The notes under the pieces were generated by a model. That model was given only the letters and a program-made list of their open reading frames with translations, searched no databases and had not been told where the DNA came from. This document shows, one piece after another, positions 1 to 64,000 of a DNA stretch of 64,000 nt. Source of the stretch: Chiloscyllium plagiosum (lineage: Eukaryota); NCBI RefSeq assembly GCF_004010195.1, contig NC_057712.1, positions 26,533,688 through 26,597,687 on the forward strand, written 5' to 3'. How positions within the stretch are numbered: the stretch's first letter is position 1; every line of letters begins with the position of its first letter. The position numbers were made by a program, and so were the translations under genes.

Positions 1-988
1 GGCCACATCTAAACTGTGAATAAGCTGGGACACCTGTTGGAAGTAGTAATTGACAGAAAGCAATTAATAGCAATCAGAAGGTTGGGAGTTCTGATAATTG
101 ATTCTTTGAACAGCTTAAATGTCAATCAGTTCTCTTCAAAGCTTTAAAAAGTGATCAACTCAAAAAATTATGCATGCCTGGTGTAAAGGCCAATTTAGTG
201 AAACACTAGTAGCCAAGTCAATTTAATATGTTACTATTTCTGAACTTTGATTGAGCACAGAATGAAAAGAGAACACCAAAGAAAAGAGAGGGTGGGGGTG
301 GGTTGTTGATAGCAGAGCAAAGATTTTACCCCAGATAGCTGTTGTCCCAATTGTATGCCCTGGACCCCCACCCTCATTCCCCTCACACCCCCATCGTCCC
401 CCCCAGACAAAGTTTCTTTCCTGGCTTGTTACACCAAAGCAGCAGCCATGGTGTTGGTATTTATCTCAGCTAGCTTCCCCAGAGTCCAGAAGGAACTGCA
501 TCAGACAGTTTGCCATGAGTCTCCTGATTTACATTTGGGTTTTTTCTTCAAACTCTGATCCCAAAAATTCCTGGTTGTGTTGTCACATGCCTGCCAAGAA
601 AACAGTCATTAGGCTAGGCAGGGAAAAGGAAATTACCCAGGATACAATCTCCTGGTTGCTGACCAATTAACTATTATTAGAATGCCTCAGAATTTTCACT
701 CAAACCACATTTATCTAATCCATGTATTTGTTGCATTCTCTCTCTAATCCCAGGATAGAATCTTCCCAACTCCTGAACAAAGAGGGCCATAACAAGAAAT
801 TTGAGGAAATCGAGTGAGATGTCCAGTAAGGGCTTTCTCAATTTCATGCCCAAAAAGTTTCATTTTTCAACCAAGTGTTGGACATCAAGGTGAGATTTTC
901 ACTAGTGAGCGGTGAGAACCCTATTTGCATGGATTATCAGCCTTTAACAGCCTCATTATTATTTAATCTGACCTCATTACTATGCAAA

Positions 989-1060
989 GCGATGATGGTA
1001 TAGTGGTGAGCATACCCATTGTTCAAGCAGTTGACCTGGGTTTGAATCCTGGCCATCGCA
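989..1060 (+). pseudogene. tRNA-Gly(TCC)-derived pseudogene
   Basis: 72 nt GCGATGATGGTATAGTGGTGAGCATA...AAGCAGTTGACCTGGGTTTGAATCCTGGCCATCGCA, colinear with vertebrate tRNA-Gly-TCC. Acceptor stem GCGATG/CATCGC is intact. The 5' anticodon stem is disrupted (CCCAT vs GCAGT), the anticodon position reads TTC, and the T-loop is TTTGAAT. Confidence 0.85.
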
Positions 1061-1155
1061 ATGTTGCAATTTTAAATTGTCAATAGAAAACCCTAAAATG
1101 AAATTAATGTGATTGGTTGTTAACCTACTCTGAAAGTACACAAGCATCTGTAAGA

Positions 1156-1274
1156 GGATTCGTATGGTGGAGTGGTAGTATTCCTACCTCTGAATCAAGA
1201 AGCCCTGGTTCAAGTCCCACTTTCTCCAGGGCTGTGTAATAACATCTCTGAATAAGTTGATTAAAAATATCTAT
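1156..1274 (+). mobile_element. Short tRNA-derived SINE
   Basis: A-box TGGTGGAGTGG and B-box GGTTCAAGTCCC. The tail AACATCTCTGAATAAGTTGATTAAAAATA is shared with the copy at 10724. Confidence 0.7.
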
Positions 1275-2010
1275 GTATTCTACTATCCAGCAGATCAAAA
1301 CTAGATGCCAATCATTCCTGACACAAATGTCAGGGTGATTACCTAGCAACTCCAGCTCACCTCTTATTTCTCCAGATCTCCATCTTGCACACCCAGCACC
1401 AAAATCTCAGGGAAAACTACATGGACAATACTACAACCACTCCACATTCACAGACACTGCCATCTGACTCATACCAGTCTCACCACATCATAATGGCACA
1501 TCTCTGATCCACTTCCAGGATATGGGACACTATGGAGCACATCCCTACCTTTGATTGGCATATTGCTGCAAGTACACTTTGCACACTGGGATAGGTACAG
1601 GATCAAACCAGACTGCATCTCAGGGTCTTCACTCACTCTCTTAACACTTTGAAACTATGTCAATGCTCACAGCATCTGTTTTGATTTGCCTTGCCTTTCT
1701 GTAGTTTGCCTCCTCTGCCAGAGCTAATACATTCAAAGTACTTCTTTCTTGACTTGCCTTTCAGTACAGACACAAGGTCAGACAACTTGTCACACAGTGA
1801 TCAGTCAAGGGTGTGCAAATGTTACTGTATGTCACTGTGCTACACGAATCTTACATCTGCACCATATGCCAGTGACATGGATGCCAAAGGTATTGCATGT
1901 ACTTCAGGCAAGCAACTATGTCTAAAAATTTAAGAAGAGTAATCCTCAGTCAAGTCAACAGAATGACCCTTCGGGATGGGCTCCTGGCACAGCAAGTCAA
2001 GGACAGCCTT

Positions 2011-2068
2011 TGTTGACCCGAAGGCCCTGTTTCCACACTGTAGGGAATATAATCTAAATCTAATCTAT
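2011..2068 (+). mobile_element. HE1-type SINE 3' fragment
   Basis: CCGAAGGCCCTGTTTCCACACTGTAGGGAAT followed by (AATCT)n, matching the tails of the full HE1 copies in this window. Confidence 0.7.
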
Positions 2069-2149
2069 CAGTCCTGGGGCTTGGGCACAGGCAATCAGGG
2101 AAGAATCCTCTTCTCAGAGTATGTCAGAAGCTGAATGTTAGGCATTACA

Positions 2150-2973
2150 CTAACCATTTTGGCTCTCTCTGCCCTATTGTGGGGTGGTTTCACCTGAAAC
2201 GAGATAAAGCAAGCTATTGAGTGAGATGAAAGTGGTTGGCAGAGTTGTTAGTGGCAGTGTGGGTTAAGGAAAGGTGGTGAGGAGTCCCGAGTGAGTAAGT
2301 ACGAAGCACCGAGGCAACGCAGGTTCAATGGTATGGGGAATTGGTGGGTGAGAATGAGTGAGGGAAGATGTTGCATGCAATAGTGAGAAGGGTAGACCAT
2401 GAGCTTTGGTGGAGGTGAGTGCAGTAGCAGAGATAGAGTTAGTTTGAGGTAGCAGACAGAATGACGCAGGCAAGTTCAATGAATTTTGTCCTATAGTGCC
2501 AGTCATTTCTTTGAACAGTTGAGACCGCATGGACCCGGTTACTAACCACAAATCAGGATAGCAAGATCTGGTGTCATGGCATTCTCTGTCCTGAGGAAAG
2601 AAGACAGCCCTCTTCTGCACCATTTCACCCAGCAGACCCTGCAGATCCCAGTCCACAAAGTGGGTTGCCAATCTCACATCATCTGCCGGGTCAAACCTTG
2701 CAGGGCAGATTTAGGCTGACAGCGCTTGACCAGGTGCACAAGAGCATTTTAAAAATGGCGCCTCTTCCAGGAACCTCACAAAGTCCCAGCAGTGGTGAGT
2801 ACCTCTGCCTACAGCAATTGGGAAAGTCAGGCGAGCATTGGATGAGTAGGCTGCAATAAAGGCGCCATGTTATTGAATTGAGTTTGGGATGACAGCATGA
2901 GAAATATTGCTAGGTCTGCAGAGAGAGACCTCAATGAAAATGTCACTTACTCAATTTATGTTAAAATCCAACC
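2150..2973 (-). mobile_element. PIF/Harbinger DNA transposon remnant (Myb/SANT-like ORF)
   Basis: The minus strand encodes ATHFVDWDLQGLLGEMVQKRAVFFPQDR and, after a frameshift, VSNRVHAVSTVQRNDWHYRTKFIEL. This resembles the Harbinger Myb/SANT protein pattern (PRFSDxxLExL...RxVLFP...VSAVSxxxRxxxQCRKKFNDL). Boundaries are approximate. Confidence 0.6.
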
Positions 2974-5374
2974 TCATGTATCCACATCATTGTGCTGCTT
3001 TTGGTCACCCCCATTCACCCACTGTTTCTCTGCTGCCCTTTCATGCCTTTCTCTTCAAATGCATTTCCCATTCCCGTGTTTCTGACTTCCAATCCTTGAT
3101 CCTGTTGCAATCTCTGTAGAGATGGATGAATTTTAAAAAGAGGTTTAAGTTCCCAGTGACTGAGTCAAATGATCCCATGATAAGATTTAATATTTTAAGA
3201 CTTTTACTGTATGAAACAAATTAAAATCAACATTGATGAAACATTACTCAATCAGAAACTAATATGCTAAATTACAGAAAAGATATTCCTTGAAAACTAC
3301 ACATCATATTGGTCTGTTACACCATGCTCTCTCCAGAAATTGTAGCCTTGGCAGAAATCAGTCCAGAAGTTACTCCAGGTTCTTACTGGCTTACTTTGTT
3401 CCATTTTGCAGGGTCAAAATGTCCAATGAACATTGACTGACCTTCCTGTCAGTCATCTGAGAAAACCTAATCTGAATTCACAGTTTCAGTGATCCTCTCA
3501 CCCAGCCATTCGAGGGAAAATCTTTCAGTGTCCTCAATTTTTAAAAGTTCTCTGTCTTTGTGAGCAGAGAACACCTTCCCACCCATATTCGGTCTGCAAG
3601 CTGACCAAGAAGCAATCATTTTGCCTCTTATGAAGCAATAGCTTCTGTCCCTATCTCTCTCTCCAGGACATTTCCTCTTTCTATCTGTCTCAATCCACAA
3701 TTTTATTCTAATCTAACTACATAACATTTTCCAACTCTAAGGTAATGGCAATGCCAGTTGTGTGTCCTTTGTTTTGGGAATCAAACCTGGCATGTGGATT
3801 TTGCTAGCACATGACCTATGCCCCCTTTCCCAATAGTGACCAGGTTATGTTGATTCATTTTCAGGCAGAAGTAGCAGGAATAGCAAGTCACCATATGATT
3901 CTTTTTCATTAGGCAATTTACCTCAAATTAAAGTGACATCTTTAGAATAATCATTATGTTATCAATTTCATAAGAACTTCATTAGGTCAGAAATTCATAA
4001 CATCAAGTCCCATACTTCTGTTTACCATTCCCCATTCTGCCTCAGCTTCACCAATAATTGCTGCACTGAGATTGGACTACTTAACCCTGCCCCTCTCATT
4101 TTCTGTGAAGAAATGAAGTTCGAATAATATTGTATTCCAACCATAGGTGATGAGTTACAGAGCCTGCATAGTGCAATAATCACAAATCTTTACGTAATCT
4201 TCTCACTTACTAGTTTCACACCCTTATAACGTTCATTGTATTTGTCAAAGAGCAAATGGAAGAAGCACTGAACTATCTTTCACTTACTGTTGACAAATCA
4301 ATTTCCAACAATCGGTAATTGGAGTCACAAGTGAGGAATGGGAAATACTGCCTTCAAGGAATTCTAAGGAGAAAAGTGAAGGAAAAATCTCTTTTTTAAG
4401 GTACGGGAGAATTGTTAAGTCTGGGCATTAGCCCTTTAAATACTCTCAGGAAAATGATAGGTAACTCCTAAAGAACAATTATTAGCAAGTTTTACATAGA
4501 ATGCCACTGTGCCAATTTGTCTTTATAAATATTTACTGCTATAAGATATTCGCTAATATGGATCATAAATAAATGGATTTGACAGCCAGAGGTTTAGATC
4601 AACTGACCTTATCATATTCCAAAGAAATGTGCAAATACCTCTTGCGTTCACCTGATCTTTGAGTGGGTGTTAAACTTATTCTGCTCGGCAGTTGGTGTTT
4701 TGGTATTTTTTTTAAAGCATATCCCTTAAATACGTTATGCCATGAAAAAAATTCATCTACGGTCCTGAGATTAATTATTTTGTAACTGTAAGAGGAGACA
4801 GGATTGACTCAAGTGCCATGATATACCAAGGACAAATCTCATGTGGTGCATCACTCTTCTTCTGTAGCATTGCTTGATACTTGTTGGATGTATGAGAAGA
4901 CAACCCAGGCTGACCTTGCTGCATCTATGATACAGGTTGTGTTTATTTTATACGTCCTTGGCATATCAGGGGACTTGAGCAGGTGCTATCTTCTCCTGGA
5001 GTTACAAAATAATCAACCTCAAGATAGACAAACTTTCCTTCAAAACCAGAATAAAGGGCATGATTCGGAGATGCCAGAATAAATGGAGTAGCAATGAAGT
5101 TGAAAACTTTAACTCATAAAATGCCGAAAAAAATTAAAATTTAGCGACTGTTAAGGGAAGACTACAAGGTGAGTTGAAGTAAAATGATGAAATAAGAAAT
5201 GTTTCCTCCTCATTTGAAATTTGTGAAGTCATTCAGGGTGCACATCCATGTTGCCCTTTTGCTAGCTTAACCAAGTTCACTTATCTATGATTGAATATAT
5301 GTCACCAAGGTTGGGCATAATGCTGCTAAGGTGTCCCTTTCTCACCCAGTATCCACACGTGCTGACACCAATAG

Positions 5375-5540
5375 AGTGGATTCAATTTCCACACTGGCTG
5401 TGGTTACCATGAAGGACCCACCTTCTCTACCTCTCACCTGAGGCGCAGTGATCTTCAGGTTAAACTTACCTGAAGTCATCTCTGTCTACTGAAAGAGCAG
5501 CCCAATGTTCCCCTGGGACTATGCAACTTTACCTTTGCTT
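5375..5540 (+). mobile_element. Old SINE-like repeat
   Basis: B-box-like GGATTCAATTTCC followed by a body (CCTGAGGCGCAGTGATCTTCAGGTTAAAC...GGGACTATGCAACTTTAC) that I recall as a recurrent chondrichthyan SINE. Family not assigned. Confidence 0.5.
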
Positions 5541-5974
5541 CACTATCCACACATGTTGACTATCAGCGACATTCACCGAACAAAGGTGAAGCAGCACACT
5601 TCTGTTTCCTTTTCCTTGACCAATTCCAGTTTGCCTTTTAACCAATCAATCCGACATCAGATAAATTAGCACAGAGTAGGGGGTAAATCTAGTTTAATAG
5701 GTTTCTTTTATAATTAAGTTTAGTTTAGGCAGTGAACTTGCCAACCAGGTGAGGATCAGTAGATAGATGCACTATGTGGTGTGTCATTAGGCCTTACAGA
5801 ACACATGGCCTATCAGCACTGAATGAGTCCAAGGTGTGAAATTATCAGTCACACATCTGACATGCCATCTTGCACCAACAGCATAAATCATTGTTTAAAG
5901 CATCTAATGTTCAATGGCATGAGTATACTGCTTTTCTCTTATTTATTTCCTGTCTTTTCCTTCATTCTCTTTCA

Positions 5975-6330
5975 GGGGCATTGATAGGGTAAATAGACAA
6001 GGTCTTTTCCCTGGAGTCGGGGAATTCAGAACTAGAGGGCATAGGTTTATGGTGAGAGGGGCAAGATATAAAAGAGATCTAAGGGACAATTTTTTCGCGC
6101 AGAAGGTGGTACGTGTGTGGAATGAGTTGCCAGAGGAAGTGGTGGAGGCTGGTATAATTGTAACATTTAAGAGGCATTTGGATGGGTATATGAATAAGAA
6201 GGGTTTAGAGGGATATGGGCTGCGTGTTGGCAGGTGGGATTAGATTGGTTTGGAATATCTGGTCGGCATGGATGAGTTGGACCGAAGGGTCTGTTTCTGT
6301 TCTGTACATCTCTATGTCTCTATGATTCTA
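5975..6330 (+). mobile_element. CR1 (HER1-like) LINE 3' end
   Basis: ORF2 C-terminus RDLRDNFFAQKVVRVWNELPEEVVEAG...GRWD*, then a 3' UTR and (CTATGACT)-type tail. Confidence 0.9.
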
Positions 6331-7033
6331 ATAGGTGCAAGGTTTACTGGGGCATTTCTGCTCCTGGAATATGGCAGACACTATGATTCAAGCTTGGAAG
6401 CAAATTAACTGCAGCATTCACTGCTGCAGTAAACAGCCGCTAAAAACATTTTCTGAATGCTGGCTAACTTCATCTCGATTGATTTTCTTTTACCATGCCT
6501 CTGAGGCAGAGGTGGCAGATTGTGATTTCTGTCTTGGACATAAATGAAACATTTTTGATCCGAGTGCCAGATCTGTTTGGCTGTAGGTGCTTGAGTTATT
6601 TGATCTTGTTAGACATCAAATTAGATCAAGAAATTAAGCCTTCCAGGATTTGAAAACAGTGGATCATGAGTGAATGTGTGTTGGTTTCTGGGTATGGAGA
6701 GAGGATGGGTTTGAGATGAGTTGGATTCTGTATTGACTGTGTCGAGCCACACCTAAATGTTGCATAATAGGTTGAGGTGCCAAAGTACTGCTAATGTCCA
6801 CTAAGCTAATTCTTTATCAGAGGTCAAATTTTAATAGTGAAGGGAAGAAAAGAATTAAAATTGTGAGAGCACATTGTATTTTGTGGTTAGGCTTCTTTTT
6901 TAAACACAAAGCAGAAGTCACATGGACATTATATCATCCGGACTTTGGCATCAAAAGTCCAGGAGTTTTAATTCCAAAACCTCATCTGCTATATAGGCTC
7001 CGGAGCAAGTCGCTCGGCAGATAAAGTGGCATG

Positions 7034-7838
7034 GGAGAAAGTGAGGACTGCAAATGCTGGAAATCAGCGTCGAAATTTGTGGCGCTGGAAAAGCACAGTG
7101 TGTCAGGCAGCATCCGAGGAGCAGGAGAATCGATGTTTCAGGCATAAGCCTTTCATCAGGAATGTGGGTTGTAGGAAGGGGGCTGAGAGATAAATAGCAG
7201 GGTGGGGGTTGGGCAAGGGGAAGGTAGCTGGGAAGGCATTAGGTAGATGCAAGTGGAGGGGTGGTGATGGTGATAGATCAGAGGGAAAGGTGAGCTGTGT
7301 TGGGGGGGGGGGTGGAAATTGAAGTGGTCGGCTACAGGGTGGTGGGGTTGTTTAGTCCCAGAGATGTTCTGTGAAACATTCTGCGAGTTGGCATCCTGTC
7401 TTCCCCAATGTAGAGGAGACCACATCACATTGAGAGCAACAGACACAGTAGATAAGGTGTTTAGATATGCAAGAAAATGTGGAAGAATCCTTTGGAGCCT
7501 GGGACAGAGGTGAGGGGGGAGGTGTGGGGGAAAGTTTTACACCTTTTGTGGCAGCAAGGGAAGGTGCCAGGAGTGGGGTGGGGCAGGGGGGTTTGTTGGT
7601 AAGGGGCGTGAACCTAACAAGGGAGTCCTGGAGGGAATGGTCTCTACGGAATTCTGATAGGGGTGGGAAGGGAAATATATCTCTGGTGTTGGGGTCTGAC
7701 TGTATATGGCGGAAATGGTGGAGGATAGTGCACTGTATCCAGAGATTAGTGGGGTGGAAGGTGAAGACCGGGGGCTTCTATCCTTGTTACAATTGGAGGA
7801 GTGGAGTTTAAGGTCGGAGATGCTGGAAATGGAGGAGG
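7034..7838 (-). mobile_element. Penelope-like element 3' part
   Basis: GIY-YIG C-terminal residues (PVADHFN), terminal GCATCTGCAGTCCTCACTTTCTCC-type end, and a hammerhead motif at 7131-7160. Confidence 0.85.
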
Positions 7839-7878
7839 AGTGCAGTCAGAGGGGAATACTGGGGTCTTCATGTTAAAT

Positions 7879-10446
7879 TTATTTTATTTCAAAAAAATAC
7901 GTTATTCATCAAAAAAACTCTTTGTATATATACATTGTCGCAAAAGCAGTTCAGATCTGTACAGTTGCATATCAAGTAAAGAAACAAACATTGGACTTTG
8001 ACTCTACTCAAAAAACCAAAGGCCTCTCTTACACAGGGAGAAAGTGAGGTCTGCAGATGCTGGAGATCACAGTCGAAATGTGTTGCTGGGAAAGCAGAGC
8101 GTGTCAGGCAGCATCCGAGGAGCAGGAGAATCGACGTTTCAGACATAATCCCTCCATCAGGAATGAGGCTTGTGGGCTGGGGGCTGAGAGATAAATAGGA
8201 GGAAGGGTGGGTTTGGGGGGAAGCGATAGGTGCTTGAAGGTGAGGGAGAAGGTGATAAGTGAGGGGGGAGTGATGGACAGGTCAGGAGGGCGGTGCTGAG
8301 TTGGAGAATTGGGATTGGGATAATGTGGAGGATGGGGAAATGTGGAAGCTGTTGAAATCCACATTTATCCCAAGTGGTTGCAGGGTCCCAAGGCAGAATA
8401 TGAGGTGTTCTTCCTCCAGGCATCGGGTGGTAATGATTTGGTGATGGAGGAGGCCCAGGACCTACATGTCCTTGACTGAGTGGGAGAGGGAGTTGAAGTG
8501 TTCAGCCACAGGGCGGTGGGGTTGGTGGGTGCAGGTGTCCCAGAGATGTTCTCTGAAGCGATTCGCAAGAAGGTGTCCTGTCTCCCCGATGTAGAGGAGA
8601 CCACACCAGGTGGAACGGATACAGTAGATCACATTGGTAGAGGTACTGGTAAATTTCTGACAGATGTGGAAGGATCCCTTTGGGCCTTGGATGGAGGGGA
8701 GGGGTGTGGGCACAGATTTTGCATTTCCTGTGGTGCCAGGGAAAAGTGCCAGGAGTAGGATGTGGGCTGGTGGGGGTTGTGGACCTGATGAGGGAGTCGT
8801 GGAGCGAATGGACTCTTGGGAACGCTGATAGGGTGGGGAAGGAAATATATCTTTGGTGGTGGGGTCCATTTGGAGGTGGCAGAAGTGGCGGAGGATAGTG
8901 CGATGTATGCGGAGGTTGGTGGGTGGAAGGGAGGACTGGGGGGGGGTTCTGTCCTTGTTGAATTGAGATGTGTGGGGTTCAAGAGCGGTGGTGCGTGAGT
9001 GGAGGAGATGTGCTGGAGGACATCATCAACCACGTGGGAAGGGAAGTTGCGATCTTGGAAGGAAGAGGCCATCTGGGACTTTCTGAGGTGGAATTGGTCA
9101 TCCTGGGAACAGAAGCGGTGGAGATGGAGGAATTGGGAATAAGGGATAGTGTTTTTACAGGAGGTAGAGTGGGAGGATGTGTCATCTAGGTAGTTGTCGG
9201 AGTCTATTACAAGGTGGCTTGTAATAGATGTCTGTGGTTAGTCAATCACCAGAGATGGTGATGGAGAGGACCAGGAAGGGGAGGGAGGTATCTGAGATGG
9301 TCCAGGTGAATTTGAAGTATGGGTGTTGGTAAAGTTGATGAACTGTTCAATCTCTTCATGGGAGCACAAGGTGGCACTGATACAGTCATCGATGTAGCGG
9401 AGGAACAGATGGGGGATGGTGTCATGTCACTGCAGAAGGTGGACTGTTCCACACACCCAACAAACAGGCAGGCATAGCTGGGTCCCATGTAGGTGTCCAT
9501 GGCTACCCCTTTGGTTTGGAGTAAATGGGAGGATTGGAAAAAGAAATTGTTGAGGGTGAGGACCAGTTCAGCCAGGTCAATGAGGGTGTCAGTGGAAGGG
9601 TACTGGTTGGGACAGCATGAAAGGAAGAAACAGAGGGCTTGGAGACCTTCATCATGGCAGATTGATGTGTACAGGGACTGGATGTCCATGGTGAAGATGA
9701 GGCATTGGGGGCCAGGAAAATTAAAATCTTGGAGGAGGTGAAGGGCGTGGGTGGTGTCACAAATGTAGGTGGGGAGTTCCTGAACTAAAGGGGGACAGGA
9801 CTGTGTCAAGGTAGGAAGTGATGAGGCACAGGCTGAGACAATGGGTCGACCGGGGCAGTCAGGTTTGTGAATCTTCGGTAGGAGGTAGAATTAGGCGGTG
9901 CAGGGATCACAGACAATGAGGTTGGAGGCTATGGATGGGAAATCCCCAGAGGTGATGAGATTGTGGATGGTCTGGGAGATGATGGTTTGGTGATGGGAGG
10001 TGAGGTCATGATCAAGGGGGCAGTAGGAGGAGGGGTCTGCGAATTGTCGCCTGGCTTCAGTGGTGGAGAGTTCGGTGCGCCACACCACTACTGCACACTA
10101 CTACCTCTCTTATACATACAATACCAATATTTACATATAGGTGAGGCACTAGGAACACCCAATAACTGAATGACCCCCATTTATCTTCAGCAGGAAGGCC
10201 TCAGACAGTGGTCTTTCCCCACTGTCCCTTGGCGGCAGCTGCCTCAAGCTTTAGTACATCCCTCAGCATGTAGTCTTGGACCATGGAATGTGCCAGTCAG
10301 TCCCACTCAGTCAGGGTCAGCTCCTTGTTCTGGAAGACCAAGAAGGTTCAGGCAGACCAAAGAGCATCTTTCACTGAATTGATGGTCCTCCGAGCACAGT
10401 TGATGTTTATCTATGTGTGTATCCTAAGGAACAGAACACAGAACAG
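7879..10446 (-). mobile_element. Tx1/L1-clade LINE 3' fragment (family B), interrupted by the Penelope at 8036-10103
   Basis: The minus strand of about 10205-10440 encodes the Tx1-type ORF2 end (NINCARRTINSVKDALWSA...VFQNKELTLTE...VQDYMLRDVLKLEAAAAKGQWGKTTV*). The 3' UTR continues at 7879-8035 with an A-rich tail. TGTTAAAT flanks both sides (7871-7878, 10451-10458). Confidence 0.75.
8036..10103 (-). mobile_element. Penelope-like element (RT + GIY-YIG), frameshifted
   Basis: RT motifs FTMDIQSLYTSI, KGVAMDTYMGPSYA and YIDD. GIY-YIG motif NVIYCIRSTWCGLLYIGETG...RFREH. 13-bp TSD CCTCTCTTAC/TACA (8023-8035, 10104-10116). Confidence 0.93.
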
Positions 10447-10723
10447 GTCTTGTTAAATATTCTTCCTTCTCCAATCCTGAAAAAAAATGTTTAGAAATGG
10501 TTTTTGGGCTTCCTCTGCACCTTAGTCAGGCCCCAGTTATGTCACTGTGATCTGACATGAATATTTAAAGGCAGCCTCACTGGCATTTTACATTGTCCCT
10601 TGGAACTCCTCAGATACACAGATTAAAGTTGGGATGCCTGGAAACACAGCAGTTTAGAAACAGGTAAATCCAAATGAGCCTGCCGACCTGATTTCATCAA
10701 CAAAGGCTTAGAGTTAATTCATA

Positions 10724-10836
10724 GGTTCATGTGGTGCAGTGGTAACGTCCTTACCTCCGAGTCATGGGTTCAAATCCCACCTGCTCCAGAGGTATAGAGT
10801 AACATACATGAACAGGTTGATTAAAAAATAAAAACA
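10724..10836 (+). mobile_element. Short tRNA-derived SINE (same family as 1156)
   Basis: A-box TGGTGCAGTGG, B-box GGTTCAAATCCC, shared tail, and a 10-bp TSD TTAATTC(A/T)TA (10714-10723, 10837-10846). Confidence 0.75.
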
Positions 10837-12449
10837 TTAATTCTTATCAACAGCCAGATACTTTACAAATGTAAACTGACAGCTTTTATTTTCATTGTTT
10901 TGTCACGGATCTTAATTTCAGCTGGTGTGACTCAACCTTTGAACCGCGTGCTTTAAAAAACTACAAAAAATTTGTGTGATTTATTTGCAGAAAATGTAGA
11001 CATACATTGATTTCACTGTACACGTTTCCTGGACGATCATTTGCTTTAACTCATGGATAGAGCAGTATTTTACTGCTGAACCAAATATTATGTCCTTTGA
11101 AGTGTTTGCTCCTCCATCTGTAATTACTCTGGTGGTTTCCTCTCCCCTCCTCCACCCGGCACATTCGCATTTTCTTGATAACACCTTATCATTCTCAGGT
11201 AGTAATGATTGAAATGGGCCTTGATTTGTCTGTTTAATCTGTGTGCCTTGTTGAATATTTATATTTAATTCAAAACAGTTAAATATCATGACTATGTAAA
11301 GATCATATATGTCTAAGATTATACCAATGATCCTGGAGGTCTGTGTGTTGCAACAAAATGTGTGCTACAGTGAATGCCCCATGCTGCAACATTAAAATAG
11401 AACATGAAAGACTCAGGAAATGAAGTGCAGGTTAATTACAAGGGTGTGGCTGTAACTAATAGTCTCATAATGGGCACAGAGTGTGTTAACTCATTTCCAG
11501 ATTAATAATACAAAGACAAACTTGGTACAGGTTGTATTTATTTGTAAACATAATAGGCTAATAGGTAAAAAGAATATTAACACAACAAAAGCATGGATTG
11601 AAAATTTTGATTATTCAATATGCCACATTCTGTGTTTCCCAGCATACTGGAATGATAAGTTAGAGACAATCTGAAGACACTGGATATTGCAAAGACTCTG
11701 GTTCTGATAACATTCCAGTACAATACTGAATACTTTTGCTCCAGATCTAGCCATGACACTATCCAAGCTGTTTCAGGATAGCTACAACATTGGCATCTAT
11801 CCGAGAATGTGAATAATTACCCAGACAGATCCTGTACACAAACAAAAACAAGACAAATCCAACCTGGTCAATTACCTACATTCAAATATCAACAACGTGA
11901 TGGAAGAAATCATTAACAGTGCTTTCAAATGGTACTTGTAATGGAATAATCTGCTCACTGATGGTCAATTTGGAATCCACCAGGACCATTCAGCTCCTAA
12001 CCTCAATACAGCTTGATACAAATATATACAAAAGAGCTGTACTTCAGAGCTAAACATGAGAGTGAGTACATTAACATGAAAGGTAGTGTTTGATTGAATA
12101 TAGTATCAAAGAGCCGTAGCAAAATTGGAGTCAAAGGGAATCAGAGAAAAAACTCCCTGCTAGTTGGAAGCACTATCTGGCACAAAGGAAGATGGCTGTG
12201 GTTCTTGGAGGTCAGACTTTGTCTCTAGACTTTGTCTCATTAGTGGCAAGTAACACACGAAACTATACAAGTACAAAGCAATGATATCTCCAACAAGCAT
12301 TATTCTAAAAACACTCCTTGATGTTTAATAATATTACATTGCTCAATCCCCCAGTATTAGCATACTAAAGGTTAGCACTGACCAGAATTTGAACTGGACT
12401 GGCCAATACAAACTAGGGCTTTAAGAGCAGGTCAGAGAATTGAAATCCT

Positions 12450-12785
12450 TTCTTTTATTCATCCATGGGATGTGAGCATCACTGGCTAGGCACGCATTTA
12501 TTGTCCATCTCTAATTAGCCAGAGGACAGTTAAGAATCAACCACATTACTGTGGGTCCGGACTCACATGTAGGCCAGACCAGGTGAGGATTCCTTCCCTA
12601 AAAGGACACAAGTGAAAAACATGGGTTTTTCCTGATCATCAACAATGGTTTCATCATCATCATTAGACTCTTAGTTCCAGTTTATTATTAAATTCAAATT
12701 CCACATCTACCATGGTAGGATTTGAACCCAGGTCCCCAGAACATTAGCTGGGTCTCTGGATTAATAGTTTAGCAATAATACCACC
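12450..12785 (-). mobile_element. tRNA-derived SINE with LINE-derived tail
   Basis: Minus-strand B-box GGGTTCAAATCC, tail GCTCACATCCCATGGATGAATAAAAG, and a 6-bp TSD AATCCT (12444-12449, 12786-12791). Confidence 0.85.
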
Positions 12786-13023
12786 AATCCTGTGGTCACT
12801 AATTCACCTTGTGACTCCACAATACCTTTCTCCCCTCAACAAGGCATAAGTCAGGAGTGTGATGGAATGGTCTCCACTTGCTTGGATGAGTGCAGTTCCA
12901 ACAACACTCAAGTAATTTGTCGTGATCCAAGAGAAAGCAGTCTACTTCATTGGAACCCCCCAGCACCTTCTAGATTCATTCTCTTCACTGCCTGTACACA
13001 GTGGCAGCAATGTGTACCATTAT

Positions 13024-14075
13024 TGTGGTGAAACTTGACAAACCATCAAGACTCATGTACAAGTTACAATTGATTATTCAACTGTATGCAGGGAGACCAG
13101 ATGTTTCAGGGAACATCTCTGGGACACATGCACTAAACAACACCACTACTCTGTGGCCGACCACTTCAAAAATCCCTCCCACTCCACCAAGGACATGCAA
13201 ATTCTGGGCCTCCTCCACCATCAAATCCAAGACACCCGATGCCTGAAGGAAGAACGCTTCATCTTCTGCCTTGGGACACTCCAACCATACGGCATCAACG
13301 TTGATTTCACCAATTTCCTCATCTCCCCTCCTCATCACAGATCCAACCCTTCATTTCAGCACTGTCCTCTTGAACTGTCCTACCTGTCAAATTTTTTTCC
13401 CACCTATCCACTCCACCCTTTCCTCTGAACTATCACCATCGCTGCCCACCTGCATCTACCTATCACTTTCCCAGTTACCTTCCCAAGTCCCACCCTCATC
13501 CTCCTATTTATCACTCAGCCCCTTCCCCCTCCCCCCCTCCCCCTTACTGCTGATGAAGGGCATAAGCCCAAAACGTTGACTCTCCTGCTCCTCGGATGCT
13601 GCCTGACCTGCTGTGCTTTCCTAGTGCCACACTTTTCGACTCTGATCTCCAGCATCTGCAGTCCTCACTTTCTCCTAATCCCTGTGTGCAGGGAGAGCCA
13701 GCCTTGGGCAGTCTAAGACTTCTCTATAAAAAATACAACTATTCAATCCTTATATATACCTGTTGACATGTACCCATACCATCGTTCAATTCTACAGCTT
13801 ATACACGTGTTAAACAGATGTCCATGGCTTCAGTTACTTGTTTCCCTTGCATAGCTAGTCCAGGCATTCTTCTCAATCATGCAAGACCTCCCATATCTTG
13901 CTAATTATGACTTATGTTTCTATAACCTAATCCCTGCTGTTCCTGGTCTTGTTCTGATAATTTGTTTGATTCATTCCTTATCCTGTCTAGAGTACATCTG
14001 CTAAACCTCCGGTCTGCAGCTTTCTATTGAGGTTTTATTTATAATAAAAGAAACTTCAAACTAAAACTGTTCAAC
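13024..14075 (-). mobile_element. Probable solo LTR (contains a Penelope insertion)
   Basis: Foreign block splitting the LINE (GTGTACCAT | CTGTAAGATGCACTGCAG). The minus strand has TATA GGTATATATAAGG (13748-13760), then a degenerate polyA signal, and ends in ...ACCACA. Confidence 0.55.
13097..13681 (+). mobile_element. Penelope-like element 3' part
   Basis: FREHL/VADHF/EERFIFCLGTLQPYGINVDF GIY-YIG tail, hammerhead motif at 13550-13580, and TSD CTGT(A/G)TGCAGGGAGA (13082-13096, 13682-13696). Confidence 0.9.
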
Positions 14076-15889
14076 CCTTTCTGTAAGATGCACTGCAGGA
14101 ACTAACCATGTCTCCATCAGCAGCACGATCCAAATTCTCAACTTGTACCATCTAAAAGATCAAGGGCAGTTGATCAATAGCACCATCTGTAAGATCCTCT
14201 CAAAGCCTCTCATCATTCTGACTTGAAATTATGTTACAACTCTTTCACTACTGCTGCACAAAATCTTTGAACTCTCCTCCTAACGGCACTCTGTATGTCC
14301 TGACATCTCAAAGACTGCAGTGGTTCAAAAAGGCAGCTCGCCACCACCTTTTCCAGCGCAAGTTAGGGTTGGGAACCCTACTGACTGCAAGTTCCCATTC
14401 AAGCAACTCACCGTCCAGACTGGAAATTATATCACTGTTCCCTCAGTGTCACTATGTCAAAATCCTGTAACTCCATCCTAATGGTCTTGTGGGGCTTCCA
14501 CAGCAAATGAACTGCAGTGGTTAATGAAGGCAGCCCATCACAACCTTCAGTTGTCACTCGGGGTTGGTAACAAATGCTGACCCAGCCAGAAATGCCCATA
14601 TCCCATAAATAATTTTTAAAAAACTGGTCTGGCCAGCAAAGCCCACATCCTGTGCATGCTTGAGAAAAACAAATATTTTTATTAAACCAAGCAGTCTTAT
14701 CTTGAATATATTGCCCAAATATTCATAAAATGGAAAACAAGAATATGTGTTTAAAATAGCTCTGTTCTATGCACTTAGCTTGTACCTTTTATGTGGAACC
14801 ATAGGAGGAAGCAGGTGGCGATTTTCCTGGGTACATGCCCAGATCCACTGACTAAGCTGCACTCAACAAATAATAGAAAATAGATTGGAACAATTTTCCT
14901 CCATTAAGTAGTTGGGTTCTCTTGTTGGTCTTTGTTCTGAATCAACGAACGTTCTGATGCTAGCTGCTTCTAATCAATTCAATGCTGTTTGTTCCACTTG
15001 GGCACACACCCAGGAAAATGAAATCTGCAATTAATTATTAATATTGTTCCTTAAATTTCAACAGCAGCAGAGAGAATATTAACACTCAGGTCATGAGCTG
15101 ATCCACTTCCCTTCTGTTGTACCTTGTTGTACTTTGACAGCACAATGTCAGTGTTCCTAACAGTACTGCAGTGTGTTTTGATCCAGCTGCTGAAATGGAA
15201 CAAGGACAGTCCTGAGGTAACGTCATCACTCGGTTGGCATTTCAAGTTTCTTGAGAACACCTGGCTAAAAGGTGTTGCCAAAGACTCTTCTTTATGTTGC
15301 AGGTAATAGCAAGGATCTCCGAGACCAGGAGATTAAACATTTATTGAAATCGTGTCAGGGTGGAGTGGGAGTTATCCTGGATTACACATCTCCGATTTTG
15401 TTCACTGATTCTGCTTCTTATAATTTTAACACCAATGCAAGTAAAGTCATCTATGATGCCACAATATCAATGCCATCCTTCATGTCTCATTGGGTTTGTC
15501 ATATGAATCTGATAGGAAAATAGCAAAGAATTTCGAAGGAGTGAGACCCAACAGCTGGGTCTTTCTCATAGTCTCTGAAACAACGTCAACAATATTACGT
15601 AGCTTGTCCACAGTTCCTTTCATGCAATGTCTGTGCAAAACCAAGCCTCTTCTCAGAATCACTGACAGTTGTTCTCTTTGATCGCATGTGTTCCCTCACC
15701 TCGCGCACATTATGCTGCTGCATGACTTCTGCTCCTGGAAGCTGCATGATTAGAAAAAAGTACCTGTCTTATAAAGCTTTGCCAGCTTATTTCATCAATG
15801 TTTCAGTTTGGTCCAAATTGTCTATCATTACAGGATAAGAAATATACTAGATGTTGATGAGTGAAGTCAGTATGTTACAGTACATAACA

Positions 15890-16532
15890 CAGGGGATTGT
15901 ATACACTGCAGCCAATGTGGCTTACTGTCCATTGGAGAAACCAAACACCTAGCCTATTAAAGAGGTTCAACTGGCACCTGTTATCCACGCACGAAGAATT
16001 CAGCTGTCAATTGAGCACGTGCAAGGAGGACCCCAACCTTCCCATAGCCAGTCATTTTAACACAGCATCCTGCTCACATGTCCACATGTCTGTCCTCAGC
16101 ATGCTGCAGTGTTCCAGTGAATCGGAGGAACAACATCTCATCTTTAAACTAGGCACTTTACAGCTTTCTGGACTTAATATTGAGTTCAACACCTTTAAAT
16201 TGTAAACCAGCTCCTATTTCTTCCCTTTTAGTTTGTTATCATGTCCTCTCTCCACTCATCCTATCACAGTGGGACAGTCTTCTCTTTCAAGTCTGGCAGT
16301 TAGATGCACCATTGTTCTGCCATTCTCACATTCTGATCAATTAATCTGAACTACCAACATCTTTTCTCCATCAGCACCCTACACCCACTCCACCCCCAAA
16401 CTATAGCATATATGATGCCCCCCCCATACTTCACTTCAGCTCTGATGAAGAGTCATGTAGAGTCGAAATATTAGCTTGCTCTCTCTCCACGGATGTCGCC
16501 TGACCCGCTGTGATCTCCAACATTTATTGTTG
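15890..16532 (+). mobile_element. Older Penelope-like 3' fragment
   Basis: CIHCSQCGLLSIGETK and PIASHFN...EQHLIFKLGTLQLSGLNIEFN, with CTGATGAAGAGTC...GTCGAAA at 16442-16468. Confidence 0.85.
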
Positions 16533-16674
16533 CCATGGTTGTATATTTTCTTCACTTAATTAACTAGTGTACCATATCTGAACTACCGCTTCACAAACTG
16601 AACAGGTTACCAAGAAATTGCAATAAATCATGGACTGGCTAGCTGTTATCGTGAACTCCTAAAAAACAACACAA

Positions 16675-17560
16675 TGAATTAAAATGTACATGCTTTCGAA
16701 ATCCACTCCAATCAAGAAATTGATTTCGATCACAACTGATGGTGTAGTAGCCATACTTAGCTCAAAAATGGGCTACATTGCATTTTGCAGAATTGATCCT
16801 GATTTCCCCTCTTTTGGCAATTACCACTGTATAATCCAGCAAGCATTAGCAAGTAAAGTTATGCACTTTCTTGTTCAGATTGTACTCTGATTCAAGCAGG
16901 ACCCCTTCAGAACTATTTGTTTAAATCCTCACTTGATGAACTTGATGCTACCTATAGTGAACTAATCTTCTATGCTGCTGTGAGGTGGTTCAGTCAAAGG
17001 AAGGTCCTGCAAAGGGTTTTAGATCTGAAATTGACATTTTTCTTATATCAATGAATGAAGTGTGCAGTGAGCTGTCAGGTAAGGAATATTTGCTTGACTT
17101 GGTATTCCTTGCAGAGATAATGTCGATACTCAGCAAGTTGAACTCTGAACTGCAGCGAATGCTTAGCACACATAATTAATGTTGCAAGTGCACTCAGATT
17201 GGAGTTGGATCTGTGGTTCTCCCAATTAAAGAATAATACTGTAACCCTTCCTGCATCTGGAGAAAATGGAAAAAAAATCAAAGACAAAAGAAAATGATTC
17301 CACCAGAAAACTTCTCTGTACACTTCAGTAAGTGAGCAGAGGAATTCAGCAATGGTTTCAGCAATGATGTGCGAGTGAACAAATTATCTTCTTTGTTTTA
17401 ACACTCTTCCTTCAAGTAATCATTGATGAATTGACTACCAAATTCTAACAAGATTTACAAAGCAGTAGAATTGATAAAGAGATAATTACTATACAAAGTG
17501 ATATTGAGCTGAAAGTCTGAAGTCAAACTGCAGGCTTCAAGGCATTTGGCAGATAAAACA
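16675..17560 (+). mobile_element. hAT (Buster/Charlie/GTF2IRD2-like) transposase pseudogene fragment
   Basis: LISITTDGVVAI, YHCIIQQALASK, VRWFS and YLLDLVFLAEIMSILSKLNSELQ match the TTDGA, HCxxHQxAL, VRWLS and WLxDLAFLxDIxxxLNxLNxxLQ motifs. Multiple frameshifts. Confidence 0.85.
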
Positions 17561-19002
17561 ATGTCAATGGTATCACATTGAGACTTGGTGAGTAGAGGCC
17601 TATAATCAGAATAATTACATTTACTTGGTTTTAGACTCATATTGCACTAAAAATAAACTGTTCATTCTTTGTTTTCCTTGGGGTAGATCCATTTTGATTT
17701 CAAAAACACGGGAAAAACATCTAGTACAACAATTCATAGCAACAGCATTTCAAAGCTACAGAATGAAAAGCCTTTGAAGCGAGAAAAGTAAATAATCCCA
17801 TTAGGATGACAGAGTATCAGAAATAATATTGCCAGGAAGATTTAATTTTCATGGTGGGCCAAATAGAATATAGAATTGGACATGTGGAGAAGACATTTCT
17901 TCATGTACAGAATTGTTTCCAAACTAAATGCTACAGCTGAGGAGTGCCTCAGCACCACCTACTATAAATGCTTCATACAGAATTGGGAGGAGTTTAAAGT
18001 CTTGAGGGAGTGAGATCTATCCTCTGTGCCTTTCTCATAGTCTGTGTAACAATGTCTATCATGTTAATATAACTTGTATTTAGTTACTATCAGGCAAGAA
18101 ACTGCATCGTATTTGAGACAAAAGCCTTTTCTTGTTAAGTGACTGATTCTACCACATTTGACTAATTATTCCTTGTGGACCTCGAGCAGGAAAGAGGATG
18201 GTGGCATCAAATATATCAGACTGATCTTACTTCATGATCTGTTGTGGTGAGGATTCATCTTACAACATGGCCTAGCCTAATGAAGAGGTTATGGACATGG
18301 AGGGAATTATGGTTTCTTTGGGGTTGAACAAGCTCCAAGGTAATTTATGAAGTGATGGATGTTCAGGACCAAATCAAACCTTCGCAGTAGACCAGTCTGC
18401 ATTACCTCAACTACACATCATGTGAGTATTCCAGACTACTACTGACAAATGATTTGACAACTGGCACACAATGGAAGTCACAAGGTAGACCCTTTATTGA
18501 TGGTTATGATTATTCCCACTTTATTATGAATAACCATGGAAGTCAATGTTACAAAATATAACTTCGTCCTAACTTGACAAGCAATCAGAGGTTTGCTATT
18601 GTCCTGGCTGATTCAACTGCTATATTCAGTAATATGCCTGAATGTATTTTGGGGAATTGGGGCACTCTGACTGTTGAGTTTCCCATCTTACTCAATGTTA
18701 AATAAAGTGTGTTCCTTACACAGAAATATTGTATGCTTTTGTACTTCTCTCGACAATTTTGGTTTTGACACTTGAAAACATGACAATAAGTTACCACTCA
18801 TGTCAAATACACAGAGGTGAATGCGTAAACATCAGGAGTGTGACGTATCATTATAGATCGGCTTTGCAACACTTCTGCTGCACATCAGTAATCTCCAAAT
18901 TCAAAATATAGTGTTCAGTTGGTGAACCTCATTTAACTGGTTTGTGACAAACAAACAACCTGACAATAGCAACATCTCCTTTATATTTTTAGAATTTATG
19001 CT

Positions 19003-19400
19003 AGGCAACTTGTATTCATTGGGTACCTTTAACATAATGAAACATCCCAAGGTTGTTTGCAAGACTGTCAGCAGAAAAAAAAAGTCAGATAAAGAGATGT
19101 TAGAAAAGATGACCAAAAGCTTTTGGTGAAGATAGAACTTTTAAATAGTTTCTTCAAGAGGAGAAATAAGTAGTGAGATTTGGGGTAGTAATTTCAGAGC
19201 TAAGAGCCTCAAGGACTTGGACTTTAGGTATTCCTGTGCATAAAAAAGCCATAGACACAGCTACCATTGATGAAATGATGAAAATTGGGCATGCTCAAGG
19301 GGCCAGGGCTAGAAGGAGTAGAGAACTTGTAAACTGGAAGAGGTTGTGGTCCCAAGGAGTTATGAGGCAACAGAGGAAACTGAACACAGGAATGACAACT
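19003..19400 (-). mobile_element. L2-type LINE 3' end
   Basis: Reverse complement of the L2-like tail (...TTGGGATGTTTCATTATGTTAAAGGTAC...ACAAGTTG), matching the + copy near 49870-50066. Confidence 0.6.
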
Positions 19401-20440
19401 TAGAAGCATTTTTCCTTGTTCATAATAAATCTATTTAATCTATTACTGTCAAGTAGGCTTTGTGGAAATTGGGCTCAGCCACAACCTTGTTAATCAACCT
19501 ACATTTTAAATACTATCTCCAGTGGGATAACAGAAGTGCTAATTTGTTGAACATAAAGTATGGAACTATAATAAGCATTAGATTAATAAACAGTTACTAA
19601 TATCAAAATTAATATAAATGATTCTGTACAGCATGTACTCTGTCAATTCCTATTCTCAGAGGATAAATGGAAAGTTTTACCTCTAAATGCAAATTGTTAA
19701 ACAGAGCAGCAATATAGAGAGGACTTGGTTTACAATAAATTAAAAATTAATTAACACTGGTGGATGGAATTACTTATTCCCAAAGGTTACTTCTGTAGAG
19801 AGTGTATCAAGTCAGTTCAGAGCGATTGTTCACTGATGTACGAGTAGAAACCTTTGTACCTGAGAAGGCAGCTGTAGAAATGGTAGCTCAGGAGATAAGG
19901 ACCAACTGGACTTTAAAAATAGAACAGCAAGAATTATTTGAAAGGGGCATTGCGTTAGATATTCTTGGCGTGAATCAACTGTTCCTTTGGCAATTTTGAA
20001 AATCAATGCAGAAAGCCCGTCTGACGAGGAATGATTCATTCAAAGGATTAAAATGTTTATCTTCCAAAACAAGAGCACTGCAAAGATTACAGTAAATATT
20101 GTCAACCACAAGCCTGGTTTTTAGTTGATATAAAATTACTTACTTAATCAGGTGATAATTATGAGAACAGATTAAACACAAGTTCTTCAGTCGTAGTTTT
20201 TGTTACGGGAAAATAAAAGCATACGTTTTCAGTGCACTCATGATTTGGAACAGTATGAATGTGTCCTTTAAAAGAGGGAATGTTATGTGCCATTAATATG
20301 TGTTAATACAACCTGAGAAGATTGATCCTAAAATTGTACAGTTTGGGATTGTCCAGTTCTTACAACTGATGCCAACCCTGTCTTTTCACTTGATCTGTCC
20401 AACAGAGAATATTCTTTGAACCTCAAGTGATTCACATTGC

Positions 20441-22029
20441 AGAGTCATAGAGATGTACAGCATGGAAACAGATCCTTCGGTCCAACTCGTCCATGCAGAC
20501 TAGATATCTCAAACCAATCTAATCCCACCTGCCAGCACCCAGCCCATATCCCTCCAAACCCTTCCTATTCATATACCCAACCAGATGCCTCTTAAATGTT
20601 GCAATTGTACTAACCTCCACCACTTCCTCTGGCAACTCATTCCATACACGTACAACCCTCTGCGTGAAAAAATTGCCCCTTAAGTCTCTTTTATATCTTT
20701 CCCCTCTCACCCTAAACCTATGCCCTCTAGTTCTGGACTCCCTGACCCTAGGGAAAAGGCTTTGTGTATTTATCCTATCCATGCCCCTCATGATTTTATA
20801 AACCTCGATAAGGTCACCCCTCAGCCTCTGACGCTTCAGGGAAAACAGTCCCAACCTGTTCAGCCTCTCCCTATAGCTCAAATCCTCCAACCGTGGCAAC
20901 ATCCTTGTAAATCTTTTCTGAACCCTTTCAAGTTTCACAACATCTTTCTGATAAGAAGGAGACCAGAATTGCATCCAATATTCCAACAGTGGCCTAACCA
21001 ATGTCCTGTACAGCCGCAACATGACCTCCCAACTCCTGTATTCAGTACTCTGACCAATAAAGGAAAGCATACTAAACACCTTCTTCACTATCCTATCTAC
21101 CTGCAACTCCACTTTCAAGCACTATGAACCTGCACTTCAAGGTCTCTTTGTTCAACAACACTCTCTAGGACCTTACCATTAAGTGTATAAGTCCTGCTAA
21201 GATTTGCTTTCCCAAAATGCAGCACCTCACATTTATATAAATTAAACTCTATTTGCCACTTCTCAGCCCACTGGCCCAACTGATCAGGCTTCTGTTGTAA
21301 TCTCAGGTAACCCTCTTCACTGTCCACTACACCTCCAATTTTGGTGTCATCTGCAAACTCACTAACTATACCTCTTATGCTCACATCCAAATCAATTATA
21401 TAAATGATGAAAAGTAGTGGACCCAGCATCGATCCTTGTGTCACTCCACTGGTTACAGGCCTCCAGGTTAAAAGGCAACCCTCCATCACCACCCTCTGTC
21501 TTCTACCTTTGAGCCAGTTCTGTATCCAAATGGCTAGTTCTCTCTGTATGCCATGAGATATAACCTTGCTAACCAGTCTTCAATGGGGTAGCCTTGTCGA
21601 ATGCCTTACTGAATCCATACAGATCACATCCACCGCTCTGCCCTCATCAATCCTCTTTGTTACTTCTTTGAAAAGCTCAATCAAGTTTGTGAGACAGATT
21701 TCCCACGCACAAAGCCATGTTGACTATCCCTAATCAGTCCTTTCCACATACACGTACATCCTGTCCATCAGGATTCGCTCCAACAACTTGCCCACCACAA
21801 CATCAGGCTCACTGGTCTATAGTTCCCTGGCTTGTCCTTACCAACTTTCTTAAACAGTGGCACCACATTAGCCAACCTCCAGTTTCCGGCACCACACCTG
21901 TGACTGTCGATGATACAAATATTTCAGTAAGAGGCCCGGCAATCACTTCCCTAGCTTCCCAGAGTTCTAGGGTACACCTGATCAGGTCCTGGGAATTATC
22001 TACTTTTATGGGTTTCAAGACATCCAGCA
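20441..22029 (-). mobile_element. CR1 (HER1-like) LINE, 5'-truncated RT region
   Basis: VTSGVTQGSMLGPLLF, FADDTK, LYRTLVRPLLEY and FFTQRVVRVWNELP...GRWD*, with the tail at 20441. Confidence 0.95.
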
Positions 22030-22158
22030 AATGTTCAATGAGTACTCTTTTCTGTCATGCCTATTAAAACAGCATTTAGTCACTGCTGCTTATAGTTTAT
22101 GTGTTATAGTAGAAATCTTAAAATTTGAAATCATCTTCTGTAATCCTTTTAGTCATAT

Positions 22159-22432
22159 GGGCAGCACTATGGCCAGCACTACTGCCTCACAGCATCAGGA
22201 GCCCAGGTTCAGTTCCACCCTCAGGCAACTGTCTGTGTAAGTTCGCACAATCTCATCATGTCTGTATGGGTTTCCTCCGGGTTCTCTGATTTCCTCCTAC
22301 AGTCCAAAGATTAAGTGAATTAACATGAGAAATACAGGGAAAAGGTAGGGATATGGGTCTGGGTGGGATCCTCTTCAGACAGTTGTGGACTACATGGGCT
22401 GAATGGTCTGCTTCCACACTGTAGTCATTCTA
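22159..22432 (+). mobile_element. HE1-type V-SINE (degenerate)
   Basis: GGGCAGCAC head, GCCTCACAGC, V-domain GGGTTTCCTCCGGG..CTCCTACAGTCCAAAGAT, and tail TTCCACACTGTAG. Confidence 0.85.
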
Positions 22433-23949
22433 TTTATTGCAAGCATGAATTTATTTTACAAGTTATTGGTCTCTACAGGGATTGTAAAATATCTATGTCC
22501 CGACTTATGTGAACAGCAATGGTACACAGGCACAATAGCAGACTTTGTCTACTACAGAGTTTGAGGGGGCTTGTTCTGAAATGTTTACACAGTATAGTAG
22601 CCTTCAGAAAAAGTCTGTCCGAAGATCATTCTGTTTCAACACTTCAAAAAGGGCTATTTGAAAAGGCTGCCACAAAATCACTATCAGCCATGTCAATAGA
22701 GTGGAGCAAGCCATCTGTTCACATTCGCAAACACGACCACACGCTCCTGTATCAGACAGAGACATGTTGGTAGTTTGTACTCCTGGAAAAATAACTGACT
22801 GCAGCTTTGCCACTTAAATAATTGGCCTGTCACATTGAGAACAGAAGAATGTTTTCTAATTCCCCAGACATGGACACTTCTCTAGATTTTTGCTACTTGC
22901 TTAATTTAATTGAAAATGTCTGTAAAATGCCACTCTATGTTAATTTGAAAAAAAGTTATCTGTATTTGTACTCCAGTAAGGGTCACTGCTGGCGAAGGGG
23001 GTAAGTTCAGTTGGAAGAGCAAAGGAAGAAACTTACAACCTAAGGCATCAGAACCATGAATTCCCCCATTCCCCCCTTCCCAGACCCCACATGCAATCCC
23101 ACTTGGTTTGCTTGTTATCATCCCCACAAGGTCTTAAGTTCCCAGTTAAGGGCCTCAACTACTGGGGGGGTGACTGTCCACAGCTCTTCACAACACTGAC
23201 TTAGAGCTGAGACAGGATTGTGGTGTAGCCCCAACCCATCAGCTTCCTGCCTGATTAAATAATCCATTGCCTCCAAACCGACCATTGAGACAACACTGCA
23301 CCCCAAATTTGATTTGAGCCTAGCTCTTGATTTCAGATTAAAATACATTGGTACTTAACCCTGTGAGAGTCACTGGAACCTGACCACAATCACTTCCTGA
23401 CATTTCTGGAAAATTCCACTTGCTGATCAAATAAAGGTGATTCATGTTCCAGTTATGGGAAGCTCTGATTCAAGATATCTCATTTGTTTTGATTCTGATG
23501 TTACAGTTTTTGTGCAATCATTTACCGTAGAGGAAGAGAGATCAGCAGACGAGACTCTGCGAGGAAATGTAGGCTTGGATTTTCCACTCCGAAGTGGTGA
23601 AGTTGAAAGGAACAGTCTCCAACTTCATATCAAAACAGAAACGGGAGCTTGATGTTCTGTTGTTGATATTAGTTAAATATTATGATTTATTGAAGTGTTT
23701 ATAGTGAATGTTGTTTCACTGTGTAATAAGAAAGTGGAACATTAGTGAGAAACTTAATGTTACTATACAAAGACATATAGGTATAGCCTTTACTTCCCAA
23801 AGGAAAACATGGAGCCCCAGCACAAATTTCATGACCTCTGTCAGTAACATAATAATTTCATATTGAAAATCTTGCCTATAGTATTCAACTATGCTAATTG
23901 CTGAAAATATTGATGCCTCTACTTCAAAGTCTGGCAAATAATCTCTTGG

Positions 23950-24180
23950 TTGAACAGTTCTGTAACACTCTTGTTACAGAATCACAAAGGTTGTAAGTTG
24001 AAGCCCCACTATATGATGTAATTCAACTACAATATCAAGAGAGACCTGTGCCACTTTGTAGCTGAGAAGCTAAATTATTGAATAGATATGGAAAATCTCG
24101 TGGACGTTTCACAAGCGGAGCTGGAAATTCCTCCAGCATGCAAGCCAACATTAACCCTTAAACTAAACCCACCAAAATGG
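23950..24180 (+). mobile_element. Degenerate Deu-domain SINE (SacSINE1/AmnSINE1-like)
   Basis: Weak match to the tRNA head and the Deu core (GGAAAATCTCGTGGAC..., GCCAACATTAACCCTTAAAC). Confidence 0.45.
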
Positions 24181-24199
24181 TATTGATGTTTATGGTTAA

Positions 24200-24300
24200 G
24201 AAAGAAACTGCAGATGCTTGAAATCAATCAAACAAAAATAGAAAATGTTGGAGAAACTCAGCAGGTCTGGCAGCATCTGCCAGGAGAGAAAACAGTGACC
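24200..24300 (-). mobile_element. Penelope terminal fragment
   Basis: GGAGAAACTCAGCAGGTCTGGCAGCATCTG, as in the elements at 44965 and 58698. Confidence 0.65.
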
Positions 24301-25429
24301 TTTTCTGTTCCTTTAGGACATACTGAGAATATACAAGAGTATGTCAATGGAAGTTCTTTCTGACTGGCTGGAATTTTAATATGCACTTGAATTGTCATTG
24401 CTGTAAATAACATTAGAATCATCAGAAGTTATTACAACATGTCCAAACCCATTGACTTTTAAAGTAAAGACAAAAATCATTTGATTTAACATGTCTGTGG
24501 CTGGCATGTCAGTTAAGCAATCCAAAATTAGTCTGACTGCTCTCAAGCTGTCCACAACCTTGCATCATCTTCTGATTCAACTATTTATCCAAGTCACTGG
24601 CTTTCTCATTGTCCACAGCAAAACATGTCACACTCCAACCTTCAGCAATGAGCAATTTCAGTTGGCCTCTCCCCTCATTCCCACTGCCAATAGAATTATT
24701 TATCCTTTAAAACTGCTTCATAACTTAAACACTTAAATCATTTGACAGACCCTTCCATTATTAAAATGGAAATAGTTCTGAACTTCATTTCCATGATTAT
24801 AATTTTCTACATCTCATGACTCTATGCTGAGTATTGTATTTGTCTTTTCATTCCTTCATATAATGGTTCCTAAAATGTAAACAGCACATAATTCTTGTAA
24901 ATTAGGCACTCAGCTAGAAAATCTTGATTTCAGTGTTTAGAATACTTTGTATTTGCTTTCAAACTACTTAGACCTGATTATATCTTTTCCTCAGTTCCTT
25001 GGGGGGTAGGGTGGACTCAAATGTTATCAACTTTGTTTCAAAGTTCGACCCATCCCTTGGCTGCTTATAATCTATCTTCAACTCTTCTCATCTATGATAT
25101 TTTTCTCTATTCTCCAGGTCAGGTTGTCAACTAATTCTCAGAAATAGCTAAAATGAAATTCTACAACATTTTCATTACATTTCCACCGCTTTCTATTTTA
25201 CTTGCCTCAATGGAGGTTAAAAACCTATTACATTCCCAAAATTTTCCAGTTATGATGAAAGGTCACTGAACTGGAAACATTAACTCTGCTTCTCTCTCAC
25301 TTGACTTGAGCATTTCAAACATAATTTGTTTTTCTCCTTTTTTCCCCCTTGATTTAACTTATTGATGTCCCAGCATTTTAATATTGAATGGCCTCAAAGC
25401 AATGCCTTACAGTAGCTGAATACAATCCC

Positions 25430-25720
25430 TACAAAATGCAGTACAAAGATTCACCAAAATTCTTCAGACAGCACAACCCATACTCCAACCATTTAGAAAA
25501 ACAACTTCAGCAGGCAGATGGGAGTACCACAATGTTCAAGTTCCCCTCCAAATGACTCATCATCCCGACTTGGAAATTTATCACTGTTCCTTCACAGGTC
25601 ACAATTATACAATTTGTTCCCTAATGGCAATGCACTCGGGAATATATGTAATATATCACATGGAATGCTGCAGTTAAAGATGGCAGCTGCCATCACCTTC
25701 TTCAGGGCAATTACAAACAT
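25430..25720 (+). mobile_element. LINE 3' end (same family as 11670-14670)
   Basis: CAAGTTCCCCTCCAAATGACTCATCATCCCGACTTGGAAAT...GGCAGCTGCCATCACCTTCTTCAGGGCAATT. Confidence 0.75.
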
Positions 25721-25817
25721 CTGAATGAGTGAAACAGGAGCAGAAGACAACCATTCAGCCCCTCAAGACTGCTCAACAATTAATAAGGTCATGGCTGACC
25801 TGTTTGTGTTGCAAATT

Positions 25818-27792
25818 TGAAATAATTGCTACAGAGGCTAGTGAGCCATCACCAAGTCACCCTTTATTTACTTATGCACAGGACGCTATCTGTGGCTGGC
25901 CAGCCAGCTCAGAGCCAGTCCCCTGAAATGAGGCAATTCTAAATTCCCTATTAATTTATTTTTCTTCCCTTTCTCCCCCGCCTAACATCAGTAGTGCTTA
26001 TTTTTCCCCAGCACCCATGTTATGTATGTGCAGGTGTCAGACACAGTAAAGAAAATTCCCTGTTAATTTTTTTTTCTTTGTTCCCCCCCCACACTACCAC
26101 CTAAGTGCGGTAGTGCTTATTTTTTTCCCCAGCACCCATGATGTGTGTGTGCAGGTGTGAGACACAGTGAAAGACACAAAGTGCATGAATTCCACCACCA
26201 GGAAGATAGGAAAACACCCGGGTGGCCAGTGACAAACACTGCCCTTCACATCAAAGGGCAGTGCTGTGTGAACAAAACAGTGAAGGGGAGGGTAGGGACT
26301 AAATCAAAATAGAATTGGACGGAGAAATGATGCACTCCACTCCCTCAGACCTGCCCTCCCTCCTCCGTATCGGGTGCCCAAAGATCAGGAGCGTGAGACT
26401 GAAGTGCAGCCAAAAGCAGAGCAGGAGGTTTTTAAGAAAATCAAAAAGGGAGTGCAAATGCCCACACCCAATATATACATGGTCCACAGACTCCACAGCG
26501 CCACAGAACAAGCAGTTGAATTCCCTGTTAATTTTTTTTTCCTTTTTTTTTCTTAATAATTTAACCCCACACTACCACCTAAGTGTGGTAGTGCTTATTT
26601 TTTCCCCAGCACCCATGGTGTGTGTGTGCAGGTGTGAGACACAGTGAAAGACACAAAGTGCACAAATCTTTATTCAAATTCCACCACCAGGAAGATAGAA
26701 AAACACCCGGGTGACCAGTGACAAACACTGCCCTTCACATCAAAGGGCAGTGCTGCGTGATCAAAACAGTGAAGGGGAGGGTAGGGACTAAATCAAAATA
26801 GAGTTGGAGGGAGAAATAATGTACTCCACTCCCTGCGGCGCCCACCTCTCCCTGAACAACTCCAGGGTGTTGGTCGACACCGCGTGCTCCTTCTCCAAGG
26901 ACACCCGGGCCCTAACGTAACCGCGGAAGAGGGGCAGGCAGGAATTCCCTGTTAATTTTTTATTTTTCTTTTTTTTTTTACACTGCCCTTTACCTCCAAG
27001 GGCAAGCACACCTGTTTTATTTTTCTTCCCCACACTACCACCTAAGTGCAGTAGTGCTTATTTTATCCCCAGCACCCATGGTGTGTATGTGCAGGTCTGA
27101 GACACAGTGGAAAAAAAACTTCTGTTTATTTTTTTTTATTTTAACCCCCACACTACCACCTAAGTGCGGTAGTGCTTATTTTATCCCCAGAACCCATGGT
27201 GTGTGTGTGCAGAGACACAGTGGAAGACACAAAGTGCACCAATCTTTATTCAATTTCCACCACCAGGAAGATAGGAAAACACCCGGGTGGCCAGTGACAA
27301 ACACTGCCCTTCACATCAAAGGGCAGTGCTGTGTGATCAAAACAGTGAAGGGGAGGGTAGGGACTAAATCAAAATAGAATTGGAGGGAGAAATGATGCAC
27401 TCCACTCCCTGCGGCGCCAACCTCTCCATGAACAACTCCAGGGTGTTGGTCGACACCGCGTGCTCCTTCTCCAAGGACACCCGGGCCCTAACGTAACCGC
27501 GGAAGAGGGGCAGGCAGGAATTCCCTGTTAATTTTTTTTTTCAAAATAGAGTTGGGACTTCACATTTCATTTTTTTTTTCTCCTGGTTATTATTTCGAGT
27601 CCTTGCGCAAACACCCAAGTGGCCTGTGACAAGCAGTCTCCAAGGACACCCGGGCCCTAACGTAACCGCGGAAGAGGGGCAGGCAGGAATTCCCTGTTAA
27701 TATTGGTCAGCCACTGCCTCCTGATTGGCCCAGGTTAACAACCCCTGTCAAGGACCTCATAGTCAATGAGGTCTACCTGTTTCCAATCCACA
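25818..27792 (-). mobile_element. Solo LTR (Gypsy-like), about 230 bp, split by the Tx1 array
   Basis: On the minus strand: TG start near 27792, CCAAT box (CCAATCAGG, 27720-27728), TATA-like AATATTAACAGG (27693-27704), AATAAA (25863-25868), and end ...TTATTTCA at 25818. Confidence 0.75.
25942..27701 (-). mobile_element. Tandem array of 5'-truncated Tx1-clade LINE 3' ends (family A)
   Basis: Repeated polyA-tailed units. The ORF2 C-terminus includes the CCHC finger CLFCGAVESVDHVYIGC and CLPLFRGYVRARVSLEKEHAVSTNTLELFRERWAPQGVECIISPSNSILI*. The spacer AATTCCCT(G/A)TTAAT occurs six times. Confidence 0.9.
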
Positions 27793-28847
27793 TTCCACAT
27801 TCCTATCCATCCCCAATAATCTTTGATACCTCATCTGATAAGAAGCTATCCCCCTCATTCTTAAGAAGGTTCAAAAACCCTGATTCCACCACTTTCTGAG
27901 GCAGAACCATCCAATGTCATACAATCCTCAGAGAATACGTTCTCATAAAGATCTTGGAATATGGTAGCTAGTGTGAAGAAAAAGGGGATGTGATTTCGAC
28001 ACCAATCCACTCCGCTGCTGACTATGGGGAATCCTGGCCTTGACTAGATTATTCCAAGTGAGAAAACTCCCAAGCTAGAATTTCATGCAAAGAACTGTTC
28101 CAAACATAAGTGTATACATTTTATTTGGTCAGAAAATTGAAGCCTATAAGTCAATAATGTCAGGTTGGTTGTTTTTGAAATGGTGCAGGTCACAAATCAA
28201 TGAATCAAACTTAAAGAGAGTTCAACTATCTGAGTTACAGTTTGAATCAGGAATTCAAGATTTGGAAAGGGTATTCAACCTGTGGAATAAATTATCAGAG
28301 TTGGTCATTGAGTCAGGCAGTATTAATGCCCTTGAGACAACTTTGTCTGTTTTCTCGGTTGGCGGAATGGCTAGGAAGATGGTGAGAATATTGAGTGTGA
28401 GCTATCAAAAAAAAAGATAAAATTGTTGGGGTTTAATAATCTCCTCCTATCTCTTTGAAATCATTTGTTAATCTTGTTTTGAAATTTCATGTAACATTTC
28501 ATATCTTTTCATGCCATTAATGTGTGGGAGGAATGAAGTTGAGAATGTCACACTTCCATCTTCTCAAGAATAGGGGTGAGATTTCACTTGTTCAGCATTT
28601 CTAGCACATTCAGTCACATTATCTAAGATTTGTTTTCCAAAGTGAAATACAGAGAAAACCTTCCCTTATGAAATCTGTGTGTATCTAATTCACCATCTCT
28701 ATTGTAGCACTGAAGCAATTAATTTAATAGTATAATATACTTGAAGTTGGAGGATGGGGTAAGTTAAATTTATGGCAAACTTACAAATGTAAAAAGCTAA
28801 ACATTACTGCAGGTAATCTTATCATTCAAAAATTCATGATCTCCTTT

Positions 28848-29235
28848 AGAGCAGATGAGCCTGAGAGGAGACCTGATAGAGATGCTTAAGATTACAAGGG
28901 TTATGGACAAGGTGAATAGAAAACAGCTGTTCCCCTTAGTTGAAAGGTCAATAACAAGAGGGCATAATTTTAAGGTGAAAGGCAAGAGCTTAAGGGGATT
29001 GTGGAAAAGGATTTTCACCCAGAGGATGGTAGGAATCTGGAATACATTACCCAGGTGAGTAAGAGGCAGGAAATATCAATTTTTGAAAAGTACTTGGATG
29101 AGCACTTGAAATGCTATAACATTCGAGGCTCTGGGACAACCACTGGAAGGTGGGACTTGTGTAGATTTAGAGTTTTTATATTGGTGGAGACACGATGGGC
29201 TAAGATCCTCTTCTGTTCTATGTGATCCTATGAAA
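28848..29235 (+). mobile_element. CR1 LINE 3' end
   Basis: LRGDLIEMLKI...TRGHNFKV...FTQRMVGIWNTLP. Confidence 0.88.
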
Positions 29236-29809
29236 CTCTCAAATCAAACTAAAGAAAAAGGAGTACATCTCTATTAAAATACTAAACATTTTCATTGTAT
29301 GCTCTTGGCAGGTTGAAATTAATGCAGAAGATCAGCCACTTTTTTATTGAATGGCATGACAGGTTTGAGGGCCATACGGTAGATTCCTATTCCTTATGTT
29401 CTTAATAGTAATTTTCATATCATGGAATTATGCCTTCAGGACATGCAGCAGCATATCTGTATTTAACTACAAACAGAACCTAATTCCTTTGTAATTATTG
29501 TCTGTCTCGAAGAAAGAATTTTATTTTGTTCCATACATTTCTCTATCATCACCTTATTGTGTTATTAAGGATTAGATATCTACAAAGATCTGCTTGTCAG
29601 GTGTTATGTTGAAGAAAAAATGTTTCATTTCTAAAGCTGCATTTATCTTTCACCTCTTGATGCAATACTAACAATCATAAGCCAAGAACAGCATTGTTGA
29701 CCAGCATTAAATGGAATAAAATTCAGTATCTATTAAACTGTCCTGGTATAAAGATTTTATCCAGCCCTGCATCATATTTCAGTACTGGTCTTGACATTTG
29801 TGGAACATC

Positions 29810-30416
29810 TCATACAGTCAGAGAGTCATAGAGATGTACAGCACAGAAACAGACCCTTCAGTCCAACTCATCTATGCCAACCCGATATCTTAACCTAATC
29901 TAGTCCCATTTGCCAGCATTTAGCCCATGTCCCTCTAAATCCTTCATATTCGTATACCCATTCAGATGACTTTTAAATGCTGTAATTGTACCAGCCTCCG
30001 CCATTTCCTCTAACAACTCATTCCATACATGCACCACCCTCTGCAAGAAAAAGTTGCCCCTAAGGTGGCTTTTCAATTTTCTATGCTCTCCAGTTCTGGA
30101 TTCCCCCGCACTAGGGAAAAGACCTTGCCTATTTACCCTCTCCCTGTCCCTCGCGATTTTATAAACCTCAATAAGGTCACCCCTCAGCCTCTGATGCTCC
30201 AGGGAAAACAACCCTAGCCTATTCAGCCTCTCCCTAAAGCACAAATCCTCCAACCCTGGCATCATCTTTGTAAATCTTTTCTGAACCCTTTCAAGTTTCA
30301 CAACATCCTTTTGATAGGAGGGAGACCAGAATTGCACACAATTTTCCAAAAGTGCCCTAATCAATGGGCTCTGCAGCCAAAGCATGACCGCCCAACTCCT
30401 AAACTCAATCTTCTGA
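29810..30416 (-). mobile_element. CR1 (HER1-like) LINE 3' end
   Basis: CVQFWSPSYQKDVVKLERVQKRFT...GKWD*, followed by the tail. Confidence 0.93.
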
Positions 30417-31671
30417 TGAAGAATGTAAACAAACTGGGCTAAGTACATAAAGCAGATTAGAACACAGATTAGTATTAATTGAGAAATTTGGTGACTCATT
30501 AAGCTTGCACTTTCTATAGACCACATCAAGTCTACTGTTAACGTGAACTCAACACAACCTATTTAACCTGCTACAAACTCGGCTCTGCAATAGATTTTAG
30601 TTCAGTGGTATCAATCGTTCCTCTGAGACTCTGGGCATCTTTCTTTGGTGACAGTTCACTCACACTGATCTATACCCAAATGAACAATACTGTAACAGGT
30701 GAAAAAGGGAACTGCTTTGTGACCTGATGCTATCTTTTGTACATTTTCTCGATTTCTCTAGTGGTGGACTTGGTCAGATCTAAATTATTAAGTTACTTTA
30801 TTGAATATACAGAGTAATTACAATCAGACTCACTCAATTAAATCTAGATTATTTTGTATTATCATACAAAAATAAATAAAGAACTCATCAGACTTGCCCC
30901 AATCACTAAGTGATCTTAAAAATGATGACTAAATTATCCTCAGAAAAATTCTAACCTCAAAGTTAATCAGCCACAGGGAGATGGTGAGTCAAAATGGCAG
31001 GGGGATACATCAGAGTGGGAATTAGATGTCTTCCTGCTACGTAACAAATTTCTCAGGAGCAGAACTGGGAATAAACAAGGTAGACATGGGCAAGCAATTG
31101 AGGCTGTTAAGCCTAGCAATTTGGCAGTAGCAAAACACAATCACCCACTGAGAATTCCAGTACAACTACATATATTTGTAAGAAAGTTTCCAGATACTTT
31201 GAAATTGTGCTCTCCAGGTGCCAGTAGCTGTTGTGAGTACAGGTTGCTCTCCTTTTTTTATTCCTTTGAATGAAATGGCCACTCTGGATGGCATGTTGGT
31301 ATTTGAGCTTTTGAAGGGCATATGCCACCTTGCAGTAATATTTCAACTGAGATCTCAAAACTGTGGAGCCAACCTTACAGGTAATCTGTCATTCTTGCAC
31401 AGATCTCTTGTTAGCACCCTTTCCAATTCCCTCTGTGCACCAACTGTATGAAGGATGTCAACAGCTTCTCAAATTTGTTGTTGCCTCTCTTTGACATGCT
31501 GGAACTTTCTATTGGCTTGTTCTCCCACCAGCTAAATAATAATGTTTGCAGGTGAGGATATCCAAAATTCAATCCTGATGTCAGGACTTTTTCTCAGTTG
31601 CAAAATCCTGCCCTAATACATCTCAGTGAAAGCTCTTCCAGTTTTTTGTGGAAACAATCATCTTCTTTGAG

Positions 31672-31800
31672 TCCTGATGAAGGGTTTTGGCCCAAAACAT
31701 TGACTTTCCTGCTCCCCAGGTGCTATCTGACCTGCTGTGCTCTTCCAGATTCACATCTGTTGACTCTGACTTCCATCATCTGCAGTCCTTACTGTCTCCA
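31672..31800 (+). mobile_element. Penelope terminal fragment with hammerhead motif
   Basis: CCTGATGAAGGGTTTTGGCCCAAAACATTGA...CATCTGCAGTCCTTAC. Confidence 0.8.
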
Positions 31801-32838
31801 TCTTCTTAGCCTTTCTTCAACACAGCCAAACTGCTTACCTGACTCAGCACTTCCAGTGCCTTGTGCATCCCCAGCAAGAACCACATCCCTCAACCATCTA
31901 AAAGATGACCTGACTCTTCTTTGTATTTTATAATTTGGAGGTGCTGGTTTTGGACTGAGTGTACAACTTTGAAAATCATGTAACACCAGATAATAGTCCA
32001 CCAGTTTAATTGGAAGCACTAGCTTCCTTGGAGCGCTGTTCCTTCATCAGGTGGTTTGGAGTCAAACATCGTAGGACACAGAATTTATAGCAAAAGTTTA
32101 CAGTGTGATATAACTGAAATTATATATTGAAAAAGACCTGGATTGTTTGTTAAGTCTCCCATCTTTTAGAATGGGCATGTTGGTTTCAGTTCTTTCATAT
32201 GTAAATTCCAGAACTTTCTTAAAGTTACATTCTCAAGTGAATTTAACAATAGGTGCTATGTTGGCCCAGATAGTGCAGTGAAGGTGGGAGGTGTCATGTG
32301 TGAGGCTGTCTATGCCCCAGTGTTCAGACAATGCAGGAAAGCAGGAAAGATTCCAAAAGGATTACGGATCACGAACCCACTTAAGTCAACCTACAATACA
32401 GGCTACATGTAAAGACTTTGCCACCGCGTAAACTCCTCAATCATCTCATGCACCAACTCTACAGCAGGCGCCACAACCCTGAAATTAAGATGGCGTCCAC
32501 ACTCACAGACTGCACTCAGGATACAGCAGTACAGTTACGGGACATTGCCAAACAGGCAAGGCGACAAAACTACACCACGTATATACATACCAAAAACAAG
32601 AAATTTGGCATCACCACCAGCAATAGCCAAGCCCACCCTGGCACCAAGGTGAAAAACGTTATCACCGTGAGGAAATCGATCGTCAACTTATCAGATCACA
32701 CCCTTCAAGTGGAAGAGATTGAAGTTCTTAGCAGACGTGTCAATTTCTGCCCCACCACCAAAATGGACCCCCATGGGTCTTGCAGCAGACACAGTGGAAT
32801 TCATCAGACGAATGAAAATCCAGGAATTCTTTCAAGAT

Positions 32839-33019
32839 TCAAAGTTTATGAGAAGATTTGTAGCTCGGGTGCTCATTGTTGTGGTTCTGTTCGCCGAGCT
32901 GTGAATTTGTGTGCAGATGTTTCATCCCCTGTCTAGGTGACATCCTCAGTGCTTGGGAGCCTCCTGTGAAGCGCTTCTGTGATGTTTCCTCCAGCAATAA
33001 TAATGGTTTGTCTCTGCCG
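32839..33019 (-). mobile_element. Second-family Penelope 3' end nested in the large Penelope
   Basis: Perfect 10-bp TSD CTTTCAAGAT (32829-32838, 33020-33029) and hammerhead motif CTGAGGA-TGTCACC/GGGGAT-GAAAC (32915-32949). Confidence 0.85.
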
Positions 33020-34756
33020 CTTTCAAGATGCCAGCAGTGATCCCAATAAGCCCACAGAGGAACCGGAACAGTCATCACAGGGATCTGTAGAGAAGTAACC
33101 AAAGAAAGAATTAACTTGACCCCCACTGGAGGGTCACTATCCTGAGCTTGACATGCATGTTCAAAACGTCAGGAAATATATAAATGATCCTCATTGATGT
33201 GGGTTCATCAACCGTACCCACAAGGTAGAGCAAAGCATCACATGATCACAAGGCAACACCATCCATACTCTTAAAACCAATTACAACATTGTCTTCAAAC
33301 CGACAGATAAAGGAGGAGCCATCATCATTCAGAATAGAACAGATTGCTGCAAGGAAGTGTACCGACAACTGAACAACCAGGAACACTACAGGCATCTACT
33401 AGCCAATTCAACCAAAGAGTACACCCGTAAACTAAACACATTGATCAGGATTTTGGCTCCAGTACTTCAGAGTTCCCTACACACCCTCACCCCACATACA
33501 TCTCACGTAGGCAACTTCTACTTCCTTCTGAAGATACACAATGCCAACACATCAGGACATCCCATCATATCAGGCATTGGGACTCTGTGTGAGAACCTCT
33601 CTGGCTATGTCGAAGGCATCTTGAAACCCACTGTACAGGTGACCCCCAGCTTCTGCCACGACGCTACAGATTTCTTACAGAAACTCAGCACCCATGGACC
33701 AGTCGAACCAGGAACATTCCTCGTCACAATGGATGTTTCAGCACTCTACACTAGCATCTCCCACAATGATGGCATCGCGGCAACAGCCTCAGTGCTCAAT
33801 GTAAATCTCTGAGCACTGTCCTACAACTCATCCACTTTATCCTCGACCACAACCTTTTCACCTTTGCAAACCAATTCTTCATCCAGACGCACAGAACAGC
33901 CATGGGGACAAAATTTGCACCCCAATATGCCAACATTTTTATGCACAGGTTTGAACAAGACTTATTCTCTACTCAGGACCTCCAACCAACACTATACACC
34001 AGGTACATTGATGACATTTTCTTCCTCTGGACACATGGATAGGAGTCACTGAAAAAGTTACACAGTGATATCAACAAATTTCATCCCACATCAATGGACT
34101 ACTCTCTACTATCTGTCTCATTCTTGGACACATGCATCTCCATCAAGGATGGGCACCTCAGCACCTCACTCTACCGCAAACCCACAGATAACCTCACAAT
34201 ACTACACTTCTCTAGCTTCCACCCAAAACATATTAAAACAGCTATCCCCTATGGACAAGTCCTACGCAAACACAGCATCTGTTCAGATGAGGGGAAGCAT
34301 GATGGATACTTGGAAGTATACAATCTTGACATGGTAAATGCTGCAAGACGTGTCAGAGTTTCAACACGGATACCACCAGTACACATGGGGACATCTCTCA
34401 CCATGTACGTGGCAGGTTCTCATGTGACTCAGCCAACTCGTCTATCTTATATGTTGCAAACAAGGATGCCCTGAGGCATGGTACATTGGTGAGACCGAGC
34501 AGAGGCAACGGCAATAGATGAATGGACACTGCACAACAATCAACAGACAGGAGTGTTCCCTCCCAGTCGGATAACACTTCAGCGGTCCAGGACACTTGAC
34601 CTCAGACCTTCGGGTGACCATCTTCCAAGGTGGAGATTGGGACAGCCAACAACGAAAAGTGGCCGAGCAGAGGCTGATAGCCAAGTTCGGTACCCATGGG
34701 AATGCCTCAACCGGGACCTTGGGTTCATGTCACGCTACAGATGACACCACTGCACT

Positions 34757-34982
34757 ACACACACATACACACAGATACTTCTACAGACACACTCACACAC
34801 TCCCACAGACCCATACACTCATGCATACCCCTCTCATATACTCACACATACACTCACACAAGCACCCTTTCACAGACTTATACCCCTTTACACACACATA
34901 CACACACATACACATGCTCTCTCACAGACACTCATATCCCCCCCACACCACACACACACACACCCCATGCACACGTACACAT
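34757..34982. repeat. Imperfect (CA)n low-complexity tract in the Penelope 3' UTR
   Basis: Long run of ACAC/ACTC/ATAC units. Confidence 0.9.
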
Positions 34983-35344
34983 ATAAGTTTGTGCGATGAA
35001 TTTGTATTTGCAGAATTACATTTTATTTTGCTCAAAAACTGCTTAAGGTTCTGTAATTCCCTTTATTAGATTAGAATCAGTCTGAACATTGGGGCACAGA
35101 CAGCCTCACATAGGGCACCTCACCTTCACTGCATTATCTGGGCCAACATGGCACCTACTATTAAAGTTCACTTGAGAATGTAACTTTAAGAAAGTTCTGG
35201 GATTTACATATGAAAGAACTGAAACTAACATTCCCATTCTAAAGAGACTTAAACAATCCAGGTCTTTTTCAATATATAATTTCAGTTACATCACACTGTA
35301 AATCTTTGCTATAATTCTGTGTCCTACGATGTTATACTCCACAA

Positions 35345-35380
35345 CCAACTGATGAAGGAGCAGCACTCTGAAAGCTAGTG
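35345..35380 (+). ncRNA. Minimal type I hammerhead ribozyme motif
   Basis: CTGATGA-A-GGAG cagca CTCT-GAAAGCTA-GTG: core boxes, stem II and a palindromic AGCT stem III. Confidence 0.65.
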
Positions 35381-37022
35381 CTTGTAAATAAACCTGTTGG
35401 ACTATAACCTGGTGTCGCGTGATTTTTAACTTATTATTTTGTAGCTATTGTTTCAAAGGCTGATGAAACCTTGTAAAGTAATTGAGATAAACAGAGGTAA
35501 AGGTTTTACTTTACTTCCTGGATGGAGAGAAAAAAGGAAAAAAAAAGTCAAAAATCTTTCTAAGTCACTTATTGAATTCACCATATTTATTTTTGGCTAC
35601 TATCAATGGGAAGAAAATTAGATGTTCCCAGACAGTATTTCTTTTGTCCCTACTGCCTGAGGAGTACTTAGCATACAAGAAGCAATAAAGGTGTCAACTC
35701 TGAAACGTTGCCATGGGGAGGATGGGATTCCCGTATTCTAAAATGTGTATAGCACCTAAACTAATGCAACTAACAACAAAAGATCTTGGTATGAAAAGGG
35801 AAGGTACTCGAAGTTGAATACAATTCTAGTCCATCTTCCAGATCTGGCAACATGGATTTTGTTTTTGAGCAATATGTATACCTTAATCTGTTGAAGAGTT
35901 TATATTATTGTCCTGTGTCACAGGATCCTGAGAGAACACAAAGAGAAGAGGCCTTAATGCTATGGGTTATCGGTTAATGTGCTGCATGATGTCTGACTCC
36001 TTCATTCCTTTCAGCTCCTTTCTTCTGAGCTGAGCAAGCTTCATGGTCGTGGGGCCCCCTGTGCTCCCATCAGTGACCTATGGCTTCAAATTATCCCAAA
36101 TTGCCCGAGAGTAATTGAGCAGTTACGTTTAATTACCAAATACATTGTTAAAGCCCTTCAAGGAGTGAAGGCTCAGGAGCCGACTGAAGCTAATTTTCTA
36201 AACGTAGCAGTAAAAAACAGAGTTATTTTATTTGTGTCACAGGCTGCGCTGATATTATTGTGTCAGATAAAGGTGTATAATAGTGGCACATTTAGTGTCA
36301 CGTCTTTCCAGACTCCTAAAACAACATTATGTTTGGAGTATAAAAACATGTCCTGTGTTTGTAGACGACTGGTCAAAGTGACTCATCTCTACAAGGTCAG
36401 CTAATAACTTCAGTCACTGTTAAAACAACATTAACCTTCCTCAGGGACTGAGCTTACATTTTACACCGTTAAATTTATGGACAAATGTGAAGTAACTTAC
36501 ATTATTTTTTATAAGATAATGCTTTTGGCAAACAGTTCAGCCTTCACTTAGTATTTGAATAAATATGAAAATTGTTCTGTAGAGTTAACTTTCAGATATT
36601 TTCTTCCACATCACAACTTTCGGCTTCATTCCACTGTTGAACAAAAATCATCTGGGCTTCATTTTTCTGCAGTGCCTCCCAGAATAATCAGTTCCCCAGA
36701 TGCAAGGATCAAGAGAAAGAGTAAGAGGCCCACCTCAGTGGATGTCCACTCCATTACCATTGCACTAGGATCTCTAGTGGTTTCCAAAATTGAGAAGAAA
36801 GACGGGCCAGTAGCTATTGCTAGGGGAGAAGAAGACATTCAAATCAGTCAGCGAGGAATTATTCTTGGCTTCTTAACTCATTTTATAGTTTAATATGGAA
36901 ACTCAGCTCAAGAGTTTCCAGGAAACTAAATGCAGTGGCCTTTGAATATAATAGTTTCAGCACAGAACCAGTCAGGATACTATGTAAAAGGGGAAATGAT
37001 GACATAGCGGTAATATCACTGA

Positions 37023-37238
37023 AAAATATGGGACTGAAAAAGTACAGCGGGTCAAGTAGCATTTGAGAAGCAGGAGAATCGACGTTTCGGGCAGAAGCCC
37101 TTCATCAGGAATGTTAGAAGGGCGTATACCCGAAACATTGATTCTCCTGCTCCTCGGATGCAGCCCAATCGGCTGTACTTTTCCAGTGTCACACTGTTCG
37201 ACTCTGATTTCCAGCATCTGCAGTCCTCACTTTCTCCT
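37023..37238. mobile_element. Fold-back mini-element made of two inverted Penelope ends
   Basis: Arms about 37030-37103 and 37117-37190 are reverse complements. 14-bp TSD GGTAATATCA(C/T)TGA (37009-37022, 37239-37252). Confidence 0.88.
37079..37112 (-). ncRNA. Minimal type I hammerhead ribozyme motif (intact core)
   Basis: Minus strand CCTGATGA-A-GGGC ttct GCCC-GAAACGTC-GA, with an ACGT palindromic stem III and a GUC triplet. Confidence 0.75.
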
Positions 37239-37892
37239 GGTAATATCATTGAGCTAGTAATCGGGAGCCGAGGTTATGATATTGGGATATGGATTTAACT
37301 CCAACGGTGGCAGTTAGTAAATCGCGAATGTAAAGCTATGACAACTATCATCCATTTTTGTAAAACCCCATCCAAATCATTATTATTCTTGTCTGGTCTA
37401 CACATAACTCCTCTGAAATTGTTCAGATCAAGAATAAATAGAGCCTTGTCAATGAGGCTCACATACCTTGGGGGGTGGGAGGGTGGTGAAAAATGGTGGC
37501 TGCAAAAAAATATAAATCACTGACACAATTTTCTCTAATTTTAAACATGGAACCTTAGAGTGATAAAGAACAGGAACAAAAATCATTCAGTCTGTGCCAG
37601 ACCTTCCATCTGAAAACCTAATAGACAGTTTCATCCATCAACTCAATCATAATATTGAACACTGCTATTAAATTTTTCCATAACTTTCGCTGTTCGCAGG
37701 AGACCAACTTTCCATGGAAATCCTGAAACAGTACAATCGCAATCTCTTGAGAAGTCAAATGTTGTACCTGAGGTCCTGTCAGTAACAAGGGCTCCTGCAA
37801 AATTTGCCCTCGTATCTTGAATAACTTTGCCTAAATTGTAACTTTAGAGAGGCGTTGTGAATTTTAATCCAAAACAAAATAAATTCTGTTAG

Positions 37893-38010
37893 ACAACTCT
37901 AGCAATGTGGTTCTCCCACAATATTCCTCTGAAGTACCAGCCTAGGTTATGTAGCAATTAAACACAAAACTTTCTTACAAAGGTTGAGGTGCTATCATTG
38001 AGCCAAGCCA
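37893..38010 (-). mobile_element. Deu-SINE head fragment
   Basis: Minus strand GGCTTGGCTCAATGATAGCACC...CCTAGGCTGGTACTTCAG. Confidence 0.45.
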
Positions 38011-41000
38011 AGCCAACACTTTACAAGCGAAAAAGTTAGAAACATCAACAACTATTAGTTTTCAACAAGAAGTACTTTTCAGTGTTTTTAACTGCTAACT
38101 CAGCTTATTCATATAATCATGAGAACTATAGTATTGACCTCACAGGCAATGTCAGGGGACAGCAACTAGCTATGTTACAAAGTTCATCCCCCTCATTAAA
38201 TGACAAATAAGATTATTTGTAGAGGAACAATCTACAAATGGTCAGCTAGTTTAAGCTAAGAATAATGGTGATATGAAACTCTCCATCCTCCAAAACAAAC
38301 AGTACTTTATTTCCTATTTTATTCAGAAATCACTGTTGTTTTGTTTTAATCAGCCCACATTTCATGACAGAATTGATATTAAAATACATGTGAAACTAGA
38401 CAATGAAACAGCCCCCACTTTCTGATAACATATTTTCCATGAGGAATCCTTCAATAGACTCACTATGTTTTTCATGAAGAATACTATTTAAGACAGACTG
38501 GCTTCATGTTTTACCTCACTGTAGAATGGGGACAGAGTATTGTATTCTTTGTTTCATAGCTTCCTCTAGACAGTCTCAACTTGTCATATCTTAAGGGCTT
38601 TATCTTCTTTTGTTATAATTTTCTTAAAAGGAACTGACTTACAAAAACTGCTGTGCTGCATATCAACTGTTAACATTTAGACAGTTTTGATATTTCAAGG
38701 CCTGAGGATAGAGAATAACATTTGGACAGCTAGAAACTTTTTTTTAAACAGTCATCCCCTCACAACCTCATCAAGAGAAGTTACTCAATTTAAATAAATG
38801 TCAACTTATCTCTTAAAATGATCACAAATGTCAATATAATGTTAAGTGGATTTGAAAGATATAATTAAAAGCTGATGAGATATAAATTAACCAACAATGT
38901 CTTTTAATTTAGACTAACTGCCATGCAGTAAGAAATGACTTCACTGAAACAATTATAAAAAATAATCACAGTCTCCTAATCCAGTAGCAAGGATTGTACA
39001 GAGATGTGATGCTAGTCCTGAGGCAGAAGGGAGAGAAATGTTCTGTATGAGTCTTAATACATCAACAGCTTCTGTCATCCCAAAATAACTAATTTCATGC
39101 TAATGTCACCAAGTGGTTGATTATAACTTTTCATCATAAAGACAATATACTTCTCCTCCTGTTTTTTTTTAAAGTAATGAAATAATGTATGTAAAACAGA
39201 TTGAAGAGTGAAGTTCTTTCCATAGATAGGGAAGATTGGGTGGTGGGGGAATTGGAGTTGTGGAATAAAGGCCCCAGATCAGGAAATGTAGTAACTTATT
39301 TCTGTGATTTTCTTCTTGTTTTATTCTTATTCAATCACTTTTACCATAAGACATACTGAAGTACTTTGTCACTCTCCCGACTGCAGCTATATGTAAAGAC
39401 TGCATATAAAGACAGCATTGTAATCCCTAGGTGCTCTGCAGAAAACTAAAACAGACATGCTACATGCATTCACATAAGCCTTTCCTAGATCACACCCAAC
39501 ACTCGCTTTTATTCCTCACAATAAACAGCCCAGATCCTTCCACCACAGGGGATTTAATGAATTAGGCAGTGTGTTGAGTAGGATATAAATTCAAGTAAAC
39601 AGTAGTTGACCATTGGTGGCAAAGGAACAGGAGGAACTAGCTGCTGTGTGAGCCAGTTTGTATTCCTGTATTTAAAATAAAATTGCCTTAGGAATCAACA
39701 TTTGGTTAAGGTACTGGTGCCATACCTAAAGTGGACTGCAAATGGAAGTGAAAATTGAGGCATCCATTATCCACACGTGCAGAGCTTTGTGCGATAATTG
39801 TGCAACATTGTAGTCTACCATTGAGTATGCATTAACTAGACAGTAGTCTGGAGTGAACTTCTCTGTCCCAATTATCTATCACTTTTATCACCTTTAAGGG
39901 CAGTTGAATGTTTGGGCTATTATTGTAGTCCCAGACAGAAATAGCCAGTTTCATCAGGTTTGAAAGTCATCAAGAGCAATCATTTTGAAAGACATTATGG
40001 ATCTCATTGCTGTCATCGGATCTGAGGTCATGGCATTGAGAGGCCAAGGAGTTGGAGTGTGTTGTATCAGAGGCATGTCTCAAGCGGATACAGACAATGG
40101 TACTGTCTCTCAAAATGGAAATATTCCCAACCCTTATCAAACTCTGCAATTCTGCCAGGATACATACATGGCCAGGTCAACCATGGAGCTGATGAGATGA
40201 CAGATTCTGTTGCTAGTCATCTTCAGGGCCTAGTTGTATTGTGGCTTTAATGTAACCTAATATCCCTCACTCCTCTACTAGCAGTGTGATTGAGTGTTGT
40301 ATTTAGATGTAAAATCTGTTTTTTTAAAATTTCCAACATCCATAATATATTGCTTTTGAACAACTTTTATAATTTACTGTCACGGCTCTTACAGGAATTC
40401 TTGATGAAGTTCTGGTCTTCATTCCAATGCACATTCCATTTGTATTCTTTACCATAATATTCACCTACTTTACTTTGTGCTTCTTTTCTCTTTCTTGATC
40501 AAGTATCTACTACAGATGCTACCTGACATGTTAAAAGTTTCCATCATTTTTTGTTTTTAATGCCGTGACATTTTAATATAAGCACATATAGGGTGAATTG
40601 GGTCACACACTGAACAAAGCAGAAGTGGGAATTTAATTCATCAGTCAGCAAGGTCTATGAAAATCTTGACCTGCAATGCCATTGGAATTCTGGAGTGTTG
40701 AATTTATGTTTCAACATATACAACAAAACTGCATTTCTGCCATTGACAGTGGTTTATTGTGGTAGCTTTATGCTAACACTGCTATTCGCATAAGCACACT
40801 AAATCACCTCATATCTGTGATGTTATGTATCTTCAAACTTGCTTCCTTTTTACTAGACTGTCACCATTCTTGGTCTCCAATGTCTTTAGTTTGTTTTTAT
40901 CCCAGAGTAAGATTCTCTCACCTCCTTCAGTACTATAACATGCTTTGTTCACATTTTATATTGACAGAGTACTGAATATAGCTCTCTAGTAAAGTGTCTA

Positions 41001-41899
41001 AGTCCTCTTCCTTAAATATTTCCCTTTGGTTTATTCTGCTGATGCCACAATAATGTCGTCATCATTTGCATATTCTGTTATACTACGCACAACTCTGACT
41101 CAGGTAAAAAGTGCCAACACGCATGTGACCTGAGATAGTTACTTCAGAATTCAACCTTGGGAAAATATGCTTAATCTATAAATCTTTACACATGAATTAG
41201 TGCGTCATTTGTGACTAATTTCATCTTCTATTGGAAATCTCTGGCTTTCATATTATCAAAGAGACTTTTTCAATTAATAATCCAAGTTTTAGGTTTAGTG
41301 TTCAATCTAACACAATTAGCTGCTACAAATGTGACAGACTTCAATGTTAATTGGATACCCCCTTTATTCATTTGAAATGAAATCAGTGCACAATTCGTCA
41401 TTTTGTCTGGTAAGATAACTCTCAGTTAAGCTTATTATAAAGGTCTGTTAAAGGCTATATCTTACTTATGCTGAAGATTAGTTCACAAATGTAGATGCTC
41501 TTTGATAAAAGGACTTGGTTTTACTTTTCAAATAGAAGGTTAATGCATTTTATAGAAGATTCCCATAAGCAAAATAAATTATCCTCGAATTGTCATTTTT
41601 TAATTTATCTGCCAAGTACTGCAACAATGTGACAATATAAAGAAGTTATGCCCCTGTGGAGTTTCTCCCCTACCCATTTCCTCCCTCTCCTTAGCAACTG
41701 CAAAACATGAAACTGACTTTTAAGTATAGATTCATTTGCTCTTTTTATTTTATGAATCATGCAACTGATTTAACAACTGACTCTCTATAAATTTCTCTTT
41801 GTCAGTTAGGGCTAGCAAACTGAGTACCAAGTCAGGAGTATTGAAAACTGTGTTACTTTGAACCAAATTCAGACATGTCGCAGCTAATGAGTGGATATT

Positions 41900-42065
41900 T
41901 GTATATGATCTAGTCATTGTCATGTTGGTGTTTCTGGAGCCTTGCTGGCAGAAATTGGCTGCTGGGGTTAGAACAGGGACGACACTTTAAAAAATAACTT
42001 CATTGGCTATAAAGAGTATTGAGGTGTCTTGAGGTAAAGATAGGCACCATAAAAGTGGAGAATAT
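41900..42065 (+). mobile_element. Deu-SINE 3' part
   Basis: CTTGCTGGCAGAAATTGGCTGC...ACTTCATTGGCTATAAAG...GTCTTGAGG tail. Confidence 0.6.
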
Positions 42066-42759
42066 TTGTATTTTAAATCAATTAACAATTTATGTCGACA
42101 ATTTATATTTTAAATTTTTACATCGTCCGATGTGACACAAGTAGCTTATCAAATGTGGGTCATTTATTTCTTCAAATGTTTTAAGTTTCAATAAGTTCAC
42201 CCTAACTTTTCCCAATCTGCCATAAGATTCCCATATTTTAAAAAATGCTCTGTATAATACTGAACTGTGCCGAACAGGAATGCCTTGAGTTCAGTCCCTG
42301 AGTTTTATTGAGATAACTGACATTAATTGAGGTGACAGTAGGGTATTGACAATTGATTTTGCATCTCTGGTTGATGGGAATCTGATTCCTGAACCGTATT
42401 CCGGTGCCCCCAGTGAGAGACAGTGAAAGCAGCATAAGAATTAGTTGGGGATCACTTGTTAAATTATTTGTTCACACTCAGCATACCAGTTTTCTCCTAA
42501 AGTATGGTGATCTCCCCGAGCTCTCTGGTCTGAGAACTCTGTGGGCAGCCTGATTTTATGATTGCAAAAGAGGAGAGGAGAAAATTGAAGAAACTAAAAT
42601 AACTGAAGTTTTGGCATCACTGTTACGCATCCCTTCCAGTAGTAATTTGTAACACAACTGATACAAACTGGTATCAACACAAGCAGATCAACATATTTAT
42701 ATAGTTTCCAATTTAACAAGGGAAATTTTCCTGTATGTAAAGTCTTGGAATTCAACTGG

Positions 42760-43008
42760 TCTAGAAGGATAAGGGCGGCAGATACATAGGAACATCATCG
42801 CCTGTAAGTTCCTTTCCAAGTCACTCACCATCCTGACTTGGAAATATATCACCGTTCCTTCACTGTTGCTGGATCAAAATCCTGGAAATCCCACCCTAAC
42901 AGTATTGTGAGTCCACCTGCATTACATGGATTGCAGTGATTCAAGAAAGCAACTAGGAATCACTGGTCCAGCCAGTGATAACCACATCCCATGAATGAAT
43001 AAAAACAT
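42760..43008 (+). mobile_element. LINE 3' end (family of 11670-14670)
   Basis: CACTCACCATCCTGACTTGGAAATATATCACCGTTCCTTCACTG...CCACATCCCATGAATGAATAAAAA. Confidence 0.85.
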
Positions 43009-44689
43009 TAAAATGGCCAGCTGTCTTTGGGCTCTCTTAGAATTGAACTATGGCTCACCTCCAATCCTATCCCCAGGAAAATGGGCAGGGCTGGGTTCAG
43101 CATGGGACTTGAAGTTCCCAACTTCTTGGAGACACTTTCCATTACTGTGAAAATCAGGGTGTTTATCTCATCATAACTCACTCATGTATAACTTTCATGA
43201 GTTACATAGCATTTTACTTTTGTAAGTTAAATTCATATGGATCTTCATGCAATGACCAGTTTTGATTCATTTAATATTGAATTATTCTAAAGGTAAAGGT
43301 GAACATTACTTTAATTCATGTCACTAACTTAGAGTGACTCCATTATCAACTCCATTAATCTGTTTTCCTTCCTGGTTGATCCCTTGAAGTTTAATGCGAA
43401 TCTAATCACAAGGCCCAGCTGGAGAACTTGATTGCACACTGTCTCATTATCCAATAGATTGTGCTTCTGAGTTGAAAAGCATTTAGCAAGTTCACATTGA
43501 CGGCTGAAATGTGAGCCAACGGCTAACAGACTGCAGCCTGAAGGTCACCAAGAGGTGGCAGAAGTTATGACAAATGTTCTGGTGTCGGTCGTAAGCCTTT
43601 CAAACTCATTTATTGATGTTCTGGGCATCTTGTTACATTATCAAGTAATGTTAAACTTAGAGCTACCAAGCAAACAAGGAAATATAAACTGTTAATATCT
43701 ATCATGGGCAGAAGGCTTTGCTTATCACTTCAAGGCAGTCGATCCTGCTTTTACAGTATGTAAGTATACTTAGGTGATATTGTTAAAAATCAAAACAAGG
43801 ATGAGCAATATATCAAGAGTCACTGTTTGTAGTTTGACCTTAAGTGGAATATGTTCAACTACAGACATTGAATGGCATCTTGACAAGAAGAATATCAGAT
43901 CTTGTCAGCTGGTTAGAGAGCTGGTGGGAGAACTAACTCCGTAAGACAAGGTTCGCTAATGGATCAGGCTTTGGTGAGGCCATCAGCAAGTCTTCACCTG
44001 AAATTGTGATACCCAGACAGAAGCCCTGCCCAGTGGCAGGGCAGGAAGATCAACCACGAGCCTTCCCATCTCGGACTTAATTCTGGTGGAGGCAAGAAAG
44101 CAGGGAGGTGTGGGTATATCATCAAATGAAATGCCGACTTTGCCAAGAAATTGCACAACTCTGGGAGCAAAAAGATTGTGTCTCTGTGTGATTTTTTTAA
44201 TCATATGTTTCAACGTTGTATGTTCCATTGTAAAAATCAAAGAATTGGAAGTAGATTTTGACTTTTTTGAATAATGCCAAATGAGTAATATCGAATTGCC
44301 ACCTTGCTCTACATCATTTTTAACTTCAGTGTTAGACTACCACACAAAGTCGACATTGTTCCCCAAGTAGTCTTCCCAGCCTAAAAAGTAGGAATCATGT
44401 AAAAATAGAATATGGTACCAAAAGGTCAAGGGTGCCATTTTCCTTGCAATAACTTTTGTAGTTCATTTCCATGGCAGGTTCTTCCATAGGAAGGAGAACA
44501 CATTGCTTGTAGTTGTTTAAATTAATTTCAGTGTGGCGTTATACATGAAGGGAGAGATTTCAGAGCAATGCTCATTCATCATGCTTGTTTATGCTGACAC
44601 AGTGCTTAGTGTGATGTCTGTAAAGTTATCTTTTCTGGATTACAAGAATATTAGGTTACTCTGCTTTCTGTGGAAAGGCAGTGTGAAAA

Positions 44690-45205
44690 AATGGACCTGT
44701 ACCCTCTGGAGTTTAGAGGAGTCAGAGGTGACTTAATTGAAACATATAAAATCCTAAGAGGTCTCGAACAGATGTACATGGAAAAGAATGTGGGAGAATC
44801 TAGAACAAGGGGTGATAGGTTAAAAATAAGGAGTCACTCATTTGAGACCAAGTTGAGGGAAAATAATTCTTTCAGAGGATTGACTTTCTTTGGAATTCCT
44901 TTCCTCAAAATACAGGGCAAACAGAATATTTAAATATTTTTAAGGCAAAAGTAGGTAGATTCTTAAATAAATGAAAACAAAATCTGATAGAGAAACTCAG
45001 CAAGTCTGGCAGCATCTGTGGAGAGAAAAAAGAAGTTATGTTTTGAGTCCAGTGACCTTCTTTAGAAGATTCTTGATTGCCAAGGGAATGAATGATATCA
45101 TGGAAAAGCAGGAGTTGAGGTTAGAATTAGGTTGGCCATGATCTTATTAAATGGTGAAGCAGGCTTGCAAGTGCCAAGTGGCCTACTCTTGTTCCTTGGT
45201 TATAT
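44690..45205 (+). mobile_element. CR1 LINE 3' end with a Penelope fragment inserted at 44965-45066
   Basis: LYPLEFRGVRGDLIETYKILRG...SRTRG. The insert is flanked by an 8-bp TSD AGATTCTT (44957-44964, 45067-45074). Confidence 0.85.
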
Positions 45206-46499
45206 GCTGAAATGATTAGAGGGAGGACTATAATTTGACCAGTGTGTATGGGTCCTTCTATTTGAACTCCATACCTCTAAGATCTCTAACTTTGATAATA
45301 TTTTTAGTTTCATCATAGCTTTTAAGAACAAATTTCACTATTTTCCCATTGTTTCTACTAAAGTTAATGCTGACATTAATCATAATTCAGGCTGCCATGG
45401 TAAAATGAATCAACATTATCTCTTGTTAATAGATTGACAATTCTTAACTCTAATTATGTCTCGTACATATTTATCCAATCAGTTTTAAATTCATAAATAA
45501 AGAAGCACATGCAAAGTTTTCCCAAATGAAAAGTTTCATGTTGGCAGAATTTCTAAATTTTTATCCAAAGTTTTCATGAATTAATTGGTAATAATTGCTC
45601 TTTCTTACAGCAACACTAACAAACAAAACCTTTTATCATCAAACAATGACAGATTTTAGACAAAACATTTAAATGACAGCCCCCTTCTTAAACAGGAAAA
45701 GAAACTGTACTGCGACAAAAACAAACTAATGGAACATAAAAAAATTCAAATTAAAATTGATCTTCCTGGGGATATTGAAGCATTCCAGTCCCAGTAGCAC
45801 CCAACAGTAGGATTTCTAGCATCCGCATTTGTTCATGTTTTTCACAAACATTCCACATTCCACATTCCACACACTTTATCAAATTATTGGAGTAGAGATG
45901 CATACAAAAAGCATATCATCAATCCGTGCACCATTAATAAAGGCATTCTACTTGTCCAAACCTTAAATCAGGTTAACAACCTACACAATCAGCAGCAGAA
46001 CAAAAAAACACTTGCCCTGAAATATGGGTCTGAATTGGACAAGATGGTGGACTCTCCACTCCAGTAAGGAAATCCAGTCAATGGCCCTAAAGAAAACTGG
46101 CCCACTCTTGCCATAATAGCAGCTAGCAAACTAAGCAGGCTGAGAATGGGAATTCAAACCCTCAGCCAGAACAAGTATTGCCCAAATGCCAGCAGCTGTA
46201 GTTGTCTGAGCAGCACCAGAACACTTTGGTGTGTTTGTGTGAAGGCTTAGGAAGAGCCTCAATGGATCCTGGAACCAGGTAAGTCTCGTGTTTCAGGGAG
46301 GGAGGGATCAGGCAGCCTATGGAGAGTAGTGAAGTGTGTGGAGGGCTTATACACCTCGTGTGGATAAGAACAAAGTAGGGTAATATCTTGAGTGTTGTTC
46401 ACAGTGTGCATGCTCTTTTCCTCACCATGTATTTACAATGTGATGTGAAAGGGGTAATATTCCAGCTTAGTAACAAGTACAATTGATTGTTATAAATTG

Positions 46500-48930
46500 T
46501 GAAAAGTTGAGAACCCAGCACTGACCCTGTGACACACTTCTTGTTCCATTTTATCAACCAGAAAAAGGCCCATTTATGATTGCTCAGTTTGGTAAGCCAA
46601 ACTTCATTCCATGCCTATGGATTACCCCCTATACCATGAGCATATGTTTTCTGCAATAACCTTTGATGTTATACATTACTCCAAGTACAGTACATCACAG
46701 GATCACAGAAGTGTTTCAACACACAAAGAGGCCATTTGCCCCCCCACCACCACTCTACCCCCACCCCCCAGAGTTTGCATCACCGCTCCAAATGAGTATT
46801 ATGACTTAAAGTCTTTCTTCTGTCTTTTTCCCAACCCATTGCACTTTTTTCAGTTTGAAACAATGTGCCAATACCCAGTTGGATGTCTCTCTTGAACTTC
46901 CTTCAACCATGCTTTTAGCAAGTGCATTCCAGAGCTGAACCACTTGTGAAAAAAACTTCTCATATCACCTTTCCTTGTCTTTCTAAGCACTTTAAATCTA
47001 TGCCCTTTCATTATTCATTCTTGTATGAGTGAAAACAGTTTCACCCTATCTATTCTGTCCATCCCCTCATAATACTGAAAACCTCTATCAGATCTCCTCT
47101 CAGCTTTCTTCTATCCAAGGCAAAAGGTACCAGTTTGCCCAATTCATCTTCATATTTGAAGTTTCTCATTCATTCTTGTAAACTGCTTCAGCACTCTCTC
47201 TAATTCATAGCTGTCCTATACTGTGGCACCTGGAACTGTATGCAATACATCAGCTAAGGTCTAACAAGTCGTAGAGTCATAGAGATGCACAGCACGGAAA
47301 CAGACCCTTCGGTCCAATTTGTGCATGCCGACCAGATATCCCAACCCAATCTAGTCCCACCTGCTCGTATTCGGCCCACATCCCCACAAACACTTCCTAT
47401 TCATATACCCATCCAGATACCTTGAAAATGTTGCAATTGTACTAGCCTCCACCACTTCCTCTGGCAGCTCATTCCATAGACGTACCACCCACTGCGTGAA
47501 AAAGTTGCCCCTCAGGTCTCTTTTATATCTTTCCCCTCTCACGCTAAACTATGCCGTCTAGTTCCGGACTCCCCCACCCAAGGGAAAAGACTTTGTCTAT
47601 TTATCCTATCCATACCTCTCATGATTTTGTAAACCTCTGTAAGGTCACCCCTCAGCCTCAGACGCTCAAGGGAAAACAGCTCTAGCCTATTCAACCTCTC
47701 CCTATAGCAAAATCCTCCAACCCTGGCAACATCCTTGTAAATCTTTTCTGAACCCGTTCAAGTTTCACAACATCTTTCCGATAGGAAGGAGACCAGAATT
47801 GCATGCAATATTCCAACAGTGGTCTAACCAATGTCCTGTACAGCCGCAATATGACTTCCCGACTCCTGTACTCAATACTCTGACCAATAAAGGAAAGTCT
47901 GATATAAGTTCAGTATCTTCTTGCTGTTTCACTTTTCACGCCTATTAATAAAGCCAAAGATATTGTGTGCTTAATTGCCAGCTCTCTTCACCTGTCCTGC
48001 CACATTTATTGATTCATGTACATATACACCCTGGTCCCACTGTAACTACACTACATATAGAATCGTATCCCTTATTTTATATTGTCTCTCCACGTTCTTC
48101 CTACCAAAACATATCACCTCACATTTCTCTGCATTGTACCTCATATGGCACCTATCCATCTTCTTCAACATGTATATGTTGGACTTCCACACTGTCCTCC
48201 TCATGGTTTACAATGCTTCCAAGTTTCATATCATCTGCAGATTTAAATAGTTCCCTGCACACCAAGATCTAAATCATTAATATAAATCAAGAAAAGCAAG
48301 GATCCCTTTATTGCCCCCTAGGGAACTCCACTACAAAACTTCCTCCAGCCTGAAAAATATCCATTACCATTATTGTCATTTTCCTATCATTCAGCCAATT
48401 TTGTATCTATGTTGCTGCTATTCCTTTTATTCCATGAACTATAACTTTTCCCACAAATCTTTGTGTGGCACTGTATTGAAATCCCTCAGGAAATCCATAT
48501 ACACCACGTCAACAGCATTACCCTCATCAACTTTTTCTGATCCTGTTTCAAAATGCCCTTCTAAGTTAGTTAAACTTGATTTGCCCTTCAGAAATCCATG
48601 ATGGTTCTTAATATTCAAGCCACCTTTATCACGTGACCACTGACTTTTTTTTAACCAAATAATTGTCTATCGAGGTTTCACCATCACTAAATTTAAACTG
48701 ACTTGTTTGTAATTGCAGGACTTATCTTCACAACTTTTCTTGAACAAAGCCATAATGTCTACAATTCTCCAGTTTTCTGGCATTTCCCCTAATTCTAGAG
48801 AAGACTGAACAATTATGACCAGTACCCCTGTAATTTCCTTCAATATCCTTGGATACATCTCATCCTGTGTTGATGTCTTGTCAATGTTAAGTATTGATAA
48901 TCTATCTGACACTTTCTCCTTACAAATTTT
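46500..48930 (-). mobile_element. Older degenerate CR1 fragments hosting a younger CR1
   Basis: MYPRILKEI...MPENWRIVDIMALFKK...NYKQVSL (48667-48912), an FADD region near 48230, and a 3' region at 46880-47270. Confidence 0.75.
47271..47894 (-). mobile_element. CR1 (HER1-like) LINE 3' end
   Basis: Nearly identical to 20441-21065. AAGTC flanks both sides (47266-47270, 47895-47899). Confidence 0.93.
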
Positions 48931-49069
48931 GCACTCTCCATATAATAGAGTTTCTGCCTATCACCATGGTCTGGGTAAAGACAGATGTAAAATGTTCAAT
49001 TAATAGTAAAGCTGTCCTTCACCCCATTCCCTATCTCCAACATACTTCCAAGCATTAAACTTCTTTTTT

Positions 49070-49387
49070 TTAGATTAGATTACTTACAGTGTGGAAACAG
49101 GCCCTTCGGCCCAACAAGTCCACACCGACCCGCCGAAGCGCACCCACCCATACCCATTCCCCTACATTTACCCCTGCATCTAACACTACGGGCAATTTAG
49201 CGTGGCCAGTTCACCTAACCTGCACATTTTTGGGCTGTGGGAGGAAACCGGAGCACCCAGAGGAAACCCACGCAGACACAGGGAGAACGTGCAAACTCCA
49301 CACAGTCAGTCGCCTGAGGCGGGAACTGAACCCGGGTCTCTGGCGCTGTGAGGCAGCAGTGCTAACCACTGTGCCACCGTGCCGCCC
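49070..49387 (-). mobile_element. HE1-type V-SINE, full length and young
   Basis: GGGCGGCACGGTGGCACAGTGGTTAGCACTGCTGCCTCACAGCGCC head, V-domain and (TCTAA)n tail, with CpGs largely intact. Confidence 0.95.
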
Positions 49388-49574
49388 ACAATGAGCGGTT
49401 ACAATGGTTACAATGAGCCCATATTCACTGGTTCCCCTTTAGTCACAGCACATGTTACTTCCTCAAAGATTTCCAAAAAGATTCAAAAAGCTAAGTTCCA
49501 TTTTCCTTTCGCAAAATCATGTTGTTTCTACCTGATGACCTTGAGCTTTCTTAAGTGTTGTTACAAAATCTTTA

Positions 49575-49850
49575 ATAATAGGTTCTAGCATCTTCCCTAT
49601 GACAGATGTTAAGCTAACAAGTCTATAGTTTCCTGCAATCTCTTTCTATCTCTCTCTCAAATAGATGAGTTTCATTCTAAGAAATCTTCTGCAATTCTAG
49701 GGCAGTTTGGAAAATTAAAACTAATTCATCAACCTTCAAACCAGTTATTTCTTTTAACATCTAGGATGAATTCCTTCAGGATTACAGAACTCATCAGTCC
49801 ACAACTCCCACAACTCCAATTTGCTCAGTACTGCATTCCTAGTCCCAAAG
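49575..49850 (-). mobile_element. Degenerate CR1 RT fragment
   Basis: Minus strand GNYRLVSLTSVIGKMLE motif (49583-49635). Confidence 0.7.
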
Positions 49851-49869
49851 GAGACTTGACCGCTCCCAA

Positions 49870-50066
49870 GTGATACTTGACCTCTTCCAAAGTCACATCT
49901 GTTTACGTTACTCTATAAAATATGCCTTTTTGATGAAGTCTTCAGACATTTATCCTCATACCTCTTTATACGGCTCTGTGTCAACTTTTGTTTAATGGTA
50001 AGCCTGAGCATCACATTGGGACCTACTTTATCATGTTAAAGGCAGTATAAAAATGTAAGTTGTTGT
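49870..50066 (+). mobile_element. L2-type LINE 3' end
   Basis: TTGGGACCTACTTTATCATGTTAAAGGCAGTATAAAAATGTAAGTTGTTG tail. Confidence 0.55.
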
Positions 50067-50194
50067 CGTTTTGGTGACAAATATGTGCTGGTGTCACTCC
50101 ACATGAGTCACTCAGACAACTCATGACAGACCTTCAGATCAGTCAGACCTCAGCGGCAGTATTACAGACCACTCTGAATGTCACATTTCTGGAA

Positions 50195-50630
50195 AAATGT
50201 AAAGACCTTTAAAAAATTGCAGAGGAGGATTATCAGTACAGGTGAAGGACTTTAGTTATGTGGAATAGTTAGGACTGTTCTTCGAACAGAGAAGGCCAAG
50301 CAGAGTCCTAATGGAGGTTTTCAAAATGATGAGATAGAGAAAACCAATTCCCTCTTGAACTTGGTCAATAATTCATTGAGTTCATTGCTTTGAAAACATT
50401 GGCAAATGTCTAGGGAGGAGCTAAGGAGAATATTTTTTTCCCCTTAGTGAGTTGTTGAAGCCTGGAATGCTGCACCTGAAAGTTCAACAGAAGCTGATTC
50501 TGTAAATAATTTTAAATGGAATGGTCAGGTACCTGAGGGTGAGGAACCTAAACTGTTTGGACAACAAGTAGGCATGGGGGCTCAGGACACATGATGGGCC
50601 AAATGGGCTCCTTCAATGCTGTAAGTCTCT
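50195..50630 (+). mobile_element. Degenerate CR1 3' end
   Basis: LGLFFEQRR..LMEVFKMM-like sequence, GCCTGGAATGCTGCACCTGA, and tail GATGGGCCAAATGGGCTCCTTC. Confidence 0.7.
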
Positions 50631-51456
50631 CTAACTTTATTAAATTCTTTCAGAATGCCCTTTTTAATAACAGAATTATAATAAATATATTGATTTGTAA
50701 ATGTATGAATTCCATTTCTCAACTCAGCAAAAATATCTATCTCTTTATTACCATGCTGCAGTTCAGATAACATTACTGCAAAGTTTGAAAATACTATTCC
50801 GCAAGTTAAAGTCTTCAAACACAACATTATCTCATGGTGGGCAATTAACTCCAGAGAGCATTCATTTTAGAAGATCAGTAATTGAAGCTCCACTGTAAAA
50901 ATCCAGAACAAGCTCGTGAATACATTTTTTACTTTTGCACGCTTTGAAATAGGAATATTTCCTGAATGGTATTTAAACCAGATCTGGGTGCCATCAAAAC
51001 AGTATAAATAAACATTGTGCAGTGACAATGTGTGTACTAAATGAATAATCTCCCCTCTTAAACATACAGTGTTTCACAGTTGACAAAAGCTTTTGGACTA
51101 ACTATGTGTACAGGGGTGGTCTACTTGATGAAAAGTACATTTTCCTATCAATAGTGTTTATTTTAATAAGCTTACGCTGTCTTTCGGTCAAAGTAGTATT
51201 GAGACATTCCCGCAAACATGAGGCCACTGGTAATATAAGGATTTCACTGTTTTTACACTCAGACAGCTATCAAGTGGGAGATCACTTTATAATTAAAAAG
51301 GGTCAAATTATTTATATCAATTTAGCAATTTACTAATTTCACATGTAAATGTCCACACACATTTGCTTTACACCTCTCAGTCCCAGAACATATTGCTTTC
51401 TTATGTGTTGTATATAGATAAAGCCATATCATTTCTTTAATGCGTATTCTGCAGAT

Positions 51457-51502
51457 CATTGAAGCATTAGAAGCATTGAAGAATTAGAAGGATTGAAGTA
51501 TT
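51457..51502. repeat. Short tandem repeat, 17-bp period (CATTGAAG/CATTAGAAG)
   Basis: cattgaag cattagaag cattgaag aattagaag gattgaag tatt. Confidence 0.8.
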
Positions 51503-51929
51503 CTCCTGAAGTCTAAGTAAAACACTTTCATACAAACCGTCCTGCTTAACCTCACAAGAGTTTCACATGACTCTGTGAAAAAAATTTGCAGCGCCACATA
51601 TTTGACATCAAAGAACATGCTGATTTATATGCTGCAAAGGTGGCTTCTGCTTCACGGGATTTTTTTTTGTTTTGAATGAAATTGTAAACTTTGCAACCAG
51701 AAAGGACACAGGGTACTCCATTCAGAAGGAATGTAGAAAGGACATCAATAACTAAAGGGTAGGTTAATTCAGCTGGACAGTCAATTACATATCTGCACGA
51801 GGAAAGGCCTGAGAGGCTGACGTATGGGGCTCAGTGCATGAAAACCAACTACTGTTGGGGGTTAGGGAGGGGGAAGAGGGGGCAGTGCTGGGGTAAATTG
51901 AAGAAAATATGAAAAAGATTGCAAGATTC

Positions 51930-52250
51930 TACAGTATCCTAAAGTGTCTTAGAGCTAATGAAGTATATTTTCAAGTGTAATTACAGTTGCAGTATTATTG
52001 TAACGTAGGAAATGTGGCAACTAATTTTCTTTCCAGCAAGGTCTCATAAATTGCATTAAAATGAATGCCTAAATGATCATAACTTAGTTATTGGTCAATA
52101 AGTATCTATTGGTCACACTTTTCTTTGAATAATATTGAAAACTGTTGTGTTTTTTTTTATCATACATTAGAAAAGCCAGCAGGCCTTGGTTTAGCTAATC
52201 TCAAAGGTAACACATCCAACAGTTGCACTGGATAATCAGCCCTGAACTTG
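51930..52250 (-). mobile_element. Deu-domain SINE (SacSINE1/AmnSINE1-like)
   Basis: GCTAATGAAGTATATTTTCAAGTGTA...GTAGGAAATGTGGCAACTAATTT...GGCCTTGGTTTA, the antisense of the Deu core and tail. Confidence 0.65.
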
Positions 52251-52976
52251 CAGAAAAGACTGAAAGTCAAATAAAACTTTTAAAGTCCAATGTACAAAGC
52301 ATGACAACTTTTCACAATCCTTACAAAGCCATATTGTTTAATTTATAATTAATGAAAAAAATTTTTCTTCTGAGCCTAACTTTGCAACGGTGTTGTTTGC
52401 AAGAGAAGAGTATCCTGATTTGTTAAACACCCCTCACGCCTAATATTATTTCAGAAATTATATACATTTTCAGGACATATTAGGTGGGTTGAGCAGCTAA
52501 TCAGGATCTGTTCTTAAATTCATCAGTATATGGTATCTAACAGCCAGCACTCAATAATCAGATCATTAGAAGTAGAATATGCATGAGTACAGCAAAGAAG
52601 AATATGTAGACATAGTGGACATTAAAAGAGTAAATGTCAAGGGAATTCAATTTAAATTGAAAGGATTTCATTGAAATGAAACCAATAATTGAATAATTAC
52701 ACAATGGAATTTTTAAAATGTGCTTTAAGTATAACTAACAATGATGGAAGCAACAGCTTTACAAAGATAACAGTTTCAAATACAGTTATGCAGGCATTAT
52801 AAAACAGGTTTGAGATCTCAGACCTTCACTTCTACATCCAAGGTAGTGTGCATATTACAAACTGAAAGATCATGTGAAATGGTGAAATACTTTCTGAGCA
52901 ACTAGCCAATAAATAAATGCTATGGTTTTTGTGGGGAGATGGATATTGCTTTCTTTACTGTTTCCTTTGGTCTAGT

Positions 52977-53325
52977 GGGCGGCACGGTGGCTCCGTGGTC
53001 AGCACTGCCGCCTCACAGCGCCAGAGACCCGGGTTCAATTCCAGCCTTGGGTAACTGTCTATATGGAGTCTGCATGTTCTCACTGTCTATGTGAGTTTCC
53101 TCCAGGTGCTCCGGTTTCCTCCCATAATCCAAAGATGTACAGGTCAAGTGAGTTAGCCATGGTAAATTGTCCATAGTGTTCAGGGATGTGTAGGTTAGGT
53201 GCATTAGTCAGGGGCAAATGTAGAATAATAGGGTAGGGAAATGGATTTGGGTGGGTTACTCTTCAAAGGGTGGGTGTGGACTCGTTGGGCTAAATGGCCT
53301 GTTTCCACACTGTAGGGATTCTATG
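52977..53325 (+). mobile_element. HE1-type V-SINE, full length
   Basis: A-box, B-box GGTTCAATTCC, V-domain and CR1-like tail GGCCTGTTTCCACACTGTAGGGATTCTATG. Confidence 0.95.
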
Positions 53326-53457
53326 AAATCCTGCTTGGTTTAGTGTGTGCTAAACACACTAAATGTGTTTAGGAGCAATGACTAGGAATCTTAACAGGAG
53401 GTGCTTGTCTTACCAAGTTGTCAACATTGCATGTCAACAATTATTCTGGTCTCTCTC

Positions 53458-53960
53458 TCTCCTATTGAAAGGATATTGTGAAACTTGAAAGGGTTCAGAA
53501 AAGATTTCCAGGGATGTTACCAGGGTTGGAGGGTTTGAGCAATCAGAAGAGGCTGAATAGGCTAGGGCTATTTTCCCTGGAGCTGAGGCTGAGGAGTGAC
53601 CTTATAGAGGTTTAAAAAACCATGAGGGACATGCATAGGGTAAATAGACAACGCTTTTTTTCACGGTGGGGGATTCCAAATCTAGAGGGAGAGGGGAAAG
53701 ATTTAAAAGGGTCCTAAGGAGCAACTTTTTCACGCAGAGGTTTGTGTGTGTGTGTATGGAATGAGTTGGCAAAGGAAATGGTGGACGCTGGTACAATTAT
53801 AACATTTAAAAAGCATTTGGAAGGGTATATGAATAGGAAGGGTTTAGAGGGATATGGGCCAAATATTGACAAATGAGACTAGATTTATTTAGGACACTTG
53901 GTCGGCATGGGCAAGTTAGACCAAAGAGTCTGTTTCCGTGCTGTACATCTCAATGACTCT
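53458..53960 (+). mobile_element. CR1 (HER1-like) LINE 3' end
   Basis: KDIVKLERVQKRF...NFFTQR, with tail GCTGTACATCTCAATGACTCT. Confidence 0.92.
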
Positions 53961-55344
53961 TAAGTGGTAGTTACATTAGCTAGTTAGCCATTGTTACTAA
54001 GACTATTAGGAGACCACGGGTAATATGGTGATGGCAGAAAGAAATGTTGAGCTGTTAGCAGGAACACTTCAGGATATTAAAAGAAACAGACTATTGGGAG
54101 ACATAAATGCCATATTTGACCCCCTTGAGAACCAGAACTATTCTCCTGATTTTCCTCACTGTATTACATCATTGGATTGGGTGAAAATTAATGCAGCCTC
54201 CAACATTAAGCCTGTCAGTGCCATTACCTTGTACAACAATGGCATGTTAATATCTATCATCTTGACGTGCTATAGAATTGGCCTTAATGAATCACCAGTT
54301 ATCCTTTCTTGTTCAAACTATAGCAGTGCAAACTGTCATTCTAAATCCAATGTTTATTTAGCTGCTGTGAATTCTTATGTGAAGCACAATGTGGCCAAAA
54401 AGCCCGCTTCTATCCTGCACATTCTACATAATTCAGTGTAAATCAAAGATAAAAATAACTTGGTTTAATATGGCACATATGAAGAGCAATATCAAACATG
54501 AGGCTTTTAAATGTACAAGAATTCAGAGGCTATATATAATAAAAGTTGAGAAAAAGTATATGAAAAAACACAATTAAATTATAAGATCATTGAAGTATAA
54601 AGGACTTGCTAAACAACTGTGCAGCAAGCATAAAATTAAAGGAAGTAAGCATAGGGCAAGTTTAAGAATTTTGGCTTGTTATTCATTGTCAGGGATCTGG
54701 ACATGATTGGCAGTGGCCTCTGTATGAGCTTTACTGTTCAATAGCTTACATTTCTTTAGAGCAGAAACAACATTCAATGAGCATTGCTAGCAGTGAGGAA
54801 AGCAAGTCGACAAGCACAGTAGGACTATAATGAGGGAAGGGATAAAAGTTTCACATGTTAATATGATTTTTGCAAATTCCAAACCAATGACCCGGCTATA
54901 TGACTCTTAAAGGTCATCAGTACTAAAATTAATGAAGCATCAAGAGGCATTTAGTAAATTAATTAAGTTCAGGAGATGATGCTAATGATTAAAACTGCAC
55001 TAAAGTGGTTTAATCAGTTTTTTAAAAAAGAGATGAAGTGACAAATCTTGACTGGACTTCTCAATTTAATGTCTTGCACTATGCTGTGGTGAATTCATCA
55101 GGTAACCTAATATACTCTACCGAGCTTCATAAACAATGTGAAGTGTGCACTTGTTCATACAGGTATTAGAATCCAGATGGATGTCATCTTCACCTGGGCA
55201 TAATCCTTTGAGACTGAACTAAGGGCAGGTAAAGGACACAGCTATATTGACAAAAGTTGAAAAAGATCTAATTAACCTAATTAATAAGACCTAATTAAAA
55301 AGTCCTGATCAACATTAAACAGTCATGTTGTAGAGTATAGAACC

Positions 55345-55948
55345 CTTAACACGTGATGCATGCAACTGTAAAAGTAACTGTAAGATTCAAAACCAAGTTC
55401 AGAGGTGAATTTATGGTAAAACACAGTTGGCTGCATTCTTGGATATACTATATATGTTGTGGACATCTCATACCCTGGAAAGGACATTAGCCTTCTAGGA
55501 AATGCAGCATAGACTTATTAGAATGATGTCTGGCTTCCAAGGGTTGTTATGGGAAGAAAGTCCATAGATGAGGGATGTACTGCTTAGAATTTTGAAGATT
55601 ATAGAATGATTTGACGGAACTATGCAAAAGATTGGGAGAAACTCTTCTCATTAGGAGTTTAGACAAGTGTATGTTGACAGGGTCTTAAAAATTGAACTTT
55701 TCAGAAGCGCAATTAGGAAAAAACGTCTAAACACAAAGGTTTCTGAACTTCTATCTACAAAAGGCAAGTGATGTCAGATCAATTGCAACTTTAAACTCTG
55801 AGACTGCTAGTTTTTTTAATCTAATGGTTTTAAAGAAATGGAGCAAAGGTACGTATATAGAATTTAGTTCATAGATCAGACATGGTCTCATTGAATGTTG
55901 GAACAGGATTGAGGGGTTCACTGGCTGACTCTAGTTCATACATTTCTA
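55345..55948 (+). mobile_element. Highly degenerate CR1 3' end
   Basis: GAAAGGACATTAGCCTTCTAGG..., with 3' UTR AGATCAGACATGGTCTCATTGAATGTTGGAACAGG. Confidence 0.65.
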
Positions 55949-56774
55949 ATTCGCTATTTTATCCAATCATTGATACATATAATGAAGATCTGAAATCCCA
56001 AAACAATTTCTTAATAGTTGCCTTTATAAAATCCTGCCAGTTCCTCATGCTGATTTGAAAATTTAGCCTATTTTTTTTTACTAACATGGACACCCACCTA
56101 GAGAAGAAGTCTCTTTTCGTTAAGTTACAAGGACACAAAGGCAACCTCTGGGCCCTTCTGCATTTAGGGTAACCTATTGTAACGATATTTGAAATAACAC
56201 ATGGAGAAATGAATCAAAATAGACAATTGATTTTCTTGTCATTTGGTCCATATTATCCTTTGCCCCTTCATGTTAACTGTGCAGAATGGCATTCGAAAAC
56301 ATAAGTAATCACGCAATCACTGATGTGTGCGAAAAAGTTCTAACTTTTAAAAAGTTAACAATTTAATTCTGCTTGACAACACTGTTCTACATGACAGCTC
56401 AATGTTAGATAATACGCAAACTAATTTTGGCGCAAAGAACTTCGGGTAAAGCTGTTCCTGCAAAGATTATTTTTGATATATGGAATCAAATGCCATCTAA
56501 TGTTCAAAATTAAAAACTGCAGCTTTTTCTTCAGAGACTATTGCAAAGCAAGTGACACAGAAGAGAAACACAAGGTTATTGATTGAAAATTTGCCTCAAA
56601 ATTACTTTAGTGATTTTAGTTTTGGCCAGAACACCATTTGCTTACATAAATAAATGCTGCATTTTCGTAAGAGTCAATTTGAAACTTGCCTGTTCAGAAA
56701 GCCCATCTATATCTTTATAAATATTCAAGGCAAAGAGATTTAGGCAGGTTAATTTTAGGTCAGGTTTATACAAA

Positions 56775-57590
56775 AAACAGTAGATGGAATATGACGCAGT
56801 GAAATGTGAATGTATCCACTTTTTGGTGGGAATAATTGCAGTATATTATTTAAAAGGAGAGAGATTGCGGAACTCTATGGGTGAAGGAGGATCTGGATGT
56901 TCTGGTATATGAGCTATCCAAAAGAAAATATGCAGGTACAGCAAGTGATTGGGAAGTCAAATAGAATTTTGGCATTTATTGCAAGGGGAATTGAATATAA
57001 AAATAAGTATTTTTACCACAGTTGTACAGAGTGTTGGTGAGACCACATCTGGAGAATGGTCTGCAGTTTTGGTCTCCTCATTTGAAAAAGGATCTGATTG
57101 CATTGGAAATTGTTTCAACTCATTGCTGGGACAAAAGCCAGATCCTCTGAAGAAAGGATGAACAATTGGGCTTTTGCCCATTGGAGTTGAGAAGAATGGC
57201 ATATGATCTCATTGAAATGTATAAGATCCTGGGGCCATGATAGGGTAGATAACAGAAGTGTGTTTCCTTTTACAGGGAAGACCAGAACAAGGAGATAGAG
57301 ATAGAATAAGAGATCGCCCATAAAAGATGGTGATGAGAAGAAATTCTTTTTCCCCGAGATGATCATTGGTCAATATAAGATCCTCTTACCCAGAAATCAG
57401 TGTAAATTGGATTTCCTGAATAGAATCTACTCAAGGCAAAGGTGTGTAGATTTTTGACAGACAAGCGAGTCAGGGGTTATGGAGAGTTGAGATGCCAACC
57501 AAATCAGCCAACATTTTATAGAATGGTACAGCAGGCTCAAAGGCTGAATGGCCTACTCCTTTCATGAACTCTTACATTTCTATGCTCCTA
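56775..57590 (+). mobile_element. CR1 LINE 3' part
   Basis: KCECIHF, LYRVLVRPHLE..QFWSP, DLIEMYKIL, and a 3' UTR. Confidence 0.85.
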
Positions 57591-57599
57591 GTCAGACAG

Positions 57600-57950
57600 C
57601 ATAGTATCCCTACAGTGTGAAAGCAAGCCGTTTGGCCTGTCAAGTCGCCCTAACCTTCCAAACAGCATCCTACTCAGACCAACCTTGCACCATCTCCCTG
57701 TCACCCTGCATTTCCTATGCCTAACCAATTAGCCTGCACATTCTTAGACACTATGGGCAATTTAGCACAGTCATCCACCTAACGTTCTCATCTTTGGACT
57801 GTGGAAGAAAACCAGAACACCTGGAGGAAACCAATGCACAGATGCGGAGAATGTGAAAACTCCATGCGGCCAGTCAACCAAGGCTGGAATCAAATTCCGA
57901 TCCCTTGCACTGTGAGGCAGCAATGGTAACCATTGAACCACCATGCCGCA
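57600..57950 (-). mobile_element. HE1-type V-SINE
   Basis: Antisense head, V-domain and tail, as in the copy at 49070. Confidence 0.88.
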
Positions 57951-58357
57951 TGAATTCAGGATAAGAACAAAGCAGAATGAAATGATGAAAAGTCCATTTA
58001 TTTCTTCCAGACCTGACAATAGGCATATTGGAACTTCTAGTGTACTCAAACTTCTGTAATTTTATTCCACACCAAAGCTACTGAACAATTTACAAGTTGT
58101 TCACACCCATACAAATAAGCACTAGTTGATTTGTTTTTGCTTTGGTGTTTGAGAGTTTTCATAAAGCTGCAGTTATTTTAACATTTTGGATACAGAAATG
58201 GTTACTTTTGCAGTGCATAACATCTTGTTGCCCATACTTGCTATTTTTCTTTTGTTTCCTCACAATAGTCTTACCAACAACTTCCATTTCATTTGAAGCA
58301 TGCAATTTTTAAGCAGAGTTTATTTTGAACATTCCTGCATCAGCACTAGATTTGAAG

Positions 58358-59600
58358 AACGTAAGAACATAAAAAATAGGGGCAGAAGGAGGCCATTCAC
58401 TCCATAAGTCTGCCCTACCATTCGACTGGTCATTGCTGATCTGCCCTAGGCCTCAACTGCTCTTTTGTGCCAGTTCATCATCACCTTTAATTCCTTGATA
58501 TTTCAATAAATACCTTTATAAATAATTCCAATGCCTTCATAACCTCAGAGAATTTCAGGCATTCACTATCCTTAGAGAAGATTTTTCTTCACATCTTTGT
58601 TTTAAATGAGTGTCCCCTTATTGCTTATCCCATGTCCCCAGTTCCAATAGTGGAGATATCTTGTCAACATTTAGCCTGTCAAGCACTCTCTGAACCTTAA
58701 ATAAAAACTGAAAGAACTGTGGATGCTGTAAATCAGAAACAAACAAAAAGTTCCTGGAAAAGCTCAGCAGGTCTGGCAGCATCTGTGAAGAGAAATCAGA
58801 GTTAACATTGTGGGTCCAGTGACCCTTCCTCAGCTCTGACACAGACCCAAAATATTAACTCTGATTTATTTTCACAGATGGTACCAGACCTGCTGAGCTT
58901 TTTAAACAATTTCTGTTTTTGTCCCTCAGAATCATCTCTCTTCTAAACCTCTAAATAAAGCCTTAGCCTGTTGAGCCATCAAACCACCTCTCCCCAATCC
59001 CAGGAATGGGCTGAGTGAATCTCTTTGGATTGACTTCAATGCTGTTACATCCTTTCTTAAATACAGGGGACAAAACTGTATACAGTACTTCCAGAGCGCT
59101 CAACATTCAGTACAGTTATAACAAGACCTGTCTGTTTTTAAACTTCAAATCCTCAGCAATAAAGTTCAAAATTCCATTTCCCTTCTTAGTCACGTACAAC
59201 ACCTACAGATTAATGTTTTGTGTTTCATGTACAGGAACACTCAGATCACTCTGTGCCATACTTTCAGAGACTTTCTCCATTTAAAGAAGAATCTGCCTTT
59301 TGATTCTTCCTACCAAAGTGCATGATCTCACATTCTCCTACACAACTGCATCTGCCAATTTATGACCCTCACACTAAATCTATCGATATTCACTTGTAGA
59401 TTTCTTATGTCCTCAATACATATGCCATCCCATGAATTTTCATATCATCACCAAATATGGATAAAGGACACTCTGTCCCACTCCAAGTCATTAATGTGTA
59501 AGGTAAATAATTGTGTCCCTGGGACTGATCTTTGTGGCACTCGATTTGTTATATCTTCCCAATCTGAAAAAGACTCATCAATTCCAAATCTGTCTCTGCT
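58358..59600 (-). mobile_element. CR1 LINE 3' part containing a fold-back insert
   Basis: (TTCTTATG) tail at 58358 and an antisense RT region (VPQRSVPG near 59520). Confidence 0.8.
58698..58922. mobile_element. Fold-back mini-element made of two inverted Penelope ends (second family)
   Basis: AAAAGCTCAGCAGGTCTGGCAGCATCTGTGAAGAGAAATCAGAGTTAA (58758-58805) is mirrored by TTAACTCTGATTTATTTTCACAGATGGTACCAGACCTGCTGAGCTTTT (58855-58902). A degenerate hammerhead lies at the centre. Confidence 0.85.
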
Positions 59601-59608
59601 GCACCAAT

Positions 59609-59982
59609 TTTACCAGTTTCTTCCTTTCCTTTGCCCCCCCCACCTTACCCAAGTTCCAACCTTCCAGCTCAGCACTGCCCTCATGACCTGTCCCACCTGT
59701 CCCTCTTCCTTCCCACCCATCCATTCCACCCTTCCCTCCAACCTATCACTTTTACCCCACCTCCATCCACGTATTGAACTTTCAGCTGTCTTCCCTCTAG
59801 CCCCACACACCTCCCAATTATCTCTCCATCCCCCGAGGTTCCTAGCCTCATTCTTGATGAAGGGCTTTTACCCAAAACGTCGATTTTCCTGCTCCTCAGA
59901 TGCTGCCTGATCTGCTGTGCCTTTCCAGCACCATATTCTCGACTCTAATCTCCAGCATCTGCAGTCCTCACATTCCTCCAGT
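59609..59982 (+). mobile_element. Penelope 3' end
   Basis: C-rich UTR, hammerhead-like TTGATGAAGGGCTTTTACCCAAAACGTCGA, and an approximate TSD CT(G/T)CTG(C/G)ACCAAT (59596-59608, 59983-59995). Confidence 0.88.
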
Positions 59983-60574
59983 CTTCTGGACCAATGTTAA
60001 CTAATTGTCAATCCAGGCTAATAATTGTTTGTGCTGACCAGTCTTCAATCCGTGATAATACAAGAAAGAAGGTGTGTAACAGGAGGCAAAGCAGAGGTGA
60101 TTGTACCTGAGATTTGTTTCCTTGTATCGCCCATCACCCTGTTTATGTCTGAAGGCACATGCCTTCTGTCATCTGAGTTTCACAAGTAGAGGCAATGAGA
60201 GATGTATTCAGGATGATTATACACCAAAGGAGAAATCAAGTCAGGAGGTGCTTTTCCACCAAAGTCTACACACCAAATTACATTCTTCAGCATGCTTAAG
60301 GAAATATCCAACGAAAGAAAGAATAGTTCAATATGAAAATACAGAAGTTGCTAAACTTCCACTAGTAAATTGGCCTACAAACATTTTCTCAAACATTAAA
60401 AAAGAACAGTTATAATTCAGAACACTTGACTTCAGATCAGAAACTAGCGTTTCAATGCGCAAATATATTTACAACAAGTATTTCCATTTATTATTCCATT
60501 GGCCTAACCATGGTACCAATCTCTTTCATAAATCTTGCTTGGCTTCACAAAAAAAGGTTTAACATTAAAAGAAA

Positions 60575-61405
60575 ATGAACATACAGACAAGAAGTAGGTC
60601 ACTTGCTCCATTATTCAATAAGATCATGACTGATAATTTGATTAGTCCACATTCCTGGCTCCTTCTGATATCTTTCAACCTCTTGCTTATCAAGAATCCA
60701 TCTACTTCTCCTTAAAATTATTCAAGTCTGCATTCACTACATTTTGAGAATGAGAGATCCAAAGACTCATGACTTAGGAAAAATAATGAGGTGGGATCTT
60801 ATAGAATCAAATAAAATTATGAAGGGAATAGATAAGATAGATGTAGAGAGGATGTTTCCACTGGCAGGTAAAACTAGGACAAGAGGGCATAGCTTCAGGA
60901 TTAGGGGGAGCAGATTTAGGACTGAATTGAGGAGGAACTTCTTCAGCCAGAGGGTTGTGAATCTATGAATTCCCTGCCCAGTGAAGTTGTCGACACTACT
61001 TCAGTAAATGTTTTTAAAGCTAAGATAGATTTTGTTTTGAACAGTAAAGGAATTAAGGGTTATGGTGTGATGGTGGGTAAGTGGAGCTGAGTCCACAAAA
61101 AGATCAGCCATGATCTTATTGAATGGTAGAGCAGGCTTGAAGGGTCAGATGGCCTACTCCTGCTCCTGGTTCTTACGTTCTTATGTATCTCTTGCCTAAA
61201 CTGGTGACCCCTTATTTTCAAACAGCTACTCCCAGTTCTAAACTCTCTTATCAAGAGGAAACCTCCTTTCTCCATTCACCCTCAGGATCTTTATATGTTT
61301 CATTCAAGCTGCATCTTACTTTTCTAAACTCCAGTCAATACAAGTCTAGCCTGCGCAACATTTCCTCATAAGACAATCAGACTATTTCAAGTATTAGTCT
61401 AGCAA
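60575..61405 (-). mobile_element. Older CR1 3' end split by an opposite-strand CR1
   Basis: Antisense CR1 UTR and ORF end at 60575-60780, resuming at 61190-61405. Confidence 0.7.
60785..61187 (+). mobile_element. CR1 LINE 3' end
   Basis: DLIESNKIMKGIDKIDVERMFP...TRTRGHSFRI...FFSQRVVNL, with a TTCTTACGTTCTTATG tail. Confidence 0.92.
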
Positions 61406-62228
61406 TGTATCAAGAGCATCTTTGGACTGGGCTGCTTTGGGAAGACCTAGTCTTGAGAAGACCTATCTGCAATTTGTATTACCATTGCAAGGATATTCTG
61501 AGCCTGCATTCTGCCAGCAATGTGAGCTACTGCCTGAGAGAACTATTTACATGGTCTATCATCAAGGGTAACCATGACATCATGAAAACAGATTCTAGTC
61601 ATGCTGGATCAAAGTACTGACAAATGCTCAGTACTAACAAGAGGTCAGATACAATAGAATCATTTGAAATCCTGAAGACTTCACTAGATCTTACTCCAAA
61701 TCTCTCAACAGCTAGTTTTCTTAGTTCTCCAAATGACTCCTCATACCCTTTGGATACACTGACTGTTCTAAAACCAACTCTATCGGAGGAATACTTGCAG
61801 ATGTTTTTAGTATTTCCACTTAGTTTAGGAAACACCAATATGCTTGAAACCCTTCTCAGTCAATTAACATATATTAGTTGCTCTGGTGAGTTCATTAATT
61901 TCCTATTTTTACTGCAAAGGATATCCAGATGCCTGTCACTGTTCATTACCTGTTTTCACAAATTGTTGAAAGCATTCACCCAAGATTAAAGATTTCCATC
62001 TCAAACAGGTCCTCTTGTTCCATGAGTAGAATGTGTTGGTCTGATTTACTTGATTTTAGCATTCATTTCTTGATCTGGCTGCAGGTTTTGCTGTACTTTG
62101 ACCAGTTGATACCACTCTCTTAAGCAGTAATGCCTTTTAATTTCAACTGGCATCACACACCTCTGCCACCATTCCCATGTTTTACTGTCACCAACTTCAC
62201 GCATTTGGAGATTAATTGTCATCTATGA

Positions 62229-62800
62229 TAGAGTTGAAAATGTGTTGCTGGAAAAGCGCAGCAGGTCAGGCAGCATCCAAGGAGCAGGAGAATCGACGTT
62301 TCGGGCATAAGCCCTTCTTCAGGAATGAGGAAAGTGTGTCCAACAGGCTAAGATAAAAATTAGGGAGGAGGGACTTGGGGGAGGGGCGTTGGAAATGCGA
62401 TAGGTGGAAGGAGGTCAAGATGAGGGTGATAGGCTGGAGTGGGGGTGGGGGCGGAGAGGTCAGGAAGAAGATTGCAGGTTAGGAAGGCGGTGCTGAGTTC
62501 GAGGGATTTGACTGAGACAAGGTGGGGGGAGGGGAAATGAGGAAACTGGAGAAATCTGAGTTCATCCCCTGAGGTTGGAGGGTTCCTAGGCGGAAGATGA
62601 GGCGCTCTTCCTCCAACCGTCGTGTTGCTATGGCAATGGAGGAGTCCAAGGACCTGCCTGTCCTTGGTGGAGTGGGAGGGGGAGTTGAAGTGTTGAGCCA
62701 CGGGGTGGTTGGGTTGGTTGGTCTGGGTGTCCCAGAGGTGTTCTCTGAAATGTTCCACAAGTAGGCGGACTGTCTCCCCAATATAGAGGAGGCTACATCA
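62229..62800 (-). mobile_element. Penelope-like element 3' part
   Basis: LYIGET..EHFREHL..PVAQHFN..EEERLIFRLGTLQPQGMNSDF, with a hammerhead at 62293-62323. Confidence 0.92.
62292..62326 (-). ncRNA. Minimal type I hammerhead ribozyme motif (intact core)
   Basis: Minus strand CCTGAAGA-A-GGGC ttat GCCC-GAAACGTC-GA. Confidence 0.75.
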
Positions 62801-62867
62801 AGCCACACCTGATGTGGCCTCCTCTATATTGGGTACCCGATGTGGCCTCCTCTATATTGGGCACCCG

Positions 62868-63746
62868 ATATTACAGGGTGACCTGGACAGATTATGTGAG
62901 TGGTCAGATGCATGGCAGGTGCAGTTTAATGTGGATAAATGGATGGTTATCCACTTTGGTGGCAAGAACAGAAAGGCAGATTACTACCTAAATGGAATCA
63001 ATTTAGGTAAAGGGGCAGTACAAAGAGATCTGAGTGTTCTTGTACACCAGTCAATGAAGGTAAGCATGCAGGTACAGCAGGTAGTGAAGAAGGCTAATAA
63101 CATGCTGGCCGTCATAACAAGAGGGATTGAGTATAGAAGCAAAGAGGTTCTTCTGCAGCTGTACAGGGCCCTGGTGAGACCACACCTGGAGTACTGTGTG
63201 CAGCTCTGGTCTCCAAATTTGAGAAAAGACATTCTGGCTATTGAGGGAGTGCAGCGTATGATCACGATATCAATTCCTGGAATGGCGGGACTACCTTACA
63301 CTGAAAGACTGGAGCGACTGGACTTGTATACCCTTGAGTTTAGAAGACTGAGAGTGGATCTGATTGAGACATATAAGATTATTAAAGGATTAGATACTCT
63401 GGAGGCAGGAAACATGTTTCCGCTGATGGGTGAGTGCCGAACCAGAGGACACAGCTTAAAAATACGGGGTAGACCATTTAGGACAGAGATGAGGAGAAAC
63501 TTCTTCACCCAGAGAGTGGTGGCTGTGTGGAATGCTCTGCCCCAGAGGGCAGTGGAGGCCCAGTCTCTGGATTCATTTAAGAAAGAGTTGGATAGAGCTC
63601 TCAAGGATAGTGGAATCAAGGGTTATGGAGATAAGGCAGGAACAGGATACTGATTAAGGATGATCAGCCATGATTATATTGAATGGTGGTGTAGGCTCGA
63701 AGGGCAGAATGGCTTACTCCTGCACCTATTGTCTATTGTCTATTGT
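62868..63746 (+). mobile_element. Young CR1 LINE 3' part (uninterrupted ORF2 C-terminus)
   Basis: LQGDLDRLCEWSDAWQVQFNVDK...LYRALVRPHLEYCVQLWSP...FFTQRVVAVWNALP is open to 63653, followed by a (CTATTGT)n tail. Confidence 0.95.
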
Positions 63747-63809
63747 AAAAATGATTTTTTCTCTAAAGCCCTGCTTCATCATACATATACTAGTACTGAA
63801 TTAAAACCT

Positions 63810-64000
63810 CATTATCTTTATCCTCTCTCCCATGCCCACTTACCACACAATTTGAACCTCGCTGACTTCTACTGACCCCCAGTATTTGCTAACATACTGA
63901 ACTGAAATCTTGTTCTTCTTTACAAATCCCTTTAGTGCCTCACCCCTCACCCTGTAGCACTTTTGCAATTTCCACAACCAACTTGGTTCTTTGAACCGGC
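63810..64000 (+). mobile_element. Degenerate L2-type LINE fragment
   Basis: CCTCGCTGACTTCTACTGACCCCCAG...AAATCTTGTTCTTCTTTACAAATCCCTT resembles the L2 motif LADLHWLPV..FKILILVFKSLHGLAP. Confidence 0.5.

What the first reader, a model, noticed from the sequence alone, without database searches (positions are those of the whole stretch)
25818..27792. Candidate sequence-specific Tx1 retrotransposon that stacks up in the TATA box of an LTR retrotransposon
Seen: a solo LTR of about 230 bp (minus strand TG...CCAAT...AATATTAACAGGG...AATAAA...CA) is split exactly at its TATA-like motif by about 1.75 kb of head-to-tail, co-oriented, polyA-tailed Tx1-type 3' ends. Units span about 25956-26053, 26068-26518, 26533-26942, 26957-27008, 27021-27115, 27130-27518 and 27533-27687. 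The same 14-mer AATTCCCT(G/A)TTAAT recurs at 25942, 26054, 26519, 26943, 27519 and 27688, abutting the polyT side of a unit except for the last copy, which rejoins the LTR. Units have several different 5' truncation points and levels of divergence. Known: Tx1-clade families are often target-specific (Tx1L in Tx1D transposons, Keno in U2, Mutsu in 5S, Koshi and Kibi in microsatellites), and TPRT regenerates the target as a TSD. Inference: a hyperparasitic LINE targets the LTR promoter, disrupting it while placing itself just downstream of the CCAAT/TATA elements. I do not know of a described Tx1 family with this target.
Basis: partly seen in the sequence, partly recalled or inferred. Interest (0 to 1): 0.88.

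Follow-up and report, generated by a model that had tools for sequence, protein, structure and literature searches.

The report
LINE homing into LTR promoter site
A jumping gene related to the frog element Tx1L has landed again and again at one 14-letter spot at the TATA-like box of an old retrotransposon's end-repeat; such aimed landing is known, but here the full-length copies and a non-coding passenger element start with sequence taken from that end-repeat, so they likely borrow its promoter.

Summary
A Tx1L-lineage LINE (ORF2 51% identical to Xenopus Tx1L) inserts at a 13-15 bp motif at the TATA-like box of a decayed Gypsy-order LTR family. Orientation is the same as the LTR in 13 of 13 cases, and the duplicated target separates the stacked units. 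Tx1 families that prefer LTR retrotransposons are already in print (crocodilians, PMC4494074). This scan has noted the same targeting at 8 other places in this genome.

Not in those notes as shown to me:
(1) Array units share 5' junctions (85/350 within arrays vs 482/24,843 between) but are mosaics, not whole-unit duplicates.
(2) Older full-length copies begin with LTR sequence from just past the target. 28 of 30 younger ones begin with a 25 to >1,200 nt copy of their own 3' region.
(3) A non-coding ~1.85 kb passenger family (1,283 search candidates) has an inherited LTR-derived head and uses the same site.

Promoter borrowing is inferred, not shown; passenger heads start too close to the motif for a canonical TATA start. 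The LTR family is old and broken, so a safe-haven role is likelier than active silencing.

The parts
27702..27792 (-). 5' part of solo LTR (U3-like, two CCAAT words); exact TG start uncertain by about 2 nt
   Evidence: matches intact natural LTR copies
27688..27701 (-). target copy 1 (14 bp, TATA-like motif), LTR-side junction
27637..27687 (-). unit A, first piece: 50 nt of ORF2 3' region with the same 5' junction as units B and D
27597..27636 (-). unit A, second piece: short copy spanning the joint between the self-derived 5' lead and the LTR-derived remnant of full-length elements; 41/41 identical to a poly(A)-tailed piece in L119
27533..27596 (-). unit A, remainder: non-local target variant, A-tract, 16-nt 3'-region piece, poly(A)
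27519..27532 (-). target copy 2
27130..27518 (-). unit B: ORF2 C-terminal 50 codons, 3' UTR, poly(A)
27021..27129 (-). non-local target variant, then an 86-nt terminal 3' UTR piece (27028-27113) and tail
26957..27020 (-). non-local target variant, then a ~29-nt diverged 3' UTR hairpin piece and poly(A)
   Evidence: (D7)
26943..26956 (-). target copy 3
26533..26942 (-). unit D: same 5' junction as B, first ~70 nt identical to B, then diverged; different tail
26519..26532 (-). target copy 4
26068..26518 (-). unit E: longer 5' extent with a ~200-nt internal deletion at 26345
26054..26067 (-). target copy 5
25956..26053 (-). unit F: diverged terminal 3' UTR piece and tail
25942..25955 (-). target copy 6 (one substitution), rejoining the LTR
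25818..25941 (-). 3' part of solo LTR (R/U5-like, AATAAA core at 25849-25871, ends in CA)

Best explanation
The array is a stack of 5'-truncated copies of a Tx1L-lineage LINE that sit, all in one orientation and separated by a duplicated 13-15 bp word, at the TATA-like motif of a Gypsy-order LTR family; the element's endonuclease likely picks that word, and the full-length element likely borrows the LTR's upstream promoter. Shown: the fixed site, orientation, TSD, APE+RT ORF2 in the Tx1L clade, shared-junction mosaic units, LTR-derived or self-derived 5' ends of full-length copies, and a non-coding passenger family at the same site. Inferred: (1) TPRT starts from a bottom-strand nick in the motif, and each TSD rebuilds the target. 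(2) When a new copy enters a TSD that has a resident unit behind it, second-strand joining often happens 20-75 nt into that unit, so the old junction is copied onto a new 3' end and tail. (3) Full-length RNAs are made from the LTR promoter or by read-through from upstream units, which is how LTR and own-3'-end sequence became their heads. (4) The passenger family, short 5'-end transcripts and at least one tRNA-Met are moved in trans by the same ORF2 protein. The main benefit is likely a harmless, promoter-adjacent landing site in thousands of dead LTRs.
For: Site: 25 of 41 evaluable Tx1 3' ends chosen without regard to the LTR are followed by the motif (<=1 mismatch), vs 5 of 75 control A-runs, p=3.5e-10 (27 of 68 loci had no callable end). 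Genome-wide, 294 of 3,777 exact 3' termini have the exact degenerate 12-mer within 28 nt, reversed-pattern control 0. Among 67 LTR cores taken in chromosome order, 18 of 26 internal breakpoints fall within -15..+9 of the motif, p=4e-8. 13 of those 67 carry a LINE or passenger piece, 13 on the same strand and 0 opposite. 38 of 68 Tx1-selected loci show an LTR half. TSD: 16 of 33 split LTRs give 11-17 bp. Protein: PF03372, PF00078 and a sub-threshold zf-RVT hit; 51% identity over 1,187 aa to Tx1L; clade support 100/100. Mosaics: sister-unit divergence is 0.052 vs 0.095 control in the first 50 nt (ratio 0.54, CI 0.42-0.66) but 0.088 vs 0.095 at 100-400 nt (0.93, CI 0.81-1.03), over 34 arrays. Heads: 4 older full-length copies align to intact LTRs just past the target (scores 57-82, shuffled max <=28). 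28 of 30 younger copies have a self-derived lead ending at one joint. L322 and L323 are single full-length insertions in solo LTRs that carry such a lead. Passenger: 25 of 30 copies start at the motif behind an LTR half (12) or a poly(A) tail (13). In L309, L313 and L315 its head differs from the host LTR's own 3' half, so the head is inherited.
Against: No transcription start site was seen: one search gave no start peaks, 320 reads in one run, 0 in the other, and the species may not be the window's. Passenger heads in non-matching hosts start about 12 nt from the first T of the motif, closer than the ~25-30 nt expected from a canonical TATA box (recalled), so the RNA must start upstream or the motif is not the working TATA box. 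30 of 68 Tx1-selected loci show no LTR half, including 12 of 29 gap-free ones; some have a TSD at a look-alike word outside an LTR (L011). The source of long leads is unresolved: 7.3% divergence from the copy's own 3' region vs 7.6% expected, 10.8% from sister units vs 8.8% expected, and only 5 of 21 leads have a sister unit. Which sister is 3'-shorter shows no polarity (18 upstream, 22 downstream, 21 equal). The LTR remnant in the young subfamily is not significant on its own (scores 16-28 vs shuffled max 25). No nicking assay was done.
Confidence: 0.72

Rival explanations
1. Targeting is real, but the LINE has its own internal promoter. The LTR-derived and self-derived heads are passive 5' transductions or long target duplications with no role, and the TATA position is incidental to an A/T-purine word the endonuclease likes.
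For: No start-site data. Heads start too near the motif for a canonical TATA start. Insertions occur at look-alike words outside LTRs (L011). The 5' UTR is ~500 nt with internal repeats and could hold a promoter.
Against: Two unrelated elements (LINE and passenger) both carry inherited heads from the same stretch just past the target. 28 of 30 young copies carry upstream-derived leads, which an internal promoter would not produce so often.
Confidence: 0.2
2. Arrays grow mainly by DNA-level tandem duplication (unequal crossover or slippage) of one founder insertion.
For: Shared 5' junctions in 34 of 51 arrays, including a shared extra base in three window units. A few neighbouring units elsewhere look near-identical with their tails (e.g. 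L004, L292).
Against: Sister similarity fades to background beyond ~100 nt. Tails and 3' ends differ. Most within-array pairs (265 of 350) have different junctions, and arrays mix two families and a tRNA.
Confidence: 0.05
3. Shared-junction units come from local transcripts: the LTR promoter transcribes the first truncated unit, and that RNA is re-inserted at the same locus.
For: The shared junction is often the one next to the LTR 5' half, and 3' ends vary as premature polyadenylation would give (e.g. L016). Short 5'-end RNAs do get retroposed (window 27597-27636 = L119).
Against: It predicts similarity along the whole unit, which is not seen beyond ~100 nt.
Confidence: 0.1
4. Assembly artefact.
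For: The assembly is gapped, and gaps often abut these arrays.
Against: There are no Ns in the window array. Units differ by several percent and in their tails. The same anatomy recurs at dozens of loci, including simple single insertions with both TSDs (L159, L313, L322).
Confidence: 0.01

Closest known systems
Tx1L of Xenopus laevis (UniRef YTX2_XENLA, P0011), inserted in DNA transposon Tx1D
   Same: APE+RT ORF2 51% identical over 1,187 aa, one clade at 100/100; target inside another transposon; Tx1L endonuclease shown site-specific in vitro (PMC1950540, passages read)
   Different: The target here is an LTR motif. The beta-hairpin loop linked to target choice is 3 residues shorter and lacks Tx1L's RDGH tip. 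Stacked arrays, LTR-derived heads and a passenger family are seen here.
Tx1-8_Crp and Tx1-4_AMi (crocodilian Tx1; Kojima 2015, PMC4494074, sections 15 and 20 and passages read)
   Same: Tx1 families preferentially inserted into specific LTR retrotransposon groups
   Different: The paper places them with Keno, whereas this element groups with Tx1L (they were not in my tree). Their site within the LTR is not in the main text, and the supplement could not be read, so identity of target cannot be excluded.
SINEU-2/-3 with Tx1-Mar (same paper)
   Same: Non-autonomous passengers sharing a Tx1 target inside another transposon, tandem copies around a TSD, and proposed transcription from flanking target sequence
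   Different: Their heads come from snRNA and the target is Mariner. The passenger here is ~1.85 kb with a head from the LTR target itself.
R1 and R2 of Drosophila (Stage and Eickbush 2009, PMC2718515, passages read)
   Same: 14-bp TSD, tandem arrays by insertion into the 5' TSD of a resident copy, target sequence carried on the RNA that anneals to give precise 5' junctions, R2 co-transcribed with its target
   Different: Different clades, and the target is 28S rDNA. No copying of a resident unit's junction was seen in the passages read.
HeT-A and TART telomeric elements (PMC5537684, passages read)
   Same: Head-to-tail arrays, promoter supplied from upstream (HeT-A), non-terminal repeat between the 5' end and 3' region (TART)
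   Different: Telomeric, another clade (recalled: jockey group). The repeat here is not perfect (7% divergent), and the promoter would come from a foreign LTR.

Membership tests
Tx1 clade (Tx1L lineage) | ORF2 with N-terminal APE endonuclease, RT and C-terminal zinc-binding region | tested here: met
   PF03372 E 6e-12 (L118), PF00078 E 5e-35 (L128), zf-RVT E 3e-5 but below the curated cut-off
Tx1 clade (Tx1L lineage) | RT phylogeny groups with Tx1L | tested here: met
   3 natural copies fall in a 100/100 clade with Tx1L, turtle, sturgeon-labelled and stingray proteins; 28 rows; P0001 left out as too short
Tx1 clade (Tx1L lineage) | ORF1 upstream of ORF2, poly(A) tail, frequent 5' truncation | tested here: met
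   An ORF1-like frame is shared by L112, L122, L146 and L133 (no Pfam hit); tails and truncations
Target-specific Tx1 (Kojima 2015 criterion) | One sequence type in more than 20% of flanks | tested here: met
   LTR half in 38 of 68 loci; motif after 25 of 41 ends
Target-specific Tx1 | Endonuclease nicks the target in vitro | not testable with these tools
   needs a bench assay
Tx1-8_Crp / Tx1-4_AMi group | Clusters with Keno/Tx1-Mar; same LTR site | not testable with these tools
   sequences and supplement not available; the element clusters with Tx1L
Ty3/Gypsy LTR retrotransposon (the target) | RT, RNase H, integrase order between LTRs | tested here: inconclusive
   RT_RNaseH E 2e-15 and 4e-11; Integrase_H2C2 E 0.003 (below cut-off) downstream of RT-like residues in L180; frames broken; BEL/Pao not formally excluded
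Ty3/Gypsy LTR retrotransposon (the target) | TG...CA ends, PBS, PPT, 4-6 bp TSD | tested here: met
   7 of 16 copies match at least 4/5 at 5 bp vs 1 of 16 at 4 bp and 0 of 16 at 6 bp; PBS-like and purine-rich words seen by eye
SINE (for the passenger family) | Head from tRNA, 5S, 7SL or snRNA; short | tested here: not met
   no tRNA, no Rfam hit at E<=0.5, ~1.85 kb, head aligns to the LTR
R2-like co-transcribed element | No own promoter; 5' self-cleaving ribozyme | tested here: inconclusive
   no Rfam ribozyme in 4 loci; head folding z -1.0 to -2.35; start sites not seen
TART-like non-terminal repeat | 5' repeat near-identical to the same copy's 3' region | tested here: not met
   237 mismatches in 3,243 nt (7.3%) vs 7.6% expected from other copies

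The most novel reading that the evidence does not exclude
A promoter-less vertebrate LINE and its own ~1.85 kb non-coding satellite live entirely on a foreign LTR promoter. They home to its TATA site, are transcribed from it, and keep their 5' ends from eroding by carrying LTR-derived or self-derived leads that are renewed at integration, converging on the R2 and HeT-A/TART solutions. In doing so they have split about a fifth of the LTR family's copies from their downstream parts.
Probability: 0.35. Interest if true: 0.75.

Novelty: new variant of a known kind. Interest (0 to 1): 0.52.

Why it matters
The basic fact, a Tx1 LINE aimed at another transposon, is known. This case adds an exactly mapped 13-15 bp target with thousands of natural junctions and a close, biochemically studied relative (Tx1L) whose specificity loop differs. 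That makes it a direct test of how APE endonucleases change targets. The arrays record how the second strand is joined, a poorly understood step of TPRT: junction copying for about 50-75 nt into a resident unit. If promoter borrowing holds, it is a vertebrate example of a LINE and a long non-coding satellite that depend on another element's Pol II promoter.

Tried and rejected
- Whole-unit tandem duplication as the main origin of arrays: rejected.
- TART-like perfect repeat, or a sister unit, as source of the long leads: neither supported.
- Ribozyme or RNA-gene head: no Rfam hit in 4 loci; folding weak.
- Protein coding in the passenger family: tblastn with two Tx1 ORF2 proteins against 30 loci hit only neighbouring LINE pieces; the longest ATG-started frames in L247 were 77-125 aa.
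- Expression: no RNA holder listed. On L313, one poly(A) single-cell run gave 320 mostly partial reads, deepest near the passenger's 3' end with A-rich loose ends, and no start peak; the second run of the same sample gave 0. Internal priming and a different species are not excluded, so this is not used as evidence.
- My automatic A/B typing of LTR halves was unreliable and is not used; host type was read from the host's 3' half.
- 'Opposite-strand LTR' hits mostly co-occur with 5' halves (15 of 19) and likely reflect a near-palindrome there (inferred, not tested).
- PDB searches with LTR internal frames were uninformative. Pfam on six window ORFs gave nothing.
- Literature: 8 searches listed no paper on a Tx1 at an LTR TATA box or on this passenger. 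The library lacks most subscription papers and Repbase Reports, and the Kojima 2015 supplement was unreadable, so absence from print is not shown.

Full report
Observation. A 14-bp word occurs six times between 25942 and 27701 (6 matches of its core vs 1.10 expected, 0 of 100 shuffles). The flanks are the two halves of one ~235-bp LTR, which match intact natural copies on either side of the word. Between them lie co-oriented, poly(A)-tailed 3' pieces of a LINE; one encodes the last 50 residues of ORF2. Three units share one 5' junction with an extra C. Three further target variants inside the array do not match the local LTR.

The LINE. A search with an internal ORF2 segment gave 835 candidates, the best 40 at 97-99% identity. 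Among 39 fetched loci, several are near-full-length natural copies of about 7 kb with a repeat-rich 5' UTR, an ORF1-like frame and ORF2. ORF2 has APE and RT domains and a sub-threshold zf-RVT hit. One natural frame is 51% identical to Xenopus Tx1L over 1,187 residues. Three copies fall in a 100/100 clade with Tx1L; the nearest row is a stingray protein. The hairpin loop tied to target choice (PMC1950540, passages) is three residues shorter than Tx1L's. That the host is a cartilaginous fish is my inference from that neighbour and from recalled repeat types.

The target. An exact 23-mer of the LTR occurs 1,854 times. The family has TG...CA ends, a 5-bp TSD (7 of 16 at >=4/5), and RNase H followed by a weak integrase zinc-finger hit in broken internal frames, consistent with Ty3/Gypsy. 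Copies are about 80% alike.

Targeting tested from both sides. From the LINE side, in loci chosen without reference to the LTR, 25 of 41 callable 3' ends are followed by the motif, against 5 of 75 control A-runs; 27 of the 68 loci had no callable end. 38 of 68 show an LTR half, while the rest of the window shows none. Genome-wide, 294 of 3,777 exact termini have the exact degenerate 12-mer within 28 nt; this is a strict lower bound. From the LTR side, of 67 cores taken in chromosome order, 66 aligned and 26 had an internal breakpoint, 18 of them within -15..+9 of the motif (the 40 copies reaching -58 or further were classed as intact). 13 of 67 carry LINE or passenger sequence, all co-oriented. 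Among 29 other LTRs closest to the window's subtype, about 23 are broken at the site by eye. The TSD is 11-17 bp in 16 of 33 split LTRs; in the others matching stopped early, partly at substitutions. Against strict LTR specificity: 12 of 29 gap-free LINE loci show no LTR half, and some have a TSD at a look-alike word (L011). So the word, not the LTR as a whole, is likely what is read.

How arrays grow. Units of one array share a 5' truncation point in 85 of 350 pairs, against 482 of 24,843 between loci; 34 of 51 arrays have such sisters. Sisters are about half as divergent as controls over the first 50 nt and no closer beyond 100 nt. They are therefore mosaics: an old junction on a new 3' end. 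The likely route is insertion into a TSD that has a resident unit behind it, with the second strand joined some way into that unit. Unit A of the window fits: 50 nt of unit B's start, then an unrelated short piece. Locus L319 shows the same in an LTR context, with host-specific letters duplicated to about +35. Which sister is shorter shows no polarity, so the order of events is not settled. R1 arrays form by insertion into the 5' TSD (PMC2718515, passages).

5' ends. Four older full-length copies begin with about 65 nt that align to intact LTRs just past the target (scores 57-82 vs shuffled <=28). In 28 of 30 younger copies the 5' UTR is preceded by a copy of the element's own 3' region, 25 to more than 1,200 nt long, ending at one fixed joint before a short LTR-like remnant. 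The remnant alone is not significant. L322 and L323 are single insertions in solo LTRs, so their leads arrived with the element. The leads are no closer to their own 3' region or to sister units than to other copies, so their source is open: inheritance from a master copy or a template jump to another RNA. The window's piece 27597-27636 spans this joint and is identical to a tailed piece in L119.

A passenger family. A second tailed element shares the site and interleaves in arrays. It is about 1.85 kb, has no Tx1 ORF2 similarity, no tRNA and no Rfam match, and gave 1,155 and 1,283 candidates in two searches. 25 of 30 copies start at the motif behind an LTR half or a tail. Its first ~40 nt align to one LTR subtype even when the host LTR is another subtype (L309, L313, L315), so the head is inherited. 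It is absent from the window. A tRNA-Met copy with trailer and tail also sits at the motif in L010.

Mechanism. Site-specific TPRT with TSD regeneration is well supported. Promoter borrowing is inferred from the heads. One fact strains the simplest form: passenger heads in non-matching hosts start about 12 nt from the motif's first T, nearer than a canonical TATA start (recalled 25-30 nt). The RNAs must then begin upstream, by read-through or from another start, or the motif is not the working TATA box. RNA data did not show starts. The insertion leaves CCAAT and the motif intact upstream and cuts them off from R/U5. Since the LTR family is old and broken and the best-matching LINE copies are near-identical, a safe-haven role is likelier than active suppression.

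Known or new. Tx1L targets Tx1D. Kojima 2015 reports two crocodilian Tx1 families preferring LTR retrotransposons, and SINEU passengers possibly transcribed from their target (PMC4494074, sections 15 and 20 and passages); its supplement, which may give the site, could not be read. PMC3747384, PMC6719617 and PMC5537684 were seen as passages only. Eight searches listed no paper on this site or passenger, within the library's limits. Eight earlier notes of this scan report the same targeting elsewhere in this genome. As shown to me they do not mention heads, leads, mosaics or the passenger, and a sequence look-up with the passenger found nothing. Verdict: real, a new variant of a known kind, interest 0.52.

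Noticed in passing
L247 (minus strand, ~1120-2976), L309 323-2152, L313 328-2230: Non-coding ~1.85 kb poly(A)-tailed passenger family with an LTR-derived head and GC-rich internal repeats, inserting at the same motif and into its own head; over 1,000 search candidates; held by runs labelled as three organisms.
   Followed up: partly
L010 572-643 (-): tRNA-Met copy with 3' trailer and poly(A) between target copies inside an array; L273 and L282 show other tRNA-like pieces beside the target (by eye).
   Followed up: partly
L179 (G000:C1:28916300-28926200): Two-LTR element in which only the 5' LTR is split by a Tx1 piece, with a clean 16-bp TSD; internal region decayed.
   Followed up: partly
L039, L048, L066, L068, L074: LTRs with 20-70 nt of their own downstream sequence repeated before short poly(A) tracts at the target; either long target duplications or retrocopies of short LTR transcripts.
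   Followed up: no
L035, L043, L046, L156: Older, more diverged Tx1 3' UTR variants at the same site, suggesting long-lasting use of this target.
   Followed up: no
L187, L188, L082: Unrelated sequences (one unidentified ~105 nt piece, CR1/SINE-like pieces) also sit at or right behind the motif.
   Followed up: no
window 25735-25817 and 27793-27900: The solo LTR itself sits inside a short repeat that I recall as a shark SINE/LINE 3' type; not confirmed by any search.
   Followed up: no
window 7156-9890, 20519-21579, 29900-30562, 32385-35069, 62360-63653: Many decayed RT-like frames (CR1/L2-like and Penelope-like by recall) make up much of the window; six frames scanned had no Pfam hit.
   Followed up: no
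L042 214-807, L105 7890-8600: Von Willebrand A-like exons (by eye) flank one split LTR, so some arrays likely lie in introns.
   Followed up: no
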